From the NCBI GenBank assembly GCA_031282065.1, contig JAITEL010000105.1:1772-65771 (forward strand): DNA of 64,000 bases, in the 5' to 3' direction. This stretch comes from Treponema sp. (GTDB lineage: Bacteria; Spirochaetota; Spirochaetia; Treponematales; Breznakiellaceae). Numbering within the stretch: the first letter of the stretch is position 1; every line of letters begins with the position of its first letter. The position numbers and the translations under genes were made by a program. The notes beneath the pieces are model-generated. The model worked only from the letters and a program-made list of their open reading frames with translations, did no database searches and was not told the DNA's origin. This document shows, one piece after another, positions 1 through 64,000 of the stretch.

Positions 1-62
1 GGATCATGGCATAGCCCCCGCCAAAGGTGCTGCACCCAATCTTGACAAAGGTAAGGCATAAC

Positions 63-1907
63 TCAATATATGCTTTCACTGGTTCTCACGATGGAAAGAT
101 GCAATTCATCCAACTGCTTCTGAGCTACCTCGCTGGGACTGTCATCCAGGGGACTCTGGGCAAAGGAATTCTTGGGGAAGGGGATGACCTCTTTGATCGA
201 GGTTTCCCCGGCTATGAGCATCACCAGGCGATCCAAACCAGGGGCGATACCCCCATGAGGAGGAGCGCCGAACTTGAAGGCTTCAATGAGGAAACCGAAT
301 TTCTGCTCTGCCTCCTGGGGATCCAGCCCTAGGATACGGAAGATCCGTTTCTGTAACTCTGGCTCATGGATACGGATGGAACCAGAGGCCAGCTCATACC
401 CATTGAGGACCAGATCGTAGAGATCCCCCTTCACCGAACCAGGGTCCTGTTCCAGGATTTCATGGTACTGCTCCTGGGGATGGGAGAACATGTGATGGGC
501 CGCTTCCCAGTGATTCTCTGCTTCGTTGAATGCAAAGAGGGGAAAGTCCAGGATCCAGACAAAGGCAAAGTGCCCCGCGTCCAGGAGCCCCAGATCCCGG
601 CCAAGCTTGGAGCGCACCGCTCCCAGGGCGGTGTTGGCTATCTTCCTGCGGGAATCTCCCACCATGAGGATGAGGTCCCCGGGTTTTGCGCCTAAGCCTT
701 TGCTGATGTCCTGTGCCTGGGCGGTAAAAAACTTCCCCACCCCGCCTTCCAGTACCGGCGCAGCTTCAGTACCGGCAAGCTTCATCCAAGCCAGGCCCTT
801 AGCCTGGTAGATCCTGGCATGGGCTTCCAGTTCTTCGATCTGCTTGCGGGAATAGGATGCCTTACCCGGTACCACCAGGGCCTTGACTCCGCCGCCGGCC
901 TGGCTAATCCCCTTGGCTGCGGCGGCCTGTTTTTCCGCTTCCCCAGTTGCCAGGGCGTCTTTGAAGGCTTGAAAACCTCCCGCGCCGACATAGGGGCCGA
1001 AATCCTGCAAAGGCAGCGCAAAACGGAGATCCGGCTTATCCGTACCGTATTGCTCCTGAGCGGCCTCATAGCTCAGGCGGGTAAACTGGGGGGGCAGTTC
1101 CCGGTTCAGGCATTGCTTAAACACATAGCCCAAGAGCCCCTCGGTTATGGCGAGAATATCCTCCCTATCCACAAAAGACATCTCTATATCGATCTGGGTG
1201 AACTCGGGCTGCCGGTCTCCCCGGGCATCCTCGTCTCGGTAACAACGGGCAATCTGGAAATATTTATCAAAGCCCGCCACCATAAGGATCTGCTTATACA
1301 ACTGGGGAGACTGGGGAAGGGCGTAGAATTTACCCGGATAGAGCCGGGAAGGCACCAGGTAATCCCGGGCCCCCTCAGGGGTGGATTTGATGAAGCTGGG
1401 GGTTTCAATCTCGTAGAAGCCCTGGCGGATCATCCATTCCCGGACCGCAAAGCTTACCTCATGGCGCAGGCGGATCCGTTTCTGCATAGCTCCAGAACGG
1501 AGATCCAGGTAGCGGTATTTGAGGCGCAGTTCCTCTTTTGCCCCGGTTTCTTCATCTATGGGAAAGGGAAGGACCTCACTGCGGTTGAGGATAAGCAGAG
1601 TATCTGCGAGCACCTCGATTTCGCCGGTGGCCATCTCAGGGTTTACCATAGCATCCGGTCTCAGGCGAACCACTCCTGCCACCGCGATACAGTACTCGTT
1701 CCGCAGTTCTGCGCTTAGGCTGCTGAGGGCTGCCGGGGATCCTTCCCCCACCACTACCTGGGTAATACCGTAGCGATCCCGAAGGTTAATAAAGGTAATG
1801 CCTCCATGATCCCGCTTACGGTGGACCCAGCCGTTTAATACCACGGTTTTGCCCGCATCCTGCTTCCTTAAGGCGCCGCAATGGGTGGTCCGTTTCAGTT
1901 GTTCCAT
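63..1907 (-). CDS. aspS: aspartate--tRNA ligase, bacterial type with GAD insertion
   Basis: Long ORF with class II AspRS hallmarks: OB-fold N-terminus VVLNGWVHRKRDHGGITFINLRDRYG, motif 2 region FQIARCYRDEDARGDRQPEFTQID, and motif 3 GGIAPGLDRL. ATG at 1907 is preferred over the upstream GTG at 1916. Confidence 0.95.
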   Translation of the reverse strand: MEQLKRTTHCGALRKQDAGKTVVLNGWVHRKRDHGGITFINLRDRYGITQVVVGEGSPAALSSLSAELRNEYCIAVAGVVRLRPDAMVNPEMATGEIEVLADTLLILNRSEVLPFPIDEETGAKEELRLKYRYLDLRSGAMQKRIRLRHEVSFAVREWMIRQGFYEIETPSFIKSTPEGARDYLVPSRLYPGKFYALPQSPQLYKQILMVAGFDKYFQIARCYRDEDARGDRQPEFTQIDIEMSFVDREDILAITEGLLGYVFKQCLNRELPPQFTRLSYEAAQEQYGTDKPDLRFALPLQDFGPYVGAGGFQAFKDALATGEAEKQAAAAKGISQAGGGVKALVVPGKASYSRKQIEELEAHARIYQAKGLAWMKLAGTEAAPVLEGGVGKFFTAQAQDISKGLGAKPGDLILMVGDSRRKIANTALGAVRSKLGRDLGLLDAGHFAFVWILDFPLFAFNEAENHWEAAHHMFSHPQEQYHEILEQDPGSVKGDLYDLVLNGYELASGSIRIHEPELQKRIFRILGLDPQEAEQKFGFLIEAFKFGAPPHGGIAPGLDRLVMLIAGETSIKEVIPFPKNSFAQSPLDDSPSEVAQKQLDELHLSIVRTSESIY

Positions 1908-2008
1908 ATATACCACTATAACCGTGCCGGTGAATCCGTATCAAGGCGGAGAGACCGGTACTCTTTTACGATGGAGTCTGCCCAAACCCATGCAGGGAAC
2001 GGTGGCCC

Positions 2009-2068
2009 CGGTCAAGGTACCGCCGGGAGGTGCAGGGTGCGGCTGCCATCTCCCGGCGGGCTTGACCG
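2009..2068. other. long imperfect hairpin (about 22 bp of pairing) in the aspS / mscS-like intergenic region
   Basis: cggtcaag (2009-2016) pairs with cttgaccg (2061-2068). ccgccgggag (2020-2029) pairs with ctcccggcgg (2050-2059). An inner gcag/ctgc pairing adds to the stem. The strand of any RNA product is undetermined. Confidence 0.4.
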
Positions 2069-2436
2069 TAGTTTTGGAACAGGCTCAGCTCTCAAAGGAT
2101 ACTGTTTCCACAGGAGCATGGAACACATGAGCTTAGGGATGAAAACCAGACGGGAGCTTTTTGAGGCAATGGGCTCTATTGTTTTATCCAGACCCATGTA
2201 CTATAGTAGTGGCTAGAAGTTTCTGAAGCTTCATTGCTATGGTATATTTTCTGTATGTGTTCTAGATGTAAGCTGCACGGATACTCAAGGTCAAAAAACG
2301 AATACTTGCTTTATAGGATAAGAGGATTATCGAGGGGATAAAGGGCTTTGGATAGATGGACATAAGGGCAGGCAAGCGGAATTTGTAAAGCCCTTGCAAT
2401 CCACAAGACTCCTCGGTGAAAAAATGGAGGTATACT

Positions 2437-3804
2437 ATGCGTTTCCTATCTTTTGTATGTGGCCTTTGCGTCTTGGCCATCAATCTGCTCGGACTTCCTC
2501 CCCAGGGCCTGTATGCCCAAGGGACCCTTCCCATTCCCCTGGTCCAAGAGGGGGAGGATGGAATAGTTCTCCAAACCGAAGAACGAGAAAACGTGGTAAC
2601 CGGTACCTTGATACGGCTGAACCTGCCTATACGCTTAGGTATAGCCGCGGCGATTATCATAATCCAGGCTTTGCTCATACGTTTGGTCTGGTCCCTCTTT
2701 AAGAAGTTTCAGGATAGAATAACCCTTTACGGGCAAACCTATTTTAAGCCCCTCATCATTAAGCGGTATCGCCTCTTGGAGATCAATCAAATGCTTAATA
2801 TGGCGTACTTCCTGTTGCGCATCGTAAAAGTTCTGGTCATTATCTTCCAGTTGTATCTGACCCTGCCCCTGGTATTCAGCCTCTTTGAGCCGACCAAGCA
2901 CCTGGCTTCCACCCTCTTTGGCTACATATTGAACCCCTTACATTCCACCCTCATTAACATAGTCAGCTACATCCCCAATTTCATTACGATCATCATCATC
3001 ATCGTGATCGCCCGCTATGTGCTGCGGACCATTAAATTCTTTACCACCCAAATAGAAAAAGGCAAATTGGTTATACCGGGGTTTTATCCTGACTGGGCTG
3101 AACCGACCTACAACATATTACGGGTCCTCTTATTCGCCTTTACCCTTATCGTGATATACCCCAACTTGCCGAACTCGGATTCCGCGGTTTTTCAGGGGGT
3201 TTCGGTGTTTGTGGGTATTATATTCTCCCTGGGTTCCAGTTCGCTCATCGGAAACCTGGTGGCAGGTATTGTGCTCACCTATATGCGCCCCTTTACCATT
3301 GGGGATCGTATCAAGCTCAACGATGTTACCGGTTTCGTGGTGGAAAAGTCCGCTATGGTTACTCGAATCAGGACCCACAAGAACGAATTTATTACCTTCC
3401 CCAATATGACGCTGCTCACCTCAAGTATTACCAATTACAATTTCTCTGCTGCTGAAAAAGAAGAGGGCCTTATTCTCCATGTAAACGTTTCTATGGGGTA
3501 TGCCGTTCCCTGGCCTCTGGTACATGAGATACTCCTTACCGCGGCTGCTAAGACAGAGTATATCCTGGAACATCCAAAACCCTATGTCTTGCAAACCGCC
3601 TTCAACGACTACTACGCCTGCTATGAAATCAACTGCTACACCAAGACCGTGGCTAAGGTTCCGAAAATTTACTCTGATCTCTACCAGAACCTTCAGGACG
3701 GCTTCAGAGCTGCCCATCTCGACCTGACTACACCTACCTACAATATCCGTTTGCCTGCGGAATCCGAGATAGTAATGCCGGAAAGCACTCCCCCTAAAGG
3801 CTAG
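2437..3804 (+). CDS. mechanosensitive ion channel, MscS family
   Basis: Multi-TM N-terminus followed by the MscS pore/beta-domain signature SLIGNLVAGIVLTYMRPFTIGDRIKLNDVTGFVVEKSAMVTRIRT. GGAGG lies 7 nt upstream of ATG 2437, which is an internal Met of the tracked ORF 2416..3804. Confidence 0.85.
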   Translation: MRFLSFVCGLCVLAINLLGLPPQGLYAQGTLPIPLVQEGEDGIVLQTEERENVVTGTLIRLNLPIRLGIAAAIIIIQALLIRLVWSLFKKFQDRITLYGQTYFKPLIIKRYRLLEINQMLNMAYFLLRIVKVLVIIFQLYLTLPLVFSLFEPTKHLASTLFGYILNPLHSTLINIVSYIPNFITIIIIIVIARYVLRTIKFFTTQIEKGKLVIPGFYPDWAEPTYNILRVLLFAFTLIVIYPNLPNSDSAVFQGVSVFVGIIFSLGSSSLIGNLVAGIVLTYMRPFTIGDRIKLNDVTGFVVEKSAMVTRIRTHKNEFITFPNMTLLTSSITNYNFSAAEKEEGLILHVNVSMGYAVPWPLVHEILLTAAAKTEYILEHPKPYVLQTAFNDYYACYEINCYTKTVAKVPKIYSDLYQNLQDGFRAAHLDLTTPTYNIRLPAESEIVMPESTPPKG

Positions 3805-3808
3805 CCTC

Positions 3809-4960
3809 ATGAAGGGATTGCAAGGCTCAAAGAACAGCCGCTGGCTATGGTGCTTTTTCGTGGCCCTTCTGGTGATCGGGTTTCCTGCATGTCAATCCGA
3901 ACCGGTGCACCCAGAGGTGGAACAGAAGCCGGATGTAGCCGATGAGGATATCCAGATCGAGGAGTATACCGTGGAAGAAAGCCCTGAGACAGCCCTTAGG
4001 GTCCCGGCTTCCGAAGAAGAGGCGGCAGCAGAGAAAGCCCCGGAAGAAGAGCCGGAAGAGGAACCGGGAGGGGTATCTTCGTTTGGAGAAATCTGGGGCT
4101 ACCTCATCAGCGGCAAAGAAGATGCCTTCACCAAGGAGGCTCCCCTCACGGATATTGGGTATTTTGGAGCGGAAGTGGATTCCTATGGCCAACTGGTAAA
4201 CGTCCCCAATCCCAAGGCTATTCCCCGGTTTTCAGGACGGATACACCTGGTAGTGGGCTGCACAGGCAGGGCCTTGTCCCATTTCGTGCTCATGGAAGGC
4301 AGCCCGGTGCGCAAGCAGTTGATCGCCGACTTGCTTGAAAAGGCAAAGCCTTTTGACGGCCTGCAAATTGATTTTGAGGATGTTCCTCCCAGGGACCGGG
4401 ATACCTTCCATTCCTTTCTTGCAGAGCTGCGTAAAGGTCTTGGCAATAAGCGCTTCACCATTGCCCTTCGTGCCCGGCTTCGTACCCTGGATAATGACGT
4501 CTACGATTATGAAAGAATCAAGCCCCTGGTGGACCGGATCCTGGTGATGGCCTATGACGAACATTGGGCTACCAGCGAGCCGGGGCCCATTGCTTCTATG
4601 GACTGGTGTAAAGCCGTGGCCTCCTACTCCCTTAAAACGATAGGGCCGGAGAAGCTCATCATGGGACTGCCCTTTTATGGCCGAACCTGGGGAAGCAGCA
4701 ACCTCTTCAGGGCTTTCCATTTCTCAGGAATAGAGCGGATTAAACAGGAGCATCAGGTTACCGAAGTCCGCAGGGAACAGGGGATACCTACCTTTACCTA
4801 TGAAGTTCCGGTTAGGGTTACCGCCTACTACGAAGACGAACAGTCCCTTTCGCTGCGCATGAAAATGTACCGTACCCTGGGGGTGCAATCCATTGGATTC
4901 TGGGCTTTGGGGCAAGAGAGTCCTCGGATATGGAAACTGCTCAGCCTCAAGAAGGACTAG
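3809..4960 (+). CDS. glycoside hydrolase family 18-like lipoprotein
   Basis: Signal peptide with lipobox (VIGFPAC). GH18 catalytic-type motif DGLQIDFEDV, plus LVMAYDEHW and GLPFYGRTW. An acidic Glu/Pro-rich linker follows the lipobox. Confidence 0.7.
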   Translation: MKGLQGSKNSRWLWCFFVALLVIGFPACQSEPVHPEVEQKPDVADEDIQIEEYTVEESPETALRVPASEEEAAAEKAPEEEPEEEPGGVSSFGEIWGYLISGKEDAFTKEAPLTDIGYFGAEVDSYGQLVNVPNPKAIPRFSGRIHLVVGCTGRALSHFVLMEGSPVRKQLIADLLEKAKPFDGLQIDFEDVPPRDRDTFHSFLAELRKGLGNKRFTIALRARLRTLDNDVYDYERIKPLVDRILVMAYDEHWATSEPGPIASMDWCKAVASYSLKTIGPEKLIMGLPFYGRTWGSSNLFRAFHFSGIERIKQEHQVTEVRREQGIPTFTYEVPVRVTAYYEDEQSLSLRMKMYRTLGVQSIGFWALGQESPRIWKLLSLKKD

Positions 4961-4978
4961 GGCGCCGCTGCATATCCG

Positions 4979-6313
4979 TCATGAGAGAAACCGGTATCCC
5001 AGGGCCCGAAACCCCTTGCGTTTACAATCCCCCAGGCGATTAAACCCCGAAGGCTTCTTCCTGTCAAAGCGTTCTGCCTCAGACGCAGGCAGGGCCATGA
5101 TCACCATAGCTCCTGGGGAGAGCAGTGCGCGGAGCCCCTCCCAGAGGGGGATGATCCGGTCGGTTTGCGGCACGAATCGGGGAAAGCCCAGGATGAGCTC
5201 ATAGGTGCGGCCCTCTGGTTCCAGGGCAGCCGCGAGGGCTTCCCGGTTTATGCTGAGGTCTAAGCCGGCTATGGCAAGGACGGCTTGCGGGTACATATTA
5301 TATCGGGACGCTTCCAGAGCAAGGATATTCCTGCTGAAAAACACCCAACGGCAGCCCGGGGACGCCGCGGAAGGCTTTTCCTGGGCCAGGTACTCCAAGA
5401 ACCAGCGGGGAAGGTGTCCCTGACCAGGTTCATAGACCAGGATGGAACTCCGGGGAGGAAGCCTGAGCTTATCTGGGTGTAAGCGGCGTATCAGTTTGGC
5501 TGCCACCTGGACCGCTCCGCTGGGGTTGTCAAAGTCCTCTACTCCCTGGATGCTGTCCAGGGAGTAGCCTAAGCCCTCCAGGACATAAGCCCCGCGGCGG
5601 CGATGATACATAGGGTAATCCTGAAGCAGATGCCCTCCCGCCTGCACCGGCTCCAGGGGGAGAGGCGAAGCAGGGGGGCCGTACATGAAAACCCTATGCT
5701 CCCTTCCCGGTTCATCGTATTGCAAGGGAAGCTTTGCCCGGGCGATCTGAGCACGCAGAAAATCCGCCAGCGGATTAACCACCACGATGAGCACCGAGGC
5801 TCCCGGATTCAGCAAGGCCGCAGAGCGGCAGATAAAATCCGCCAAAACCGGTTTTCCTGCCTTGGCAGGGAGGTTGGAAATGATGAGGTCCCAGCGGGCA
5901 TGCCGCGGGCCGCTCAAGAGGGGCTCGGTATGGCTTGAAAGCAAGCCTGGAGGGATGCGGTTTTTTTGGGCGTTGTAGGCGGTTATGACCCGGGCCAGTT
6001 CGTCCCTGTCCTGGCAGCGGACCTGGCATTGTCCCGGGGGCGTATGCCCCGGGGCGAGCAAGGCTCCGGCTATACAGATGCCTATGACCCCCACCCCGCA
6101 GCCTGCATCCAGAACCTTCTGCGGCAGGGGCCGCCCTTGGCCCTGAGCCTGGTCCCACTGCCGGGAAAGCACTTTAAGCAGGAGCTCGGTGCCCGTATCC
6201 ACCGCAGCGGCGCTGAACAGGCCCTGGGAAAGGGCAAAAGAAAAGCCCTGGGCCCGGAACCTAAAGGGCACTTCTTTGCTTATATAGGCTTCTGCTCCGC
6301 GGCAAGGGCTCAT
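4979..6313 (-). CDS. class I SAM-dependent methyltransferase, two-lobed RsmC/RlmG-like
   Basis: SAM motif I VLDAGCGVGVIG and motif IV-like IISNLPAK in the N-terminal half. It starts 8 nt after efp on the same strand, so it is probably co-transcribed. Confidence 0.6.
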   Translation of the reverse strand: MSPCRGAEAYISKEVPFRFRAQGFSFALSQGLFSAAAVDTGTELLLKVLSRQWDQAQGQGRPLPQKVLDAGCGVGVIGICIAGALLAPGHTPPGQCQVRCQDRDELARVITAYNAQKNRIPPGLLSSHTEPLLSGPRHARWDLIISNLPAKAGKPVLADFICRSAALLNPGASVLIVVVNPLADFLRAQIARAKLPLQYDEPGREHRVFMYGPPASPLPLEPVQAGGHLLQDYPMYHRRRGAYVLEGLGYSLDSIQGVEDFDNPSGAVQVAAKLIRRLHPDKLRLPPRSSILVYEPGQGHLPRWFLEYLAQEKPSAASPGCRWVFFSRNILALEASRYNMYPQAVLAIAGLDLSINREALAAALEPEGRTYELILGFPRFVPQTDRIIPLWEGLRALLSPGAMVIMALPASEAERFDRKKPSGFNRLGDCKRKGFRALGYRFLS

Positions 6314-6320
6314 GCAGGGC

Positions 6321-6884
6321 TCAATCGTTTACCCGTTCCACGTATTCTTTGGTTTCGGTATTGACCAGGATCTTATCATGTTCCTTGATGAACAGGGGGA
6401 CTCGGACGGTAAGCCCGGTTTCGGTAACAATGGGTTTGGTAGCCCCTGAGACCGTATCGCCTTTCACGTAGTTCTCGCTTTGAACCACGGTGAAGACCAC
6501 TTTATAGGGGATCTTAATATCGATCACCTTATCTTCCCAGATGCTCAGTTCATAGACATCGTTTTCTTTAAGGTAGTACTTTTTGTCTTCCAGATCAGCT
6601 ATAGGCACTTCGTACTGCTCATAGGTTTGAGTATCCATGAAGTGGTAATAGTCCTGGTCGGCGTATTGAAACTGGCAGCTCGGGTTGCTCACCTGAGCGT
6701 CCTCTATTTCCGATTGGGTAGGTATGGTCAAGCTCAAGACCCCTCCGTCTTTGATACTCTTCATCTTGACCCGAGCAAAGGCGCCTCCTTTCCCTGGATT
6801 GACGAATTCCCGCTCTACCACGATGTAGGGCTGCCCCTTTTGAAGCAGACAGGTTCCCTTGGAGATATCTCCCCCTCGAATCAT
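6321..6884 (-). CDS. efp: translation elongation factor P
   Basis: Typical EF-P N-terminus: ISKGTCLLQKGQPYIVVEREFVNPGKGGAFARVKMKSIKDG. The internal Met (MIRGGD) gives a canonical length of about 187 aa. Confidence 0.95.
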   Translation of the reverse strand: MIRGGDISKGTCLLQKGQPYIVVEREFVNPGKGGAFARVKMKSIKDGGVLSLTIPTQSEIEDAQVSNPSCQFQYADQDYYHFMDTQTYEQYEVPIADLEDKKYYLKENDVYELSIWEDKVIDIKIPYKVVFTVVQSENYVKGDTVSGATKPIVTETGLTVRVPLFIKEHDKILVNTETKEYVERVND

Positions 6885-7206
6885 ATATTCCTCACTTAGC
6901 GCTAAATTACGATGAGTATACCGGGCAGGAAGCTTCATGGCAATAGGTTTACCGAAACCAGCCGGGGGAGAGGACTATGGCCAGACAGAGCCACCGATCA
7001 GCGAAATCAAGAAACTCATGGGAGAGACGGGGCTTGTCAACAGCGGCCCGGCGGGGGAAGTGATTACCGTGAGTTCGACTCTCAGATGATGCGTGCCTTT
7101 CCCCCCAGTGGGTTTATCCTGGAATATGGCAGAATCCTCCAGACCGTGATACAGTATACTCACGCTTTATTGAGGCGTGATCCTGCTCTGATGTAAGGAA
7201 GGAACT

Positions 7207-9525
7207 ATGAAACGCTCATCAGCTATCCACGTATGCATACAGGCAAGTCTGCTCATCCTCCTGGGCAGCGCGCTCTTAGGCTGCGCCTCCCCTCCTGCGG
7301 TGAATCCTGAACAGGAACGGCTTGCGGCAGAGGCACGGACGCGGGCGGAAGCCCGGGCTCAGGCTCAGGTGGAAGCCCAGGCTCAGGTGGAAGCTAAGGC
7401 TCAGGCGGAAGCCCGGGCTCAGGCGGAAGCTAAGGCTAAGGCACGGGAGGAAGCAACCCTGGCCATACTCCCCTTCACCGGCTTTGAGGGGGAGGAGGGG
7501 GAGACCATCGCGGAACTCTTCTCCTTTGAGAAGCCTATAAGCGATTCCTTTACCCCGGTGCCGCGGACCAGCATTATCCGGGCAATGCGGGATGAGCAGG
7601 GCTTTCAGGAGTCATCGGGCTTTACCAACCCGGATACCCTGGCTGCCATAGGCAGGCAGCTGGGCGCGCGGTACGTGGTCTGCGGCGCTAGTACCCGGCT
7701 GGGCAGCCAAAACCTGCTCATCATCTCCATACTGCACATAGAAGACCTGCGCCAGATAGCCGGGGACTTCCAAATCTGCCGGACTCCCGATGAGATACGG
7801 GGCAAGCTCCCTGCCATGGCGAAGGCCATTGCCGCGGCCATCCATGAGGATGTCTCGGCCCTGCCCCTGCTGGCCGTCCCTCCGGTGCAGTTATCCGGCG
7901 GAGCAGACAGCCGGGAAGCGGACACCCTGGCCCAGATACTGGCCTTACACCTGGTGAGAAGCGGGACCTATGCGGTGTATCCCCGCACCAAGAGCCTTGA
8001 ACAGGTGCAAAGGGAGTACGACAACCAGTTTGGGGGGGATGTGGCGGACGAATACCTGCCCAATCTGGGCCGGGGGACGAACCCGCGGCTGGTCCTGTCG
8101 GTAAGCGCCCGGAGCTTCGGGGGTACGGCTATGTTCAATGCGGCGGTCATAGACCTGGTGAGCGGGGTGCAGAAGGCCGGAGGCTCGGCAGACTATGAGA
8201 GTCTTGATAAGGCTCTGGCAGCTATGGAGGAGTTGAGTCTTAAACTGACCGGCCGCTGGGAGGCCGTACTCAGGGAGCGCGCTGACCACCACACCGCTGC
8301 AACAGAGGCCGCCTTTACCCGGGCCGTTGCCGCCATCAACGGCAACCCCGCAGGCGGCGCCTATACCATCACCCTAAACGGCAGTTTTACCAGCAACCGG
8401 GTTATCTTTCTTACCGGCAATGCCCCCAAGACCATTACCATCCAAGGAGACGGACCCGGGCGTACTATCAGCAATGACCGGGACCAGGCGCTGTTTACCG
8501 TACCGGAAGGCATAAGGCTGGTGCTGGACAATTACCTCACCCTGGACGGCAACCATAAGAATGCCTTTGTGGTGTCTGTAGAGAGCGGGGAGCTTATTAT
8601 GAAGGAGGGATCACGCCTGTGCAATGCCGAAGCCGGCGGCGTGTATGTCCACAGCTCCAGTACCTTTACCATGCAGGGGGGAACCATAAGCGGCAATACC
8701 GCATCCTCCTCCTTCTCTGGCGGCGGCGTGTATGTTGCCGGCAACGGCAGCTTCACGATGAAAGGCGGGACTATAAGCGGCAATACCGCATCCTCCTCCT
8801 TCTCTGGCGGCGGCGTGTATGTTGCCGGCAGCGGCAGCTTCACGATGGAAGGCGGGACTATAAACGGCAATACCGCATCCGACTCCTCCTCTGGCGGCGG
8901 CGTGTATGTCCATGGCGGCAGCTTCACGATGAAAGGCGGGACCATAAGCGGTAATACCGCATCCTTCTCCTCCTCCTCCTCCTACTCCTACTCTGGCGGC
9001 GGCGTGTATGTCGCCGGCAACGGCAGCTTCACGATGGAAGGCGGGACTATAAGCGGTAATACCGCCTCCTCCTCCTCCTCCTCCTCCTCCTCCTCCTCCT
9101 ACTCTGGCGGCGGCGTGTATGTTGCCGGCAGCGGCAGCTTCACGATGAAAGGCGGGACTATAAGCGCCAATACCTCCTCCGCCGCCGCCGCCGCCTCCTC
9201 CTCCTACTACTCCTACTCTGGCGGCGGCGTGTATGTTGCCGGCAGCGGCAGCTTCACGATGAAAGGCGGGACTATAAGCGCCAATACCTCCTCCTTCTTC
9301 TCCTCCTCCTCCTCCTTCTACTACTACTCCTCTGGCGGCGGCGTGTATGTCGCCGGCAACGGCAGCTTCACCAAGAAGGGCGGGGGTACTATAGACAGCA
9401 CCAACTCGGCAGAGTCGGGAAAGGCGGTGTATATACAGGAAGGTTCCAAACGACGCAACAGCACCGCCGGTCCAAGCGTGAACCTGGACAGCGCTAGAGC
9501 CGGCAGCGAAGGGGGCTGGGAATAA
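7207..9525 (+). CDS. large surface lipoprotein: Ala/Gln/Glu-rich repeat, two LpoB/CsgG-like domains, C-terminal Pmp-like beta-helix repeats
   Basis: Lipobox LLGCAS. AEARAQAQVEAQ periodic segment. Two modules of the ILPF...GARYVV type. Eight units of GGGVYVxGxGSFTMxGGTISGNTA. Confidence 0.8.
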   Translation: MKRSSAIHVCIQASLLILLGSALLGCASPPAVNPEQERLAAEARTRAEARAQAQVEAQAQVEAKAQAEARAQAEAKAKAREEATLAILPFTGFEGEEGETIAELFSFEKPISDSFTPVPRTSIIRAMRDEQGFQESSGFTNPDTLAAIGRQLGARYVVCGASTRLGSQNLLIISILHIEDLRQIAGDFQICRTPDEIRGKLPAMAKAIAAAIHEDVSALPLLAVPPVQLSGGADSREADTLAQILALHLVRSGTYAVYPRTKSLEQVQREYDNQFGGDVADEYLPNLGRGTNPRLVLSVSARSFGGTAMFNAAVIDLVSGVQKAGGSADYESLDKALAAMEELSLKLTGRWEAVLRERADHHTAATEAAFTRAVAAINGNPAGGAYTITLNGSFTSNRVIFLTGNAPKTITIQGDGPGRTISNDRDQALFTVPEGIRLVLDNYLTLDGNHKNAFVVSVESGELIMKEGSRLCNAEAGGVYVHSSSTFTMQGGTISGNTASSSFSGGGVYVAGNGSFTMKGGTISGNTASSSFSGGGVYVAGSGSFTMEGGTINGNTASDSSSGGGVYVHGGSFTMKGGTISGNTASFSSSSSYSYSGGGVYVAGNGSFTMEGGTISGNTASSSSSSSSSSSYSGGGVYVAGSGSFTMKGGTISANTSSAAAAASSSYYSYSGGGVYVAGSGSFTMKGGTISANTSSFFSSSSSFYYYSSGGGVYVAGNGSFTKKGGGTIDSTNSAESGKAVYIQEGSKRRNSTAGPSVNLDSARAGSEGGWE
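7345..7446 (+). repeat. 18-bp (6-codon) coding tandem repeat, about 5.5 copies
   Basis: gcggaagcccgggctcag / gctcaggtggaagcccag / gctcaggtggaagctaag / gctcaggcggaagcccgg / gctcaggcggaagctaag. Confidence 0.8.
8631..9400 (+). repeat. eight near-identical coding repeat units (about 84 to 114 bp) with expanding Ser/Tyr/Phe/Ala codon runs
   Basis: The core ggcggcggcgtgtatgt...ggcagcttcacgatgaaaggcgggactataagcg recurs from about 8636 to about 9335. Unit length grows 5' to 3' through TCC/TAC/TTC/GCC runs. Confidence 0.9.
9067..9099 (+). repeat. (TCC)11 in-frame trinucleotide microsatellite (poly-Ser)
   Basis: Eleven uninterrupted TCC codons, counted directly between gcc (9064-9066) and tac (9100-9102). 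Confidence 0.95.
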
Positions 9526-9530
9526 GGGCT

Positions 9531-9557
9531 AAGGAGGGCCCCCTCACCGCCCTCCTT
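9531..9557 (+). terminator. GC-rich hairpin directly after the lipoprotein stop codon; no U-run
   Basis: aaggagggc (9531-9539) pairs with gccctcctt (9549-9557) around a 9-nt loop. It begins 6 nt after the TAA at 9523-9525. Confidence 0.4.
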
Positions 9558-9655
9558 CGGGCCCCTTGAACATACTCGGCAAACAGGCCATACTGGTTTG
9601 GGCTTTTTGCAGCGGTGAGGCGCTGCAAAGAACAGCTTATAAAAGGAGAAATACC

Positions 9656-10372
9656 ATGATCGATTACTATGTAAAGCGCAGCGGACTAGAGGGTACAGAA
9701 AACCAGACCTGCCATGCGGTGGTTACCCATACCGAAGGGCTTAGCCAGGAGAACTTCATCAAAATGCTCAGGGAAGTGCTGAACATCAACGAGGGAGAGG
9801 CCAAACGGGTCATAGCAGGCATAGGGACCGCTGCCCGGAACCTCCTGTCCCAGGGCTGGAGCTTCAAGATAGAAGGCATAGGCTCCTTCAGCCTGAGCAT
9901 CACCGGCTCCTTCCCCAGCCCGGACGCTCCCTTTAATGCGGCCACGAACAAAATTGCCGTGCGCTTCCTGGCGGACAAGGAACTCACCGCGGCGGCGCAA
10001 AGCGCGGGCCTGAACCGGCTGCACGGGGTCGAACACGGTCCTGTCATTGATAATGTGGAAGACAAGGCCAGCGCCGCGATAAACGCCAAGCTCACCCCCG
10101 GACACGGAGTCCTGATAAGCGGCAAAGACATCAAGATAAGCGGCACCGACAGTACCGTAGGCATACACCTTATAGACGAATCAGGGAATGCCCTTACGGT
10201 GCCCTCCGGGGACATCCTGGAAAACGGCCCGACCAAACTGCTGTTCATCTGCCCTTCTTTGAGTCCGGGGGTCTATACGATACAAATAAGCACCCAATAT
10301 GCCGGAAGCAAGGAACTGGCCCACCCCCGCTCATACCTTTTTAACGCCCCTTTAACGGTAAGCGCCCCCTAG
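9656..10372 (+). CDS. HU-like DNA-binding domain protein with C-terminal Ig-like region (possibly DUF4469-type)
   Basis: aaaaggag RBS upstream of ATG 9656. The N-terminus resembles the HU/IHF fold pattern: ENFIKMLREVLNINEGEAKRVIAGIGTAARNLLSQGWSFKIEGIGSF. The family name is from memory and was not searched. Confidence 0.55.
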   Translation: MIDYYVKRSGLEGTENQTCHAVVTHTEGLSQENFIKMLREVLNINEGEAKRVIAGIGTAARNLLSQGWSFKIEGIGSFSLSITGSFPSPDAPFNAATNKIAVRFLADKELTAAAQSAGLNRLHGVEHGPVIDNVEDKASAAINAKLTPGHGVLISGKDIKISGTDSTVGIHLIDESGNALTVPSGDILENGPTKLLFICPSLSPGVYTIQISTQYAGSKELAHPRSYLFNAPLTVSAP

Positions 10373-10485
10373 TTAAGGCAAGGCTCTTGTCCTGGTTAAG
10401 ACAAGGCTCTTGTCCTAGTTAAGACAAGGTGCTTGTCCTAGTTAAGGCAAGGCTCTTGTCCCAGTTAAGGCAAGGCTCTTGTCCC
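10371..10485. repeat. 23-bp tandem repeat x5, each unit containing a GACAAG-GCT-CTTGTC type palindrome
   Basis: Units at 10371, 10394, 10417, 10440 and 10463 (agttaaggcaaggctcttgtccc and variants). The array starts inside the stop codon of the upstream gene. Confidence 0.95.
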
Positions 10486-10520
10486 AGGGCGGCTGTCTTT
10501 AAACCCTAAGGAGTAAACCC

Positions 10521-11141
10521 ATGGAAAACGAAGCAACTGTAGCTGATGTACTGGCAATAATAGACCGGATGTCTCAAGAGACCCAAGCCATGCTGGAAAA
10601 GACCGGCGCCGAGATGAGAGCTATGTTTAAGGCCACGGACGAACAGATAAAGGCCACGGACAAACAGATACAGGAGACCAATAAACAGATAAAGGCCACC
10701 AATAGAAAGATAGGCGAACTGGGCGACCGGCTGGGCGAAATCGCCGAGTACCTGGTCTCCCCCCACCTGGAGGAACAGTTCAAGCGCTTCAACATCTTTC
10801 TGGATACCTGCATCATGCGGCACAGCTTAGAGGAACCGGGAAAGGGCATCATCGCGGAGATAGACATCTTTCTTTCCAATGGGGACTATGCGGTGGCCGT
10901 AGAGGTAAAGACCAAACCGGATATCCAAGACGTAGCGGATCATGCGGAACGCATGAAGAAGATCCGGGCCTATGCGGATAAACACCAGGACCGGCGGAAA
11001 TACCTGGGGGCTGTAGCGGGGATGGTGGTAAGGGATCAGGTGAAGGCCTATGCGTACAAACAGGGCTTTCCGGTACTGGTGCCATCGGGGGAGAGCATAG
11101 CCCTTGAGTGTCCGGAGGGATTCACCCCTAAAGAATGGTGA
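10521..11141 (+). CDS. coiled-coil protein with C-terminal PD-(D/E)XK nuclease-like motif
   Basis: N-terminal heptads KATDEQI KATDKQI QETNKQI KATNRKI. C-terminal EIDIFLSNGDYAVAVEVK fits the D...E-x-K pattern of restriction-endonuclease-like folds. The assignment is by motif only. Confidence 0.45.
   Translation: MENEATVADVLAIIDRMSQETQAMLEKTGAEMRAMFKATDEQIKATDKQIQETNKQIKATNRKIGELGDRLGEIAEYLVSPHLEEQFKRFNIFLDTCIMRHSLEEPGKGIIAEIDIFLSNGDYAVAVEVKTKPDIQDVADHAERMKKIRAYADKHQDRRKYLGAVAGMVVRDQVKAYAYKQGFPVLVPSGESIALECPEGFTPKEW
10629..10712 (+). repeat. 21-bp coding tandem repeat x4 (heptad repeat)
   Basis: aaggccacggacgaacagata / aaggccacggacaaacagata / caggagaccaataaacagata / aaggccaccaatagaaagata. Confidence 0.9.
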
Positions 11142-11236
11142 ACCGGGCGCCTGCCCGTGACAAGCCTCAACATTTGGATAGGCGTACTCAAGAGTCGTAT
11201 ATTTTATAGCAGAATAGCTTTTCATATGGAGGATAC

Positions 11237-12253
11237 ATGAAGCGTATCGGTCGTATGCTGGTGTTATGCCTGGTCTTTTTGGGGGTCCTTTCGGTGGCTC
11301 CCGCGTTTGCCCAGCGGCGGAAGATCACTATCAAACTGGCGTCTTTAGTTCCTGAAAATACCCCCTGGGGGGCTGCCTTAAACCGCATGGCTCAGGAATG
11401 GGGCAGCGCCACCCAGGGGGCCGTGGAACTTATCATTTACCACAACGGTATAGCCGGAAGCGAAGGGGATGTGCTGCGCAAACTCAAGGGCAACCAGATT
11501 CAGGCGGCGATTTTAAGCTCCTTCGGACTCAATGCCATCACCCCCGGCAATGAGATTATGACCGTAAGCTGCCCCTTTCTTATCAGGAATAACGAAGAAC
11601 TCGACCTGGTTCTCGGCAGCTTCAAACCCTATCTGGAAGAGCGGATCAACCGGGCGGGCTTCTTTACCCTGGCCTGGTCCAAGGCCGGGTGGGTACGGTT
11701 CTTCTCCAAGGCCCCGGTCTTTGTTCCGGGGGATCTGAAACGGCAAAAACTGGGTACCAATGAACAGGAACCGGCCCTCATGGATGCCTTCAAGGCTATG
11801 GGCTATCAGATGGTCCCGGTGGCTATGAACCAGGTCCTGGTGTACCTCAATGGGGGCATGATAGATGCGGTGTATCAAAGCCCGGTCAATGTGGGGGGCC
11901 TGCAGATCTTTGGGGTGGCTAAAAACATGGCTTCCATTAATATTGCCCCCTTCATGGGAGGCATAGTGCTGAACCAGACCGCCTGGCGTTCTATTCCCGA
12001 ATCCTATAAACCGGCCCTGTTACGCATCGCCAAAAGGCTGGAAGCGGAACTGGATACCTCTATTCAGCAGCTTGAAGGAGAGGCCATAGCCACAATGAGC
12101 AAGTACGGCCTGGTCATCAACCAGCTCAGCCCTGCCCAGGAACAACTGTGGTACGATGATGTAAACCGGGTCATCCCTTCCCTTTTGGGCACTGCCTTTA
12201 ACCGGGAATTATATGAACGGATTGAAAGCCTGCTCAAGGCCCATCGCCGGTAG
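11237..12253 (+). CDS. dctP: TRAP transporter substrate-binding protein (DctP family)
   Basis: Signal peptide. The size of about 338 aa and the sequence pattern are typical of DctP-type SBPs. A fused TRAP permease follows immediately. Confidence 0.8.
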   Translation: MKRIGRMLVLCLVFLGVLSVAPAFAQRRKITIKLASLVPENTPWGAALNRMAQEWGSATQGAVELIIYHNGIAGSEGDVLRKLKGNQIQAAILSSFGLNAITPGNEIMTVSCPFLIRNNEELDLVLGSFKPYLEERINRAGFFTLAWSKAGWVRFFSKAPVFVPGDLKRQKLGTNEQEPALMDAFKAMGYQMVPVAMNQVLVYLNGGMIDAVYQSPVNVGGLQIFGVAKNMASINIAPFMGGIVLNQTAWRSIPESYKPALLRIAKRLEAELDTSIQQLEGEAIATMSKYGLVINQLSPAQEQLWYDDVNRVIPSLLGTAFNRELYERIESLLKAHRR

Positions 12254-12262
12254 GCCTGTACC

Positions 12263-14146
12263 ATGCGGAAAAACCCCCCGATCTTATGGACCATTGAACA
12301 GGGTATCTGTTATGTTTCCCTGATCTGTCTTACCCTGCTCCCCGGGGCAGAGGCCCTGCTGCGGCTCTGCTTCCATTCCCGCGTCCCTGCGTCTCCCGGG
12401 CTTATCGTACACCTCTTGCTGACCCTGGGGCTGCTTTCCGGGATGAGTACCACCAGGCAAAAGGATCACCTGTCCATAGGACTGATTCAGTACAGTACTA
12501 TAGAAGAAAACCGGGGGTTTAAGCGGTTCCTGGCTACCTTCTCAGGTCTCTTGTCCGCTTTTATCCTTACGATGTTCGCCTGGTGTTCTGCTTCCTTTAT
12601 CAAGATCTACCTTTCCCCCTATCAGATCATAGGGTTTATCCCGGATCAGGTTTTTGCCCTGGTCATGCCCCTCGGCTATGGGGTCATGGCCTTCCGCTTT
12701 GCCCGAAGCACCCCCCTGGCAGAAACCAAGGGAAGCGCCCGGATCCTGCTGCCGGCCCTGGCGCTCCTTTTGGGAACGGTCTGCGCACTCCCCGCACTGT
12801 TCAAGTTTATCTGGGGCTTTGATGCCCCTCCCCTGGCCTATCAGATAAGCGAAGCCTTTGCCGCCCTCGCCTGGTACCTCAAGACGCCGGCGCTCATCCT
12901 CCTTGTCCTCGCTGCCTTAGGGGGAACTCCCCTGTTCGTGGTCATTGGAGCCGCCGCGCTGCTCCTCATACAAGGCTCCGGCGGGGAAATGGACGTCATT
13001 GCCAACCAGATTTACACGGCCCTTACCCAAAACAGCTTTGTGGCCATTCCTCTCTTTACCCTGGCGGGCTTCTTCCTTTCCGAGAGTAAAGCCGGGGAGC
13101 GCTTGATCCGCTGTTTCAGGAGTCTTTTCGGCTGGCTGCCCGGAGGTATCATCATTGCCGCGGTGTGCATGTGTACCTTTTTCACCTCCTTTACCGGCGC
13201 TTCCGGGGTAACCATCCTTGCCTTGGGAGGCATCCTCTATAGGGTGCTCTCGGAGAACGCCTCCTACTCGCCCAAGCTCTCCATAGGGCTGCTCACCGCT
13301 TCAGGGAGCATGGGCATCCTCTTTCCCCCAAGCCTGGCCATCATCCTCGTAGGGGCCACCACCCGGACCAATACGATCCACCTCTTCCTGGGAGGCATCA
13401 TCCCCGGCCTCATCCTGGTAGGCGGGGTGATCCTGGTGGGGCTTATCATCTCGGTTAAAACCAAGGTGCCCCTGGAACCCTTTCGGCTCAGAAAGGCCGG
13501 GGCAGCCCTCAAAGGATCCTTCTTGGAGATCCTCTTACCCTTGCTGCTCATTGCCGGGTATTTTTCCGGGATCCTGTCCCTGGTGGAGATAGGCTCTGCG
13601 GCAGTGGTCTATGTCTTTGTGGTGGAGGTCCTGGTGTTTAAGGATATCCGGCTCAAGGATATTTCCCGGGTTTTTGCCAAGGCAGTCCCCATCATCGGGG
13701 GTATCCTCTCCATACTGGCCGTCTCCCAGGCTCTCTCCTACTATATCGTGGATACCCAGGGCCCGGAACGCTTTGCCCGGTGGATGCAAGGGGCGGTCAC
13801 CTCGAAGTACCTGTTCCTTTTCATCCTCAATATGGGGCTCCTGCTCATAGGCTGCCTCATCGACATCTTCTCCGCGATTCTGATTGTCCTGCCCCTGATT
13901 TTCCCCCTGGGCGCTGCCTACGGCATAGACCCGGTCCATTTGGGGATCATCTTCCTTATCAACCTGGAGACCGGCTTCCTCACGCCGCCGGTAGGCATGA
14001 ATCTGTTCCTGGCCAGTTACCGTTTCAGAAAACCCTTTGCAGCCATTTCCCGGTATGTGTTCCCCTTCCTGCTTATCCAGTTGGGCGTGGTCTTTATCGT
14101 TACCTATGTACCTATGCTTTCAACCTATCTGACTAAACTGTATTAA
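12263..14146 (+). CDS. TRAP transporter fused small/large permease (DctQ-DctM)
   Basis: 627-aa polytopic membrane protein. The DctM-like C-terminal region includes FLINLETGFLTPPVGMNLF. It starts 10 nt after the SBP gene. Confidence 0.8.
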   Translation: MRKNPPILWTIEQGICYVSLICLTLLPGAEALLRLCFHSRVPASPGLIVHLLLTLGLLSGMSTTRQKDHLSIGLIQYSTIEENRGFKRFLATFSGLLSAFILTMFAWCSASFIKIYLSPYQIIGFIPDQVFALVMPLGYGVMAFRFARSTPLAETKGSARILLPALALLLGTVCALPALFKFIWGFDAPPLAYQISEAFAALAWYLKTPALILLVLAALGGTPLFVVIGAAALLLIQGSGGEMDVIANQIYTALTQNSFVAIPLFTLAGFFLSESKAGERLIRCFRSLFGWLPGGIIIAAVCMCTFFTSFTGASGVTILALGGILYRVLSENASYSPKLSIGLLTASGSMGILFPPSLAIILVGATTRTNTIHLFLGGIIPGLILVGGVILVGLIISVKTKVPLEPFRLRKAGAALKGSFLEILLPLLLIAGYFSGILSLVEIGSAAVVYVFVVEVLVFKDIRLKDISRVFAKAVPIIGGILSILAVSQALSYYIVDTQGPERFARWMQGAVTSKYLFLFILNMGLLLIGCLIDIFSAILIVLPLIFPLGAAYGIDPVHLGIIFLINLETGFLTPPVGMNLFLASYRFRKPFAAISRYVFPFLLIQLGVVFIVTYVPMLSTYLTKLY

Positions 14147-14156
14147 AAGAGCGCTT

Positions 14157-14969
14157 ATGAAGGTCAAGAAAGAAGAACCTTATATCCCCCGGCTGGATAT
14201 CCTATACCCCCAGGATCCAGAGGATCACCTGATCCCGGTGCCCCAAGAAGTGGAGGTAAGTATAGACGAGCACTATCCCTTCATTGACAAATCCCTGGGC
14301 TTTAGGATCAAAAGCGCGCTCTTGTATCTGGGCATCTTTACCCTGGTCTTTATAGTGTGCCCCCTTCGTTTTGGCCTCAGGATCGAGGGCCGGGACAAGC
14401 TCAAGAAGCACCGGGCCTTGTTTCGTAAAGGGGCGCTCACCGTATCGAACCACATCTTGCGCTGGGATTTTCTGTGTATCCTCCAAGCGGTCCGCTTTCG
14501 GCGTTTGTATTTTCCGGCATGGAAAGAAAACATCACCGGCCCTGACCGTAAGCTCATCCGCTGGGCCGGGGGCATCCCGGTTCCCACGGATATTCACGTA
14601 ATCAAGTACTTTAACCAGGCCTTTGACGAGCTCCACCGGCGGCGAAAATGGTTTCATGTCTTTCCCGAAGGCAGCAACTGGCCCTACTATCAGCCTATCC
14701 GGCCTTTTAAGAAGGGCATGTTCACGATGGCCTATAGGTACCAGATCCCGGTCATTCCTATGGCTTTCTCGTACCGAAGGCCCGGGGGGCTGTATAAGCT
14801 CTTCAAGAAGAACTACCCCCTTATCACGCTGCGGATAGGGGACCCCCTGGTCCCGGACCTGAGCCTTCCCCGCAAAGAAGCGGTGAGCCTCCTGCGGGAA
14901 CAGTGCCATAAGCGCATTGTGGAGCTTGCCGGTATTCGGGATAATCCCTACCCCTGCGAAGGGGACTAA
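14157..14969 (+). CDS. lysophospholipid / 1-acyl-sn-glycerol-3-phosphate acyltransferase family
   Basis: H(X)4D motif NHILRWD and FPEGS block, with an N-terminal TM segment. Confidence 0.8.
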   Translation: MKVKKEEPYIPRLDILYPQDPEDHLIPVPQEVEVSIDEHYPFIDKSLGFRIKSALLYLGIFTLVFIVCPLRFGLRIEGRDKLKKHRALFRKGALTVSNHILRWDFLCILQAVRFRRLYFPAWKENITGPDRKLIRWAGGIPVPTDIHVIKYFNQAFDELHRRRKWFHVFPEGSNWPYYQPIRPFKKGMFTMAYRYQIPVIPMAFSYRRPGGLYKLFKKNYPLITLRIGDPLVPDLSLPRKEAVSLLREQCHKRIVELAGIRDNPYPCEGD

Positions 14970-14985
14970 GCTCACCCTTCCCCTA

Positions 14986-15459
14986 TTACTTACCAAACTT
15001 TGAAAAATAGCGGGCCATATCGTATTTATCAATAGGGTAATGGGGCGCGCCATGGGCTTTTTGCATGGCCCATGCCCAGGGGCTGCTTTTTTCCTGAGAC
15101 CAGGCGGTAAGCTCCTCCGTGCTTCGCGCTGCAAAGGCGATAATGCCCCGATCAATTAAGGGAAGGGCATGGTAGTTCTCTAAGTGTTTTTTTATGGTAT
15201 CAGGCGTCTCGGATACGGCAAGGGGAACATCCGGGTGTTCGGAAATCCACTTATACACCCGGGGATAGATAGGGCCGTCGTCCCAGGCCTGGGCATTTTC
15301 CTTGATGATATTGATCCCATAGGCCAGTAATATACCTTCACATATATACATGATTTTATTAAGCTTCGTAGGTCCTAGTTCGTATTGGACATGGTACAGC
15401 TCTTCCAACTCTTTCGCACGCCATACAAGATATTTGGCAAACTCAACACTATCTATCAT
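14986..15459 (-). CDS. Panacea (DUF4065 / SocA / GepA-like) domain protein, putative orphan antitoxin
   Basis: SVEFAKYLVWRAKELEELYHVQYELGPTKLNKIMYICEGILLAYG...AWDDGPIYPRVY matches the Panacea-domain pattern as I remember it. The start is uncertain (ATG 15459 or GTG 15483). The segment is visibly lower in GC. Confidence 0.6.
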   Translation of the reverse strand: MIDSVEFAKYLVWRAKELEELYHVQYELGPTKLNKIMYICEGILLAYGINIIKENAQAWDDGPIYPRVYKWISEHPDVPLAVSETPDTIKKHLENYHALPLIDRGIIAFAARSTEELTAWSQEKSSPWAWAMQKAHGAPHYPIDKYDMARYFSKFGK

Positions 15460-15517
15460 CTGCTTTCCCTTTACCTCCACCACTGTAAGTATCAGATTCT
15501 AACGGTAGTACAATACC

Positions 15518-15534
15518 CTATACTGTAGGTATAG
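15518..15534. promoter_or_regulatory. 17-bp palindrome CTATAC-TGTAG-GTATAG upstream of the Panacea-domain gene
   Basis: Perfect 6-bp arms, read directly, about 60 nt upstream of ATG 15459. Possible autoregulatory operator. Confidence 0.3.
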
Positions 15535-15630
15535 AGGCTGCCATATCTTGTATTATTTTAAAGTTTTTTTCAGTATAAAGGGATTTTTAGAGGAGGGGGC
15601 CGACGGGCCCCCTCGCCTTCGGGAACTTTT

Positions 15631-16806
15631 CTACCAGGTTTCCATAGCCTGCTTAAAGGCCGAAGCAGAAGCCTGGATGTGCTTTTCGTCCACACAGTAG
15701 GCGAAACGTATCCAGCCGGGTGTGCCGAAGCCGCTGCCCGGAACCCCCAAGATGCGGTACTGTTTGAGGTGATCCACAAAGGCCCGATCATCCCCCTTGG
15801 GGACTTGGCAAAACAGATAAAAGGCCCCTTCCGGCTCTGCATAGCGGATGCCCGCGGCATCCAGAACCTGCTTAAAAGCGTCCCGCCGCCTTTCGTACAC
15901 CGATACATCCACCCGGGCAAAGGTAAGGGCTGCCACGATACGCTGCATCAGCGCCGGAGCATTCACAAAACCCAGGATCCGGGTGGTATAGATGAGGGCA
16001 TTAAGCAGCTCCTCGGTATCCTGGTTAAGAGGGCTCACCGCAATATACCCGATCCGTTCCCCCGGCAAGGAAAGGCTCTTGGAATAGGAGTTCACCACCA
16101 CGGATGCATTATACGCACAGAGTATGGGGGGCACCTGGGTGGTATAGGCGATTTCCCGGTAGGGTTCATCCGCAATGAGATAGGGCAGGCGGCCTGAAGC
16201 CCTGCCCCAGGACTGCAAGACCTCCGCGAGTTCCGTGATGGTCCCTGCCGGGTAAATGCGTCCGGTGGGGTTGTGGGGGGAATTGATGAGCACTGCCGCG
16301 GTCTTCTGCGAAAGCCGCTCCTGTATTGCCCTGATGTTCAGGTTGAAATCCGGAAGGGCGTCCACTTCCCGCAAACGGCCTCCGTGGTTGGCCACATAGG
16401 CGCGGTATTCCATGAAATAGGGCCGGGAGACGATGACCTCATCCCCTGGATTGAGTATGGCCTTGAGGACCACATTAAGACCCCCCGCGGCTCCTACAGA
16501 CATGATGATATGGGAACCATTGAGGGTTATGCCCTGTTCCCGGGAGACCTTTTCTGCCAAAGCCTCGCGGACTTCAGGATAACCGGCGTTGGGCATGTAG
16601 CCGTGGGAGCCCTTCTTATCTTCCTTGGCCAGTTTGGTAAAGACCCGGTGGAAAGCCGGAGGCGGCTCTATATCGGGGTTTCCTATGGAAAAATCGAATA
16701 CCCTATCTGGTCCATATTGTTTCTTGAGCTGGTTTCCTTCTTCAAACATTTTTCGTATCAATGACGCGGAACCCAGGGCTTCTCGTATCGAATCGGCAAT
16801 AGGCAT
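15631..16806 (-). CDS. class I/II PLP-dependent aminotransferase (aspartate/alanine aminotransferase-like)
   Basis: FSIGNPD N-terminal block, SYSKSLSLPGERIGY (PLP Lys), NSPHNPTG. GGAGG RBS upstream of ATG 16806, an internal Met of the tracked ORF. Confidence 0.9.
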   Translation of the reverse strand: MPIADSIREALGSASLIRKMFEEGNQLKKQYGPDRVFDFSIGNPDIEPPPAFHRVFTKLAKEDKKGSHGYMPNAGYPEVREALAEKVSREQGITLNGSHIIMSVGAAGGLNVVLKAILNPGDEVIVSRPYFMEYRAYVANHGGRLREVDALPDFNLNIRAIQERLSQKTAAVLINSPHNPTGRIYPAGTITELAEVLQSWGRASGRLPYLIADEPYREIAYTTQVPPILCAYNASVVVNSYSKSLSLPGERIGYIAVSPLNQDTEELLNALIYTTRILGFVNAPALMQRIVAALTFARVDVSVYERRRDAFKQVLDAAGIRYAEPEGAFYLFCQVPKGDDRAFVDHLKQYRILGVPGSGFGTPGWIRFAYCVDEKHIQASASAFKQAMETW

Positions 16807-16982
16807 ATATACCTCCATTTTTTTACTATAGCCCATAGGAGAGAGTTGCGTAAACCTGGTGGATATCCTCCCGGCTGGGTTTTGTTTTGAGGCAACCGGG
16901 AGTCCCGGTAAAGAGATCAAGAGATTTTATACCAGCCTGGGGAGCCTGTTCGTCGTATAGCGATGATTGCCCGGACCGGTTC

Positions 16983-17816
16983 TTACAGCCACAGGTATAC
17001 CCGATGCAAGTAGGTACAGATAAACCATGTTCCTATACAAAGGAAGGCCAAACCAGGGAACGGGGTGATCCAGGTATCCGCTCCTAAGAGCAGGTTCCTT
17101 CCCAGGATAGCCAAGAGGGAACCGATGCCTATGAAAATATATTCCTTAGCCCCTCTGGAATAGGCTGAAATAAAGAAGCTCACCACGGTTATTAAGACCA
17201 TGCCTCCTTCAAGGATGCCGAACATGGCCGGGTAGCCGCTTATCATACGGAAACTGCTGTCCCAGGAAAGGCCGTCAATGGGAATGCCCCGGGTAATCAC
17301 CAGGGTACTGAAGATGATGATCAAGATCATGCTGCTTTGTTTTTGCACTTCCAGCCCCGCGGCGTACACACTGGCCGCAAACAATGACAGAATACCTATA
17401 TAACGGCCAAAGAGGAGTACTCTGGAGGCCATGATGAGGTACACACTGGGAAGATCGTATTTTAGTTTTAAGGGCACCATGATACGGCTTCCTTCCAAAG
17501 CAAAGGAAAGCACAAACAGGGCTATGTAGAGGATCTCCGGGGAATGGGTCTTTTCAAAGTACCGGTAAATCACCATGGTGGTAATACACGCATAGAGCAT
17601 GGCGCAGATCATGGAAACCAAGGGCACATAGGGACTAGGCGCTAAGAAAGACGCCCCCAAAGCCTGGAAAATCCCTGAGGAGCGCCGGGTCGTTTCTGCC
17701 AGTACCGCAGGATAGACCGGCATTATGAAGAAGGCCATACTACCCACACCGATCAGAACCAGGCTAGCCATACAAATCTCCCCCTTAAAGAGGGTGTTCC
17801 GCTCTGACAAAGTCAT
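16983..17816 (-). CDS. polytopic membrane protein, function unknown
   Basis: 277-aa ORF with about 8 hydrophobic segments. No motif recognised. Confidence 0.5.
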   Translation of the reverse strand: MTLSERNTLFKGEICMASLVLIGVGSMAFFIMPVYPAVLAETTRRSSGIFQALGASFLAPSPYVPLVSMICAMLYACITTMVIYRYFEKTHSPEILYIALFVLSFALEGSRIMVPLKLKYDLPSVYLIMASRVLLFGRYIGILSLFAASVYAAGLEVQKQSSMILIIIFSTLVITRGIPIDGLSWDSSFRMISGYPAMFGILEGGMVLITVVSFFISAYSRGAKEYIFIGIGSLLAILGRNLLLGADTWITPFPGLAFLCIGTWFICTYLHRVYLWL

Positions 17817-17957
17817 AGCCTAAGCATACGCTACAAAGGGGGCTAACTCAAGCAGCTTGACCTCTTAAGGGGTATACTTTTTTTCCGATAAGTAAAAGAA
17901 GCGGTTTCAAAAGCTATCGAGTTTTGAAACGGGCTCAAGGATAGAGAGGAGGCTTTT

Positions 17958-18707
17958 GTGGTTGAACATACCTGTCCCCGGTTTAGAAAGCACACGCCCT
18001 ATGGTAAGGGATTTCCTCCGGGAATCATCATCACCGTGTTTTTGTTGTCGGGCGCTTCCTGTATATGGGCAGGAGATATGGCATCCTATGTGGATCTGGG
18101 CTTTTCCCAGGATGGAAAAACCTATATGTTTGCCCAGTATGGGGTGCAGGAGAAAACCTTACGGCCTTGGGCGGATTTATTTGTGGTGGATGTACCGAAG
18201 AACACCTTTGTAAGCGGAGGCAGGGTTTCCTTTATACACGATAGTCCGGTAAAGGCAGGCCAAGACGGTTCTGGGGCCTTGTACCGTATTATCTCCCGTA
18301 ACACCGCCCTGGCGGACAGGTACGGCATCAATTACCTGCTGCTGGGACAGGCCCTGTACCTTTCTCTGGATGGGGCGGATGTGGGGGTTTCAGGAGAAAC
18401 CATAGAGTTTCGGGACTTTGAGCCTGAAATTACCTACAAGGCCCAACTGGTACCGACCATTGAAGGCAGCGGAAAGGATCTTAAATCTTCTTTTTACATT
18501 AACCTGGCGCGGACCCACAAGGACCACTCCACCCTCCTCTATACCGTAGGCACTCCTCAGGTGAAACGGCCGCTCATCAGTGCGTACCGGATTAAGAAGG
18601 TGATTGCCAGTCCCCAGTACAATTCCCTTATATTCGTGATTGAAATGAGAAAACCGGGGGACAATGGTATGGATATCCGGTATATGGTGGAAGCGGTAAC
18701 CCTCTAG
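17958..18707 (+). CDS. secreted protein, function unknown (possibly DUF2259-like)
   Basis: GGAGG lies 7 nt upstream of the GTG start. Signal-like segment IIITVFLLSGASCIWAG. The family name is tentative. Confidence 0.5.
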   Translation: MVEHTCPRFRKHTPYGKGFPPGIIITVFLLSGASCIWAGDMASYVDLGFSQDGKTYMFAQYGVQEKTLRPWADLFVVDVPKNTFVSGGRVSFIHDSPVKAGQDGSGALYRIISRNTALADRYGINYLLLGQALYLSLDGADVGVSGETIEFRDFEPEITYKAQLVPTIEGSGKDLKSSFYINLARTHKDHSTLLYTVGTPQVKRPLISAYRIKKVIASPQYNSLIFVIEMRKPGDNGMDIRYMVEAVTL

Positions 18708-18708
18708 C

Positions 18709-19140
18709 CTATGCCCTATAGGGCCGGAACACCTGGGTGATGGTTTTTCCCTCTTCCACCAGATACCGAAGATAGAAGCGCCGTTCTAAGGTAAAGCGCT
18801 GCCATAGCCCTTCCTTTTGTACCTCCGTGGCCATCCAAATACACCCTTCCCGATCAAGAAGTTCCCGGACTTGGGCAAACATATAGGTTCCTTGGGGAAG
18901 CTCAATGCTCTGGGGCGCTGGTAAGGTATCGGGGTGAAGAGCCAGGGTCCCGGCAAACAGGAGTTCCCCCAGGTACTGCGTTTCATCAGGTTCAATGCTC
19001 AGGTCCTGCTCGGGGGCGATGTCAAAACAGAAAAGGCTATCTTCTGCTAAGTTACTGTGGGCAAAGGGGCTTAGGGCTGCATCTTTGCGGTAGATAAGCG
19101 GGGCACGAAGGTCCAATTGTAATATGTTCAGTGGATTCAT
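18709..19140 (-). CDS. hypothetical protein
   Basis: ORF taken from the internal Met (MNPLNILQ). No motif recognised. Convergent with the previous gene. Confidence 0.4.
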   Translation of the reverse strand: MNPLNILQLDLRAPLIYRKDAALSPFAHSNLAEDSLFCFDIAPEQDLSIEPDETQYLGELLFAGTLALHPDTLPAPQSIELPQGTYMFAQVRELLDREGCIWMATEVQKEGLWQRFTLERRFYLRYLVEEGKTITQVFRPYRA

Positions 19141-19238
19141 GGTTTTGTAAGGATACTTAAAACCCTGCATTGAGAAAAGGTGAGTCCGTGATTGAAGCGG
19201 CCTGCATGAGCGTACCTTTATATATCCAGAGGTAGGTG

Positions 19239-20237
19239 ATGAAACCATACATGTATATGCTTTTGGCTCTCGGGGCTTTAGTCCTCGGAAGCGGCTGCGC
19301 CTGCTCCTCTGAAGCAGCCATTGAGCAGGTTCTGGGAATCAACGCAGAAGCGCCGGTCTTTCTGGGGTGCAAGGCGGTTTCCCCTCAGAACATATCCTTT
19401 CAGTTCTCTCTTCCGGTAAGGGTGGTGTCCCTGCACTTTGATCCGTCCCTGGAAGTTAGCTCCATCCAGGAGGGCACCCAGGTGGAAGTAACCGTGAACC
19501 ATGATCTCCCAGGAGGAGAAGCGGTAACCGTCAATATGCTGGTGGAAGATAGTCGGCGCAATACCCTGAACGTGCTCATTCCCTTCAGAATCAAGAACGA
19601 GCGGCTTCCCTCGCTTATCATTACCGAGCTTCGTACCGAGTATGCCAAACCCAAAGTGGAATTCCTGGAACTGAAAACCCTAAGCCCCGGGAATCTGGGG
19701 GCCTTGCGGCTGTTCATTGCCAGTAATGGGGATACGCCGGTGTTTGAATTCCCTCCGGTAGAGGTAGCTGCGGGAGAGTACCTGGTCATTCATTTGCGCA
19801 GTCTGGAAGAAGGGCTCATCAACGAGACCGGTACGGACAGGGCTGCTTCCCCCGGTACCGAAGCCTTCCCGGAATCCCGGGATTTTTGGGTGCCTGGTAC
19901 CCAAAAAAGGCTGAGAAAAACCGATGTGGTCTTTTTCATGGATCAAGATGATCAGATACCGGATGGGGTATTACTCAGGGAAAACGCGGATACCTCCTGG
20001 ACCAAGGAGGAATTGACGGAGGCTGCCAACCGGGTACACCGCCAAGGGGGCTGGCTCCCGTCCTCAGATCCTCAAGATGCAGTGCTCAGCAAGGGCAGCA
20101 CGGTTACGAGGAGTATTTCCCGGAATGAAGCTGTTCCTGACCGCAATCGGGCCGAAGATTGGTATATCACCGCCACCAGCGGGGCTACGCCGGGGAAGCG
20201 CAATGCCACTAAGGTCTATGTACCTGCTGCACAATGA
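19239..20237 (+). CDS. lipoprotein with lamin-tail-domain-like segment
   Basis: Lipobox LGSGCA. LIITELRTEYAKPKVEFLELKT resembles the LTD signature (I-NE...EFIEL). Confidence 0.5.
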   Translation: MKPYMYMLLALGALVLGSGCACSSEAAIEQVLGINAEAPVFLGCKAVSPQNISFQFSLPVRVVSLHFDPSLEVSSIQEGTQVEVTVNHDLPGGEAVTVNMLVEDSRRNTLNVLIPFRIKNERLPSLIITELRTEYAKPKVEFLELKTLSPGNLGALRLFIASNGDTPVFEFPPVEVAAGEYLVIHLRSLEEGLINETGTDRAASPGTEAFPESRDFWVPGTQKRLRKTDVVFFMDQDDQIPDGVLLRENADTSWTKEELTEAANRVHRQGGWLPSSDPQDAVLSKGSTVTRSISRNEAVPDRNRAEDWYITATSGATPGKRNATKVYVPAAQ

Positions 20238-20339
20238 ATACTCTATAGGGAGGCTTCTCAGCCCCCATATAGAGGTAGCTCTTCAATGAGGCAGGATAAA
20301 GGCATAGCAATTCCGCCACCCACCTGGGGAGGGTGAGGC

Positions 20340-20420
20340 TCTCCGTCGCGGCAGGACGTAACGCTCCGTCGCGACAAGACGTAACGCTCCGTCGCGGCAG
20401 GACGTAACGCTCCGTCGCAC
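20340..20420. repeat. 23-bp tandem repeat, about 3.5 copies
   Basis: tctccgtcgcggcaggacgtaac / gctccgtcgcgacaagacgtaac / gctccgtcgcggcaggacgtaac / gctccgtcgcac. Confidence 0.9.
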
Positions 20421-20605
20421 TCACGGTATAGAGTAATACCCAGGCTATTGGGGAGTTCCTGCTTCCCACTCCAGGTTGATGGTCTATGCGTGTATCCTGT
20501 CAGAGAGGTACTTGATATTCCTGATCCCTCTATGCTAATCTTACAAACCATGTTTTTTCAGAATCTCAAGGATTTTGAAAGGATCTTTTGGACTAAAAGG
20601 AAGCC

Positions 20606-21046
20606 ATGCGTATGAAGTCATTTGTATTTTCACAGCTCTTAGGAGCACCTGATGCCGCTGCCGCGGGGGCTGGAACGGGGTCGTTTATTTCTACCCTCGT
20701 TCCCTTTGCCATGATTATTGCCATTTTTTATTTTCTTATTATTCGTCCCCAGAACAAAAAGCAAAAAGAAACCCAGCGGATGCTGAGCGCCCTTAAGAAA
20801 GGAGATAAGATCACCACCATTGGGGGTATTCATGGGGTGATCCAAAGCGTCAAGGAACATTCAGTCATCGTGAGAGTGGACGATGATACCAAGATTGAAT
20901 TCAGCCGCAGCGCTATTGCTGGAGTCGAAGCCCAGGCAAAAGAAGAGAAGAGCGAAAAACTGGAAGAAAAGAAAGAAGAAGGGGCAGAAAAGAACGACGA
21001 AACCCAGGAAGCACCGAAACCTAAGTTCAGCCTTTTCCGTAAATGA
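20606..21046 (+). CDS. yajC: preprotein translocase subunit YajC with Lys/Glu-rich C-terminal tail
   Basis: IIAIFYFLIIRPQNKKQKETQRMLSALKKGDKITTIGGIHGVI is the YajC signature. It lies upstream of secDF. Confidence 0.85.
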   Translation: MRMKSFVFSQLLGAPDAAAAGAGTGSFISTLVPFAMIIAIFYFLIIRPQNKKQKETQRMLSALKKGDKITTIGGIHGVIQSVKEHSVIVRVDDDTKIEFSRSAIAGVEAQAKEEKSEKLEEKKEEGAEKNDETQEAPKPKFSLFRK

Positions 21047-21102
21047 ACAGGGCCCAGGTGCAATCCCGGTGCGGTGCAAAAGAAAAATAGTGGAGCGAAG
21101 CT

Positions 21103-22824
21103 ATGAGTAAAAGGTATCGGTTTGTCATCATTTTGGTAACGGTGGTGATATGTTTTGTTTTCTTGTATCCTACCATACGCTGGTACTACATGGTGCCAAA
21201 GGAAGATAAGGCCCAGGCATTGAGTTCCCGGGAGCAGATTAAGATATATGCTTCCCAGACCGCGCAGGCGGATTTGCAGCAGCTTATCCAGACCGCTCAG
21301 GCCGGCGGAGATGTACCGGCAAGTTTGGCTCCGGTGGTTTCTGCGGCCAAGCGGATCCAGCGGGATGCAAAACTCCCGGCGCCGCCTCAATGGGACGCCG
21401 GGGCAGTGCTTTCGACCTTTTCCAGCAGGCGTGAAGCCCTGGAGGTGATTGAAAGTAATTACCGGGAGAAAATATTTAAGCTCAAGGACCTGCAGAAAAA
21501 TGCGGTTCAGTTGGGCTTGGATCTTTCAGGAGGGCTGAGCATCGTATTACAGGCGGATATGGACGCCCTTAAAGAGCGGCTGGGCCGGAACTTAACCGAT
21601 GAGGACCGGGAAGATGCGATAAACCGGGCCTTGGAAGTGCTCAACAGCAGGATAGACCGTTTCGGTCTCACTGAGCCGGTGATCCGCCGCCAAGGAGCGG
21701 ACCGGATCTACGTGGAAATCCCCGGTACTGCGGATCCTGAGCGGATCAATTCCATCATCATGGGTAAAGGAGGGCTTGCCTTCCATTTGGTAGATACCGA
21801 AGCAGCAGCGACCTTTAACACCTACTATACGGCCCATCCTACCACGACCTTTGATAGTCTGGGGAACCTCCTGGATCCTACTATTGTACCCTCTGATGTG
21901 CATATCCTGGGGGTTTACACCAAAGACCGTTACGGCTTGGATGAATTTACCGGCTATACTGCGGTAAAAAAAGAAGTGGGCCTTGACGGAAACCATATCA
22001 AGAGCGCCTTGGTGGAGCGCAATAACCTGGACGGTAAGCCTGAGGTTACCTTCATGCTGGATGCCGAGGGAGGGGAACTCTTCTATAAGCTCACTTCTGC
22101 CAATGTGGGAAAGCCTTTGGCCATTGTGCTTGATGACCGGGTGAAATCCCAGGCCACTATCCAAACTGCCATTAGGGATGCGGTACGGCTTACTGGATTT
22201 AGCGCGGATGAAGCGAACAATATCGCCCTCACCCTGAGAACCGCGGCCCTGCCGGTAGAACTGGAAGTGGTGAATCAACAAAGTATCGGCGCTTCTTTGG
22301 GAGAAGATACCATACGCCAGGGTCTGTATGCCCTCATTGGGGGCCTTGTGGTGGTTATGATCTTCATGCTTGCCTACTATAAAGGGGCGGGTATTAATGC
22401 GGTGGTTGCTCAAGTCTTGAATCTCTATTTTATGTTTAGTGTGCTTTCCGCGTTTAACTTTACCTTAACGCTCCCGAGTATTGCGGGCTTTATCTTGACC
22501 ATCGGTATGGCAGTGGATGCAAATGTAATTGTGTTCGAGCGGATGCGGGAGGAACTGCTTTTAGGAAAGAGCCGTAAGGCGGCCATTGACGCGGGCTTTG
22601 ACAAGGCTTTCTGGGCCATCATGGACTCCAACATCACCACCTTTATCGCTGCCCTGTTCCTTTCCCAGCTGGGCTCAGGGCCTATCCAGGGTTTTGCCGT
22701 AAGCCTGGCCATAGGGGTGTTTTCCTCGGTATTTACCGCACTCTTTGTTTCCCGGTTCATCTTTGATTTTGGTACCGAGGTCTTGGGAAACAAGCGGCTT
22801 TCCTTCAGTTGGAGGACAAAATAA
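21103..22824 (+). CDS. secD: protein translocase subunit SecD
   Basis: 573 aa. Large periplasmic loop plus a C-terminal 6-TM block (GIGMAVDANVIVFERMREE). Confidence 0.95.
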   Translation: MSKRYRFVIILVTVVICFVFLYPTIRWYYMVPKEDKAQALSSREQIKIYASQTAQADLQQLIQTAQAGGDVPASLAPVVSAAKRIQRDAKLPAPPQWDAGAVLSTFSSRREALEVIESNYREKIFKLKDLQKNAVQLGLDLSGGLSIVLQADMDALKERLGRNLTDEDREDAINRALEVLNSRIDRFGLTEPVIRRQGADRIYVEIPGTADPERINSIIMGKGGLAFHLVDTEAAATFNTYYTAHPTTTFDSLGNLLDPTIVPSDVHILGVYTKDRYGLDEFTGYTAVKKEVGLDGNHIKSALVERNNLDGKPEVTFMLDAEGGELFYKLTSANVGKPLAIVLDDRVKSQATIQTAIRDAVRLTGFSADEANNIALTLRTAALPVELEVVNQQSIGASLGEDTIRQGLYALIGGLVVVMIFMLAYYKGAGINAVVAQVLNLYFMFSVLSAFNFTLTLPSIAGFILTIGMAVDANVIVFERMREELLLGKSRKAAIDAGFDKAFWAIMDSNITTFIAALFLSQLGSGPIQGFAVSLAIGVFSSVFTALFVSRFIFDFGTEVLGNKRLSFSWRTK

Positions 22825-24053
22825 TGAAACGGATCATACCATTTTCTAAGTATTTCGTACCTGCCATGATATTCTCCGGGGTCTTGATTGCCACAGGCTT
22901 GGTCGGTTATGTGATAAAAGGGGGATTCAATCTCGGGGTTGATTTCCAGGCAGGACTGCTTCAGGAGATACAGTTTGCCCCTACAGCTTTCCGCGTAAGC
23001 TATAACGGGCGGGGTAATGCAAGCATTTCTTTTAACCGGAATAATCTGTATATTGTTATTTCCGGCTCAGGCATTGAAGGGGTAACCCATGAATTCTCCT
23101 TCAGTACCTTTGGAACCCTGGATACCCTTATAACAGGGCTTTCCCAAATAGAAGGCATACAGGCCAGTTCAGTGGCGCCGGGCGCTACCCCCACTCGACT
23201 GCTGGTTCAAAGTGCCCAAGGCAATCCTCAACTGGGGGCTGAGCCCTTTGTAGTACACTATCTTCCCTTGGATGCAGAACCTATTGCCATTGAGGATGTT
23301 CGGGAAACCCTCTCACCCTTAGGCACGGTTTCCGTACAAGTTCTGGGAACAAGTGCTGAGCGCCGCTTCATGATCCGCCTAGAAGATAAGGAAATCCAGG
23401 GCAGTGAAGGGGTCTCTGCGGAAAGCATCATCAGTACCTTGGAAGCCCGGTTCGGCGCCGGAGGAGTAGCGGTAACCCGAGCTGACTATGTAGGCTCCCG
23501 GTTTTCCAAACAGTTAACCGATCAGGCGGGTTTGCTTATGGCCTTGACCCTCTTTTTAATCATGATCTACGCTTCGGTACGCTTTAAGCTGCAACTTGCC
23601 ATTGGCGCAGTACTGGCTATAGCCCATGATGCCCTCATTATCGTGGCTTTTGTTACCTGGACACGGATGGAATTCAACACCACCACCATTGCGGCGATTT
23701 TGACCATTCTGGGCTATTCTATAAACGATACGATCGTTATTTTTGACCGGATCCGGGAAACCCTACGCATCTATCCAGAGGCTCCTTTCGAGGAGGTGCT
23801 GAACCGGGCCCTTACCGAGACCTTGAGCCGGACCGTCATCACCACTTTAACCACTATGCTGGCGGTACTGTCCCTCTTTATCTTTACGACTGGCTCTATG
23901 AAGGATTTTGCCCTGGCCCTTTTGGTGGGGATGATTTCAGGGGTTTATTCTACCATCTTTATTGCTTCAGGGTTTGTCAACTTGTGGAGTATTCAGGCAA
24001 AAAAACGGACTAAGAAAAAGCTTGTAGGGGTGCCTGTAGCGTCTAAGGCATAA
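22824..24053 (+). CDS. secF: protein translocase subunit SecF
   Basis: ATG 22824 overlaps the secD stop (TAATG) and follows GGAGG. C-terminal block GYSINDTIVIFDRIRE. Confidence 0.95.
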   Translation: MKRIIPFSKYFVPAMIFSGVLIATGLVGYVIKGGFNLGVDFQAGLLQEIQFAPTAFRVSYNGRGNASISFNRNNLYIVISGSGIEGVTHEFSFSTFGTLDTLITGLSQIEGIQASSVAPGATPTRLLVQSAQGNPQLGAEPFVVHYLPLDAEPIAIEDVRETLSPLGTVSVQVLGTSAERRFMIRLEDKEIQGSEGVSAESIISTLEARFGAGGVAVTRADYVGSRFSKQLTDQAGLLMALTLFLIMIYASVRFKLQLAIGAVLAIAHDALIIVAFVTWTRMEFNTTTIAAILTILGYSINDTIVIFDRIRETLRIYPEAPFEEVLNRALTETLSRTVITTLTTMLAVLSLFIFTTGSMKDFALALLVGMISGVYSTIFIASGFVNLWSIQAKKRTKKKLVGVPVASKA

Positions 24054-24069
24054 GCCTGCTAAAACACCG

Positions 24070-24945
24070 ATGAGCGTGATTAAGGCGGAAGTCCTGGGTT
24101 ATTGTATGGGGGTACGCCGGGCGGTAACTATGGCCCAGGAAGCGCTCAAGGCTGCCAGGGGTATGCACCGGGTATATACCTTGGGACCCCTGATCCATAA
24201 TCCCCAGGTTTTGGAACAGTTCCGTGGCCAAGGACTGGAAGTGCTGGACGAAACTAAGCTGCCTGAGGACCTTGAGTCCGTAGTAGTGGTCATAAGGGCC
24301 CACGGGATCAGCCCTCAACTGGAAACTGCCTTGGCCTACAAAGGGGCTCATCTTGTGGATGCTACCTGCCCTATAGTCAAGAAAAGCCAGATGAAAGCCC
24401 GTTTCCTTACTGATGCAGGATACTGTATATTTCTTGCCGGAGAACGGCACCACGGAGAGCTGATAGGCATCCAAGGCTATGCCCCGGCTTGCCTTGTGGT
24501 TGCAGATCCAGGAGAAGCCACGAAACAAGCAGAAACCCTCTACCACCGTGCTCCGACTACCAAGACAGCTCTCTTGGGACAGACGACCATTGCCCCTGAT
24601 GAATATCAGGGTATTGCCAAGGCAATTCAAGCCTATTTTCCCCATCTGGAAATAATCGACACCATCTGTAAGGCCACCAGGGACCGGCAGCAGGCATTGA
24701 GTCAACTCTGTCCCCAGGTGGACGCCCTGCTGGTGATAGGCGGCAAGGAATCGGCCAATACCCGGCGCCTACTCGCCATTGCCCAGGCCCAGGGAAAACA
24801 AGCCTGGCTGGTAGAGGGGCTTGCCGATATTCCTCCAGAGATATGTATGTATCCGGTAGTGGGACTGGCTGCTGGAGCATCAACCCCGGATAAACTTATC
24901 GACCTTATCGAGAAGGCCCTTAGTAAGGGGCTTAATCCTCATTAG
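24070..24945 (+). CDS. ispH: 4-hydroxy-3-methylbut-2-enyl diphosphate reductase
   Basis: GYCMGVRRAV, GPLIHNPQV, RAHGISP and DATCPIVKK blocks typical of IspH/LytB. Confidence 0.95.
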   Translation: MSVIKAEVLGYCMGVRRAVTMAQEALKAARGMHRVYTLGPLIHNPQVLEQFRGQGLEVLDETKLPEDLESVVVVIRAHGISPQLETALAYKGAHLVDATCPIVKKSQMKARFLTDAGYCIFLAGERHHGELIGIQGYAPACLVVADPGEATKQAETLYHRAPTTKTALLGQTTIAPDEYQGIAKAIQAYFPHLEIIDTICKATRDRQQALSQLCPQVDALLVIGGKESANTRRLLAIAQAQGKQAWLVEGLADIPPEICMYPVVGLAAGASTPDKLIDLIEKALSKGLNPH

Positions 24946-25186
24946 CACCTCTGGGGTAGGGTCATTCCTGCGGAACGAGCCGGATCTTTACAAGCTTTTG
25001 CCATGGGTATACGTGTATATGGCAGGATAAACATATAGAAATCAACCTGGTTTGGAGAGCAAGAGGTCTTGAATAGCCTGAATGTTAAGGAGCTTAAAAA
25101 TACTCTCCATAGGTTCCTCAAACCCCAATGAAAGTATGTACCCTATCTCTTTCCAACTCCCTACACCTGGCTTCGTCATCCTTTTA

Positions 25187-25216
25187 TTGACAGTAATTCT
25201 CAAGGATGGATATACT
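25187..25216 (+). promoter_or_regulatory. sigma70-like promoter TTGACA-18 nt-TATACT ending 6 nt before ATG 25223
   Basis: TTGACA at 25187-25192 and TATACT at 25211-25216, read directly. The geometry would give a leaderless or near-leaderless mRNA. Confidence 0.35.
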
Positions 25217-25222
25217 CAAGAC

Positions 25223-26110
25223 ATGGAAACTTTGAGTTCTGCCTTTCGGGATGCGATTAAAGAAGTAGTTGCCTTATCCAGAACCTCAACCCTGGTAACC
25301 GAGCAGAATGTGTATCAGACCGGACAAGCGGAGATTCGGCCCTTGATAGATGGGATCATTAAAGATTTACTCCTTCCTGGCTCTGGTATCAGTGGTATAG
25401 AACATCTAGGGGATCTTCTCAATCAGGCATACGCGGGGAAGTCCTGCCTCCTGCTTCTAGAACATTACAGCAACCTGGATCTGCCTGTTTTTTCGTACCT
25501 TTTAAGAAGCGCAGGCACCCAGGGAAGCGCCATAGCGGATGCCCTGGTGGCCATTGCGGGGATGAAGCTCAATGAGGCGAGTCCCACGGTAGCGGCCTTT
25601 ACCGGCGCCTATACCCGGATCATCATCTACCCCAGCCGTTCCCTCCAGGGGCTGGATAGCGAGCATAACCGGCAGGAATTCATCCGCAGTAACGCCATTA
25701 ACCGGGCAGCTATGAAAACCCTCCTGGAGATTAAAACCCAGGGGAAACTCATTTTGGTATTTCCTTCAGGAACCCGTTACAGGCCCTGGGATTCAAGTAC
25801 CAAAAAAGGAGTCCGTGAAATTGACTCCTATATCAAATCCTTTGATTATATGTGTTTTGTGGCGATTAACGGTGAACTGCTCCATGTCCGTCAGGGGGAT
25901 ATGATGGATGATTATGTGAGCCAGGATGTGGTGCGCTTTACCGCAGGGCCGGTACTCTCCTGTGCTGCCTTCCGGGATGCAGCCAGGGCTAAGGCCGAGG
26001 TGGCAGGGATAGCCGATAAAAAGCAGGCCGCAGTGGATGCCATCATGGAAGGGCTCCAAGCGATACATAACCAGACGGAAGAAGAGCGAAAGCGCCTGCT
26101 CCCCTCTTAG
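25223..26110 (+). CDS. glycerolipid acyltransferase family protein (GPAT/PlsB-like motifs)
   Basis: H(X)4D motif EHYSNLD and FPSGTRYR block. The start is ambiguous; upstream in-frame ATGs exist at 25082 and 25136. Confidence 0.6.
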   Translation: METLSSAFRDAIKEVVALSRTSTLVTEQNVYQTGQAEIRPLIDGIIKDLLLPGSGISGIEHLGDLLNQAYAGKSCLLLLEHYSNLDLPVFSYLLRSAGTQGSAIADALVAIAGMKLNEASPTVAAFTGAYTRIIIYPSRSLQGLDSEHNRQEFIRSNAINRAAMKTLLEIKTQGKLILVFPSGTRYRPWDSSTKKGVREIDSYIKSFDYMCFVAINGELLHVRQGDMMDDYVSQDVVRFTAGPVLSCAAFRDAARAKAEVAGIADKKQAAVDAIMEGLQAIHNQTEEERKRLLPS

Positions 26111-26160
26111 TGATGAGATGTTATGGCCACGAGGCCTCAACCTCTCATTCCGTTTCACCC

Positions 26161-26838
26161 TTATATGACAGACCCATCTATGGTCCGGGTCCCGGTGCTT
26201 CTTTGATTTTTCCCCAGGGCCACGAGCAAGGTAAAAATACTGCCGTGTAAAACCGATAACTGCTCGAAATTAAATATTTTTAATGCATGGTTATCATAGA
26301 GAATTTGCAATTTTGAAGGATATTCCTCATCCCCTTCATAAAACACCCATTTTATGGGCAGCTTCGGCAATAGTCTGTAATTCCATATATATTTTCCGCT
26401 CCTGCTTCCTTCTTCATAGTCCATTCCATAGGTATCCATGATTGCCTTAAAGGGCTCATACCGGTTGCCAAAGGTCTCTGAAAAGGTATTGTTCAGCATC
26501 GAAAGCCAGCTGCTGCTTTCTCTGAATACGCCGCCGGAAAAATGCCATAGAACGGAATATTCATATGCCGGTTCAATATTCGCATCGGACAATACATAAT
26601 ATCCCAAAACACTTTTCAAATTATATTCATACTCTTCAGAATCCACAGGCCATGCTGTTTTTTGTTCGATAAGTTCTATAGCATCTTTCGTGATTTGGTA
26701 GGTTCGATCAAAAAAATCAAGTAACACCGTATGCTCTGCCACTTGTTTTAATCCAAGCCTTTTCGCGCTGTCAGAGAAATCGCACTGTTTCAATAAACCC
26801 TTCACCCATTGGTAGGTTTTTTCATAGCCTTTTTCCAT
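26161..26838 (-). CDS. hypothetical protein (possibly DUF3786-like), in a lower-GC segment
   Basis: AAGGAGG RBS upstream of ATG 26838. The N-terminal pattern KQCDFSDSAKRLGLKQV is reminiscent of DUF3786, from memory only. The segment is visibly AT-richer than its flanks. Confidence 0.45.
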   Translation of the reverse strand: MEKGYEKTYQWVKGLLKQCDFSDSAKRLGLKQVAEHTVLLDFFDRTYQITKDAIELIEQKTAWPVDSEEYEYNLKSVLGYYVLSDANIEPAYEYSVLWHFSGGVFRESSSWLSMLNNTFSETFGNRYEPFKAIMDTYGMDYEEGSRSGKYIWNYRLLPKLPIKWVFYEGDEEYPSKLQILYDNHALKIFNFEQLSVLHGSIFTLLVALGKNQRSTGTRTIDGSVI

Positions 26839-26980
26839 TGTATGCCTCCTTAAGTTGGTTCTCAATACTAGTGTTAGGTATGCAGCTTAGTCAAGGAAGG
26901 TTGTACCGGATGCGAATACGGGATTTGCGGATATCCTCAATATTGCACAAACCTTCAGAAATAGGGTATACCTAAACCTT

Positions 26981-27865
26981 ATGAAAGAGAGGGTTAAGCA
27001 GTATACTGAGCAGGCAGAGTTCCTGGTCCACGCCTTGCCGTATATTCAGCGTTACCAGGGTAAGACCATGGTGATTAAGTACGGCGGTAATGCCATGATC
27101 CACAGGGACCTCACCGCCGCGGTGATGCAGGATGTGCTGTTCATGGCCTTTGCAGGCATGAGGACCGTGCTGGTTCATGGAGGAGGCCCGGAGATTGAAG
27201 CCATGCTCAAGGCTCTGGGCAAAGAGAGCCGTTTTGTGCAGGGGCTTCGGTATACCGATGCGGCGACTATGGAAATCGTCCAGATGGTCCTCTGCGGCAA
27301 GGTGAATAAGGACATAAGCTCCCTGATTCAGCAGCAAGGCGGGCGGGCTGTGGGTATATGCGGTATTGACGGGGGGCTGCTCCAGGCCCATCTTCTGAGG
27401 GCTGAGGAGGACCTGGGTCTTGTGGGGGAAATTGAACGGGTGGATTCTTCTATCCTCACGGTCATCCTCGATTCCGGGGCCATTCCTGTGGTGGCCTCGG
27501 TTGCCCGCGGGGTAGGCGATGCCGAAGGGCTTTCCCTTAACATCAATGCGGATATGGCCGCAGCCCGTATCGCCTCGGCCCTCAAGGCGGAGAAACTCCT
27601 CCTTATGACCGATGTGCCGGGCCTGCTTCGGGATGTCTCGGATCCCGCCTCCCTCATCCCCGCCATCACCTGTACCGAGCTTTCGGCGCTGAAGAAGGCC
27701 GGGATTATAAGCCGGGGCATGATACCTAAGACGGATTGCTGCACCGTGGCCCTGGAAAAAGGAGCGGTCAAGCAGGCCCATATCATTGACGGCCGGCTTC
27801 CCCATGCCTTGCTCACCGCGCTTTTTACCGATGAGGGGATCGGTACCATGATTGAAGCGGGCTGA
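26981..27865 (+). CDS. argB: acetylglutamate kinase
   Basis: LPYIQRYQGKTMVIKYGGNAM and VLVHGGGPEI signatures. Confidence 0.95.
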   Translation: MKERVKQYTEQAEFLVHALPYIQRYQGKTMVIKYGGNAMIHRDLTAAVMQDVLFMAFAGMRTVLVHGGGPEIEAMLKALGKESRFVQGLRYTDAATMEIVQMVLCGKVNKDISSLIQQQGGRAVGICGIDGGLLQAHLLRAEEDLGLVGEIERVDSSILTVILDSGAIPVVASVARGVGDAEGLSLNINADMAAARIASALKAEKLLLMTDVPGLLRDVSDPASLIPAITCTELSALKKAGIISRGMIPKTDCCTVALEKGAVKQAHIIDGRLPHALLTALFTDEGIGTMIEAG

Positions 27866-27949
27866 GATAGGAAGCTCCCAAGGCCGCCCCGGAGGAGGCC
27901 TCTGCTCCTTAGCAGGCCGGACGTGCAGTAAGAGAGAAAGAGGAGAACT

Positions 27950-29119
27950 ATGGAACACTATTTTATGAATACCTATCACCGGCTGCCGGTAAGCTTTGTT
28001 TCCGGGGAAGGGTCCTGGCTCAAAGACCGGTCCGGGAAAAAGTACCTGGATTTTACCGCGGGTATTGCGGTCAATTGCCTGGGCCATGCCTATCCGCCCC
28101 TGGTTAAGGCCATCGGTGAACAGGCCGCCAAGTTCAACCATGTCTGCAACTATTACCAAAGTGATGTGGCCGAGGCCTTTGCAGAAAAGCTCGTGGCCGC
28201 CTGCGCCCCGGCGGGCATGCGGAAGGTCTTCCTGGGGAATTCCGGCGCAGAGGCCAATGAAGGGGCCTGCAAGATAGCCCGCAAGTATTCCCTCAGGAAG
28301 TACGGCCCCGGACGGCATACCATCGTAAGCCTCAAGGGGAGTTTTCACGGGAGAACCATTACCACCCTCTCGGCCACCGGGCAGGAGCGCTTTCACCAGG
28401 ACTTCGGACCCTTTACCGAAGGCTTCCGTTTCATTGCGCCGGGGGACCTGGACGCCCTGGACCGGGCCTTAGACCCCGACTCTGTGGCAGGGCTGCTCCT
28501 TGAGGCTATTCAGGGGGAAAGGGGCATCTTCCCCCTGGACAGCGCCTATGTACGCGCCGCGGCAGAGCTCTGCAAGGAGCGGGACATACTGCTCATGTTT
28601 GACGAGATCCAGTGCGGCCTGGGCAGGACCGGGACCTTCCTTGCCTGTGCCGGCTATGGGGTCAAGGCCGACATCCTTACCCTGGCAAAGGGCCTGGGCG
28701 GGGGCCTTCCCGTGGGAGCCGTGCTTGCCGGGGACAAGGCTCAGGATGTCTTAGGGATAGGGGACCACGGCAGCACCTTTGGGGGGAATCCCCTGGCCGC
28801 GGCAGCAGGGCTGGTGGTCCTGGAGACGGTCCAGGAGCCGGGCTTTTTAGCGGAGATAGCCCGCAAGGGGGAGCGCTTCCGGGGGGTCCTTTCCGGTTGG
28901 CAGCACCCGCAGATCCGGGAAATCCGGGCTAAGGGCCTTATGATCGGGGTGGATCTCCAGAGCGAAGCCTGGCCGGTCCTGGAAGGGGCCTTGGCCGAAG
29001 GCCTCCTGGTCCTTTCGGCAGGGCCCCATACCCTGCGTTTCCTCCCGCCCTATACCATTAAGGATGCGGAAATAGACCAGGGCTTGGACCTGCTTAAGGG
29101 AGTGCTGGACCGCCTCTAA
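27950..29119 (+). CDS. argD: acetylornithine aminotransferase
   Basis: Class III aminotransferase blocks: LDFTAGIAVNCLGH, LMFDEIQCGLGRTG, TLAKGLGGGLPVGA (PLP Lys), STFGGNPLA. Confidence 0.9.
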   Translation: MEHYFMNTYHRLPVSFVSGEGSWLKDRSGKKYLDFTAGIAVNCLGHAYPPLVKAIGEQAAKFNHVCNYYQSDVAEAFAEKLVAACAPAGMRKVFLGNSGAEANEGACKIARKYSLRKYGPGRHTIVSLKGSFHGRTITTLSATGQERFHQDFGPFTEGFRFIAPGDLDALDRALDPDSVAGLLLEAIQGERGIFPLDSAYVRAAAELCKERDILLMFDEIQCGLGRTGTFLACAGYGVKADILTLAKGLGGGLPVGAVLAGDKAQDVLGIGDHGSTFGGNPLAAAAGLVVLETVQEPGFLAEIARKGERFRGVLSGWQHPQIREIRAKGLMIGVDLQSEAWPVLEGALAEGLLVLSAGPHTLRFLPPYTIKDAEIDQGLDLLKGVLDRL

Positions 29120-30473
29120 GGGCTTTCGCTGAGAACACCGGCTCGGGGCCGGCTTTCGGCAGGGCCGCTTCCCAGCGCCTTTGCAGGGAAGCGGCAGTGG
29201 TCCCGGCATCCTGGCCCTGGATAAACAGGGCGTACAGTTCCTCCCGGACTATGGTCTCCAGGTCATGGAGCTGCGGGAGGCCGGCGAATTCCTGCATCCC
29301 ATCTGCGCCTTCATACATATCATAGGCTTTGGCATACAAAGCCCCTTTAAGGCTCCTGGTCCCGCTCCAGTTTCCCGGCACCGCATGGGAAGCCGCGGCT
29401 ACGAGGGAGCTCTGCTCTGCCAGGAAGGAGATGAAGGCCCAGGCCTGGTCAGGATATTCGGTGTACCGGGAAATACCGGTGTACCAGCTCGTTAAGCCGA
29501 ACACCGGTTTTTTGCCCGTATCCAGGCTGGGGACGGTGGTAATACCGAAGCGCTCATCCCCCATCTCTTGTTGCAGGGTATGGATATCCTGTACCGAGGC
29601 CAGCATCATGGCGATCTTCCCCTGGGCGAAGTCTTGGAGCTTTTGTTCCCGGGTTTTTTCGAACATGTCCGGCGCAAGCAGCTCCTCCTTATACAGGGTA
29701 TGCAGGAAGTCCAGAGTTTCCTGCACAGGAGGGCTGGTGAAGTTGGGTTTGCCTTCTTGCAGCAGGCCCTCCCCGGAAGCCCAGAACCAGGGATACACAT
29801 CCACCGAGAGGCTCTCGGGATCCTGGGGGTTTAGGGCCAGGGCTATCCCGTAGCGGCCGCTTTGGGCATGGGTAATGGCCCGGGCGTAGCGTAAAAAGTC
29901 CGCCCGGGTTTTGGGGGGACGATCAAAGCCCGCCGCTTGCAAGAGTTCCACATGGTAAAACAGGGGAACCATGAAGGAGACCACCGGCAGGGCCCACACT
30001 GCCGGGCTTCCCTGGGCCTCATAGGAGTCTAAGCCCGGAACAAAGGCCCGGTTCTCCCCGGCGCCGGTCTTTTCTCTATAGGCGTCTAAGGGCATAAGCC
30101 TATCCTGCCGGGTGAGTTCAGAGAGCCACCGCAGGTCCAGGGCAAGAATATCCGAGCGGCTTAGGGCGCTGCCATCCCCCGTGAAGAGGCGCTCCTCCAT
30201 TTTCTGATAGGACAGATGCTCCAGTTTGATGGTGATGCCCGGATGCTGCTTCTCGAATTCGTTTACCAGCCGTTTAAGGGCATCTTTTTCGAGGGCCTCC
30301 TGCCACCAGTGGGTAAAGACCAGGGTCCTGGAATGGGCTTCTATGATGGTTTTGGTACCGATTCTGATGAGGAAGCCCAGGGGTAAGAGGATAAGGACTA
30401 AGACAAAGAGAAGCCGGTCCACCACCGCGAGGTTTTTGAGCAGTTTGCTAATCATGGGACTAGTATAGTCCAT
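29094..30473 (-). CDS. ABC transporter extracellular solute-binding protein (family 1, sugar-type), orphan
   Basis: N-terminal TM/signal anchor and the typical SBP_bac_1 pattern FTHWWQEALEKDALKRLVNEFEKQHPGITIKLE. No permease or ATPase gene is adjacent. Confidence 0.75.
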   Translation of the reverse strand: MDYTSPMISKLLKNLAVVDRLLFVLVLILLPLGFLIRIGTKTIIEAHSRTLVFTHWWQEALEKDALKRLVNEFEKQHPGITIKLEHLSYQKMEERLFTGDGSALSRSDILALDLRWLSELTRQDRLMPLDAYREKTGAGENRAFVPGLDSYEAQGSPAVWALPVVSFMVPLFYHVELLQAAGFDRPPKTRADFLRYARAITHAQSGRYGIALALNPQDPESLSVDVYPWFWASGEGLLQEGKPNFTSPPVQETLDFLHTLYKEELLAPDMFEKTREQKLQDFAQGKIAMMLASVQDIHTLQQEMGDERFGITTVPSLDTGKKPVFGLTSWYTGISRYTEYPDQAWAFISFLAEQSSLVAAASHAVPGNWSGTRSLKGALYAKAYDMYEGADGMQEFAGLPQLHDLETIVREELYALFIQGQDAGTTAASLQRRWEAALPKAGPEPVFSAKALRGGPALP

Positions 30474-30551
30474 ACCGGGGAGCCCCTATCAAGTATGAAG
30501 CTGAGGGGCAAGGCTTTTGGTAGAAGCTGAGCCCGGTTTCCGGGTCTTCCG

Positions 30552-30795
30552 TAAAGGTTTTACCGGCCCCCCGCAAAGTTCTACCGGTACCCAAAAATAT
30601 TTTACAGGTACCCTAAAAAGTTTTATCGGTACCCCAAAAAGTTTTACAGGTACCCTGCAAATTTCTATAGGCCCCCCATAAAGTTTTATCGGTACCCAAA
30701 AATATTTTACCGGCTCCCCACAAAGTTCTACCGGTACCCCTGAAACTTTTATCGGCCCCCCAAAAAGATTTTAAGCCGGCTAAAAAAGGCTTTGA
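30552..30795. repeat. about 21-22-bp tandem repeat, about 11 copies, with phased A/T tracts
   Basis: Units are of the type aaaaagttttaYcggtacccc. Each has an A/T tract of about 10 bp and a GC-rich half containing accggt/ggtacc palindromes. Confidence 0.9.
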
Positions 30796-30891
30796 GGCGA
30801 CATCGAAAACCTTTGGGGCAGCTCGGCCTCTTTACAGAAGCCCCGCTTCTCAGTATGATAGAAGCTTCCATATTAATAAGGAAGGATCATT

Positions 30892-31083
30892 ATGTCACGT
30901 GTATGCGATATTTGTGGAAAACACACCATTACCGGAAACAAGGTAAGCCATGCCAAAAACCATACCCGCCGTACCTGGCGGCCCAATCTGGTGAAGGTAA
31001 AAACCGAGGTACAGGGTACCACCCTGACGATTAAAATCTGCGCCCGCTGTCTTAAAAGCGATATTATCAAGAAAAAAGTATAA
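30892..31083 (+). CDS. rpmB: 50S ribosomal protein L28
   Basis: [33 protein letters not shown] is the canonical L28 sequence. Confidence 0.95.
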
Positions 31084-31179
31084 GCCTTTCGTGTATACCC
31101 GGTTCCTGAGCAGGGCAGCTTCCAGTCCCGGGATCGGGTTTAACCGGGTCCCGGGGACTGGATATATAAGTAGGAAACC

Positions 31180-32367
31180 GTGGGGATTGGAACCATTTGT
31201 AAAGCCCTGGATGCAGGGGGCTATGCTCTCAAGTTCTGGGGAGTGAGCGCGCTGGATCGCTATCTCACCCTTCCGCCGCTTCCCTATGGCTGGCTTGCAA
31301 CCAATGCGGATATCGTGGCTTTGGTGCGGGCCTTTGAAGGGCTTCGTTTTCCCGGGCCTGCCCTGGCCGACGCGGCATTGGACCTGGAGGAAAGCTGCTG
31401 GTATTTCCGCTGCCTTGAACCGGAAGAAGCCCCCCGCGCTTCCTATCGCTTGCTTTCGCTTACCCAGGATATCAAGACCCGGCGCTTTCAGGATCCCCTG
31501 GGGATCTATCCTTGCTTGCGGGAGCTTGCAGAGAGGCCCCTTGGCAGGGACAAGGCCCCTCCCTGGTGGGAAGGGCTCAATCCTGAGGCCGACTACTATC
31601 AAGCCGCGCTGGAGGGGGCCCTCATCTTGGCCCGCTACGGCGGGGAAGGGGCGGTTCCCCTCTCCTCCCTGGGACTATCCCTTACGGCACTGCCCCGCAC
31701 CGGGTCTCCCAATCCTGAATGGCAGCGCCTCCTCTTAAAGAGCCTCTTGGTATCAAAGCGGCCTGACCGGGGCTTTAAGCTGCTCAAGGCAGCAGGGCTG
31801 GTGGAAGCGCTCTGGCCGGAACTGCTGCGCTTGGACGAGGTGGATCACAGCAAAGAATGTCATCCTGAAGGAAACGGCTGGAACCATACCCTGGAAACCT
31901 TCCGCTACCGCAAACCCCTAAGCCCTAAAGAGCCGCGGTATGATTTCCGCCTTTCCCTGGGCCTCTTGCTCCACGATGTGGGAAAACCCCTCTCCGCCGC
32001 GAGGGGGAAGCATCCCTTTGCCAGCCATGCAGAGCTGGGGGCCGAGCTTGCCTCCCGCTTCCTCACGCGCCTGGGATTTGATGAGGCCCTCATTAACGAT
32101 ATACGGTACCTGGTGAGAAACCACATGCTGCCTGCTGCCCTGCCCCGCGTCCCCTTGCATAAGCACCGGGATATCCTTGCATCCCCCTTGTTTCCCACCC
32201 TCCTGGAACTCTACCGGTGTGATGAAGCCTCCTCATTTAAGGGTCTTGAAGGGTACTACCGGTCTGCCGCGGCATATCAGGGCTATCTCAAAAAGTGCCG
32301 CCCCCCGGCCGCGCTGCGATCCGTTCCATATATAAACGGGAAGGGTAATCACCGGTATCCAGGCTGA
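31180..32367 (+). CDS. HD-domain protein related to the C-terminal region of CCA-adding / poly(A) polymerase family enzymes
   Basis: HPEGNGWNHTLETF and LLHDVGKP motifs. I could not recognise the N-terminal nucleotidyltransferase GG-x-VRD / DxD motif. The 3' end overlaps the convergent cyclase gene by about 80 bp. Confidence 0.55.
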   Translation: MGIGTICKALDAGGYALKFWGVSALDRYLTLPPLPYGWLATNADIVALVRAFEGLRFPGPALADAALDLEESCWYFRCLEPEEAPRASYRLLSLTQDIKTRRFQDPLGIYPCLRELAERPLGRDKAPPWWEGLNPEADYYQAALEGALILARYGGEGAVPLSSLGLSLTALPRTGSPNPEWQRLLLKSLLVSKRPDRGFKLLKAAGLVEALWPELLRLDEVDHSKECHPEGNGWNHTLETFRYRKPLSPKEPRYDFRLSLGLLLHDVGKPLSAARGKHPFASHAELGAELASRFLTRLGFDEALINDIRYLVRNHMLPAALPRVPLHKHRDILASPLFPTLLELYRCDEASSFKGLEGYYRSAAAYQGYLKKCRPPAALRSVPYINGKGNHRYPG

Positions 32368-34135
32368 GCGCCTGGGAAAAATACTGCCTTGCGGTTTCCC
32401 ATTCCTCCAGCGCATAGAGCTTAAGCCCCTTGTTGTAGTGAGCCAGAAGTTCCCGGTTAAGCACGAGGCAGGGGGGCAGGTCCCCTGCCCGGGAGTCATC
32501 GCTGTACACGGCATAGACCCCGTAGAGCTCCACCGGCTCTTCCTTCCCTTTGACCTGGACGCTGTCGAACTTTCTAAAAATAAAACGGTGCTTAGCCGCC
32601 TCGTACAGCGCAGCGGACGCCATAATCGGATGCCGGTAGACCTTGCTCAGCTCTTCCAGCCGGGAGGCAAGGTTTACCGTATCCCCTATGACCGTGTAGT
32701 CCTGTTTATCTTGGAAACCGATGTTCCCCACCACGGATTTCCCGTAATTAAGCCCTATGCCCACGGCAAAACCGCTTTCCGGGAGGCGTATCTTCGAGGT
32801 GTCCACCCGGGAGAGGGCTTGTATCATGCTCAGAGCCGCACGAATGGCACAAGCCGGGGCATCCTGCAGGGTTTTGGGCGAGCCGAAGACAGCCATGATG
32901 GCGTCCCCTATGAACTTATCGATGTTTCCCCCGGCAGCGATAATTTTGTTACCCATAAGGGCAAAGTAGGCGTTCAAAAAGGTAACGATATCCTGGGCAT
33001 TGGTATGCTCGGAAATCTTGGTGAAATTGCGTATATCCGAAAAAAGCACCGCCACGTTCCGGGTTTCACTCTGGCTTAAGGCGAGGGATGGCGTATCAAT
33101 GATCTCATCCATCACCTCAATAGGGACATACCGGGCAAAAGCGGTCCGGGTTTTTACCTGTAATGCTTCAAGCCGGCGCAGTGAAAGGGCATTGGCAATA
33201 ATAGGGGCTGCCGCAGCCAAAAAGATGCCGAGATTTTCCTGTATGACCGGCGAGAAGTAGTCTTTAATCGAATTGGCCATATTCACCGTGGCAAAGCGCT
33301 CCCCCCCTATGGACAAGGGGATGGAGAGGTAGGATTCTATCCGCTTCCGGTACGAACCGGGAAGGGCAAAATCCTTGTTATGCAGGGAGAGCACCTTAAA
33401 GTCCGGGAACAGGCCCTGGAAATCCGCCCGGGTAATCGCGGTGAAATCATCCGCAATGGAGGCGGCGTAGGCGGCTCTATTGCTGGTGTAGACCAAGAGG
33501 GTGGTAGGGCTGCTCTTGATCATAACCGAGGCTATTCCGGTCTCGCAGATATAGGTCAATAATTCAAATATCCCCTTAAGGATATCTTCCAGGGACTCCA
33601 GTTTGCTGGATAGTTCCGCCAGCATCCCGATGATGGTCATTTGAAAGAGCTTGGTATCCAAGAGGTTATTGACCATCTCGATAAGGGTGGTATCGTTGAT
33701 CCGCCTTCCCTCTTTTTCAATGGCCCGGTGATCAATGTCTTGAAACGCGGAGAGCAGGAGATGGATCTGCTCTTTGAGGGCAGCGAAATTGTCCGGGGAC
33801 TTTTCAATGTAGCAATCCGCCCCTGCCTGGCCTCCCCAGAAGCGGTCCTTCGTTTCGTTCAACGCGGTAAGCATGATGATGGGTATCGCCTTGGTATACT
33901 TGCGGGATTTTAAGAGCCGTGTGGCCTGATACCCCTTAAACAGGGGCATTTCTATATCCGTGATGATGAGGTGGGGAAGGAATTGATAGACCTGCTTGAT
34001 TCCCTCAAAGCCATTGACCGCCCGCCGGGTTTGATACCCTGCTTCATGTAAGACTTCCAAAAGGATATCCGCAAAGATATCCGAATCTTCAAACACCACT
34101 ATCCGCTTGCCCGTTTCCGGTATAGCCTCAGCCAT
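32288..34135 (-). CDS. response regulator: REC - GAF-like - class III nucleotide cyclase - TPR-like tail
   Basis: REC (VVFEDSD, IITDIEMP, AGADCYIEK). Cyclase core (VLFSDIRNFT, IDKFIGDAIMAVFG, DYTVIGDTVNLASRLE). ATG 34135 overlaps the cheA stop as ATGGCTGA; an alternative TTG start lies at 34147. Confidence 0.85.
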   Translation of the reverse strand: MAEAIPETGKRIVVFEDSDIFADILLEVLHEAGYQTRRAVNGFEGIKQVYQFLPHLIITDIEMPLFKGYQATRLLKSRKYTKAIPIIMLTALNETKDRFWGGQAGADCYIEKSPDNFAALKEQIHLLLSAFQDIDHRAIEKEGRRINDTTLIEMVNNLLDTKLFQMTIIGMLAELSSKLESLEDILKGIFELLTYICETGIASVMIKSSPTTLLVYTSNRAAYAASIADDFTAITRADFQGLFPDFKVLSLHNKDFALPGSYRKRIESYLSIPLSIGGERFATVNMANSIKDYFSPVIQENLGIFLAAAAPIIANALSLRRLEALQVKTRTAFARYVPIEVMDEIIDTPSLALSQSETRNVAVLFSDIRNFTKISEHTNAQDIVTFLNAYFALMGNKIIAAGGNIDKFIGDAIMAVFGSPKTLQDAPACAIRAALSMIQALSRVDTSKIRLPESGFAVGIGLNYGKSVVGNIGFQDKQDYTVIGDTVNLASRLEELSKVYRHPIMASAALYEAAKHRFIFRKFDSVQVKGKEEPVELYGVYAVYSDDSRAGDLPPCLVLNRELLAHYNKGLKLYALEEWETARQYFSQALSLDTGDYPSRLYMERIAARPGGGTF

Positions 34136-36323
34136 GAGCTGCTCCAATCAGATCCCGCACCGCGGTAATCAAATTATGGTTGTTAAAGGAATGCTTAATG
34201 ATATACCGGTTGGCCCCCAACAGAGCCGCCTGTTTCTGATCCTCTTCACTGGATTTTGATGAAATCACGATGATCGGAATCCCTGCCAGGTCCTTGTTCT
34301 TCCGTATGTTTTCCGTAAGCATAAATCCATCCATCTGCGGCATATTGAGGTCTGTACAGATCAAATCATAGTGCGTATGCTTTGCCGCCATAAGGGCCTG
34401 AGAACCGTCCGCCGCGGTATCTACGGTATAGCCCTCTGCCAGGAGTATGTCCCGTTCAATCTCCCGGGTAGGCAGGGAATCATCCACAATCAGAATGGCC
34501 TTGCGCACCTTTTCATGATCTATATGCCGTTTTTTGAGATCCCACACGCTCATCCGTTTGGTCATTTTAATGAGGGTGGGTACATGGAGGGCCGGTACCA
34601 TCTCGTAATCTTCACTGAGGACCACCCCGGAAAAGACACGCATCTCCTCGATAAAAGAAGGCATGGATTTGAGGATCACCGAGCGCATGTTACTGATCCG
34701 GTCTACCGCAAGGGCAATGATTTCATCATAGGCCTTGAGGATGACCACAAAGAGGGTCTCCTGTTCCTGAGGCTGCTCCGCGCTCCCAATACGCAGGAGC
34801 TGGTTGAGGTAGTACAGTTTAACGATATGGTTGCTGAATTTGATCCCCGGATGATCCACCACGGTGATGATGGCGTCCTGGTTGACCAGCAGAACCGTAT
34901 CCACAAAGTTCGCAGGAATGATACATTTCATTTCCCCGCAGCTCACCGGAAACCCTATGAGGGAGGCAATAGACAGGGGCACCAGAATGATAAAGGCGGT
35001 TCCTTTCCCCGGGCTGCTTTCCACGAAGATGCTGCCCTTCATGTGTTCAACGCTGCTGCGCACCGCATCCATACCCACGCCCCGGCCTGACACGGTACTT
35101 ACCCGGGAGGACGTGGTAAACCCGGTTTGAAAGATATAGTTGATGAGTTCTTCCCGGCTCAGGTTGGCCGCGTGTTCCGGCGGGAGGAGTTCCCGTTCCA
35201 GGATTTTTTTTCTGATGGCCTCAGTATTAATGCCCCGGCCGTCATCGGCGATGCGGATCTTCATGCTTCCGCTTTCACGGATACAGTGAATGCTGAGCCG
35301 TCCGCTCTCCGGTTTTCCCGCTTTCCGGCGTTCTTCCGGGCTTTCTATGCCGTGGTCTATGGCGTTCCTGACCGTATGGAGAAAGACCTCCGAGAGGGTT
35401 TCGATGATATTCTTATCGATCTCGTTTTCCGCTCCTTCCAGGTCTAACTGCACCTGCTTACCCAGTTCCGAGGCAATCTCAAAGACGTACCGGGGATAGA
35501 CGTCCAAAACCGTGGACAGGGGCAGCATCCTGAGGGAAATGACGCTGTCATAGGCGCTTTTGGTACGATTCCCCACGTCAATGGCGTGGTTCTTCATTTT
35601 AGAGGTGATTTTTCGGATAAGCTGTTCCAAGCGGCGGAATTCTTTTACCAGGGGGGAGTTTATCTGATTTTCCGCGATGACCATCTTCAAGAATTCGGTA
35701 CATGCTTCATGGACCGTTTCGGCCTCCCGGGAGATATTCTTGGCGCTTATCTCCAGGGCCTGCAGGGACGCGATATACTTGATAATATCGTTTATTTTTT
35801 GTAAGGGTATCCTGATACTTTCGGATTTGAGTTCTTCTATGCGATCCCGTTTTGTTTCGTTTGGAGCGGCCTCCTTTGGCTGAGCTTGGGGGGCCTGGGG
35901 AGCTTCGGGCTTTTCCGGGCTGGGGACGGTAAAATCTTCATTGGCCGCCAGCGCGGCCAGGGCCTGTTCAAAGGCCTGGGTTTCGACGGCATCGGTCTTT
36001 GTTTGCTGTATGGATACGAAGGCAGCCTTGAGCAGGTCCAGGGAAGCCAGGCTCAAGCGCAGGGCCTTGTCTGAGAAGGTAATGCGCTGTTCTTTTACCG
36101 CGATGAATACGCTTTCCAAGGCGTGGGCCACGGCTTCTATATGGATAAATTCCAGCATCCGGGCAGATCCCTTAAGGGTATGCAGGCTGCGCAGCAGGCT
36201 TACGAAGTCATCTTCCAGGGAACCCCCGTCTTTCACATCAAACAAGAGGGTTTCCACGGCCGCAATGTTTTCTATGCCTTCATCGATAAATTTACCGATG
36301 TATTTTTCTTTATTGATCCCCAT
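34128..36323 (-). CDS. cheA: hybrid chemotaxis histidine kinase CheA with C-terminal receiver (CheA-REC)
   Basis: Hpt (LLRSLHTLKGSARML), kinase core (HTVRNAIDHGIE, GRGVGMDAV), CheW-like domain, and C-terminal REC (ILIVDDS, LICTDLNMPQMDG). Confidence 0.9.
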   Translation of the reverse strand: MGINKEKYIGKFIDEGIENIAAVETLLFDVKDGGSLEDDFVSLLRSLHTLKGSARMLEFIHIEAVAHALESVFIAVKEQRITFSDKALRLSLASLDLLKAAFVSIQQTKTDAVETQAFEQALAALAANEDFTVPSPEKPEAPQAPQAQPKEAAPNETKRDRIEELKSESIRIPLQKINDIIKYIASLQALEISAKNISREAETVHEACTEFLKMVIAENQINSPLVKEFRRLEQLIRKITSKMKNHAIDVGNRTKSAYDSVISLRMLPLSTVLDVYPRYVFEIASELGKQVQLDLEGAENEIDKNIIETLSEVFLHTVRNAIDHGIESPEERRKAGKPESGRLSIHCIRESGSMKIRIADDGRGINTEAIRKKILERELLPPEHAANLSREELINYIFQTGFTTSSRVSTVSGRGVGMDAVRSSVEHMKGSIFVESSPGKGTAFIILVPLSIASLIGFPVSCGEMKCIIPANFVDTVLLVNQDAIITVVDHPGIKFSNHIVKLYYLNQLLRIGSAEQPQEQETLFVVILKAYDEIIALAVDRISNMRSVILKSMPSFIEEMRVFSGVVLSEDYEMVPALHVPTLIKMTKRMSVWDLKKRHIDHEKVRKAILIVDDSLPTREIERDILLAEGYTVDTAADGSQALMAAKHTHYDLICTDLNMPQMDGFMLTENIRKNKDLAGIPIIVISSKSSEEDQKQAALLGANRYIIKHSFNNHNLITAVRDLIGAAHG

Positions 36324-37797
36324 GGGCTTTTGACTCTTGTTCGCGGTTTAATACCGATTCCAGTGTATGGGCAAGCTCGGTGAGCCGTTCCGCCGAAGAG
36401 GTGGCCACCTCGGTGGAATGGAGAAAATTATTGAGCCCTCGGGATATATCGGTGATGGCCAGGGTTATCTGTTCACTGGACTTGCGCTGTTTTTGGGTGG
36501 AGACCGTGATGGTCTGCGCCTGATGAGAGGTAATTTCCGCCCCGGAACGGATCTCCTTAAAGATGTCTTCCAGATCTTTGATGAGTTTATACCCCTCGGC
36601 TATTTTATCCGCTCCTTCTTCACTGGAAATGATCAGGGAAGAGGAGGAGTTTTGGATCTCTTCAACCTGTTCTCTAATCTGTTTGGTAAGATTGGCAATA
36701 TCATCGGCCAAACGGTTCACCTCTCCTGCCACTACGGCAAAACGTTTTCCCGTTTCCCCGGCGCTTGCCGCTTCCAGGGCTGCATTGAAGGCAATGACCT
36801 TGGTCTGGTCCGTAATGGTATTGATGATCCGTACGATATCACGGATCTTGGCGATCTTATTCCCCAAAAGCACAATCCCGTTTATGACCCCGTCGTTTTT
36901 GTTTTTAATATCCCCCATCTTTTTGATATTGTTTTTAAGCACCGAGAATCCGGTGATAACGTCATCTTCCATTTTCGCCGCAATCGTGGCAACACTGCCG
37001 GTCTTATCCGCAATATCCGTGGCAATCTTGGCATTCTCGTCAATGGTCCGGGCTATCTCTTCCACGCTTGCCGCCTGACTATTGGCGGTAGTACAGAGCT
37101 CCTTGGAGGAGCGGGAAATTTCATTGGTTGAATTGCGGATGGTTTTCGCGATTTCCCTGGTCTGCATAACCGTTTGCAGGACTGCTTCGGTGATTGCGGT
37201 TTTACGTTCACCCTCCGCCACCTGCTGCAAGAGGCGGCGGTACTGTGCTGCGATAAGGGAACTGATGAAGCCCATGAACAAGAGCAGCAGCGCCCCCAGG
37301 CCAAGCCCTTCATGGGGGAAGCCCCCCGGAGAGGAGGCATTAAGGATGGCTGCTGTACCGATGTACCAGAGTATGGCCATACTGCCCGAAGATACCCCCC
37401 AGGCACGCCGGTAACGCAAGGTACCGAGCATAATGAAGATACCATAAAAGGCTGGCTGCACGGTGAGCAGGGTACGCAGCGGTACCACTTGTTGGGCGAA
37501 TCCGCTGGTAACCAGGCAGGACAGAAGCCCTATATCCCAAAAAGTGGTACCGTAAGTCACCCAAGGCCGAAGGAGGGGGCGTTTACGGATATAGAAGAAC
37601 ACGGCCAGCGTGTAGATGAGAAAAACACCGGGTACGATATACGCGCTCATGCTCAAGGGGGCGCCGCTACGATAAGACCTCACCGCCATGATCCCCGTAC
37701 CAATACCGTACAGGATCCCCAGGGATACCCGAAAATAGGTGATTACCAACTCACCGGTCCCTTTTTCTTGCCGGATGCAGTCCGCAGCTCGTATCAT
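36310..37797 (-). CDS. methyl-accepting chemotaxis protein with 6-TM N-terminal module and no periplasmic domain
   Basis: Six hydrophobic segments in the first 200 aa or so, joined directly to an MCP signalling domain (VIAFNAALEAASAGETGKRFAVVAGEVNRLA). Confidence 0.85.
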   Translation of the reverse strand: MIRAADCIRQEKGTGELVITYFRVSLGILYGIGTGIMAVRSYRSGAPLSMSAYIVPGVFLIYTLAVFFYIRKRPLLRPWVTYGTTFWDIGLLSCLVTSGFAQQVVPLRTLLTVQPAFYGIFIMLGTLRYRRAWGVSSGSMAILWYIGTAAILNASSPGGFPHEGLGLGALLLLFMGFISSLIAAQYRRLLQQVAEGERKTAITEAVLQTVMQTREIAKTIRNSTNEISRSSKELCTTANSQAASVEEIARTIDENAKIATDIADKTGSVATIAAKMEDDVITGFSVLKNNIKKMGDIKNKNDGVINGIVLLGNKIAKIRDIVRIINTITDQTKVIAFNAALEAASAGETGKRFAVVAGEVNRLADDIANLTKQIREQVEEIQNSSSSLIISSEEGADKIAEGYKLIKDLEDIFKEIRSGAEITSHQAQTITVSTQKQRKSSEQITLAITDISRGLNNFLHSTEVATSSAERLTELAHTLESVLNREQESKAHGDQ

Positions 37798-37808
37798 GCT
37801 TTTTCCTT

Positions 37809-39833
37809 TTATTCGGTCCGGTATTGCTCAATAGCCTTCTGTAATCCCGTAGACATGGTGTTTAAGGTATCCGCTATTTTCGAGGTTGAGACGGTAGCCA
37901 CCACAAATTGCTGTACCCCCGCGGATATTTCCTTGAGGGCCTCAAAGATCTGAGCGGAGGCATATTCCTGCTGTTTACTCAAATTGGAAATTTGCTGGGA
38001 TCGGGTCGCCACATTCTGCGCGGTTTCCACAATCGCTTCAAACACCGCTTTTTGGGCGCTCATGTGGTCATACCCTTGCTCGATCTTTTTTGAGCCGTTA
38101 AAGGCTTCGGTGATTAAGGTCTGGGATGCGCTTTGCACCTCTTCGATTTTAAGCTTGATGCCCCGGGTGGAATCCACCACATTATCGGCAAAACGCCTGA
38201 TTTCGCTGGCCACCACCGAGAAGCGGGCCCCGCTCTCCCCTGAAGAAGACGCCTCCAAGGACGCGTTAAAGGCAATGAGCTTCGTCTGATCCGCAATGCC
38301 GTCGATGATTCGGATGGCATCATTGATATGCTTGATCATATCCACCAGGTTTTTAATCTCATAAATAATCTTGGAATTCTGGTTTTGGATATCCTCCATC
38401 ATCTGCTCATTGGCATCCCGTAGGTCCGCTCCTTTTTGGCTGAGCCCTTGGGTCTCTATGGCCAGGTGGGCCACTTCTTCGGTCTTGGCAGCCATCTGTT
38501 CGGAAAGGTTCTTGCTCCCCTCCATAGTGCTGACAATCTCGGAGACACTGGCCGACTGTTCATTGGCGGTGGTGCTAATCTCTTTGGCAGAGGTAGCCAT
38601 ATCTTCACCCATATCCGATAGGGAAAGGGCCTTCTCCTTGAGACCCATGATAAGTTCCCGTATTTTATCCAGGGTGGCATTAAAGGAAGTGGTCATATCC
38701 CCAATTTCATCGTTACTGTGAATATCCAGATGCTTGGTCATGTCCCCTTCCCGGATATCCCCTAAAATAGCCGCCATGTGATTGATGGGTTTGCTGATGG
38801 AACGGGTTATGATAAAGGCCCCCGCGGCTACCAGGAGTATCATCACCACGATAATGATGATGCTCACCAAGAGCATCCGGTATACCGGCATGACGATAAT
38901 ACGGGTGGGGATACCTATCATCAAGGTCCAGGGACGTTCGGTCTCTCCCACCGTGAAAGGGCCGCAGTAGAACTGCATATTCGTCTGTAACGCGGGCACA
39001 TAATTGGTAAAGGAAAACGCCTTGCCCTGGTGTACCGCTGCCATAAGTTCCGGCAAATAGGGGCCGGCAATATCTGCTTCGGTCTCCTGCATGGATTTCC
39101 CCAGCCGGGATTCATCAAAATGAGCGCTCACCACGCCGCCATTGCTGAAGAGCATGGCCACACTGCCCTCATAGGGCTGTATTTGCTGGATCTGAGCCTG
39201 GATATTCGCTATATCAATATCAATGATCGCAGCCCCTATAAACCGGTCATCCTGTTTAATCGGCACAGTTACCGTGGTGACGAGGCGGTTCTCCCCATGA
39301 ATAAGGTACCAATAGGGGTCCATCAGGGATTCCCTGCCGGTTTGTTTTGCGATGAGGTAATAATCCCCCTCTCCGGGGGTTTCATAATTCAGCAAAGGTT
39401 CCAGCTGGATACCCGCTTGGGTTCGCACCAGGTAGGGGATGAATCTGCCGGTATTATCGCTTCCTGGGGTATTGCGATACCGGTCATCCTGGCCGTCCAG
39501 AAGGTTCGGTTCCCATGCAACCGAGGCAGCGGTCATGTCCGTGTTTCCTTCAAGTATTCCCCTCAGCATGGCCAGAAAATAGCGGCGGCGATCGAGCCGA
39601 TCTACCTGCTCATACTGGGACATCATCTTTGACAAAGCCCGGGCGGTATGCACATGTGAGGCAAACCATACCCGAACTCGCAGGGAATTCTCTTCTACCA
39701 GGTTCGTGATTTCGCTCTTTATCAAGGCGGTAATCTGGTGCTGCGAAATCTGAAGCAAGGTAAAGACCAAAATACCGATTCCTAAGAGGTTCAAACTGAT
39801 GATGATCATCATAAGCTTAGTACCGATTTTCAT
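37809..39833 (-). CDS. methyl-accepting chemotaxis protein, Cache-type periplasmic domain plus HAMP
   Basis: Two TM segments flank a periplasmic domain of about 280 aa. HAMP (ISKPINHMAAILGDIREGDMTKHL). MCP hairpin LIAFNASLEASSSGESGARFSVVASEIRRFA. Confidence 0.9.
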   Translation of the reverse strand: MKIGTKLMMIIISLNLLGIGILVFTLLQISQHQITALIKSEITNLVEENSLRVRVWFASHVHTARALSKMMSQYEQVDRLDRRRYFLAMLRGILEGNTDMTAASVAWEPNLLDGQDDRYRNTPGSDNTGRFIPYLVRTQAGIQLEPLLNYETPGEGDYYLIAKQTGRESLMDPYWYLIHGENRLVTTVTVPIKQDDRFIGAAIIDIDIANIQAQIQQIQPYEGSVAMLFSNGGVVSAHFDESRLGKSMQETEADIAGPYLPELMAAVHQGKAFSFTNYVPALQTNMQFYCGPFTVGETERPWTLMIGIPTRIIVMPVYRMLLVSIIIIVVMILLVAAGAFIITRSISKPINHMAAILGDIREGDMTKHLDIHSNDEIGDMTTSFNATLDKIRELIMGLKEKALSLSDMGEDMATSAKEISTTANEQSASVSEIVSTMEGSKNLSEQMAAKTEEVAHLAIETQGLSQKGADLRDANEQMMEDIQNQNSKIIYEIKNLVDMIKHINDAIRIIDGIADQTKLIAFNASLEASSSGESGARFSVVASEIRRFADNVVDSTRGIKLKIEEVQSASQTLITEAFNGSKKIEQGYDHMSAQKAVFEAIVETAQNVATRSQQISNLSKQQEYASAQIFEALKEISAGVQQFVVATVSTSKIADTLNTMSTGLQKAIEQYRTE

Positions 39834-39884
39834 ATGCTACTCCTTATCATCTTTGAAGGGTTCCAATCGCCCTGTTCAAGGTGT

Positions 39885-39902
39885 TTGAACCGCCCTGTTC
39901 AA
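39885..39902. promoter_or_regulatory. inverted repeat TTGAAC-N6-GTTCAA inside the cheR / MCP intergenic gap
   Basis: ttgaaccgccctgttcaa, read directly. It is flanked by two copies of tttgaagggttccaa, two copies of cgccctgttcaa, and the 12-bp palindrome gtgcttaagcac. Confidence 0.3.
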
Positions 39903-39965
39903 AGTGCTTTAAGCACCCGGTTTGAAGGGTTCCAACACAGGCTTAGAATCTCTCTATAACTACAC

Positions 39966-41552
39966 CTACCGGTGTTCATGATGCTTACGTAAGCCCTGGG
40001 TTCGTTGCTGCTCCAAGGCCCGCTGATAATAATCCGGTGAAAATCCTCCAATAAACACTTCATACCCCCGTTCCTTACCTTGCGCAATGCTTTCTAAGGC
40101 TTGGTTGATTTTGTATACATACCGGAGCGGGTTTCCCGGTGCAGCCAGGGAGCTCAGACGGTAAAAAGCAGGCCAAAAGGTTTTGTCTTGCTGGATCGCC
40201 ATTTTATAGGAAGATTCCGCATCCACGGCTTTGGTTTTAAGGTAAAAATATTCCCCCCGGAGAAAATGCGTATACGCTGACGTATCGTACCGCTCAATAA
40301 ATGCCAGCAGACGATCGGCCCTGCAAAAATCCCCTTGATTGATCAACACGATAACCGCTGTGATAAGTTCATTACCCATACAGACCAGCCCCTCAAAGCT
40401 ATCCTGGGGGGTCCTCTTTACGTTCTTTTCTTCCTCATTATCATGGTTATTCCCCGGTTCATCAAGGGTAGGCCCGCAGCCGTCCCTTTCAGCGGGTACT
40501 GCTGAAAGGAATGCCAGGGTTTTTTCAGTGATACGCCGGGCTGCCGGATCATCGGCGATCAGTTCTGCAATACAAAGGGGTTCTATGGTAAGCCCTTTTT
40601 TCCAGGACCGTAGCTGCTGGGGCTTGGGTACTACCCGAAGGCTCCCCGTCTCCTGCGGAACCTTCTGGGACTTCACCGCTTCTTCAGCCCGTTTCTGAAA
40701 GTAAAAGGCATCTTCTTTGAAACAATGAGCCAGCAGGGGATGCACTATTCCGGCAGTTTCGGATATGCCCACCATGAGGTACCCCTGTGGGATAAGCGCA
40801 TCCGCCAGGATAGTCATAACCTTGCTACGGCTTTCATCAGAGAAATAGATGGAGACATTCCTGAAAAAAATCAGATCATAGGATAGGGGAGAAAGGCCGT
40901 CCATAATATTATGCAGATAAAAACGAATGTGGTCTCTCAGCCGGGGATCAACCCGATACTTCCCCCCGATAACTGATACATACCGGTCCAGGAGAAACTT
41001 CCATTGAGTCCCATCCTCTCGAAAGGCATTGGCCCTGTAGTACCCCCTGCCGGCCGTCTCAATCACATCCTGGTCTATATCAAAGGCATCGATCTCCCAG
41101 GAAAAGGAGCTGGGCCCTGAGAGCTGCTTATAATAGTCCAGCACCATGGCAATACTGTAGGCCTCGCAGCCTATAGAAGTCGCGGCAGAACAGATCCGCA
41201 CAGGACGGCCTAAGGTGGAAAGCCTGGGCAAGAGTTCTTTAAGTAACACGGAAAAATGTACCTGCTCCCTGAAAAAATACGTTTCATTCACCGTAAGCAA
41301 GCGGGCCAGATCAAAGAGGGCTTCAGGAGAGGAAAAAATACACCCATACCTTTCCCGGTCCCCGGACAGTCCAGGAAGGGCTTCATGCTGAGCTGCCCGG
41401 TTGGGGATCTGCTTGAGATAGTTCCTCAAATGCACCAGAGCCTCAGGGCTTGCCCGAATCCCCAGGGTATGCTCCACCTGCTCATAAAGCTGGCATAGAA
41501 GCGGATCATCGAACTGAGCTTCCTTCATATAAACCGGGGATCCCCTTTCCAT
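39966..41552 (-). CDS. cheR: chemotaxis protein methyltransferase CheR with C-terminal TPR-like domain
   Basis: TYFFREQVHF, RICSAATSIGCEAYSIAM and IFFRNVSIYF blocks, followed by a helical-repeat C-terminus of about 150 aa. Confidence 0.85.
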   Translation of the reverse strand: MERGSPVYMKEAQFDDPLLCQLYEQVEHTLGIRASPEALVHLRNYLKQIPNRAAQHEALPGLSGDRERYGCIFSSPEALFDLARLLTVNETYFFREQVHFSVLLKELLPRLSTLGRPVRICSAATSIGCEAYSIAMVLDYYKQLSGPSSFSWEIDAFDIDQDVIETAGRGYYRANAFREDGTQWKFLLDRYVSVIGGKYRVDPRLRDHIRFYLHNIMDGLSPLSYDLIFFRNVSIYFSDESRSKVMTILADALIPQGYLMVGISETAGIVHPLLAHCFKEDAFYFQKRAEEAVKSQKVPQETGSLRVVPKPQQLRSWKKGLTIEPLCIAELIADDPAARRITEKTLAFLSAVPAERDGCGPTLDEPGNNHDNEEEKNVKRTPQDSFEGLVCMGNELITAVIVLINQGDFCRADRLLAFIERYDTSAYTHFLRGEYFYLKTKAVDAESSYKMAIQQDKTFWPAFYRLSSLAAPGNPLRYVYKINQALESIAQGKERGYEVFIGGFSPDYYQRALEQQRTQGLRKHHEHR

Positions 41553-41555
41553 ATC

Positions 41556-42578
41556 CTATAGTCCTCCTTGAGGCATGGTTAAGGCGATAAGCCATTTGGC
41601 TATATCGCTCAGGGGCAAAATCATATCCACACACCCGGTTTCTATGGCTGATTTCGGCATACCGTAAATCAAGGAGCTCTCTTCGTTCTGGGCAATGGTA
41701 ATGCCCCCGGCTTTTCGGACGGCCTCGGTACCTGCAGCCCCATCCCTCCCCATACCGGTGAGGACCACCGAGATTACCCCCCGGCCAAAGACCCCGGCAG
41801 CGCTCTGAAACAGCCTATCCACGGCAGGTTTCTGGTTTTGGACCGGCTCACCGTCTTCGAGGATCAGATATTTACCGGTCATAATAAGGTGTTTATCCGT
41901 AGGGGCAATATAGATCGTTCCTGCATGGAACACCGCTTCATGCTCCGCAAGCTCTACCTCCAGGGCTGTGTATCGCCGTATCCATTGTACAAACCCTCTA
42001 TCGAACCCTGAGGAATTATGCTGTACCGTTACAATCGGCACCGGGAAATTTTTGGGAATCCCCGCAAATACCTCCATGAGGGCCTTAGGGCCGCCGGTAG
42101 AAGCCCCGATGACCACTCCGCGAATGGGACGGTATACTAGCTTTCCCTGAGATGACCCGTAAGTAGGATCAGGGCCTCTGTGTTTTTTGCGCTTGATCCC
42201 CGAAATACGGTTGAGCGTTTCATAAATATCCTGGCGTTGTGAGTGACTCATGGATGGGGTGAAAATATGCTTAGGATAAAATTCGAGGGCGCCCTTTACC
42301 GTGGCTTCATAGACTATCTTGGCACTGTCTTGAGAGCTGATTACCACAATCGGGGTTGGTATATCCCGCATGATGATGCTGATGGCCTCAAGTCCTGACA
42401 TACCAGGCATATCGAGATCCATAGTAATCAGGTCTGGGTTCAGGGACCGGGTTTGCTGCACCCCTTCAAAGCCATTCCCTGCTTCGCCAATGACGGTAAA
42501 CCGTTTATCCCTTTCAAAAAAATCCTTGAGAAAGCTTCGGGTCAAGGGATTATCATCTACCACGAGGACACTAATCAT
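41556..42578 (-). CDS. cheB: protein-glutamate methylesterase CheB (REC plus methylesterase)
   Basis: REC (VLVVDDN, ITMDLDMPGMSG) and the esterase domain (GASTGGPKAL, VQHNSSGF, GMGRDGA). Confidence 0.9.
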   Translation of the reverse strand: MISVLVVDDNPLTRSFLKDFFERDKRFTVIGEAGNGFEGVQQTRSLNPDLITMDLDMPGMSGLEAISIIMRDIPTPIVVISSQDSAKIVYEATVKGALEFYPKHIFTPSMSHSQRQDIYETLNRISGIKRKKHRGPDPTYGSSQGKLVYRPIRGVVIGASTGGPKALMEVFAGIPKNFPVPIVTVQHNSSGFDRGFVQWIRRYTALEVELAEHEAVFHAGTIYIAPTDKHLIMTGKYLILEDGEPVQNQKPAVDRLFQSAAGVFGRGVISVVLTGMGRDGAAGTEAVRKAGGITIAQNEESSLIYGMPKSAIETGCVDMILPLSDIAKWLIALTMPQGGL

Positions 42579-43063
42579 AATCCCCGGTCCCTGTGCCTCA
42601 AGAATTGGGAAACCAGCAAAACCGGGTCAATGAAGGCCGTCATCCTCATACCGGTAAAGGATACGCCTTTCAGAAAGGGTAGTCTTCCCGGAAGCCCGAT
42701 GAAGGCGGGAAGTTCCCGGATTGCTTCAGGGGGAATATCCGCTTCCGTTTCTACCGCGGTGGTAACCAGCACCACACGAGGGGCCTCAAGCCCGGTATAT
42801 TCCCGCAGTGCCCCGACCGACGTCTCCGGGTAGGCGAGCGGTTTCAAGCAAATCCCGTGGGGAGCGGGCACAGCTGCTCTGCAGAAAAACCGGGGGAGTG
42901 AGAGAAACACCGCTCCCTTATCTGGCTTGGTCTCTATCAGCGCATGAATATCCGGGAAGACCTGTATGATCTCTGCTACACACTCCGAAGGAAACCCTAA
43001 GAAGATACCCTCAAAGGTGCATAAAAAATTTCTCATATATCCTAGAGCATCCTCATGCCTCAA
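42575..43063 (-). CDS. divergent CheW-like coupling protein
   Basis: Size, position and the pattern FLCTFEGIFLGFPSECVAEIIQV resemble a degenerate CheW domain. It overlaps the cheB start (ATGA) and the cheW end. Confidence 0.5.
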   Translation of the reverse strand: MRHEDALGYMRNFLCTFEGIFLGFPSECVAEIIQVFPDIHALIETKPDKGAVFLSLPRFFCRAAVPAPHGICLKPLAYPETSVGALREYTGLEAPRVVLVTTAVETEADIPPEAIRELPAFIGLPGRLPFLKGVSFTGMRMTAFIDPVLLVSQFLRHRDRGL

Positions 43064-43529
43064 AATCCTTCTTTATCCGGTTAATAATCTCTCGAATACT
43101 CAGAATAAATACATCTCTCTGGTGCCATTCAAAAGAGGCATCAATAACCGCAGTAGTATCCTGGTTTTCCGTACCCTGTTCAACCTTCAATATGTTCCCC
43201 ACCGGTACATCCACAATATCCACCACATCGTCAATCATAAAGGCCAATTTATCCACCGATTCTTTTAGTACCACTACTTTGGACAAGGTCGAGGGAGTCT
43301 TGAGCATGAACAATCCCAGGTCAATGAGCGCATAGGGTACGGAATAGCGGTTAATAATACCCTTTACATACTCAGGTAGCAAGGGTAGAGGATAGGCTTT
43401 ATCATAAGCTGCCACTTCATTTATCATACGGGAGGGAAGGGTGTACAATCTTTCCTGTATGGTAAAGATAAGGAATTTCTCCATGCTGGCTCCGTTGGCT
43501 TGTTGTAAAGTGGTCGTATCGTTCATCAT
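43053..43529 (-). CDS. cheW: chemotaxis coupling protein CheW
   Basis: FLIFTIQERLYTLPSRMINEV...PEYVKGIINRYSVPYALIDL is a typical CheW domain. It is the first gene of the operon. Confidence 0.8.
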   Translation of the reverse strand: MMNDTTTLQQANGASMEKFLIFTIQERLYTLPSRMINEVAAYDKAYPLPLLPEYVKGIINRYSVPYALIDLGLFMLKTPSTLSKVVVLKESVDKLAFMIDDVVDIVDVPVGNILKVEQGTENQDTTAVIDASFEWHQRDVFILSIREIINRIKKDFEA

Positions 43530-43702
43530 TCCATTTCCTTAGTGTTCAAGAGTACCTTCCGCTGCTTCTTTTTGCATGTCCCTTGACGATTAATCAAGAA
43601 ACCGGTACCCTATACAATATAATAATTAAGTAACCTGAGCTAGTTTCAAAATTTGGTATTTTGAAGTAGCCTCATCTATAGGTAGGGGTAGAGGAGTATA
43701 CT

Positions 43703-43855
43703 ATGGCTGAAGTAGCTTGCGAGAATTGCGGAAAAACTATTTTAGAAGAAAACGTCAGATATGGAGATTGTAAGCAATGTTCACTCTGCGATGATTGTGT
43801 AACGAATTGGATTGCTCAAGATTGTAAAGCCTGTAAAGATAGAAAAGAGGAGTAA
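43703..43855 (+). CDS. 50-aa Cys8 zinc-ribbon/RING-like mini-protein (not in the ORF track, below the size cut-off)
   Basis: GAGGAG lies 6 nt upstream of the ATG. Translation: MAEVACENCGKTILEENVRYGDCKQCSLCDDCVTNWIAQDCKACKDRKEE. Four CxxC pairs. AT-rich intergenic setting. Confidence 0.35.
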   Translation: MAEVACENCGKTILEENVRYGDCKQCSLCDDCVTNWIAQDCKACKDRKEE

Positions 43856-44005
43856 TATCTCTCCCCGGGCTATTTTTCCGTGCGAGCCTAGTTTTATATA
43901 CAACAACTTAAAGCACAATAGTTCATTCTAGAAAGTCTTAGTATCAAGATGATCCTTCCGGGTCCCATAGTCCCGGAAGCAAGTTGTTTATATTCACGGT
44001 GCCCC

Positions 44006-44785
44006 CTAGGGTTCTTCCCGAATCAAGGCCTCCCGGAAGCCCGCGGTACCTAGTTTTTCCGCTACGAGTTGGACGTCATCTGCATTGATCCCGGCAAGTA
44101 CAACCCTGTAGTAGTCGCCGTTTCTTTCATAGGCAGGATTGAGACCGGTGCTCTTCAGTTTATCAAATGCATCCATAGCATTCCGGACGATTTTATACGC
44201 TCCAACCTGAATACGGTACCGCTTACCGGTTCCTGCAAGAGGTATACTTGGTTTAATCTCCGCGGCGATAGAGCCTGAGCGGTTTGGCGCATAGGAAGGA
44301 GGAGGAAGAAGATTCTCACTCGGCGTACTGGTATTTTGAGGACTCGATGCTATGCTTGGTGTGCTAGAACTCGGTAAAACAGAAGAGGACGCAGATGCCA
44401 CCGCAGAAGAGGGGATCCTCTCTTCTATGATCACCGGAGCAGTGCCAGTGATCAGCATGTCTAACTGTTCCGCGGCTGCTTTGGAAACATCAATGATCCG
44501 GACCGGCTTAGAAGGCCCCCGGTCATTAACCCGTACAATCACTTGCTTATTATTCTGGGTATTGGTAACGGTAAGGATAGTACCAAACGGTAGGCTCGGA
44601 TGGGCAGCGGTGAATTTCGTCGAATCATACTTTTCTCCTGATGCCGTATTCAGACCGTCGTATTCATCCCCGTAATAAGATGCAATCCCTTCCTGCCGGA
44701 ACCCGCTCGTAGCGGGTTGAGTCTGGCCTATACAGACGAGGACAAACCCCAAACCGGTTATCATTATTGCAATAATTCGTTTCAT
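44006..44785 (-). CDS. rlpA: septal ring lytic transglycosylase RlpA family protein (DPBB plus SPOR)
   Basis: GIASYYGDEYDGLNTASGEKYD...AAHPSLPFGTILTVTN...VRVNDRGP. Ser-rich linker. C-terminal SPOR-like YRIQVGAYKIVRNAMDAF. Confidence 0.85.
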   Translation of the reverse strand: MKRIIAIMITGLGFVLVCIGQTQPATSGFRQEGIASYYGDEYDGLNTASGEKYDSTKFTAAHPSLPFGTILTVTNTQNNKQVIVRVNDRGPSKPVRIIDVSKAAAEQLDMLITGTAPVIIEERIPSSAVASASSSVLPSSSTPSIASSPQNTSTPSENLLPPPSYAPNRSGSIAAEIKPSIPLAGTGKRYRIQVGAYKIVRNAMDAFDKLKSTGLNPAYERNGDYYRVVLAGINADDVQLVAEKLGTAGFREALIREEP

Positions 44786-44892
44786 ATATTTATTCTATCG
44801 GCAAGGAATGATAAATCAATGACTAAATTTCATATCCTTCACCTATAATAGGGGTTCTGTTGTCCCATCTCCCTACCGATCCACCCCACACT

Positions 44893-45693
44893 TTACCCCT
44901 GATACAAGGCATGGAGGAACAGGGTCGTTGCCTGGGCCACATTAAGGCTCTCCAAGACGCCGGTTCCTGGAATACGGACCAGGACCGAACAGAGGTCTTT
45001 CACCTCCTTGGGGAGGCCGGTCTCTTCATTACCCACCACCAAGACTATGCTAGGCCGCAGGACTCCCCTGAGCTTTGCCCCGGAGGCTTTGAGTGCCTGC
45101 ATGCGGTCCTGGATGATGGTATCCAGATCCTGGATCCGCTGCCGAGCTCTGAGATCCGTCCCTATGATGATGAGGAACTTGGAGGCAGCCTTGAGAAACC
45201 CCAGGGTATCCTGCACATGCCTGAATGCCACATGTTCCATCCCTCCCTCGGCAACCCGGTAGGCGCTGGTACTCACCAGGGCATCTGGGGAGGTTCCGGA
45301 AAGTACGATAAAATGGGCCTCAAAAAAGGCCGCGGACCTGACTATGGCCCCTAGATTATGAGCATTCCCCAGGTCATGGAGGACCAGGCCGGTTTTACCC
45401 TCCCCGGCCCAAATAGCTAAGTCCTCTCTATGGACCGCAGGTATCTGGGGTTCCTCGATCATGGCCACCACCCCCTGATGATGCTTACTCTTGCAGATCC
45501 GTTCCAGTTCTTCGTTATCGCAGATCTTATAGGGCCGTTTTCGCTGGGCCAGTTGCTTACATATCGGGGTAAATGCCGGAAGCCGATCCTCCCGGAGAAA
45601 AAGCCTATTGATGGTTTTCGGGTGCACTGACCCAAGGGCTGATACGGCGTTAAAACCGCAGACAGCTAATTCTTTGGTAAGGTTATTACGCAT
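44893..45693 (-). CDS. TrmH/SpoU family RNA 2'-O-methyltransferase
   Basis: NAHNLGAIVRSAAFF, VVGNEETGL and IPGTGVLESLNVAQA motifs. Confidence 0.8.
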   Translation of the reverse strand: MRNNLTKELAVCGFNAVSALGSVHPKTINRLFLREDRLPAFTPICKQLAQRKRPYKICDNEELERICKSKHHQGVVAMIEEPQIPAVHREDLAIWAGEGKTGLVLHDLGNAHNLGAIVRSAAFFEAHFIVLSGTSPDALVSTSAYRVAEGGMEHVAFRHVQDTLGFLKAASKFLIIIGTDLRARQRIQDLDTIIQDRMQALKASGAKLRGVLRPSIVLVVGNEETGLPKEVKDLCSVLVRIPGTGVLESLNVAQATTLFLHALYQG

Positions 45694-45775
45694 AGGTGTA
45701 GTATACTTGCCTGTTTATTTCTCACAATACCTTCGTATACACCCTGCCTTTATCCTGCAAATTGCCATAAATGAG

Positions 45776-45804
45776 TTGACGGTAAAAAAAAGCTCTATTA
45801 TACT
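45776..45804 (+). promoter_or_regulatory. sigma70-like promoter TTGACG-17 nt-TATACT upstream of the tatD-like gene
   Basis: TTGACG at 45776-45781 and TATACT at 45799-45804, 50 nt upstream of ATG 45855. Confidence 0.35.
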
Positions 45805-45854
45805 TAGAGCAATTAGTTTAGAAAAACTATAATCATTTCTTTTGGACTTTAGCC

Positions 45855-46637
45855 ATGCAATATTTTGATACTCATGCCCATATAGGGCTCATTTGCGACG
45901 ACCCTATTGAACAGCTTATGGTTATTCAGGAAGCCCGTCAGGCTTCGGTGACGCGGCTGATTTCGATCTGTAACAGTCTGCATGATTTTGTGAGGGTCTA
46001 TGGGAACCTTAAATCCGCAATGAATGTGTATCATGCTGTAGGGGTTTCTCCTTCGGAAGTGCAGAATCCCGGTAAGGCTTGGGTGCAGACCATCGAACAA
46101 AGCCTACGCCTTCCCCGCGTGGTGGCTATCGGCGAAATAGGTCTGGATTATTACCGTAAATTCGGGGATAAGAAATCCCAAATAGAGCTTTTTATTACCC
46201 AGCTCGATCTGGCCAACAAGCTCAATAAGCCGGTGATCATCCATAACCGGGACGCAGGGCATGATGTGTTAGAGATACTCCGGGACCGGCTGCCTCCCAA
46301 AGGGGGCATTCTGCATTGCTATTCGGAGGATGCGGAATATGCCAAAAAGGCATTGAAGCTGAATCTCTATTTTTCCTTTGCGGGGAATTTAACGTACCGG
46401 AATGCGAGGAACCTTCATGAAACGATACCAGTGCTTCCCGTGGAACGGATCCTTATCGAGTCCGAGAGTCCCTTCATGGTGCCTGCGGATTATCGTGGCA
46501 AGCGGAATATGCCCAAGTATCTCCCCCTGACCGCCCGGTTTTTGGCGGATATGCTGGACATCGGGGATGAGGAACTGGCCGCTGCGCTCTGGGAGAATGC
46601 CAATAGGTTTTTCGGACTGCCTAACGAGTCAGGATGA
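45855..46637 (+). CDS. tatD: TatD family metal-dependent hydrolase
   Basis: MQYFDTHAHIG N-terminus, GEIGLDYY, IIHNRDA, ESESPF blocks. Confidence 0.9.
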   Translation: MQYFDTHAHIGLICDDPIEQLMVIQEARQASVTRLISICNSLHDFVRVYGNLKSAMNVYHAVGVSPSEVQNPGKAWVQTIEQSLRLPRVVAIGEIGLDYYRKFGDKKSQIELFITQLDLANKLNKPVIIHNRDAGHDVLEILRDRLPPKGGILHCYSEDAEYAKKALKLNLYFSFAGNLTYRNARNLHETIPVLPVERILIESESPFMVPADYRGKRNMPKYLPLTARFLADMLDIGDEELAAALWENANRFFGLPNESG

Positions 46638-47659
46638 GCTACTACCATCCGCTTGTAATAGGTTCCCTCACGGTTCCGGGCAATCTCTTTCTTGCACCCA
46701 TAGCAGGGTATACCGACCGAGCCTTCAGGGCTCTCTGTGTGGAAGAGGGGGCGGACTTCACCTGCACCGAACTTATTTCCGCCGAGGCCCTCATACGGAA
46801 CCGGGTAAGGGCAGAACCTCTCATGCGTCGGGCCGATAGGGAGGAGCGCTACGCTATTCAGCTTTTCGGAGCGGATCCTGAGGTGATGTACCAGGCTACG
46901 GCCTTATTGGCCCCGTACCACCCTGAAGCAGTGGACATCAACTGCGGCTGTCCGGTTCCTAAGGTGGTCAAGACCGGGGCAGGCTCGGCCCTGATGCGGC
47001 AGCCCTCTTTACTGGGCCGTATTGTGGAGGCAGTGGTCCGATCTTCCCGGGATCATTTACAGGCTGTACCGGTTACGGTAAAAATGCGTTCCGGCTGGGA
47101 CCAGGCATCCATCAATTACGAGACCTGCGCCCGGATTGCCGTAGAAGCCGGTGCGGTCATGGTGAGCCTTCATGCCCGGACCAGGGCGCAGGGGTATGGC
47201 GGGAAAAGCGACTGGGTTCACATCAAAGACCTGGTTTCCCGGCTTGCGGTCCCGGTGGCCGGGTCGGGGGATCTTTTTTCTCCGGAAGACGCGGAAAGAA
47301 TGCTCCGGGAGACGGCCTGTGCCGGGGTCTTGTTTGCCCGGGGCGCCCTGGGGAACCCCTTCATCTTTCGTGCTGCTCGATCCCTCTTATTGACCGGTTC
47401 CTATAATACCCCAGTAGAAGCAGCGGAACGGCTTCGCACTGGCTTACGCCACATGCAGTTGTTAGCTCAGGATTGGGGAGAGAAAAGGGCGTGCCGGGAA
47501 ATGCGAAAACACTTTTGTGCCTATACCAAGGGCGTGCCGGGAGGTGCGCTTTTGCGGAATAAGCTGGTTCATGCGGAAACGCTGGAGGAATACCGGGCTC
47601 TATGCAGGGAATGGGCCGAAACAGAGACCGGCTTACCTCAGAGCCCAGACAGAGGCTAG
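46634..47659 (+). CDS. dus: tRNA-dihydrouridine synthase
   Basis: LAPIAGYTDRAFR, DINCGCPVPKV and VTVKMRSGW blocks. A 4-nt overlap with tatD. Confidence 0.9.
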   Translation: MSYYHPLVIGSLTVPGNLFLAPIAGYTDRAFRALCVEEGADFTCTELISAEALIRNRVRAEPLMRRADREERYAIQLFGADPEVMYQATALLAPYHPEAVDINCGCPVPKVVKTGAGSALMRQPSLLGRIVEAVVRSSRDHLQAVPVTVKMRSGWDQASINYETCARIAVEAGAVMVSLHARTRAQGYGGKSDWVHIKDLVSRLAVPVAGSGDLFSPEDAERMLRETACAGVLFARGALGNPFIFRAARSLLLTGSYNTPVEAAERLRTGLRHMQLLAQDWGEKRACREMRKHFCAYTKGVPGGALLRNKLVHAETLEEYRALCREWAETETGLPQSPDRG

Positions 47660-47685
47660 GCCGGACCCTCTCCCGTCCTCCGGCC
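47659..47685 (+). terminator. hairpin overlapping the dus stop codon; no U-run
   Basis: ggccgga (47659-47665) pairs with tccggcc (47679-47685). Confidence 0.3.
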
Positions 47686-47851
47686 TGGTTCCGCTGGGGA
47701 AGACGTGGAATTGCAAGCAAGTCTGACCCCTGGGCCGCCCGGCTTCCCCCTTTCGGAGGAGAGATAGCGCAATGACTTTCCCTCCCCAAACCCCGCTTAC
47801 CGGCGGCATCTCTAGCGTAGCTGGGGCGCATAAACAATCCCGTTATGCAAA

Positions 47852-48076
47852 ATGGAGGCTAACATTTTTTGTAAAATGATAAATCTATTTTTAAAAAATG
47901 TTTATAATTTGAAAATACTTATTGAAATTAATATTGTAGAATATAAATATCAATCAAATATAAATATTAAACAAAATAATGGTATTAAGGAAAACAAGAG
48001 AGTAACAGAAGTTCTTTCTCAGGAGGAAATTGACCTGTTATTGACTGCAATAGTTAGTGATGATGAAAAGAAATAA
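47852..48076 (+). other. AT-rich islet with a 74-codon ORF whose C-terminal 24 residues mimic the FliM N-terminal CheY-binding peptide
   Basis: The C-terminal residues TEVLSQEEIDLLLTAIVSDDEKK are followed by a stop. The N-terminal two thirds look like translated AT-rich non-coding DNA. Coding status is uncertain. Confidence 0.25.
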
Positions 48077-48229
48077 TAACAGTGTACGCCCGCACTGCGT
48101 ATACCAGACCTGTTTACGCTTCGCCGCCAGTAGGCTGATCGGGGTTCCATTCGCCTAGGCCGTTTCGCTGCGCTCCATTCCCATGCCACCCTCCAACCGC
48201 ATTTTTTCAAGCCCTGGAAACCTACGGTA

Positions 48230-48525
48230 TTACTTCGCGGGCACCGCAATCAGCGTGTCCTCCGTGCTGGCATGGTCGGGTCGCCGTTGAATTCGGCAAT
48301 GTCGCTGCTGCCGGTCCGGGGGACACGCCGCCTTTGGTGTAAATGCCGCCAGAGCCCCACTTCGCCGTGCTTTTAAACACGCTCAGCGACACACTCTCTT
48401 TCGCGACATTGGCAAGGTTTGCGTCAGACCCGGTGGGAAGGCTGGCGGCTGGTGCAGCCAGACAACACAATTCCAAATGCCATTGTCAGTGTTCCTAACA
48501 AAACCAAAAACTTCTTGCTTTTCAT
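48230..48525 (-). pseudogene. frameshifted small lipoprotein gene, paralogous to the C-terminus of the adjacent Pmp-like lipoprotein
   Basis: AGGAG RBS, then ATG and MKSKKFLVLLGTLTMAFGIVLSGC, followed by a premature stop. The homologous segments WGSGGIYTKGGVS and EDTLIAVPAK-stop lie in two other frames. Confidence 0.6.
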
Positions 48526-48603
48526 GTTGATAAACTCCTGTGTGTAGTTTCCGCGTCCGCGGTCTGTTCCCGCCGTTGATGCGGCGCCTTTGCGCTCCCC
48601 GTG

Positions 48604-48627
48604 AAAAAAAGGCTGTCCCCCACAGCC
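48604..48627 (-). terminator. rho-independent terminator after the Pmp-like lipoprotein gene
   Basis: On the minus strand, GGCUGU-GGGGG-ACAGCC is followed by UUUUUUU (plus-strand a7 at 48604-48610). Confidence 0.65.
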
Positions 48628-48661
48628 GCGAAGGACAGCTCCATCTCTTACCTTTTACTTC

Positions 48662-49876
48662 TTACTTCGCGGGTGTCGCAATCAGCGTGTCGCTCGTGCC
48701 GCCGTCATAGCGGTCGTCTTCGTTATTACTAAAGGGCACAATCTTGCTGCCGCTGGTCTGGGATACGCCGCCTTTGGTATACGTACCGCCGGTGCCCCAA
48801 TTTGCCGCCGTGGCGTTATCATTCACATGCAGCGCCGCGTAACCACTCCTCACAATGTTGACAAGGCTTTGATCCGCGCCGTCGGGAAGACCGTAGACAT
48901 CGCCGTAAATCGTTCCGCCTTTCAGGGTGAACATGCTCTCTTCGCCGATGTCCACGCCGCCGCCGTTACCGCCGCGGCCGCCTTTTACGGTGTTACCCGA
49001 AATCACGCCGTCTTCCATGGTGAACGTGCCTCTCCACACGCCCACGCCGCCGCCTTCGGACCAATCGTCGCTTTCAGCGGTATTCCCGTAAATCACGCCG
49101 CCTTGCATGATGAACGTGCCGTCTTGCTCCACCCGTACGCCGCCGCCGCCTGAGCCGCGTCTACCCTTTGCGGTGTTCCCGGAAATCACGCCGTCTTCCA
49201 TGGTGAACGTGCCTCCTTCGTTCACCCTCACGCCGCCGGCCCCGGCCCAATTGTTATTCTCCTCGCTGCCAATACGGATGTGGGTGTTACCCGTAATCTT
49301 GCCGCTTTTCATGATAAAGTGGCCGGTTCTTCCATCACCGCCGCTCCGCGCGACTACCAATGGGTCGTTGTTGTCCGCCACCCCTACCAGCGTAACGCCC
49401 TCAAGGGTGAGTGTCCGGTTAGGGTTATCATTATTTACAGCCTGGACTACGAGGAGGTGCCCCGTGCCCTTCAGTTGGATGGTCCCGCTTCCCTTGATGG
49501 TCGCCTCACTTGCATCGCCTGCCAGTCGGACTCGCTCAGGCCCCGCGTTCACCGTGCCGTTCACGGTCAATGTCGCGTCGCGCAGCGTGAGCTCCGCGCC
49601 ATCTGCCGTCACCTCAAGCGTAACGCCCGCGGGTACGGTGAGATTGCCTGCGCTCGGTACGACGGCTTTGCCTACGAGCGTTACCGTGGCGTCGTCCACC
49701 GTCGCGATCTCATCTCCCTCTTCGAAGGCGTTGATGTCCGCCGCCAACTGCTGGGCAGCCTGCGGATCCTCCTGCTTTGCGCCGCCACCATCAGCCGCGT
49801 CAGTCGGACAGCCCGCCAGAACCAGACCCAATATCAGCAGAAGCGCCGGCAAGCCAAATATCCTGTTTTTCTTCAT
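48662..49876 (-). CDS. surface lipoprotein with Pmp-like beta-helix repeats
   Basis: AAGGAG RBS upstream of ATG 49876. Lipobox LVLAGC. Repeats GGTFTMEDGVISGNTAKG..GGGGVRV. The tracked 495-aa ORF extends upstream through non-coding palindromic repeats. Confidence 0.75.
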   Translation of the reverse strand: MKKNRIFGLPALLLILGLVLAGCPTDAADGGGAKQEDPQAAQQLAADINAFEEGDEIATVDDATVTLVGKAVVPSAGNLTVPAGVTLEVTADGAELTLRDATLTVNGTVNAGPERVRLAGDASEATIKGSGTIQLKGTGHLLVVQAVNNDNPNRTLTLEGVTLVGVADNNDPLVVARSGGDGRTGHFIMKSGKITGNTHIRIGSEENNNWAGAGGVRVNEGGTFTMEDGVISGNTAKGRRGSGGGGVRVEQDGTFIMQGGVIYGNTAESDDWSEGGGVGVWRGTFTMEDGVISGNTVKGGRGGNGGGVDIGEESMFTLKGGTIYGDVYGLPDGADQSLVNIVRSGYAALHVNDNATAANWGTGGTYTKGGVSQTSGSKIVPFSNNEDDRYDGGTSDTLIATPAK

Positions 49877-49946
49877 AGATAAACTCCTTTGCGTTTTATG
49901 CCGGCCGGCAAAACTGGTATGTATAGCCGCGTAAGCGGACTTCACC

Positions 49947-50394
49947 TTATGGAATGACGGCCGAAGCGACCGGCCCCCCCCATTGTCCGGCCTCGCCCCG
50001 CCGGTTCTCGTAGCGGCAGCACACGTAGGCCGTCTTGCCCGCGTCCTCCGCGTCAAACAAACCGTAGGTTTGTAGCAAACTCCGAATGCCAGCGCTACGC
50101 GCTGGCAGGATTGCTTCGGGCTTCGCCCTCGCAATGACGACTTTCCCACAACGCCCCCTCGTCATTGCGAGCACAACGCAAAGCGTTGCCCCGAAGCAAT
50201 CCACGATTACGGAATCACCGCCGAAGCCACCGGCCCCCACTGGCCCCGCAATGACGACCTTTCCGCTACGCCCCTCGTCCTATCCCCGCTCTGGGCTATG
50301 AGACTACCACTTTCCTCGCAATGACGCCCTTCCCTCAACGCCTCCCTCGTCATTGCGAGCACAACGCAAAGCATTGCCCCGAAGCAATCCACGA
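49947..50394. repeat. duplicated 3' gene fragments interleaved with nested palindromic (REP/MITE-like) elements
   Basis: The 3' end of the 50395-51117 gene recurs at 49947 (about 115 bp, diverged) and at 50207 (about 38 bp). A 95-nt nested palindrome lies at 50108-50202, with partial copies at about 50245-50285 and about 50313-50392. Confidence 0.85.
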
Positions 50395-51117
50395 TTACGG
50401 AATCACCGCGCTCGCTACCGGCCCCCACTGGCCGGCCTCGCCCTTGCGGTTCTCGTAGCGGCAGCATACGTAGGCCGTCATGCCCGCGTCCTCCGCATCA
50501 AACAGCAGCTTCTCCTTACGCCGCCGGGTAAACCGGTAGTGCGAAAGGCCCTTCCCGTCCGCGGGAACCTTCATCAGGTAGTGCTTGTCCGACGCCGCCT
50601 GTTCCAGGGTGGCTCCTCCGGGAGGCATGATGCCCAGATAGACCACATAGCCGTAGTCGCTTTCGGGAGCCAGCTCCAGAGTTCCCGCCAGGGGTCCCAG
50701 ATGGAGCGTCATGGCGTGGGGCCCGCCGGGGTAGCTCAAAGACGCCGCAGGCACACCGTCGGGGGCGGGAGCGGGCGAGGGGTGGGTGTCCTTGGGGCGG
50801 AAGCCCAGAGCGGCCCAGTCTCCTTCGGTAAGGGGCGGTATCTTGAAGTACCGGTCCCGGAAGAACCGCATCTTTGCCTCCAGCGCCTTAAACGCCTCCT
50901 GGCACTCCACGGTAATGACGCGGGTCCGCTCCGCATCGTTTTGCGCCTTCTGGAGCAGGTCTTGCGCCGTGGAACACAGGCTCTCCAGTTCCGTAAACTC
51001 CGCCTCGGGCACTCCCCAGGCGGTCCGCCTTGCCGCCGTCAGGTACAGAATCCAGCTCAGACACATTGCCAGGATTCCCGTCCGGGGTCCCGGCATCCAA
51101 TCGGTGTTTTTTGCCAT
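50395..51117 (-). CDS. hypothetical protein, 240 aa
   Basis: GAGGAG RBS upstream of ATG 51117. No motif recognised. The C-terminal half looks beta-rich and ends in VCCRYENRKGEAGQWGPVASAVIP. Confidence 0.6.
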   Translation of the reverse strand: MAKNTDWMPGPRTGILAMCLSWILYLTAARRTAWGVPEAEFTELESLCSTAQDLLQKAQNDAERTRVITVECQEAFKALEAKMRFFRDRYFKIPPLTEGDWAALGFRPKDTHPSPAPAPDGVPAASLSYPGGPHAMTLHLGPLAGTLELAPESDYGYVVYLGIMPPGGATLEQAASDKHYLMKVPADGKGLSHYRFTRRRKEKLLFDAEDAGMTAYVCCRYENRKGEAGQWGPVASAVIP

Positions 51118-51139
51118 AGCGTTCTCCTCTCTATATGGA

Positions 51140-51167
51140 AACGAATATTTCATTCGTTAAAACGAAT
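51140..51167. promoter_or_regulatory. palindrome AACGAAT-ATTTC-ATTCGTT plus a third AACGAAT half-site upstream of the 240-aa gene
   Basis: Read directly at 51140-51158 and 51161-51167, 23-50 nt upstream of ATG 51117. Confidence 0.3.
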
Positions 51168-51195
51168 GACCTAAACGGTGAAAGGGCTGAGTCAA

Positions 51196-51447
51196 AAGTT
51201 GAAACTTCTGACCCGGAAATTGAAACTAATGACTTGGGATTTGAAAATTCTGACTCAGAAATTGAAAATCCTGACCTGGGATTTGAAACTAATGACTTGG
51301 GATTTGAAAATTCTGACTCAGAAATTGAAAATCCTGAGCCGGGATTTGAAACTTTTGAGCCGGGATTTGAAAATTCTGACTCAGAAGTTGAAAATCCTGA
51401 CCTGAGATTTGAAAATCCTGACTTAAAAATTATAAGGGCTGACCTGT
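51196..51447. repeat. 21-bp tandem repeat, about 12 copies, core TTGAAAAYYCTGAC
   Basis: Exact 21-bp register from 51196, e.g. gatttgaaaattctgactcag / aaattgaaaatcctgacctgg / gatttgaaactaatgacttgg. Confidence 0.95.
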
Positions 51448-51542
51448 CCGGTACACCGAATGAGTAGCTTTGACCTAGTTTTGGGGGATTGGGATCAAGC
51501 TGCGGTTTGTCCGCATACAAAAGCGGGGAATCAGTTAGGTAC

Positions 51543-51573
51543 TTGACACACCGTCTTCTTAATAGAATATAAT
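51543..51573 (+). promoter_or_regulatory. consensus sigma70-type hexamers TTGACA and TATAAT with a 19-bp spacer
   Basis: TTGACA at 51543-51548 and TATAAT at 51568-51573. The spacer is longer than the 17-bp optimum. Confidence 0.35.
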
Positions 51574-51636
51574 CGTGAGCCGTGAGCCGTGAGCCGTGAG
51601 CCGTGAGCCGTGAGCCGTGAGCCGTGAGCCGTGAGC
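51574..51636. repeat. (CGTGAGC)9 heptanucleotide microsatellite
   Basis: Nine perfect copies, counted directly, starting immediately after the TATAAT hexamer. Confidence 0.95.
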
Positions 51637-51795
51637 CGGAGGGCCTGTTCTGTCTTGTTACCTGCCGGTTTCAAAAGCATGAAAGTATTCTAAATACTTA
51701 CATAAAGAATGTCAAGCAAAAAATACTTCCTTTCCTTATCACTAGCCTCAAGTCCCCCCGGAATTTTGTCCAGACCATCGTGTTCTAGAAGCAAA

Positions 51796-51830
51796 GGCCG
51801 CTTCGCTAAGATGGCGGGGCGGCCCTTTTT
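51796..51830. terminator. bidirectional terminator hairpin between the candidate plus-strand transcript and thrC
   Basis: ggccgc (51796-51801) pairs with gcggcc (51819-51824). On the plus strand it is followed by cttttta. On the minus strand it follows the thrC stop and is followed by tttg. Confidence 0.5.
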
Positions 51831-51853
51831 ATTGGAAGGCTCCTCGTCTTTAC

Positions 51854-53101
51854 TTAAGCCTGGAGCGCCTTGGTGAGCAGGCTCAAGTCCGGGGGAATAC
51901 ACAGAGGAGAGCCGGCGGTCTTCTGGGCTGAGACCACATCCTTAAGCCCGTTGCCCGTTACCAGAGAAACCACCACCGCATCATGGGGGATGAGGCCCTG
52001 TTCGCTCAGTTTCTTGAGCCCGGCAGTACCGGTTACCCCGGCAGGCTCACCGAAGATGCCGCTGGAGGCCCCCAAGAGCCGCATGGCTTGGAGGATCTCC
52101 TCATCGCTCACGTTCACCACCAAGCCATGAGATTCCCGGATGGCCCCCAGGGCCTTCTCCCCGTTTCGGGGAACCCCCACGGCAATACTGTCTGCCAGGG
52201 TGTTCTCCTCCATCCATGCAATGGGCGTGTTGGTGGCAAAAGCCCGGTTCACCGGACAGCAGCCCTCTGCCTGAACACTGATGAGTTTGGGGAGGCTTTC
52301 AATGAAGCCCAAGGCATAGAGGTCCTTGAAGCCCTTCCACACCCCTGCGATGGTACAGCCATCCCCCACAGAAACCGCCACATAATCCGGGGCCTTGAAG
52401 CCAAGCTGCTCGGCAATCTCCAGGGACACGGTCTTCTTGCCCTCCGAAAGATAGGGGTTGATCGCGGCATTGCGGTTATACCAGCCCCAGTGCTCTATGG
52501 CCTGGGCGGAAAGCCGGAAGGTATCCTCGTAGGTCCCTTTGACGCTGATAACCTGGGCGCCAAAGATCAAAAGCTGGGTAACTTTGCCCTGGGGCGCGCG
52601 TTCCGGCACAAAGATAACCGATTTAAGCCCCATAGCCGCGGCGTTTCCTGCCAGGGACGAGGCCGCATTGCCCGTAGAAGCGCAGGCTACGGTAGTCATC
52701 CCTGCATGGGCCGCCCGGACCACCGCAATGGCAGAGGCCCGGTCCTTGAGGCTGGCCGTGGGGTTAAGTCCGTCGTCTTTGATGTAAAGCCGCGTAAGCC
52801 CCAAAAGCTCCCCCAGTTTCTCTGCCCTGTACAGCGGGGACCAGCCCACCCGCAAGGGGCTGAGTTTGCTTCCCGCCGCTATGGGAAGCAGCTCCAGATA
52901 ACGCCATAGGGAATACTCCCGCCGGTTCATGAGCTTTTCCCGGGTCAACTGGGATTTGATATACCGGTAATCATAGAGGATCTCCAAGACCCCGCCGCAT
53001 TTCTTACAGGTGTAGGTATGCTCCCCTGCCTCATGTTCTGCACCGCAGCTCATACACAGCGCGCTGCTTATGTTCTTTTCCTTGCCCATTTCCTTATCCA
53101 T
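51854..53101 (-). CDS. thrC: threonine synthase (with N-terminal zinc-ribbon)
   Basis: CMSCGAEHEAGEHTYTCKKCGG zinc ribbon. PLP lysine block NPTASLKDRAS. Gly-rich loop ASTGNAASS. Confidence 0.8.
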   Translation of the reverse strand: MDKEMGKEKNISSALCMSCGAEHEAGEHTYTCKKCGGVLEILYDYRYIKSQLTREKLMNRREYSLWRYLELLPIAAGSKLSPLRVGWSPLYRAEKLGELLGLTRLYIKDDGLNPTASLKDRASAIAVVRAAHAGMTTVACASTGNAASSLAGNAAAMGLKSVIFVPERAPQGKVTQLLIFGAQVISVKGTYEDTFRLSAQAIEHWGWYNRNAAINPYLSEGKKTVSLEIAEQLGFKAPDYVAVSVGDGCTIAGVWKGFKDLYALGFIESLPKLISVQAEGCCPVNRAFATNTPIAWMEENTLADSIAVGVPRNGEKALGAIRESHGLVVNVSDEEILQAMRLLGASSGIFGEPAGVTGTAGLKKLSEQGLIPHDAVVVSLVTGNGLKDVVSAQKTAGSPLCIPPDLSLLTKALQA

Positions 53102-53149
53102 CCTTGAGGGTAGGTACCGGGTGGAGGGCCGCTCCCTCCGCCCGCCTAC

Positions 53150-54625
53150 TTAGCGCCCTGCCAAGAGGCCGGTCTGCTCATTAAAGGCCCCGATGAGCTC
53201 GTCAATGGCTTGGGCCTGGCGCTGCACTCCCAGGAAGGACCGTTCCTGGTGATACCACTGGTCCTCCAGGGCCTCTGCGGTCCGTCCCTGCTGCTCCACC
53301 CAGGTGTAGTACTTCAGGTTATGCACCTGCTGGCGATCCGCATAGGAGAGTTCCCGCATGGCATCGGTCCGTATCCCCTGTAAGCTCCGCGCAAAGTCCG
53401 CCGATGCCTGGGAGGGCTGATATTCCCCATATTCCTGCCGGAGCTCTGCAAGGCGGGATCGGTACATGTCCACCGAATCGGTGAGCACCGTGGCCACTAC
53501 ATCATGGGAAGAAAGCTCATAATACCTGGCAAACTTGATGGCACACAGCATATTGGCGATACCGGAAATCCCCATGTAGGAAAGGGCCTCCACCTGCTCA
53601 GGGCTTAGGCCCGCTTCCTTCACCAGGCAGGCTTTACCGGCTTCTTCGTTGAAGAGCCTCAGCAGCGCAAGGGGGTCCGCGTCGTCGATGGCAATGACCA
53701 GGTCGGTGTTCTTCACATTGTGCACCCAGGGCACATGCTTGTCGCCGATACCCTCTATCCGGTGCGCTCCGAATCCATTGGAAAGGAGCGTCGGGCATTG
53801 CAGGGCCTCCCCCACCGCTATCTTACTGTAAGGGTACTGCTGCTTGAGGTAATCCCCGCTCCCCAAAGTCCCTGCAGAACCGGAACAGAGGCAGACCCCG
53901 GCAAAGGAGTCTCCCGGGGCTTTGATGCCCTCAAAGGCTTCGGCAATGGCCCTCCCGCTCACCTGGTAGTGCCACAGGTAGTTCCCCATTTCCTCGAACT
54001 GGTTGAAGATGAGCACATCTTTGCGGGTGGCTTTCAGTTCATGGGTCTTGTCAAAGATCTCCTTCACATTGGATTCCGTACCGGGGGTGGCGATGATTTC
54101 CCCGGCTATGGTTTTAAGCCAGTCAAAGCGTTCCCTGCTCATGCCTTCCGGCAGTATGGCCACCGAATCCACGGCCAGGAGCTTGGAATTGAAGGCCCCC
54201 CCGCGGCAGTAATTACCCGTGGAGGGCCAGACCGCTTTCTGGCTTGAGGCATCGAATTGTCCGGTTACCAGCCGGGGCACGAGGCAGCCAAAGGCAGCGC
54301 CTACCTTATGACAGCCCGTGGGAAAGAACTTTCCCACCATACAGATGATCCGGGCGGCTACCCCGGTGAGGCTTTGGGGCAGTTCAATCATATTGGGCCT
54401 TCCGTAGAGCCCGCCGCAGGCTTTGGGCTCATTTTTCCAGCTTATTCTGAAGAGATTCAGGGGATCCACATCCCATAAGCCAATGGTTTTCAGCTTTTCC
54501 TTGATGGCCCCGGGGATCTGATTGGGGTCTTGCATCTGCGTGAAGGTGGGGATAATAAGCCCCTTCTCCTTGGCCCTGCGGATGTTCTTTTCCAGAACCG
54601 GTTTATTAATGGTCAAATCAATCAT
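53150..54625 (-). CDS. fold-type II PLP-dependent enzyme (PALP family), specific function unknown
   Basis: 491 aa. Candidate PLP-Lys block FPTGCHKVGAAF. WPSTGNYCRGGAF and SGSAGTLG loops. It is longer than CysK/CysM because of a C-terminal helical extension. Confidence 0.65.
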   Translation of the reverse strand: MIDLTINKPVLEKNIRRAKEKGLIIPTFTQMQDPNQIPGAIKEKLKTIGLWDVDPLNLFRISWKNEPKACGGLYGRPNMIELPQSLTGVAARIICMVGKFFPTGCHKVGAAFGCLVPRLVTGQFDASSQKAVWPSTGNYCRGGAFNSKLLAVDSVAILPEGMSRERFDWLKTIAGEIIATPGTESNVKEIFDKTHELKATRKDVLIFNQFEEMGNYLWHYQVSGRAIAEAFEGIKAPGDSFAGVCLCSGSAGTLGSGDYLKQQYPYSKIAVGEALQCPTLLSNGFGAHRIEGIGDKHVPWVHNVKNTDLVIAIDDADPLALLRLFNEEAGKACLVKEAGLSPEQVEALSYMGISGIANMLCAIKFARYYELSSHDVVATVLTDSVDMYRSRLAELRQEYGEYQPSQASADFARSLQGIRTDAMRELSYADRQQVHNLKYYTWVEQQGRTAEALEDQWYHQERSFLGVQRQAQAIDELIGAFNEQTGLLAGR

Positions 54626-54793
54626 AACAGTTACTCGCTCCTCCTACCGCTTGTTAACGGTACTATGCTTTTCCCCTTCTGTAAAGGAGGGAAGCGGGAG
54701 CCTCCCGGATTTCCTGGGGTACCGGCGGTTTGGGGAAGCCCTGAGCTGCCCCGCCGTGCCCCCGTTTGGGAACCCACCCGAGTAGGGATGATC

Positions 54794-56293
54794 CTAGCCC
54801 GGCAGGGTAATGGAGCTAAGCATACGGTTTAAGGCATACCAAGGGTCTTCCCGCCGTTCTATCCGTATATGGATCTCGTAGTTCTTCTCGGAGATGATCC
54901 GTATGGTCTTTCCCAGGCAATCCTGAATCACCTGGGAACCTATATCCGGGAAGAACCAGGGCTTTCGGGGAATGAAGAAGTACGCGTTCCCGTCAAAATA
55001 CACCCGGGCAATATGCGGCGGCACTGGTACCAGGACTATAAGAAAGTCCGATTTACCCCCCCCCAGGCTTAAAGAATGCCCTGCTTTCAGCATGTGGAGG
55101 TTCCGCCTGCCGAGGGTGGTACTCTGATCCTTCACAAACAAGGATAGCATGGGCGGCCCTTCAAAACCCGGCGATTCCGTACCGTGAGCCAGCATCCGGT
55201 TAGGGGTAGCCTGAAGCCGCCGGGAACTGCCCGCGAACAGGCTGAGGATGATCCCCAGCGCCAAGACCCCGAAACCCGTATTGAGAAAAATAAGCCGGGA
55301 ACTGCCCGGGGAACGCTCAAGGGGCCTTTCAAGCGCAGGTTCCGCCTCCGGCAGGGCAGGCTCATCACCGATCCTGCCCTGCAAAGGGGGCGGGGCCAGA
55401 GCCTCCCCGGTAAAAGGCGGGCTCTCTGTTTCCGCTTCCTCCGGCTCTTCCGCAAGGGGACTCTCTTCCTGCAACAGGCTTGATTCAGGCTCCGCTCTTA
55501 TGAAGGGGTCCGGTTCCGGGATAAGGATGGGTATTTGCAGCGCCGATGCCGGGGGCACAAGGCTCAGCTCAGGGCTGGGCGGATTCTGGGCTTGAGGCAG
55601 TACCGGAACCGGGGCCTGGGGAGGCTGCGGGCTTTGCTCCGGCCTTGCTTGGGAGGGTACCGGGGCGGGGCTCTGGGGAGCCGGAGCTGGAGGCTGCGGG
55701 ACAGGCTGCACCGGCGCAGGCCCAGGACGGGGCCTGGATCTCATGCCTTCGGGGACCTTAATGAACTCCAGGTGAACCCCCCGCCGGCTCAATCGGCTTT
55801 GCATCGCTGCCATGAAGTTTTGCAGACCTGAAGCGGTGCTGTTCGGAGCGCTCGGCGGCGGGTTCTGATCCCCATCGGAGATTAACAGCATGGTCTTAGG
55901 CCGCCCCCCGGGCAGTGAAGAAACATAGCCTTCAGCATAAGTAAGCGCTGCAGAAATATCCGAATAGGGATCCAGGGGGTAGAGCAGCAGCATACGGCCT
56001 ATGATGACTTCCAGATCGCCCGGCCCTTCGATACGCCGGGAGAGCTCCAGGCGGGCCTTATCGGAAAAGGAGATAAGGTGAAAGGTATCCTCCAGACCTA
56101 AGAATTCCCGCAACAAAGGCCCGGTTATAAAGGCGCTCACTTCCCGGTAAAAATCACTCATACTCGATGAGGTATCCAAGAGCACTACCATATCCCGAGG
56201 CTCCCTGGAGTTTCCTCCAGAAGGATCCGCCTGAGGGGATAGGAAAAAACTCATATATAACGAACAGATAAGGGTCAATACTAGTTTCTTCAT
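54794..56293 (-). CDS. secreted VWA-domain protein with Pro-rich linker, TM segment and FHA-like C-terminus
   Basis: Signal peptide. MIDAS-like VVLLDTSSSMSD. Long PQPPAPAPQSPAPVP linker. Hydrophobic segment LNTGFGVLALGIILSLFAG. Confidence 0.65.
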   Translation of the reverse strand: MKKLVLTLICSLYMSFFLSPQADPSGGNSREPRDMVVLLDTSSSMSDFYREVSAFITGPLLREFLGLEDTFHLISFSDKARLELSRRIEGPGDLEVIIGRMLLLYPLDPYSDISAALTYAEGYVSSLPGGRPKTMLLISDGDQNPPPSAPNSTASGLQNFMAAMQSRLSRRGVHLEFIKVPEGMRSRPRPGPAPVQPVPQPPAPAPQSPAPVPSQARPEQSPQPPQAPVPVLPQAQNPPSPELSLVPPASALQIPILIPEPDPFIRAEPESSLLQEESPLAEEPEEAETESPPFTGEALAPPPLQGRIGDEPALPEAEPALERPLERSPGSSRLIFLNTGFGVLALGIILSLFAGSSRRLQATPNRMLAHGTESPGFEGPPMLSLFVKDQSTTLGRRNLHMLKAGHSLSLGGGKSDFLIVLVPVPPHIARVYFDGNAYFFIPRKPWFFPDIGSQVIQDCLGKTIRIISEKNYEIHIRIERREDPWYALNRMLSSITLPG

Positions 56294-56374
56294 AGATACG
56301 GTACTACCTGTTTAGTGCCTTAGGGGATATAGACCTCACGTCGTTATAATCTGAGCATCTTTACAAGCGCCCTC

Positions 56375-59062
56375 TTAAAAAGATGCCACGGTGATTGATT
56401 CCACCCTATAGGAGACTTTCTCATCGTGGGTGGCAAAATCAAACTGTTCTCCCAGGGACTTATTGAGAAGACTTATGCCAAAGGGAGAGAGATAGGAAAT
56501 GATCTTATGCTCCGGGTCTGATTCCCAGGGACCGAGGATGGTGTACTCTTCTTTGGCGCCATTGGCGCTGTTTACCAAGGTAACCCGGGTCCCGAAGGAC
56601 ACCCGGTTCGTATTGATAGTCCCCGGATCAAAGAGCTGGGCCCGTTCAATTTCATCCTTGAGTCTTGCCACGGTGGTATTGAGGAGCTCCTGTTTTTCCT
56701 TGGCCGCCTTGTACTCTGCATTCTCCCGCAGATCCCCCAAGGAGAGGGCAAAGGCGATTTCCTTGGAATTTGCCGGGACCTCCACGTTCATGATATGAGC
56801 CAGCTGCCGTTGTTTCTCCTCATACATGGCAACCGTAACCATGAGTCCACGGGTGCTCACCGTCTTCTCCACATCTCCGAAAAATTTGAAGTTCGGGTAT
56901 TTATCCAGAATGCGGTTGCGCAATCTGAACTTGTCCGTGGGATCCAGATCCTTCACATCGTTAATGAAGGTGAAGATGCGGATGATGGTATCGGGATCTG
57001 CGCCGTCAATAAAGGTGCTGAGGAGCCCGTCCTTAAACAAGAGGGTATACACCTGCTTGTTGATCTTCCGGTTTTCTGCGGTATCCCGGTGATTTTCTAT
57101 GTCACGGTAGCTCATATCCAGGATATGGATCAGGGTGATGAGCTGTTTTTCCTCAGGAATTCCGGCCTTTTTAAACCAAGGACTTTCCTTGCTGTTTTTG
57201 AACAGCCATACCGTGGCTTCTTTATAGTCCCGGTAGTTTTCAAAACAACTGAGCACCAAAGAGACCAGCTTAGCTTCATGCCCGGCTTTCTCCAAGTTCA
57301 CGATGATGGAATTGAGCAGGGCATAGGGAAAGAGCTGGATGTACTCATCTGCCCAGTGGGGTATAAAGAGCTTGATATGATGCAAGAAGGCCTCTTTTAA
57401 TTTAGTATCCTTCAAGTTTGAAAACACCATCGGTATATCATCAATCGCATTAAAAATATCCAGGAAATTCAAGGATAAGGTGTTCCCCAGGTGGGGATAG
57501 ACAGCTATCAGATCCTTTACCAGGAGGTAGGAAGCCAGGACCTGTTCATTGATCTGCGAAGGGGAGCGAAGATACCCGGTAAAATAGGCGAGCATCTCGG
57601 TAAAATATTCCGAATCCAGTTCCGCATCTTTTTGCGCCACATAGTTTCGCAGGGTTTCCACCCGGTCAAAGAAATTCCGTTCCGCCTTAAACTCGTTATA
57701 GAGCTTTTCCTCAATGCTGATAGGCCGTTCCCGGACCGTATAGACATCAATGTTTTCAGGGCTGACCCCAAAGGAAGGGTCTGTTTTGAGAATCTCCCGG
57801 GATTTGGAGCTCCAGGTGGTCCATTCCCCGATGGAAAGCACCGAGGGCACCAGTTCCCCTTTAATCCGCTTAATATCACAGGCATTATCAAAGCTCTTGA
57901 TCACGGTTTTAAGGGCCCAGGCAAAGTCGTTTTTGATCCGCTCGTGGAGTTTTTCCTTTTTCTGGGTGGCCTTCAAAACCCAGATATGGTTTTTCGACAG
58001 GGTTTGCAGGGCATTAATCGCCATTTTAAGGGACATGGCATGTTCCCGCTTCTTGGCAAAATCAATGACGATCTCGTCCCCCTTCACACTGGCGATGCGT
58101 CCCACCCCCCAGGTCCGGTGATAGACGAAGTTGCCCTTATCAAAGGCTATGTGTTTCTCAAAGTCCGTGATGGCTTCATGGATATTGCGCCAATGCTGGG
58201 AAAGATTGGAGATCCGGATGTATTCTTCGAGCTGGCTATGCTGGACGTATTTCTTTCTGAAACAGTCGATGATCTCTTTTCGTGCTTGGTTATCCCGTTC
58301 ATCGTATTGCAGGATCAGTTTTAAGATGCTGATGGCGGTGTTAATATCCTCCCGCTTCCTACAAGAGGCGTACACATCCTGGAGGAGGAGCACCGCCTTA
58401 TCCTCGCTGATGTTTCGGGCGATCTTCTTCTCCACATGGAGAAAGAAATCTATATCCTCCGGGCAATAGCCCAGGAGTTTCTCCCAGATCTCCTTCACAT
58501 TGGTAAAGAGCTGTTTATTGATGTACCGGTGCAGGGCTTTTTTATAGTAATCCACTGCATTGTCCCTATCCCCCTGGGCTTCAAAGTATTCCCCTAAGGA
58601 TTTGGCGATATCCGCCTCTTCCAGATCCACCTTGACCAGCCGTTCCCAGATACCATAAATGGCTTCTTCCTGGTTCTCGTTCTTATAACAGTCTATCAGG
58701 GTCCTCAGGGCGAACTTAGATTCGCCGTAATCCAGGATCCGTTCACAGAGGTAGCGGACAATACTCCATTTATGGTTGTCCGCAAAAATGCTTACCAGGT
58801 TTATCAAGGCTGCATCATCAATGATCTGCCGGGAGAGGGCAATCATTCCTGAAAGATAGAGCGCGATGATGCTGTTCTTGGTATGTACCAGATGTTCATC
58901 GCAATGCTTCTTAAGATCATCATATACGCGTGCTTCCAGCGCCTCTTTCAGGATAAGATCCAACTCCTTGAACTGGTTGGTAGAATAATTACTGAGGGTG
59001 GCTCGGGTCCACTTTTCTTCATTCAGCATTTCCTGTACGTTTTTAAGGAGAGCTTCAGACAT
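56375..59062 (-). CDS. greA: transcription elongation factor GreA, long spirochete-type form
   Basis: The C-terminal 150 aa or so are canonical GreA (DLRENAEYKAAKEKQELLNTTVARLKDEIERAQ, SYLSPFGISLLNKSLGE). About 740 aa of helical N-terminal extension. GAGGAG RBS upstream of ATG 59062. Confidence 0.8.
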   Translation of the reverse strand: MSEALLKNVQEMLNEEKWTRATLSNYSTNQFKELDLILKEALEARVYDDLKKHCDEHLVHTKNSIIALYLSGMIALSRQIIDDAALINLVSIFADNHKWSIVRYLCERILDYGESKFALRTLIDCYKNENQEEAIYGIWERLVKVDLEEADIAKSLGEYFEAQGDRDNAVDYYKKALHRYINKQLFTNVKEIWEKLLGYCPEDIDFFLHVEKKIARNISEDKAVLLLQDVYASCRKREDINTAISILKLILQYDERDNQARKEIIDCFRKKYVQHSQLEEYIRISNLSQHWRNIHEAITDFEKHIAFDKGNFVYHRTWGVGRIASVKGDEIVIDFAKKREHAMSLKMAINALQTLSKNHIWVLKATQKKEKLHERIKNDFAWALKTVIKSFDNACDIKRIKGELVPSVLSIGEWTTWSSKSREILKTDPSFGVSPENIDVYTVRERPISIEEKLYNEFKAERNFFDRVETLRNYVAQKDAELDSEYFTEMLAYFTGYLRSPSQINEQVLASYLLVKDLIAVYPHLGNTLSLNFLDIFNAIDDIPMVFSNLKDTKLKEAFLHHIKLFIPHWADEYIQLFPYALLNSIIVNLEKAGHEAKLVSLVLSCFENYRDYKEATVWLFKNSKESPWFKKAGIPEEKQLITLIHILDMSYRDIENHRDTAENRKINKQVYTLLFKDGLLSTFIDGADPDTIIRIFTFINDVKDLDPTDKFRLRNRILDKYPNFKFFGDVEKTVSTRGLMVTVAMYEEKQRQLAHIMNVEVPANSKEIAFALSLGDLRENAEYKAAKEKQELLNTTVARLKDEIERAQLFDPGTINTNRVSFGTRVTLVNSANGAKEEYTILGPWESDPEHKIISYLSPFGISLLNKSLGEQFDFATHDEKVSYRVESITVASF

Positions 59063-59215
59063 CTCATAACTCCTCGCCCTAGGGGCACTACAATCAAGCC
59101 TGGAGCAGTATCCTGCTCCTTCTAGCATACCCCTGAAGGTCTTTTTTAAAACTTAAGCGAGTTTTGCAAAAGACCTCAGGGTATACGTGAAAAATCACGC
59201 ATCCTTCCGTCTATC

Positions 59216-60211
59216 CTAATTCCGGTACCGTTCATAGATCCCCGGATCAATGACTTTAATTTTAAGCATGGTCTCTTCAATCACGCCGGCATCTTCCCGC
59301 ACATGCTCATAGTGATCGATGAGCCAAAAATACCGGTTGATAAGCCGCGGTTTAAGGAGCATCGTGGTATCCTGGTGGTTGCGCAGCTCATTTTCCAAGG
59401 TAAAAATGGATTGCTTCAATCTCCCCAGTTCAACCTGTTTTAACACCCGTTTAACCGAAAATACCCCCAAAAGACAGCCGTAAATCGGGATCCATTCGGC
59501 GAGTTCTTCTCCCTCATAGCCCAGTTCCTTGACCCAATCCCGCAGCCGGATGATCATCTCCGATTCCATAGACCGCAGGTCTATGCCCTGGGGATCCAGG
59601 AAAAAGGCTTCCCGGAACAGGACCTTGGCAGCCCTGGTTTCGTTTAAGAGGGCATTCACATCCGCCAGTTCCGAGAGGGTTTCTCCGTCCTCCCGTTTAA
59701 ACCGGGCCGCCTGTTCCAGGTACTTAATCGCCAAATCATAGTTCCCCACTCCTTTATAGCAGCGGCCTACCTGCAGCAAGAGCCCCGGATCATGCTGGTT
59801 GACCCCGTCTCCCAGTACATTTTGAAAGGATTGCAGGGCTGTGGAAAAAACAAAACGCCGCAGTGCATACTGACAGGGGTCATAGGCATCGCCAATACGA
59901 TCCAGAAAGGTATAGAAGGATTTCCATTGGGACAGGATAAAGCCCCCCTGTTCATAGGGCTCCGGGAATTCCGGGAGCCGTTTGATCCGTTCAAGCCACC
60001 AGTTAATGCACTTTAAGGCGTAGACTACTTCGGGATGCTCAAAATCAATTTCAAGCGCTTCTTCCAACACCCTGAGGGCTGAATCTGCGTCAGAGACTTT
60101 CAGACTGTCATAGGCTTTTTGGATGAGCCCCTGTACCGATGTTTCCGTATTCATGATTTGAACAATTTCATCGCCCTCTGCTGGTTCATAGGGTTTTGTT
60201 TTTTCCTGCAC
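59216..60211 (-). CDS. TPR-repeat protein
   Basis: Helical repeat pattern (LLQVGRCYKGVGNYDLAIKYLEQAARF and others). No catalytic motif. Confidence 0.55.
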   Translation of the reverse strand: MQEKTKPYEPAEGDEIVQIMNTETSVQGLIQKAYDSLKVSDADSALRVLEEALEIDFEHPEVVYALKCINWWLERIKRLPEFPEPYEQGGFILSQWKSFYTFLDRIGDAYDPCQYALRRFVFSTALQSFQNVLGDGVNQHDPGLLLQVGRCYKGVGNYDLAIKYLEQAARFKREDGETLSELADVNALLNETRAAKVLFREAFFLDPQGIDLRSMESEMIIRLRDWVKELGYEGEELAEWIPIYGCLLGVFSVKRVLKQVELGRLKQSIFTLENELRNHQDTTMLLKPRLINRYFWLIDHYEHVREDAGVIEETMLKIKVIDPGIYERYRN

Positions 60212-60301
60212 TTATTAAAACAGACCCTTCCTTTGAAATAGGACGCTTGTATTATACCATGAGGAACATCTTTTTCAAGAGCCCTGTGCAGGGGCTGCCG
60301 C

Positions 60302-61750
60302 TTAAAGGCTCTGGATGATCGCTTCCGCTGCACAGCGGCCATCGGCAATGGCCCGGACCACCAAACTTGCCCCATGCCGGGCATCTCCGGCGGCCCAGAC
60401 TTTGGGGTTGGAGGTGTGGAAGCTGCCCCGGGTGCGGATATTGCCCCGCTCGTCCAGTTCAAGTCCAAAATCCCTCACCAAACCCTCCTGTACCACATGG
60501 GTAAAGCCCATAGCCAGCAAGACCAGGTCCGCGCCAATTTCAAAATCCGAGCCGGGAATCTCGGTCATAAGCGGTCTGCCCTGCTGATTCGTCCAGTTGA
60601 CCTTAAGCGCATGGATGGCCTCCACCTTCCCGCCCCGGCCGATAAAGGCTTTGGTGTTGACCCACCACAGACGCTCTCCCCCTTCCAGGTGGGAGCTGGA
60701 GGTTTTAAGCACCCGAGGCCAGAGCGGCCAGGGTTCCTCCGGGGGCCTATGCTCAGGCGGCTTGGGCAGCACCTCTATCTGGGTTACCCGCAAGGCCCCC
60801 TGGCGGTTGGCCGTCCCCACGCAGTCTGAGCCCGTGTCCCCTCCGCCTATAACCACCACCCGTTTCCCATAGGCGGTGATAGGTTCAAGGCCCCGGCTCT
60901 CCCCGGCCAGGGTACGGTTTTGGAGGGAAAGGTAATCCAGGGCCTGCACAATGCCGGCGTTTTCCCGGCCCGGCACCGTGATGTCCCGGGGCTCCCGGGC
61001 GCCTATGGTGAGCAGCACCAGATCATAGGATGCTTCCAGGGTGCGCGCTTCCACCGCCTGGACTGCTTCGGCCGCAGTGCCGAAACCGTAACGGCCCGAA
61101 CCCACCGGGGTATTGGTTTTGAAGGTGATCCCCTCTGCTTCCATGAGCAGGATACGCCGGTCAATAAAGCTCTTATCCAGCTTGAAATCAGGAATGCCAT
61201 AGCGCAGATAGCCTCCGAGCTTACGGTCCGCTTCGTAGACCGTAACGGAAAAGCCCCCCCGGTTGAGGTAGTAGGCCGCGGCAAGGCCGGAAGGCCCGGC
61301 TCCCAGGATGGCCACCTTTTTCCCGTTCCGCTTGCGGGGGGGGCGCGGGATAACCAGCCCCAGGGCAAAGGCCCGTTCAATAATGGCCAGCTCATTCTGC
61401 CGGATGGTTACCGGATCATCATTCGCGCCCAGCACGCAGGAAGCCTCGCAGAGGGCCGGGCATACCCGGCCGGTAAACTCGGGGAAGGGGTTCGTGTCCT
61501 CCAGCAAGGCCCAGGCCCCCGGCCAGTCCCCGCGGTACAAACGATCCTGCCATTCAGGCATCATATTGGAGACAGGACAGGCCCAATGGCAAAAGGGTAC
61601 GCCGCAATCCATACAGCGGGCCGCCTGATCCTGCCGTTCATGATCGGGAAGCCCTACCTCTACCTCGCTGTAATCATTGACCCGTTCCTCCACAGGCCGG
61701 TACCCAGAAACCTTTCTCCGTATTTTTAAAAAGCCCTTGGGATCACCCAT
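60302..61750 (-). CDS. gltD: glutamate synthase small-subunit-like NAD(P)H oxidoreductase
   Basis: MGDPKGFLKIRRK N-terminus. Fe-S Cys clusters CMDCGVPFC and CPALCEASC. GAGPSGLAAA dinucleotide fold. No gltB is present in the window. Confidence 0.85.
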   Translation of the reverse strand: MGDPKGFLKIRRKVSGYRPVEERVNDYSEVEVGLPDHERQDQAARCMDCGVPFCHWACPVSNMMPEWQDRLYRGDWPGAWALLEDTNPFPEFTGRVCPALCEASCVLGANDDPVTIRQNELAIIERAFALGLVIPRPPRKRNGKKVAILGAGPSGLAAAYYLNRGGFSVTVYEADRKLGGYLRYGIPDFKLDKSFIDRRILLMEAEGITFKTNTPVGSGRYGFGTAAEAVQAVEARTLEASYDLVLLTIGAREPRDITVPGRENAGIVQALDYLSLQNRTLAGESRGLEPITAYGKRVVVIGGGDTGSDCVGTANRQGALRVTQIEVLPKPPEHRPPEEPWPLWPRVLKTSSSHLEGGERLWWVNTKAFIGRGGKVEAIHALKVNWTNQQGRPLMTEIPGSDFEIGADLVLLAMGFTHVVQEGLVRDFGLELDERGNIRTRGSFHTSNPKVWAAGDARHGASLVVRAIADGRCAAEAIIQSL

Positions 61751-61824
61751 ATGTTTCTCCTCTTGCTATGACCTTAGCACCAAGGGACATGAGGGTCAAG
61801 GGAAGCGGGAACTCCTCCGGGGAT

Positions 61825-62013
61825 GGGTGTGGAACTTTCAAGTCCGGGTGTGGAACTTTCAAATTTGGGTGTGAAACTTCCAAATTTGGGTATGAAACTT
61901 CCAAACCTGGGTGCGGAACTTCCAAACCTGGGTGTGAAACTTCCAAATCCGGGTGTGGAACTTTCAAATTTGGGTATGGAACTTTCAAACCCGGGTGTGG
62001 AACTTCCGGGGAC
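61825..62013. repeat. 21-bp tandem repeat x9 upstream of gltD
   Basis: Exact 21-bp register from 61825: gggtgtggaactttcaagtcc / gggtgtggaactttcaaattt / gggtgtgaaacttccaaattt and so on. Degenerate copies flank it on both sides. Confidence 0.95.
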
Positions 62014-62023
62014 GGGCGGGGAA

Positions 62024-63034
62024 CTAGGGGCTAAAAAGCTCCGGGTATAAGAAGGCCGCCAGTTGGCTAACTCCTTCACTATACCGAAAGGTGGGGGAAG
62101 AAATAAGCTTTTCATCAATAAAAAGCACCCGCTTTTCCCGGATGGCTTTTATGGCGCCGAAGCCCGGCCGTCTAAGCAGATCCGTGAGGGTTTTTGCCCT
62201 ATTCATGGCCCCCTGCTGCACAATGTAGGCGTCTATGGAGTCGGCATTGCACAGGATTTTTTCCGCCCCATACGGGGCGATAGAACTGCCCGGGCTTACC
62301 GGTTCTGCGTTGGCGGCTATATTGACCGCGTTGAGGGTTTCAATGGCATAGGCAGGGAGAGAAGCGGCAGATACGGTACGGTTTTCTGCAGCAGTGGACT
62401 CAAAAAAGACCCTTGGTTTGTGCGCTGTGCCCGCGGCAGTGCTGCTGAGCCGCTGTAAGGTACCGTGAAAATCACGGAGTTTGTCTTGGGCTTCCTGTTC
62501 CTTGCCGGTAAGGAGGGCAAGAACGCGGATATACTCATCGAAGTCTGCCATGCGTTCCGGGTATAAGGAGACCACCAGGATCCCCGCTTTTTCAAGTTCC
62601 GCAATGTAGGCCGGGTGGGAACGACGGATAAAGGGACGGATGAGAACCAGGTCCGGGCCTTCGGCAATGATATATTCAGGGTCTCCGGTGTAATCGAATT
62701 TCGGCAGAGCGTCTGCCTGGGCCGGGTAGGTACAGGTTTTATGTCCCCCTATGACCAGGTTCCCCGCGCCGATTGCGAAAAGATTCTCCGTATGGGCAGA
62801 ATACAATGCAATGATACGGCGAAAGGGCTGCTCCACCGTAAGCCTCTTTCCCTCATCATCACTGAAAGAAAGCGCCCCCCCGGCTTGCGCCTGGGTTTGC
62901 TCCTGTTTGGCACAAGAAGCCGGCAGGAGGAGGCTTGCCCCCAGCATAAAGAGGAGGCTTCCCAGAGCGCTCAGACCCTTTATACGCAGAGGGCATACAA
63001 GTCCGGGGTGTCTTTGTGCCTTATCGCATGGCAT
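62024..63034 (-). CDS. ABC transporter periplasmic binding lipoprotein (iron-complex / cobalamin / haem type)
   Basis: Lipobox LLPASC. The FRRIIALYSAHTENLFAIGAGNLVIG pattern is typical of cluster A-II (BtuF/FecB-like) SBPs. A 14-nt overlap with cbiK. Confidence 0.7.
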   Translation of the reverse strand: MPCDKAQRHPGLVCPLRIKGLSALGSLLFMLGASLLLPASCAKQEQTQAQAGGALSFSDDEGKRLTVEQPFRRIIALYSAHTENLFAIGAGNLVIGGHKTCTYPAQADALPKFDYTGDPEYIIAEGPDLVLIRPFIRRSHPAYIAELEKAGILVVSLYPERMADFDEYIRVLALLTGKEQEAQDKLRDFHGTLQRLSSTAAGTAHKPRVFFESTAAENRTVSAASLPAYAIETLNAVNIAANAEPVSPGSSIAPYGAEKILCNADSIDAYIVQQGAMNRAKTLTDLLRRPGFGAIKAIREKRVLFIDEKLISSPTFRYSEGVSQLAAFLYPELFSP

Positions 63035-63899
63035 CGGCTACGTGCTGCACGATATGGGCTTGCAACTCAGGATATTCCCCCAGGCCCCGAAGAACGGTTT
63101 GCACCGAGAAACCTTCGGCGGTGAGTATGGATTTCCATGAATCCTCTTCGTCTCCGGCCATATCGTTATTGGCGTGATCCCCTGCGACGATCATAAGGGG
63201 TAAGAGGGTCAGCTTCTCAAGACCTGCCTCGCGAAGCTGGACTATCACATCGTCCAATGAAGGACTCGCCTCGACCGTGCCTATGAAATAGTTGGAGAGC
63301 CCTTGTTCTTTGAAGAGTGCTGCGAGTTTGGTATAATCCGCATTAGATGCAGCTTCGGTCCCGTGTCCCATAAACACGATAGCCGTATCAGGGCCTGCAT
63401 AGGTGTTGGTCTCTTCACGCAGTATGCTCACCAGGGCGGTATAATCCGCCTCAGATGCAAGGACCGGTTTACCGTATTTGATGCTCCTGAACTTACTTTC
63501 AAAGGGCTGTACCTGGGAGAGCATTTCTTTTTGTTCTATGCCCTGCATAAGATGGGTAGGCTGTACGATAAGGTCCTGCGCCCCCTCTGCTACAAGACGG
63601 TTCAGCGCTTCAGTAACATTGTCGATCTTCTCCCCGTCCCGCTGGTAAATGTGGTCGATGACGATTTGACTGGTAAAGGCACGGCGTACCGAATACGCCG
63701 GATACGCACGGGCTATCGCGTCTTCTATGGCGCCTATGGTTTTTTGTCTTGACTCGTTGTAGCTTGTGCCAAAGCTTACCACCAGAATGACCGGTTTCTC
63801 CGGTTCCGCCTGCGGGGTAGCCACACTACGGCAATTCAAAAAGGAAAGGACGAGGAGAAGCACCGCCAGGGCCCCTCCTGTTTTTTGCAGATTATTCAT
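63021..63899 (-). CDS. cbiK: sirohydrochlorin cobaltochelatase CbiK family protein with signal peptide (exported form)
   Basis: AGGAGG RBS upstream of ATG 63899. Signal/lipobox LLVLSFLNC. CbiK blocks ILVVSFGTSY, RRAFTS, IVQPTHLMQGIE, FMGHGT. Confidence 0.75.
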   Translation of the reverse strand: MNNLQKTGGALAVLLLVLSFLNCRSVATPQAEPEKPVILVVSFGTSYNESRQKTIGAIEDAIARAYPAYSVRRAFTSQIVIDHIYQRDGEKIDNVTEALNRLVAEGAQDLIVQPTHLMQGIEQKEMLSQVQPFESKFRSIKYGKPVLASEADYTALVSILREETNTYAGPDTAIVFMGHGTEAASNADYTKLAALFKEQGLSNYFIGTVEASPSLDDVIVQLREAGLEKLTLLPLMIVAGDHANNDMAGDEEDSWKSILTAEGFSVQTVLRGLGEYPELQAHIVQHVADAMR

Positions 63900-64000
63900 G
63901 ATTCTGCCTCCTGAAATAGTTTCAGCATTGATAGGGGGCAAAATACGCCACAGGGCCCTAAGCACTTCATTCATATCCTCCGGTATGCGCAGATATATGA

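Follow-up and report, generated by a model that had tools for sequence, protein, structure and literature searches.

What is an array of 21-bp tandem repeats doing directly in front of a gltD-like gene of a termite-gut Treponema sp., and is it a regulatory site or a minisatellite? The array, named w61 here, lies at 61.8 kb of the window, i.e., the whole stretch of 64,000 nucleotides (64 kb) that was analyzed. A sequence-only reading had proposed nine copies in exact 21-bp register at 61825-62013, filling the gap between the stop codon of a substrate-binding protein (SBP) gene at 62024 and the gltD start at 61750. This layout was borne out: TRF reports period 21, 8.8 copies, 84% matches and 0 indels at 61824-62007, the units stay in register, and a second assembly of the locus (L264, see below) is identical. 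The array runs from the SBP stop codon (62024-62026) to a point 5 bp short of the -35 box of the gltD-like gene, whose ATG is located at 61750-61748. The elements of the locus are as follows.

60302..61750, minus strand: gltD-like gene, stand-alone and glutamate synthase small-subunit-like, ATG at 61750-61748
61757..61762, minus strand: ribosome-binding site GAGGAG of the gltD-like gene
61771..61779, minus strand: extended -10 box TGcTAAGGT, with TG and TAAGGTCA invariant in the alignment of related loci; the -10 itself is 61776-61771
61794..61799, minus strand: -35 box of the gltD-like gene, TTGACC, conserved in 7 related loci and separated from the array by 5 bp
61804..61824, minus strand: proximal degenerate unit ATCCCCGGAGGAGTTCCCGCT, resembling the V unit and homologous to single-copy promoter-upstream DNA of the array-less locus L265
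61825..62013, minus strand: nine clean 21-bp units in exact register
62014..62034, minus strand: distal degenerate unit TTAGCCCCTAGTTCCCCGCCC, enclosing the stop codon of the upstream gene (62026-62024)
62024..63034, minus strand: Peripla_BP_2 substrate-binding protein (SBP) gene, its stop codon inside the distal degenerate unit
63021-63974, minus strand: CbiK gene, upstream of the gltD-like gene on the same strand

In total, w61 is composed of about 11 units, nine clean ones and one degenerate unit at each end. They follow each other head-to-tail without spacers, which places w61 in the tandem repeat or minisatellite class; a CRISPR array was rejected, as the units are contiguous. On the plus strand the unit reads GGGTRYGRAACTTYCAAAnnn, on the minus strand aaaTTTGRAAGTTYCACACCC, also given as (A/G)(A/G)nTTTGRAAGTTYCAYACCC. 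Its 9-mer GRAA-C-TTYC is a quasi-palindrome with two usual variants, GGAACTTTC and GAAACTTCC, each nearly the reverse complement of the other, and a second small palindrome, CAAATTTG or ACCCGGGT, follows the 9-mer. Compared to the consensus, the units show 24 transitions and 2 transversions; variation is confined mostly to few columns, and invariant columns cluster in the core. The last clean unit (61993-62013) is a variant, GTCCCCGGAAGTTCCACACCC, termed V. In this unit and in the degenerate ones at the two ends, CCCC..AGTTCC(C)CG takes the place of the ATTTGRAAGTTYC of the other units.

Could such a regular stretch be an assembly artefact or a coding heptapeptide repeat? The period is divisible by 3, the array is traversed by four ORFs of 75-114 aa, and many 21-bp matches elsewhere are coding repeats: in a metagenome scan with a two-unit pattern, coding heptapeptide repeats made up most of the matches listed, and L081 with its 37 units was rejected as a relative of w61, lying inside a 1019-aa protease ORF. 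However, the ORFs through w61 have neither a ribosome-binding site nor homologues; when the translated frames were compared with protein databases, one search gave no match and the other only unrelated repetitive proteins. The flanking genes are complete, and the units differ from each other, such that the array is uniquely assemblable. Logan contig L264 (SRR14710905), a separate assembly, agrees with window positions 60983-64000 (3,018 bp) at 0 mismatches and equal copy number, and therefore w61 is not a quirk of one assembler, L264 being the sole other copy of the locus and providing one genotype only for copy-number comparison. An artefactual or coding origin is barely credible in view of these findings.

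The gltD-like protein is 91-94% identical to proteins from uncultured termite-gut Treponema/Spirochaetaceae MAGs; identity drops to 80% for the Treponema primitia ZAS-2 protein and to 77% for the one from Leadbettera azotonutricia. Seven related gltD loci with proteins in the 91-94% range were compared (L001, L265, L266, L267, L268, L269, and L270); L267 is a 2.4-kb fragment, and downstream gene order was judged on the other six loci. The promoter TTGACC-17-TGnTAAGGT and the ribosome-binding site are kept in 7/7 of these loci, and the downstream order in 6/6 that are long enough. In the window, gltD is followed by genes for a TPR protein, a GreA-like (GRAD) protein of great length, a VWA protein and two PALP enzymes. 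The upstream alignment of the seven loci reveals an invariant CTTGAC, a 17-nt spacer, an invariant TG-n-TAAGGTCA, and AGGAG. The first three of these features identify the promoter as an extended -10 type; its -10 box matches TATAAT at 3/6 bases and was not called by a simple promoter scan.

The array, in contrast, is absent from all seven orthologous loci examined: its copy number is the same in L264 and zero in the relatives with 91-94% gltD identity. This distribution suggests that w61 arose after these lineages split, i.e., that it is young, and at the same time it argues against a conserved regulatory site. Operator arrays are characterized by sites conserved upstream of orthologous genes, whereas seven orthologous promoters do without w61, which is not a conserved regulatory site. 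Identity at 4-fold sites between the window and the relatives amounts to 0.59-0.67. Furthermore, the upstream neighbour of gltD differs in each of the five lineages with upstream sequence (MoCF-biosynthesis, serpin, ECF S-component, an unknown gene, and MCP), and in the window it is Peripla_BP_2. w61 thus sits exactly at a recurrent rearrangement junction. A direct repeat across the array (D2, 61727/62032) was tried as a target-site duplication and rejected, as both sides are conserved coding sequence.

The array-less locus L265 provides a view of the DNA next to which w61 is located. Homology between the window and L265 extends through 61804-61824 and ends at the first clean unit; the proximal unit reads CATCCCCGGAGGAGTTCCCGCTTCCC followed by TTGACC in the window and CATCTCCACCGGAGTTCCCCGTTTCCC followed by TTGACC in L265. 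An A/T-rich UP element is not present here, as the 25 bp adjoining the -35 box are ancestral and GC-rich. The end units and the L265-homologous stretch have CCCCGGA..AGTTCC(C)CG in common. Likewise, the V unit matches single-copy L265 upstream DNA (TCC-CCGGAAGTTCC against TCCACCGG-AGTTCC, p=0.02), and the distal degenerate unit has AGTTCCCCG in common with the same DNA. Such a pattern is what one would expect if the array had grown in place out of promoter-upstream DNA or by recombining with it.

We therefore lean towards the reading that w61 is a young, lineage-specific intergenic minisatellite, generated by slippage or unequal exchange with the aid of the dyad symmetry of its units, halted at the stop codon and the -35 box, and at most modulating the gltD promoter. 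The structure of the array, the promoter, the absence from relatives, the position at a junction and the related arrays elsewhere (see below) are observed, while we infer the course of events and any effect on transcription as follows. A 21-bp segment adjoining the DNA upstream of the gltD -35 box would have been amplified head-to-tail via replication slippage or unequal recombination. The dyad symmetry of the unit (GRAA-N-TTYC, then CAAATTTG) would let misaligned strands pair and probably favoured amplification. Expansion may have continued until two selected elements were met, the upstream stop codon and the -35 box. The end units appear to have kept the older CCCCGGA..AGTTCC form, and the interior was presumably homogenised and drifted mostly via C-to-T and G-to-A transitions. 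As 21 bp correspond to two helical turns, all units would face one side of the helix and form a phased, dyad-rich and probably curved block of ~230 bp, at about -37 to -270. This block could modulate the gltD promoter, with changes in copy number tuning the effect; the promoter itself would work without the array.

w61 is not the only array in the window. Seven arrays were identified, three with a 21-bp period (~10 units each), three with a 23-bp and one with a 22-bp period. A heptamer array, (CGTGAGC)x9, is also present in the window. Two of the arrays listed next, w30 and w39, had not been connected with w61 by the sequence-only reading, but they are part of the same phenomenon. The arrays referred to below are the following.

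10368-10487: 23-bp array, abutting a ribosome-binding site
30553..30825, plus strand: w30, 21-bp array of 10.5 units reading AAAAGTTTTACCGGTACCCCA, with further degenerate units
39851..39942, plus strand: w39, 23-bp array of 3.7 units reading TTCAAGGTGCTTGAACCGCCCTG, located after the stop codon of cheR and before the start of an MCP gene
51176..51448, plus strand: w51, 21-bp array of ~11 units reading ATTTGAAAATTCTGACyyrGr, in which a higher-order repeat of 63 bp shows 88% identity

The higher-order structure of 63 bp in sister arrays points to block amplification. With respect to position, w61, w51, and w30 each abut a -35 box. The left end of w51 abuts or overlaps a TTGACT -35-like box (51194-51189), followed by TAGGTCAT 16 nt later, of the minus-strand gene 50395-51117, and the degenerate units of w30 reach to 5 bp before TTTACA-17-TATGAT of rpmB. 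For w30, synteny was compared with L247, which carries the nearest orthologue (75% identity) of the adjacent SBP gene, but next to another gene. The w39 and 10.4-kb arrays, on the other hand, lie directly against ribosome-binding sites inside a likely operon, with no room for a promoter. Since arrays abut either -35 boxes or ribosome-binding sites, they occupy whatever non-essential spacer there is and do not follow a single regulatory geometry.

This bears on the possibility that w61 serves as a landing pad with many sites, to which a dimeric protein would bind, be it a transcription factor, an architectural or a partition-type protein. Each unit would provide one dyad site, dimers would line up on one helix face, and cooperative binding would activate, repress or insulate the gltD promoter, or organise origin-proximal DNA, the gltD block being located ~10 kb from dnaN-recF in relatives. 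All three 21-bp arrays do have quasi-palindromic cores, namely GRAA-N-TTYC, GAAAATTC, and AAAAGTTTT, with a second palindrome centred 7.5 bp away in each (by inspection); w30 carries an AAAA-G-TTTT palindrome. Excess dyad symmetry on both strands, the period of two helical turns, the abutment of three arrays on -35 boxes, the clustering of invariant columns in the core, and the recurrence of unit types in other genomes (see below) are all in line with bound dimers. Yet seven relatives keep the promoter and lack the array, other arrays of the class abut a ribosome-binding site and not a promoter, and no regulator gene is consistently adjacent. Moreover, the three arrays have different units, with the w30 unit showing no significant similarity to w61 and w51 (p>0.5), such that several proteins would be needed. 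Operator arrays are also accompanied by additional single sites upstream of other genes, whereas neither solo nor paired units of any family were found outside arrays in the 64-kb window. We regard a landing pad as unlikely. In a by-eye check, CsrA-sponge, DnaA-box, parS half-site, ArgR-box, and CodY-box gave partial or half-site matches only. Plasmid iterons or a partition centromere were rejected as well: the neighbours are CbiK, Peripla_BP_2, gltD-like, TPR and GreA-like genes, with no rep or par gene among them, and no blastn match was obtained in PLSDB or INPHARED.

The sequence-only reading had based its case for a common protein or generating mechanism on a core shared by w61 and w51, both copies of which were said to point toward a transcription unit. 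This case is borne out only partly. A cyclic PWM comparison of the two units yields p=0.037 with the best fit on the same strand, and a gapped cyclic alignment z=2.0 and p ~0.08; similarity is thus marginal (p ~0.04-0.08), and the exact TTTGAAAATTC occurs in only 3/11 units of w51. The core is quasi-palindromic (GRAA-N-TTYC or GAAAATTC), so its orientation toward a gene has little meaning and the argument becomes ambiguous; besides, the same-strand alignment is not the orientation that had been proposed. The candidate promoter at 51543, cited as the target of w51, has a 19-nt spacer and was not called by the scan; w51 abuts the TTGACT of the minus-strand gene 50395-51117 instead. Nor is the core enriched beyond the two arrays, as checked in the 64-kb window. 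With up to 1 mismatch, TTTGAAARTTC has 12 matches against 2.3 expected, but 9/12 fall inside w61 and w51, and the 3 outside are at chance level. The broader claim that the arrays are not random holds insofar as they are no isolated accidents, given seven arrays in the window and related units in other termite-gut Treponema; the marginal link between w61 and w51, the lack of solo cores, and the absence from seven orthologous loci weaken the remainder of the interpretation.

Better matches to the units come from other genomes. The w61 unit matches a 16-unit intergenic array of Treponema sp. Nc350_bin204 (L116 1161-1500) with z=6.5, and both arrays have the 14-mer TGGAACTTCCAAAT and the variant unit GTCCCCRGAAGTTCCA in common. 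The w51 unit matches a 4-unit array at L266 17479-17562 (TTTGAAAATTCTCGGAGAATT, z=4.3), and the w39 unit an 11-unit array of the same family at L266 6001-6248 (z=9.6). L116 was found by pattern search, which makes its pairing with w61 ascertainment-biased, while both L266 arrays are unbiased, L266 having been fetched via gltD. With this reservation, the units occur at several loci and genomes, as in dispersed repeat families, and all three pairs (w61/L116, w51/L266, and w39/L266) are situated at different loci. Thus, w61 is one of several families of 21-23-bp tandem arrays with a patchy occurrence in termite-gut Treponema genomes. A scan of a genome collection with TTGRAANT x3 at 21-bp spacing also placed 21-bp arrays in several phyla and, frequently, in termite-gut Bacteroidales MAGs among the matches listed; this pattern, from which L116 came, is too loose, as the listed matches are mostly heptamer repeats (TTGAAAG and similar).

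Sharing of unit families between non-orthologous loci of different genomes is what a dedicated spreading mechanism would produce, i.e., a mobile or recombination-driven repeat that would plant the same families of units in further intergenic locations and in other genomes. The patchy distribution (2 arrays in ~170 kb of unbiased relatives, both in L266, vs 7 in the 64-kb window), the position of w61 exactly at a synteny breakpoint, and the matches in termite-gut Bacteroidales MAGs would fit as well. Against this, terminal inverted repeats, target duplications and conserved flanks are all missing from the arrays, no transposase or integrase is found nearby, and viral, plasmid, and phage collections contain nothing related to the array. 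Furthermore, units of the window and of L266 are 62-87% identical, close to the 67% that neutral divergence (only ~0.33 differences per 4-fold site) would predict, and therefore common descent followed by rearrangement and loss suffices to explain the sharing without mobility. The proximal unit of w61, finally, is ancestral local DNA. We consider a dedicated spreading mechanism very doubtful.

The minisatellite reading does not account for all of these observations with equal ease. Three arrays of exactly equal period and approximately equal length within 31 kb represent more order than simple slippage predicts. The main and variant units of w61 (GTCCCCRGAAGTTCCA) recur in L116 at an unrelated locus, which birth in situ does not explain. 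The same orientation within 3/3 family pairs, the small number of variable columns, and the modest curvature percentile given below also count against it. Copy-number polymorphism is the hallmark of minisatellites, and the two copies of the locus compared, window and L264, represent a single genotype.

In each of the three pairs, both arrays are oriented alike with respect to their co-directional flanking genes, for which the chance is 0.125, and 8/9 arrays lie between co-directional genes. Both observations would suit an element acting at the RNA level, as a 3' tail of the upstream operon or an intercistronic spacer whose imperfect hairpins stabilise or attenuate the mRNA, as proposed for REP/BIME or MIRU. 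No terminator was found between the SBP stop codon and w61. The minus strand, i.e., the sense strand, of w61 is predicted to fold with -75 to -77 kcal/mol (z -5 to -6), and its almost transition-only variation is compatible with G-U wobble pairing. However, the plus strand folds as well (z=-3), and self-complementarity of the antisense strand is equally strong, which indicates DNA dyad symmetry rather than a strand-specific feature: w61 folds on itself on both strands because of the two palindromes per unit. Family C and w30 are without excess folding, a search of the whole window against Rfam gave 0 matches at gathering score, a conserved promoter belonging to gltD itself follows the array, and in any genome most spacers are of the co-directional kind. 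A role at the RNA level hence appears very unlikely to us.

There remains the shape of the DNA. In a model with a helical repeat of 10.5 bp, 21 bp equal two helical turns. According to a wedge model, no other 189-bp stretch of the window is predicted to be as curved as w61: its ratio of end-to-end distance to contour, 0.594, is the smallest among 3039 stretches scored, the mean being 0.947. Among column-permuted 21-bp arrays, with a mean ratio of 0.85 (sd 0.125), w61 nevertheless reaches only the 4.5th percentile, and nothing sets w51 and w30 apart. Curvature as a selected property of w61 is unsupported beyond periodicity by these controls. The two-turn phasing is real, but in this model it would be a property of the period and is not clearly a selected property of the sequence.

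The locus constitutes a natural experiment: in one lineage, ~230 bp of phased repeat stand against a conserved promoter that seven close relatives use without the array, and any effect on transcription is directly measurable. Several 21-23-bp array families exist in uncultured spirochaetes, and the literature searched, on 21-bp tandem repeats or Treponema/termite intergenic repeats, contained neither a description of them nor anything else relevant. The arrays coincide with synteny breakpoints and could serve as termite-gut Treponema strain markers or drive genome rearrangement. On a wider scale, the 21-23-bp dyad-symmetric arrays might be a new class of sequence-specific tandem-array element, each family being made, spread or maintained by a dedicated protein, an idea that we hold to be distinctly improbable. 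Such a protein might bind cooperatively and wrap the helically phased sites, or it might act in generating the repeats or in recombination. If true, it would explain why the same unit types and the variant unit occur at unrelated loci in different genomes, marking rearrangement junctions, and the arrays would be a handle on a new repeat system. Should the arrays be neutral minisatellites and nothing more, they would teach the practical lesson that sequence alone is no sufficient ground for taking an array of this kind as a regulatory motif.

In comparison with known systems, the arrays resemble iterons and centromeres (F sopC, R1 parC, pSK41 parC) in their ~20-bp tandem units at whole helical turns, often with a small inverted repeat and often abutting a promoter. 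Those elements have their own rep or par genes, reside on plasmids or phages and have a known bound protein, while the context here is chromosomal and housekeeping. Upstream curved DNA and UP-element-like enhancers likewise place phased A/T blocks directly upstream of a -35 box, but any 21-bp array is phased, the permuted controls are nearly as curved, and the DNA next to the -35 box is GC-rich in w61. Cyanobacterial STRR have short conserved units that are tandem only, non-coding, present at many loci and common to related genomes, as do the arrays studied here; STRR units are 7 bp long, non-palindromic and without a helical-phase argument, in contrast to the 21-23-bp dyad-symmetric units. 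The REP/BIME elements of proteobacteria have in common with our arrays the short palindrome-bearing units, the exclusively intergenic location, the species-specific families, the occasional clustering, and a proposed role in mRNA stability or architectural-protein binding. Membership was rejected, since REP are ~35 bp long, alternate with linkers and are tied to RAYT, whereas the w61 units are 21 bp long, all direct and contiguous, and the flanking genes encode neither a RAYT nor any transposase domain. MIRU, reportedly described by Supply et al., are dispersed intergenic VNTR minisatellites of mycobacteria. Unlike MIRU (46-101 bp), the units reported here measure 21-23 bp, are dyad-symmetric, belong to a different phylum and show no small coupled ORF. 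Both are direct tandem repeats in spacers of co-directional genes, starting at or overlapping the upstream stop codon, and both comprise several sequence families over many loci with the orientation kept relative to the flanking genes.

Among six lineages whose gltD proteins are 91-94% identical (the array-less loci L001, L265, L266, L268 and L269/L270, and the window), the upstream neighbour of gltD is a different one in each case. Roughly 60 bp of promoter are constant across all six, as is the downstream block; the rearrangement hot spot thus marked out coincides exactly with the edge of the promoter. Alignment of the gltD upstream regions (A2) reveals a conserved extended -10 promoter, TTGACC-17-TGnTAAGGTCA (window 61771-61799), whose -10 hexamer is unusual. 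The gene at 50395-51117 is preceded by a comparable sequence, TTGACT-16-TAGGTCAT.

Further repeats are dispersed over the window, one of them with a relative in L266.

Further repeats, in window coordinates unless stated otherwise
8686-9384: large coding repeats, 87/114 bp, inside ORF 7207-9525
10368-10487: 23-bp array (CCTAGTTAAGGCAAGGCTCTTGT)x5.2
20341-20418: 23-bp array x3.4, upstream of yajC-secDF
39851-39942 and L266 6001-6248: 23-bp array family, unit TCAAGGTGCTTTAACCGCCC
47863-47954: AT-rich 22-bp array x4.2, inside a 1-kb AT-rich spacer past the dus gene
48955-49238: large coding repeat, 93 bp, inside ORF 48662-50149
51574-51638: perfect heptamer array (CGTGAGC)x9.3

The TCAAGGTGCTTTAACCGCCC family is represented by 3.7 units in the window, delimited by the cheR stop on one side and the RBS of an MCP gene on the other, and by 10.8 units in the cbiQ/pyrG spacer of L266, a 94% relative. 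Every unit of the family carries the hairpin motif TTCAAG-GTG-CTTGAA. The L266 array is adjoined by a tandem duplication (61 bp x2.2, L266 5838-5970), which copies the RBS of pyrG together with its start region. Self-complementarity is strong in the array at 10368-10487 (z -3.6 to -5.4). This array begins at the stop codon of a gene for an HU-HIG/DUF4469 DNA-binding protein (9566-10372), and the RBS of a DUF3782 gene lies 20 bp beyond its end.

The heptamer array is flanked by the 21-bp array at 51176-51448 and by a strong promoter-like site on the minus strand (TTGACA-17-TAGAAT, 51715-51687); a bidirectional terminator with a 13-bp stem is located in the same region (51796-51824). Together, these elements could encode a small RNA or, alternatively, form an operator array of heptads; no match was obtained in Rfam.

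The two ORFs with large coding repeats, 7207-9525 and 48662-50149, probably encode surface proteins, the latter having no Pfam match. In L116, the contig of Treponema sp. Nc350_bin204 with a 16-unit array related to that upstream of gltD, two neighbouring genes for cNMP-binding (Crp-like) proteins (1726-3449), one of them fused to TPR repeats, are located directly upstream of the array.

Termite-gut Bacteroidales MAGs (L027, L028, L109, L110) contain long 21-bp arrays as well, all non-coding, which adjoin ileS, infB and a SusC-like gene; in one of these arrays, each unit contains a perfect 16-bp palindrome. Contig L169 harbours three contiguous 21-bp arrays in the order A, B, inverted-A. Among those arrays on these contigs that were not selected by the search pattern, 21 bp is the commonest period (9 of 39 arrays).
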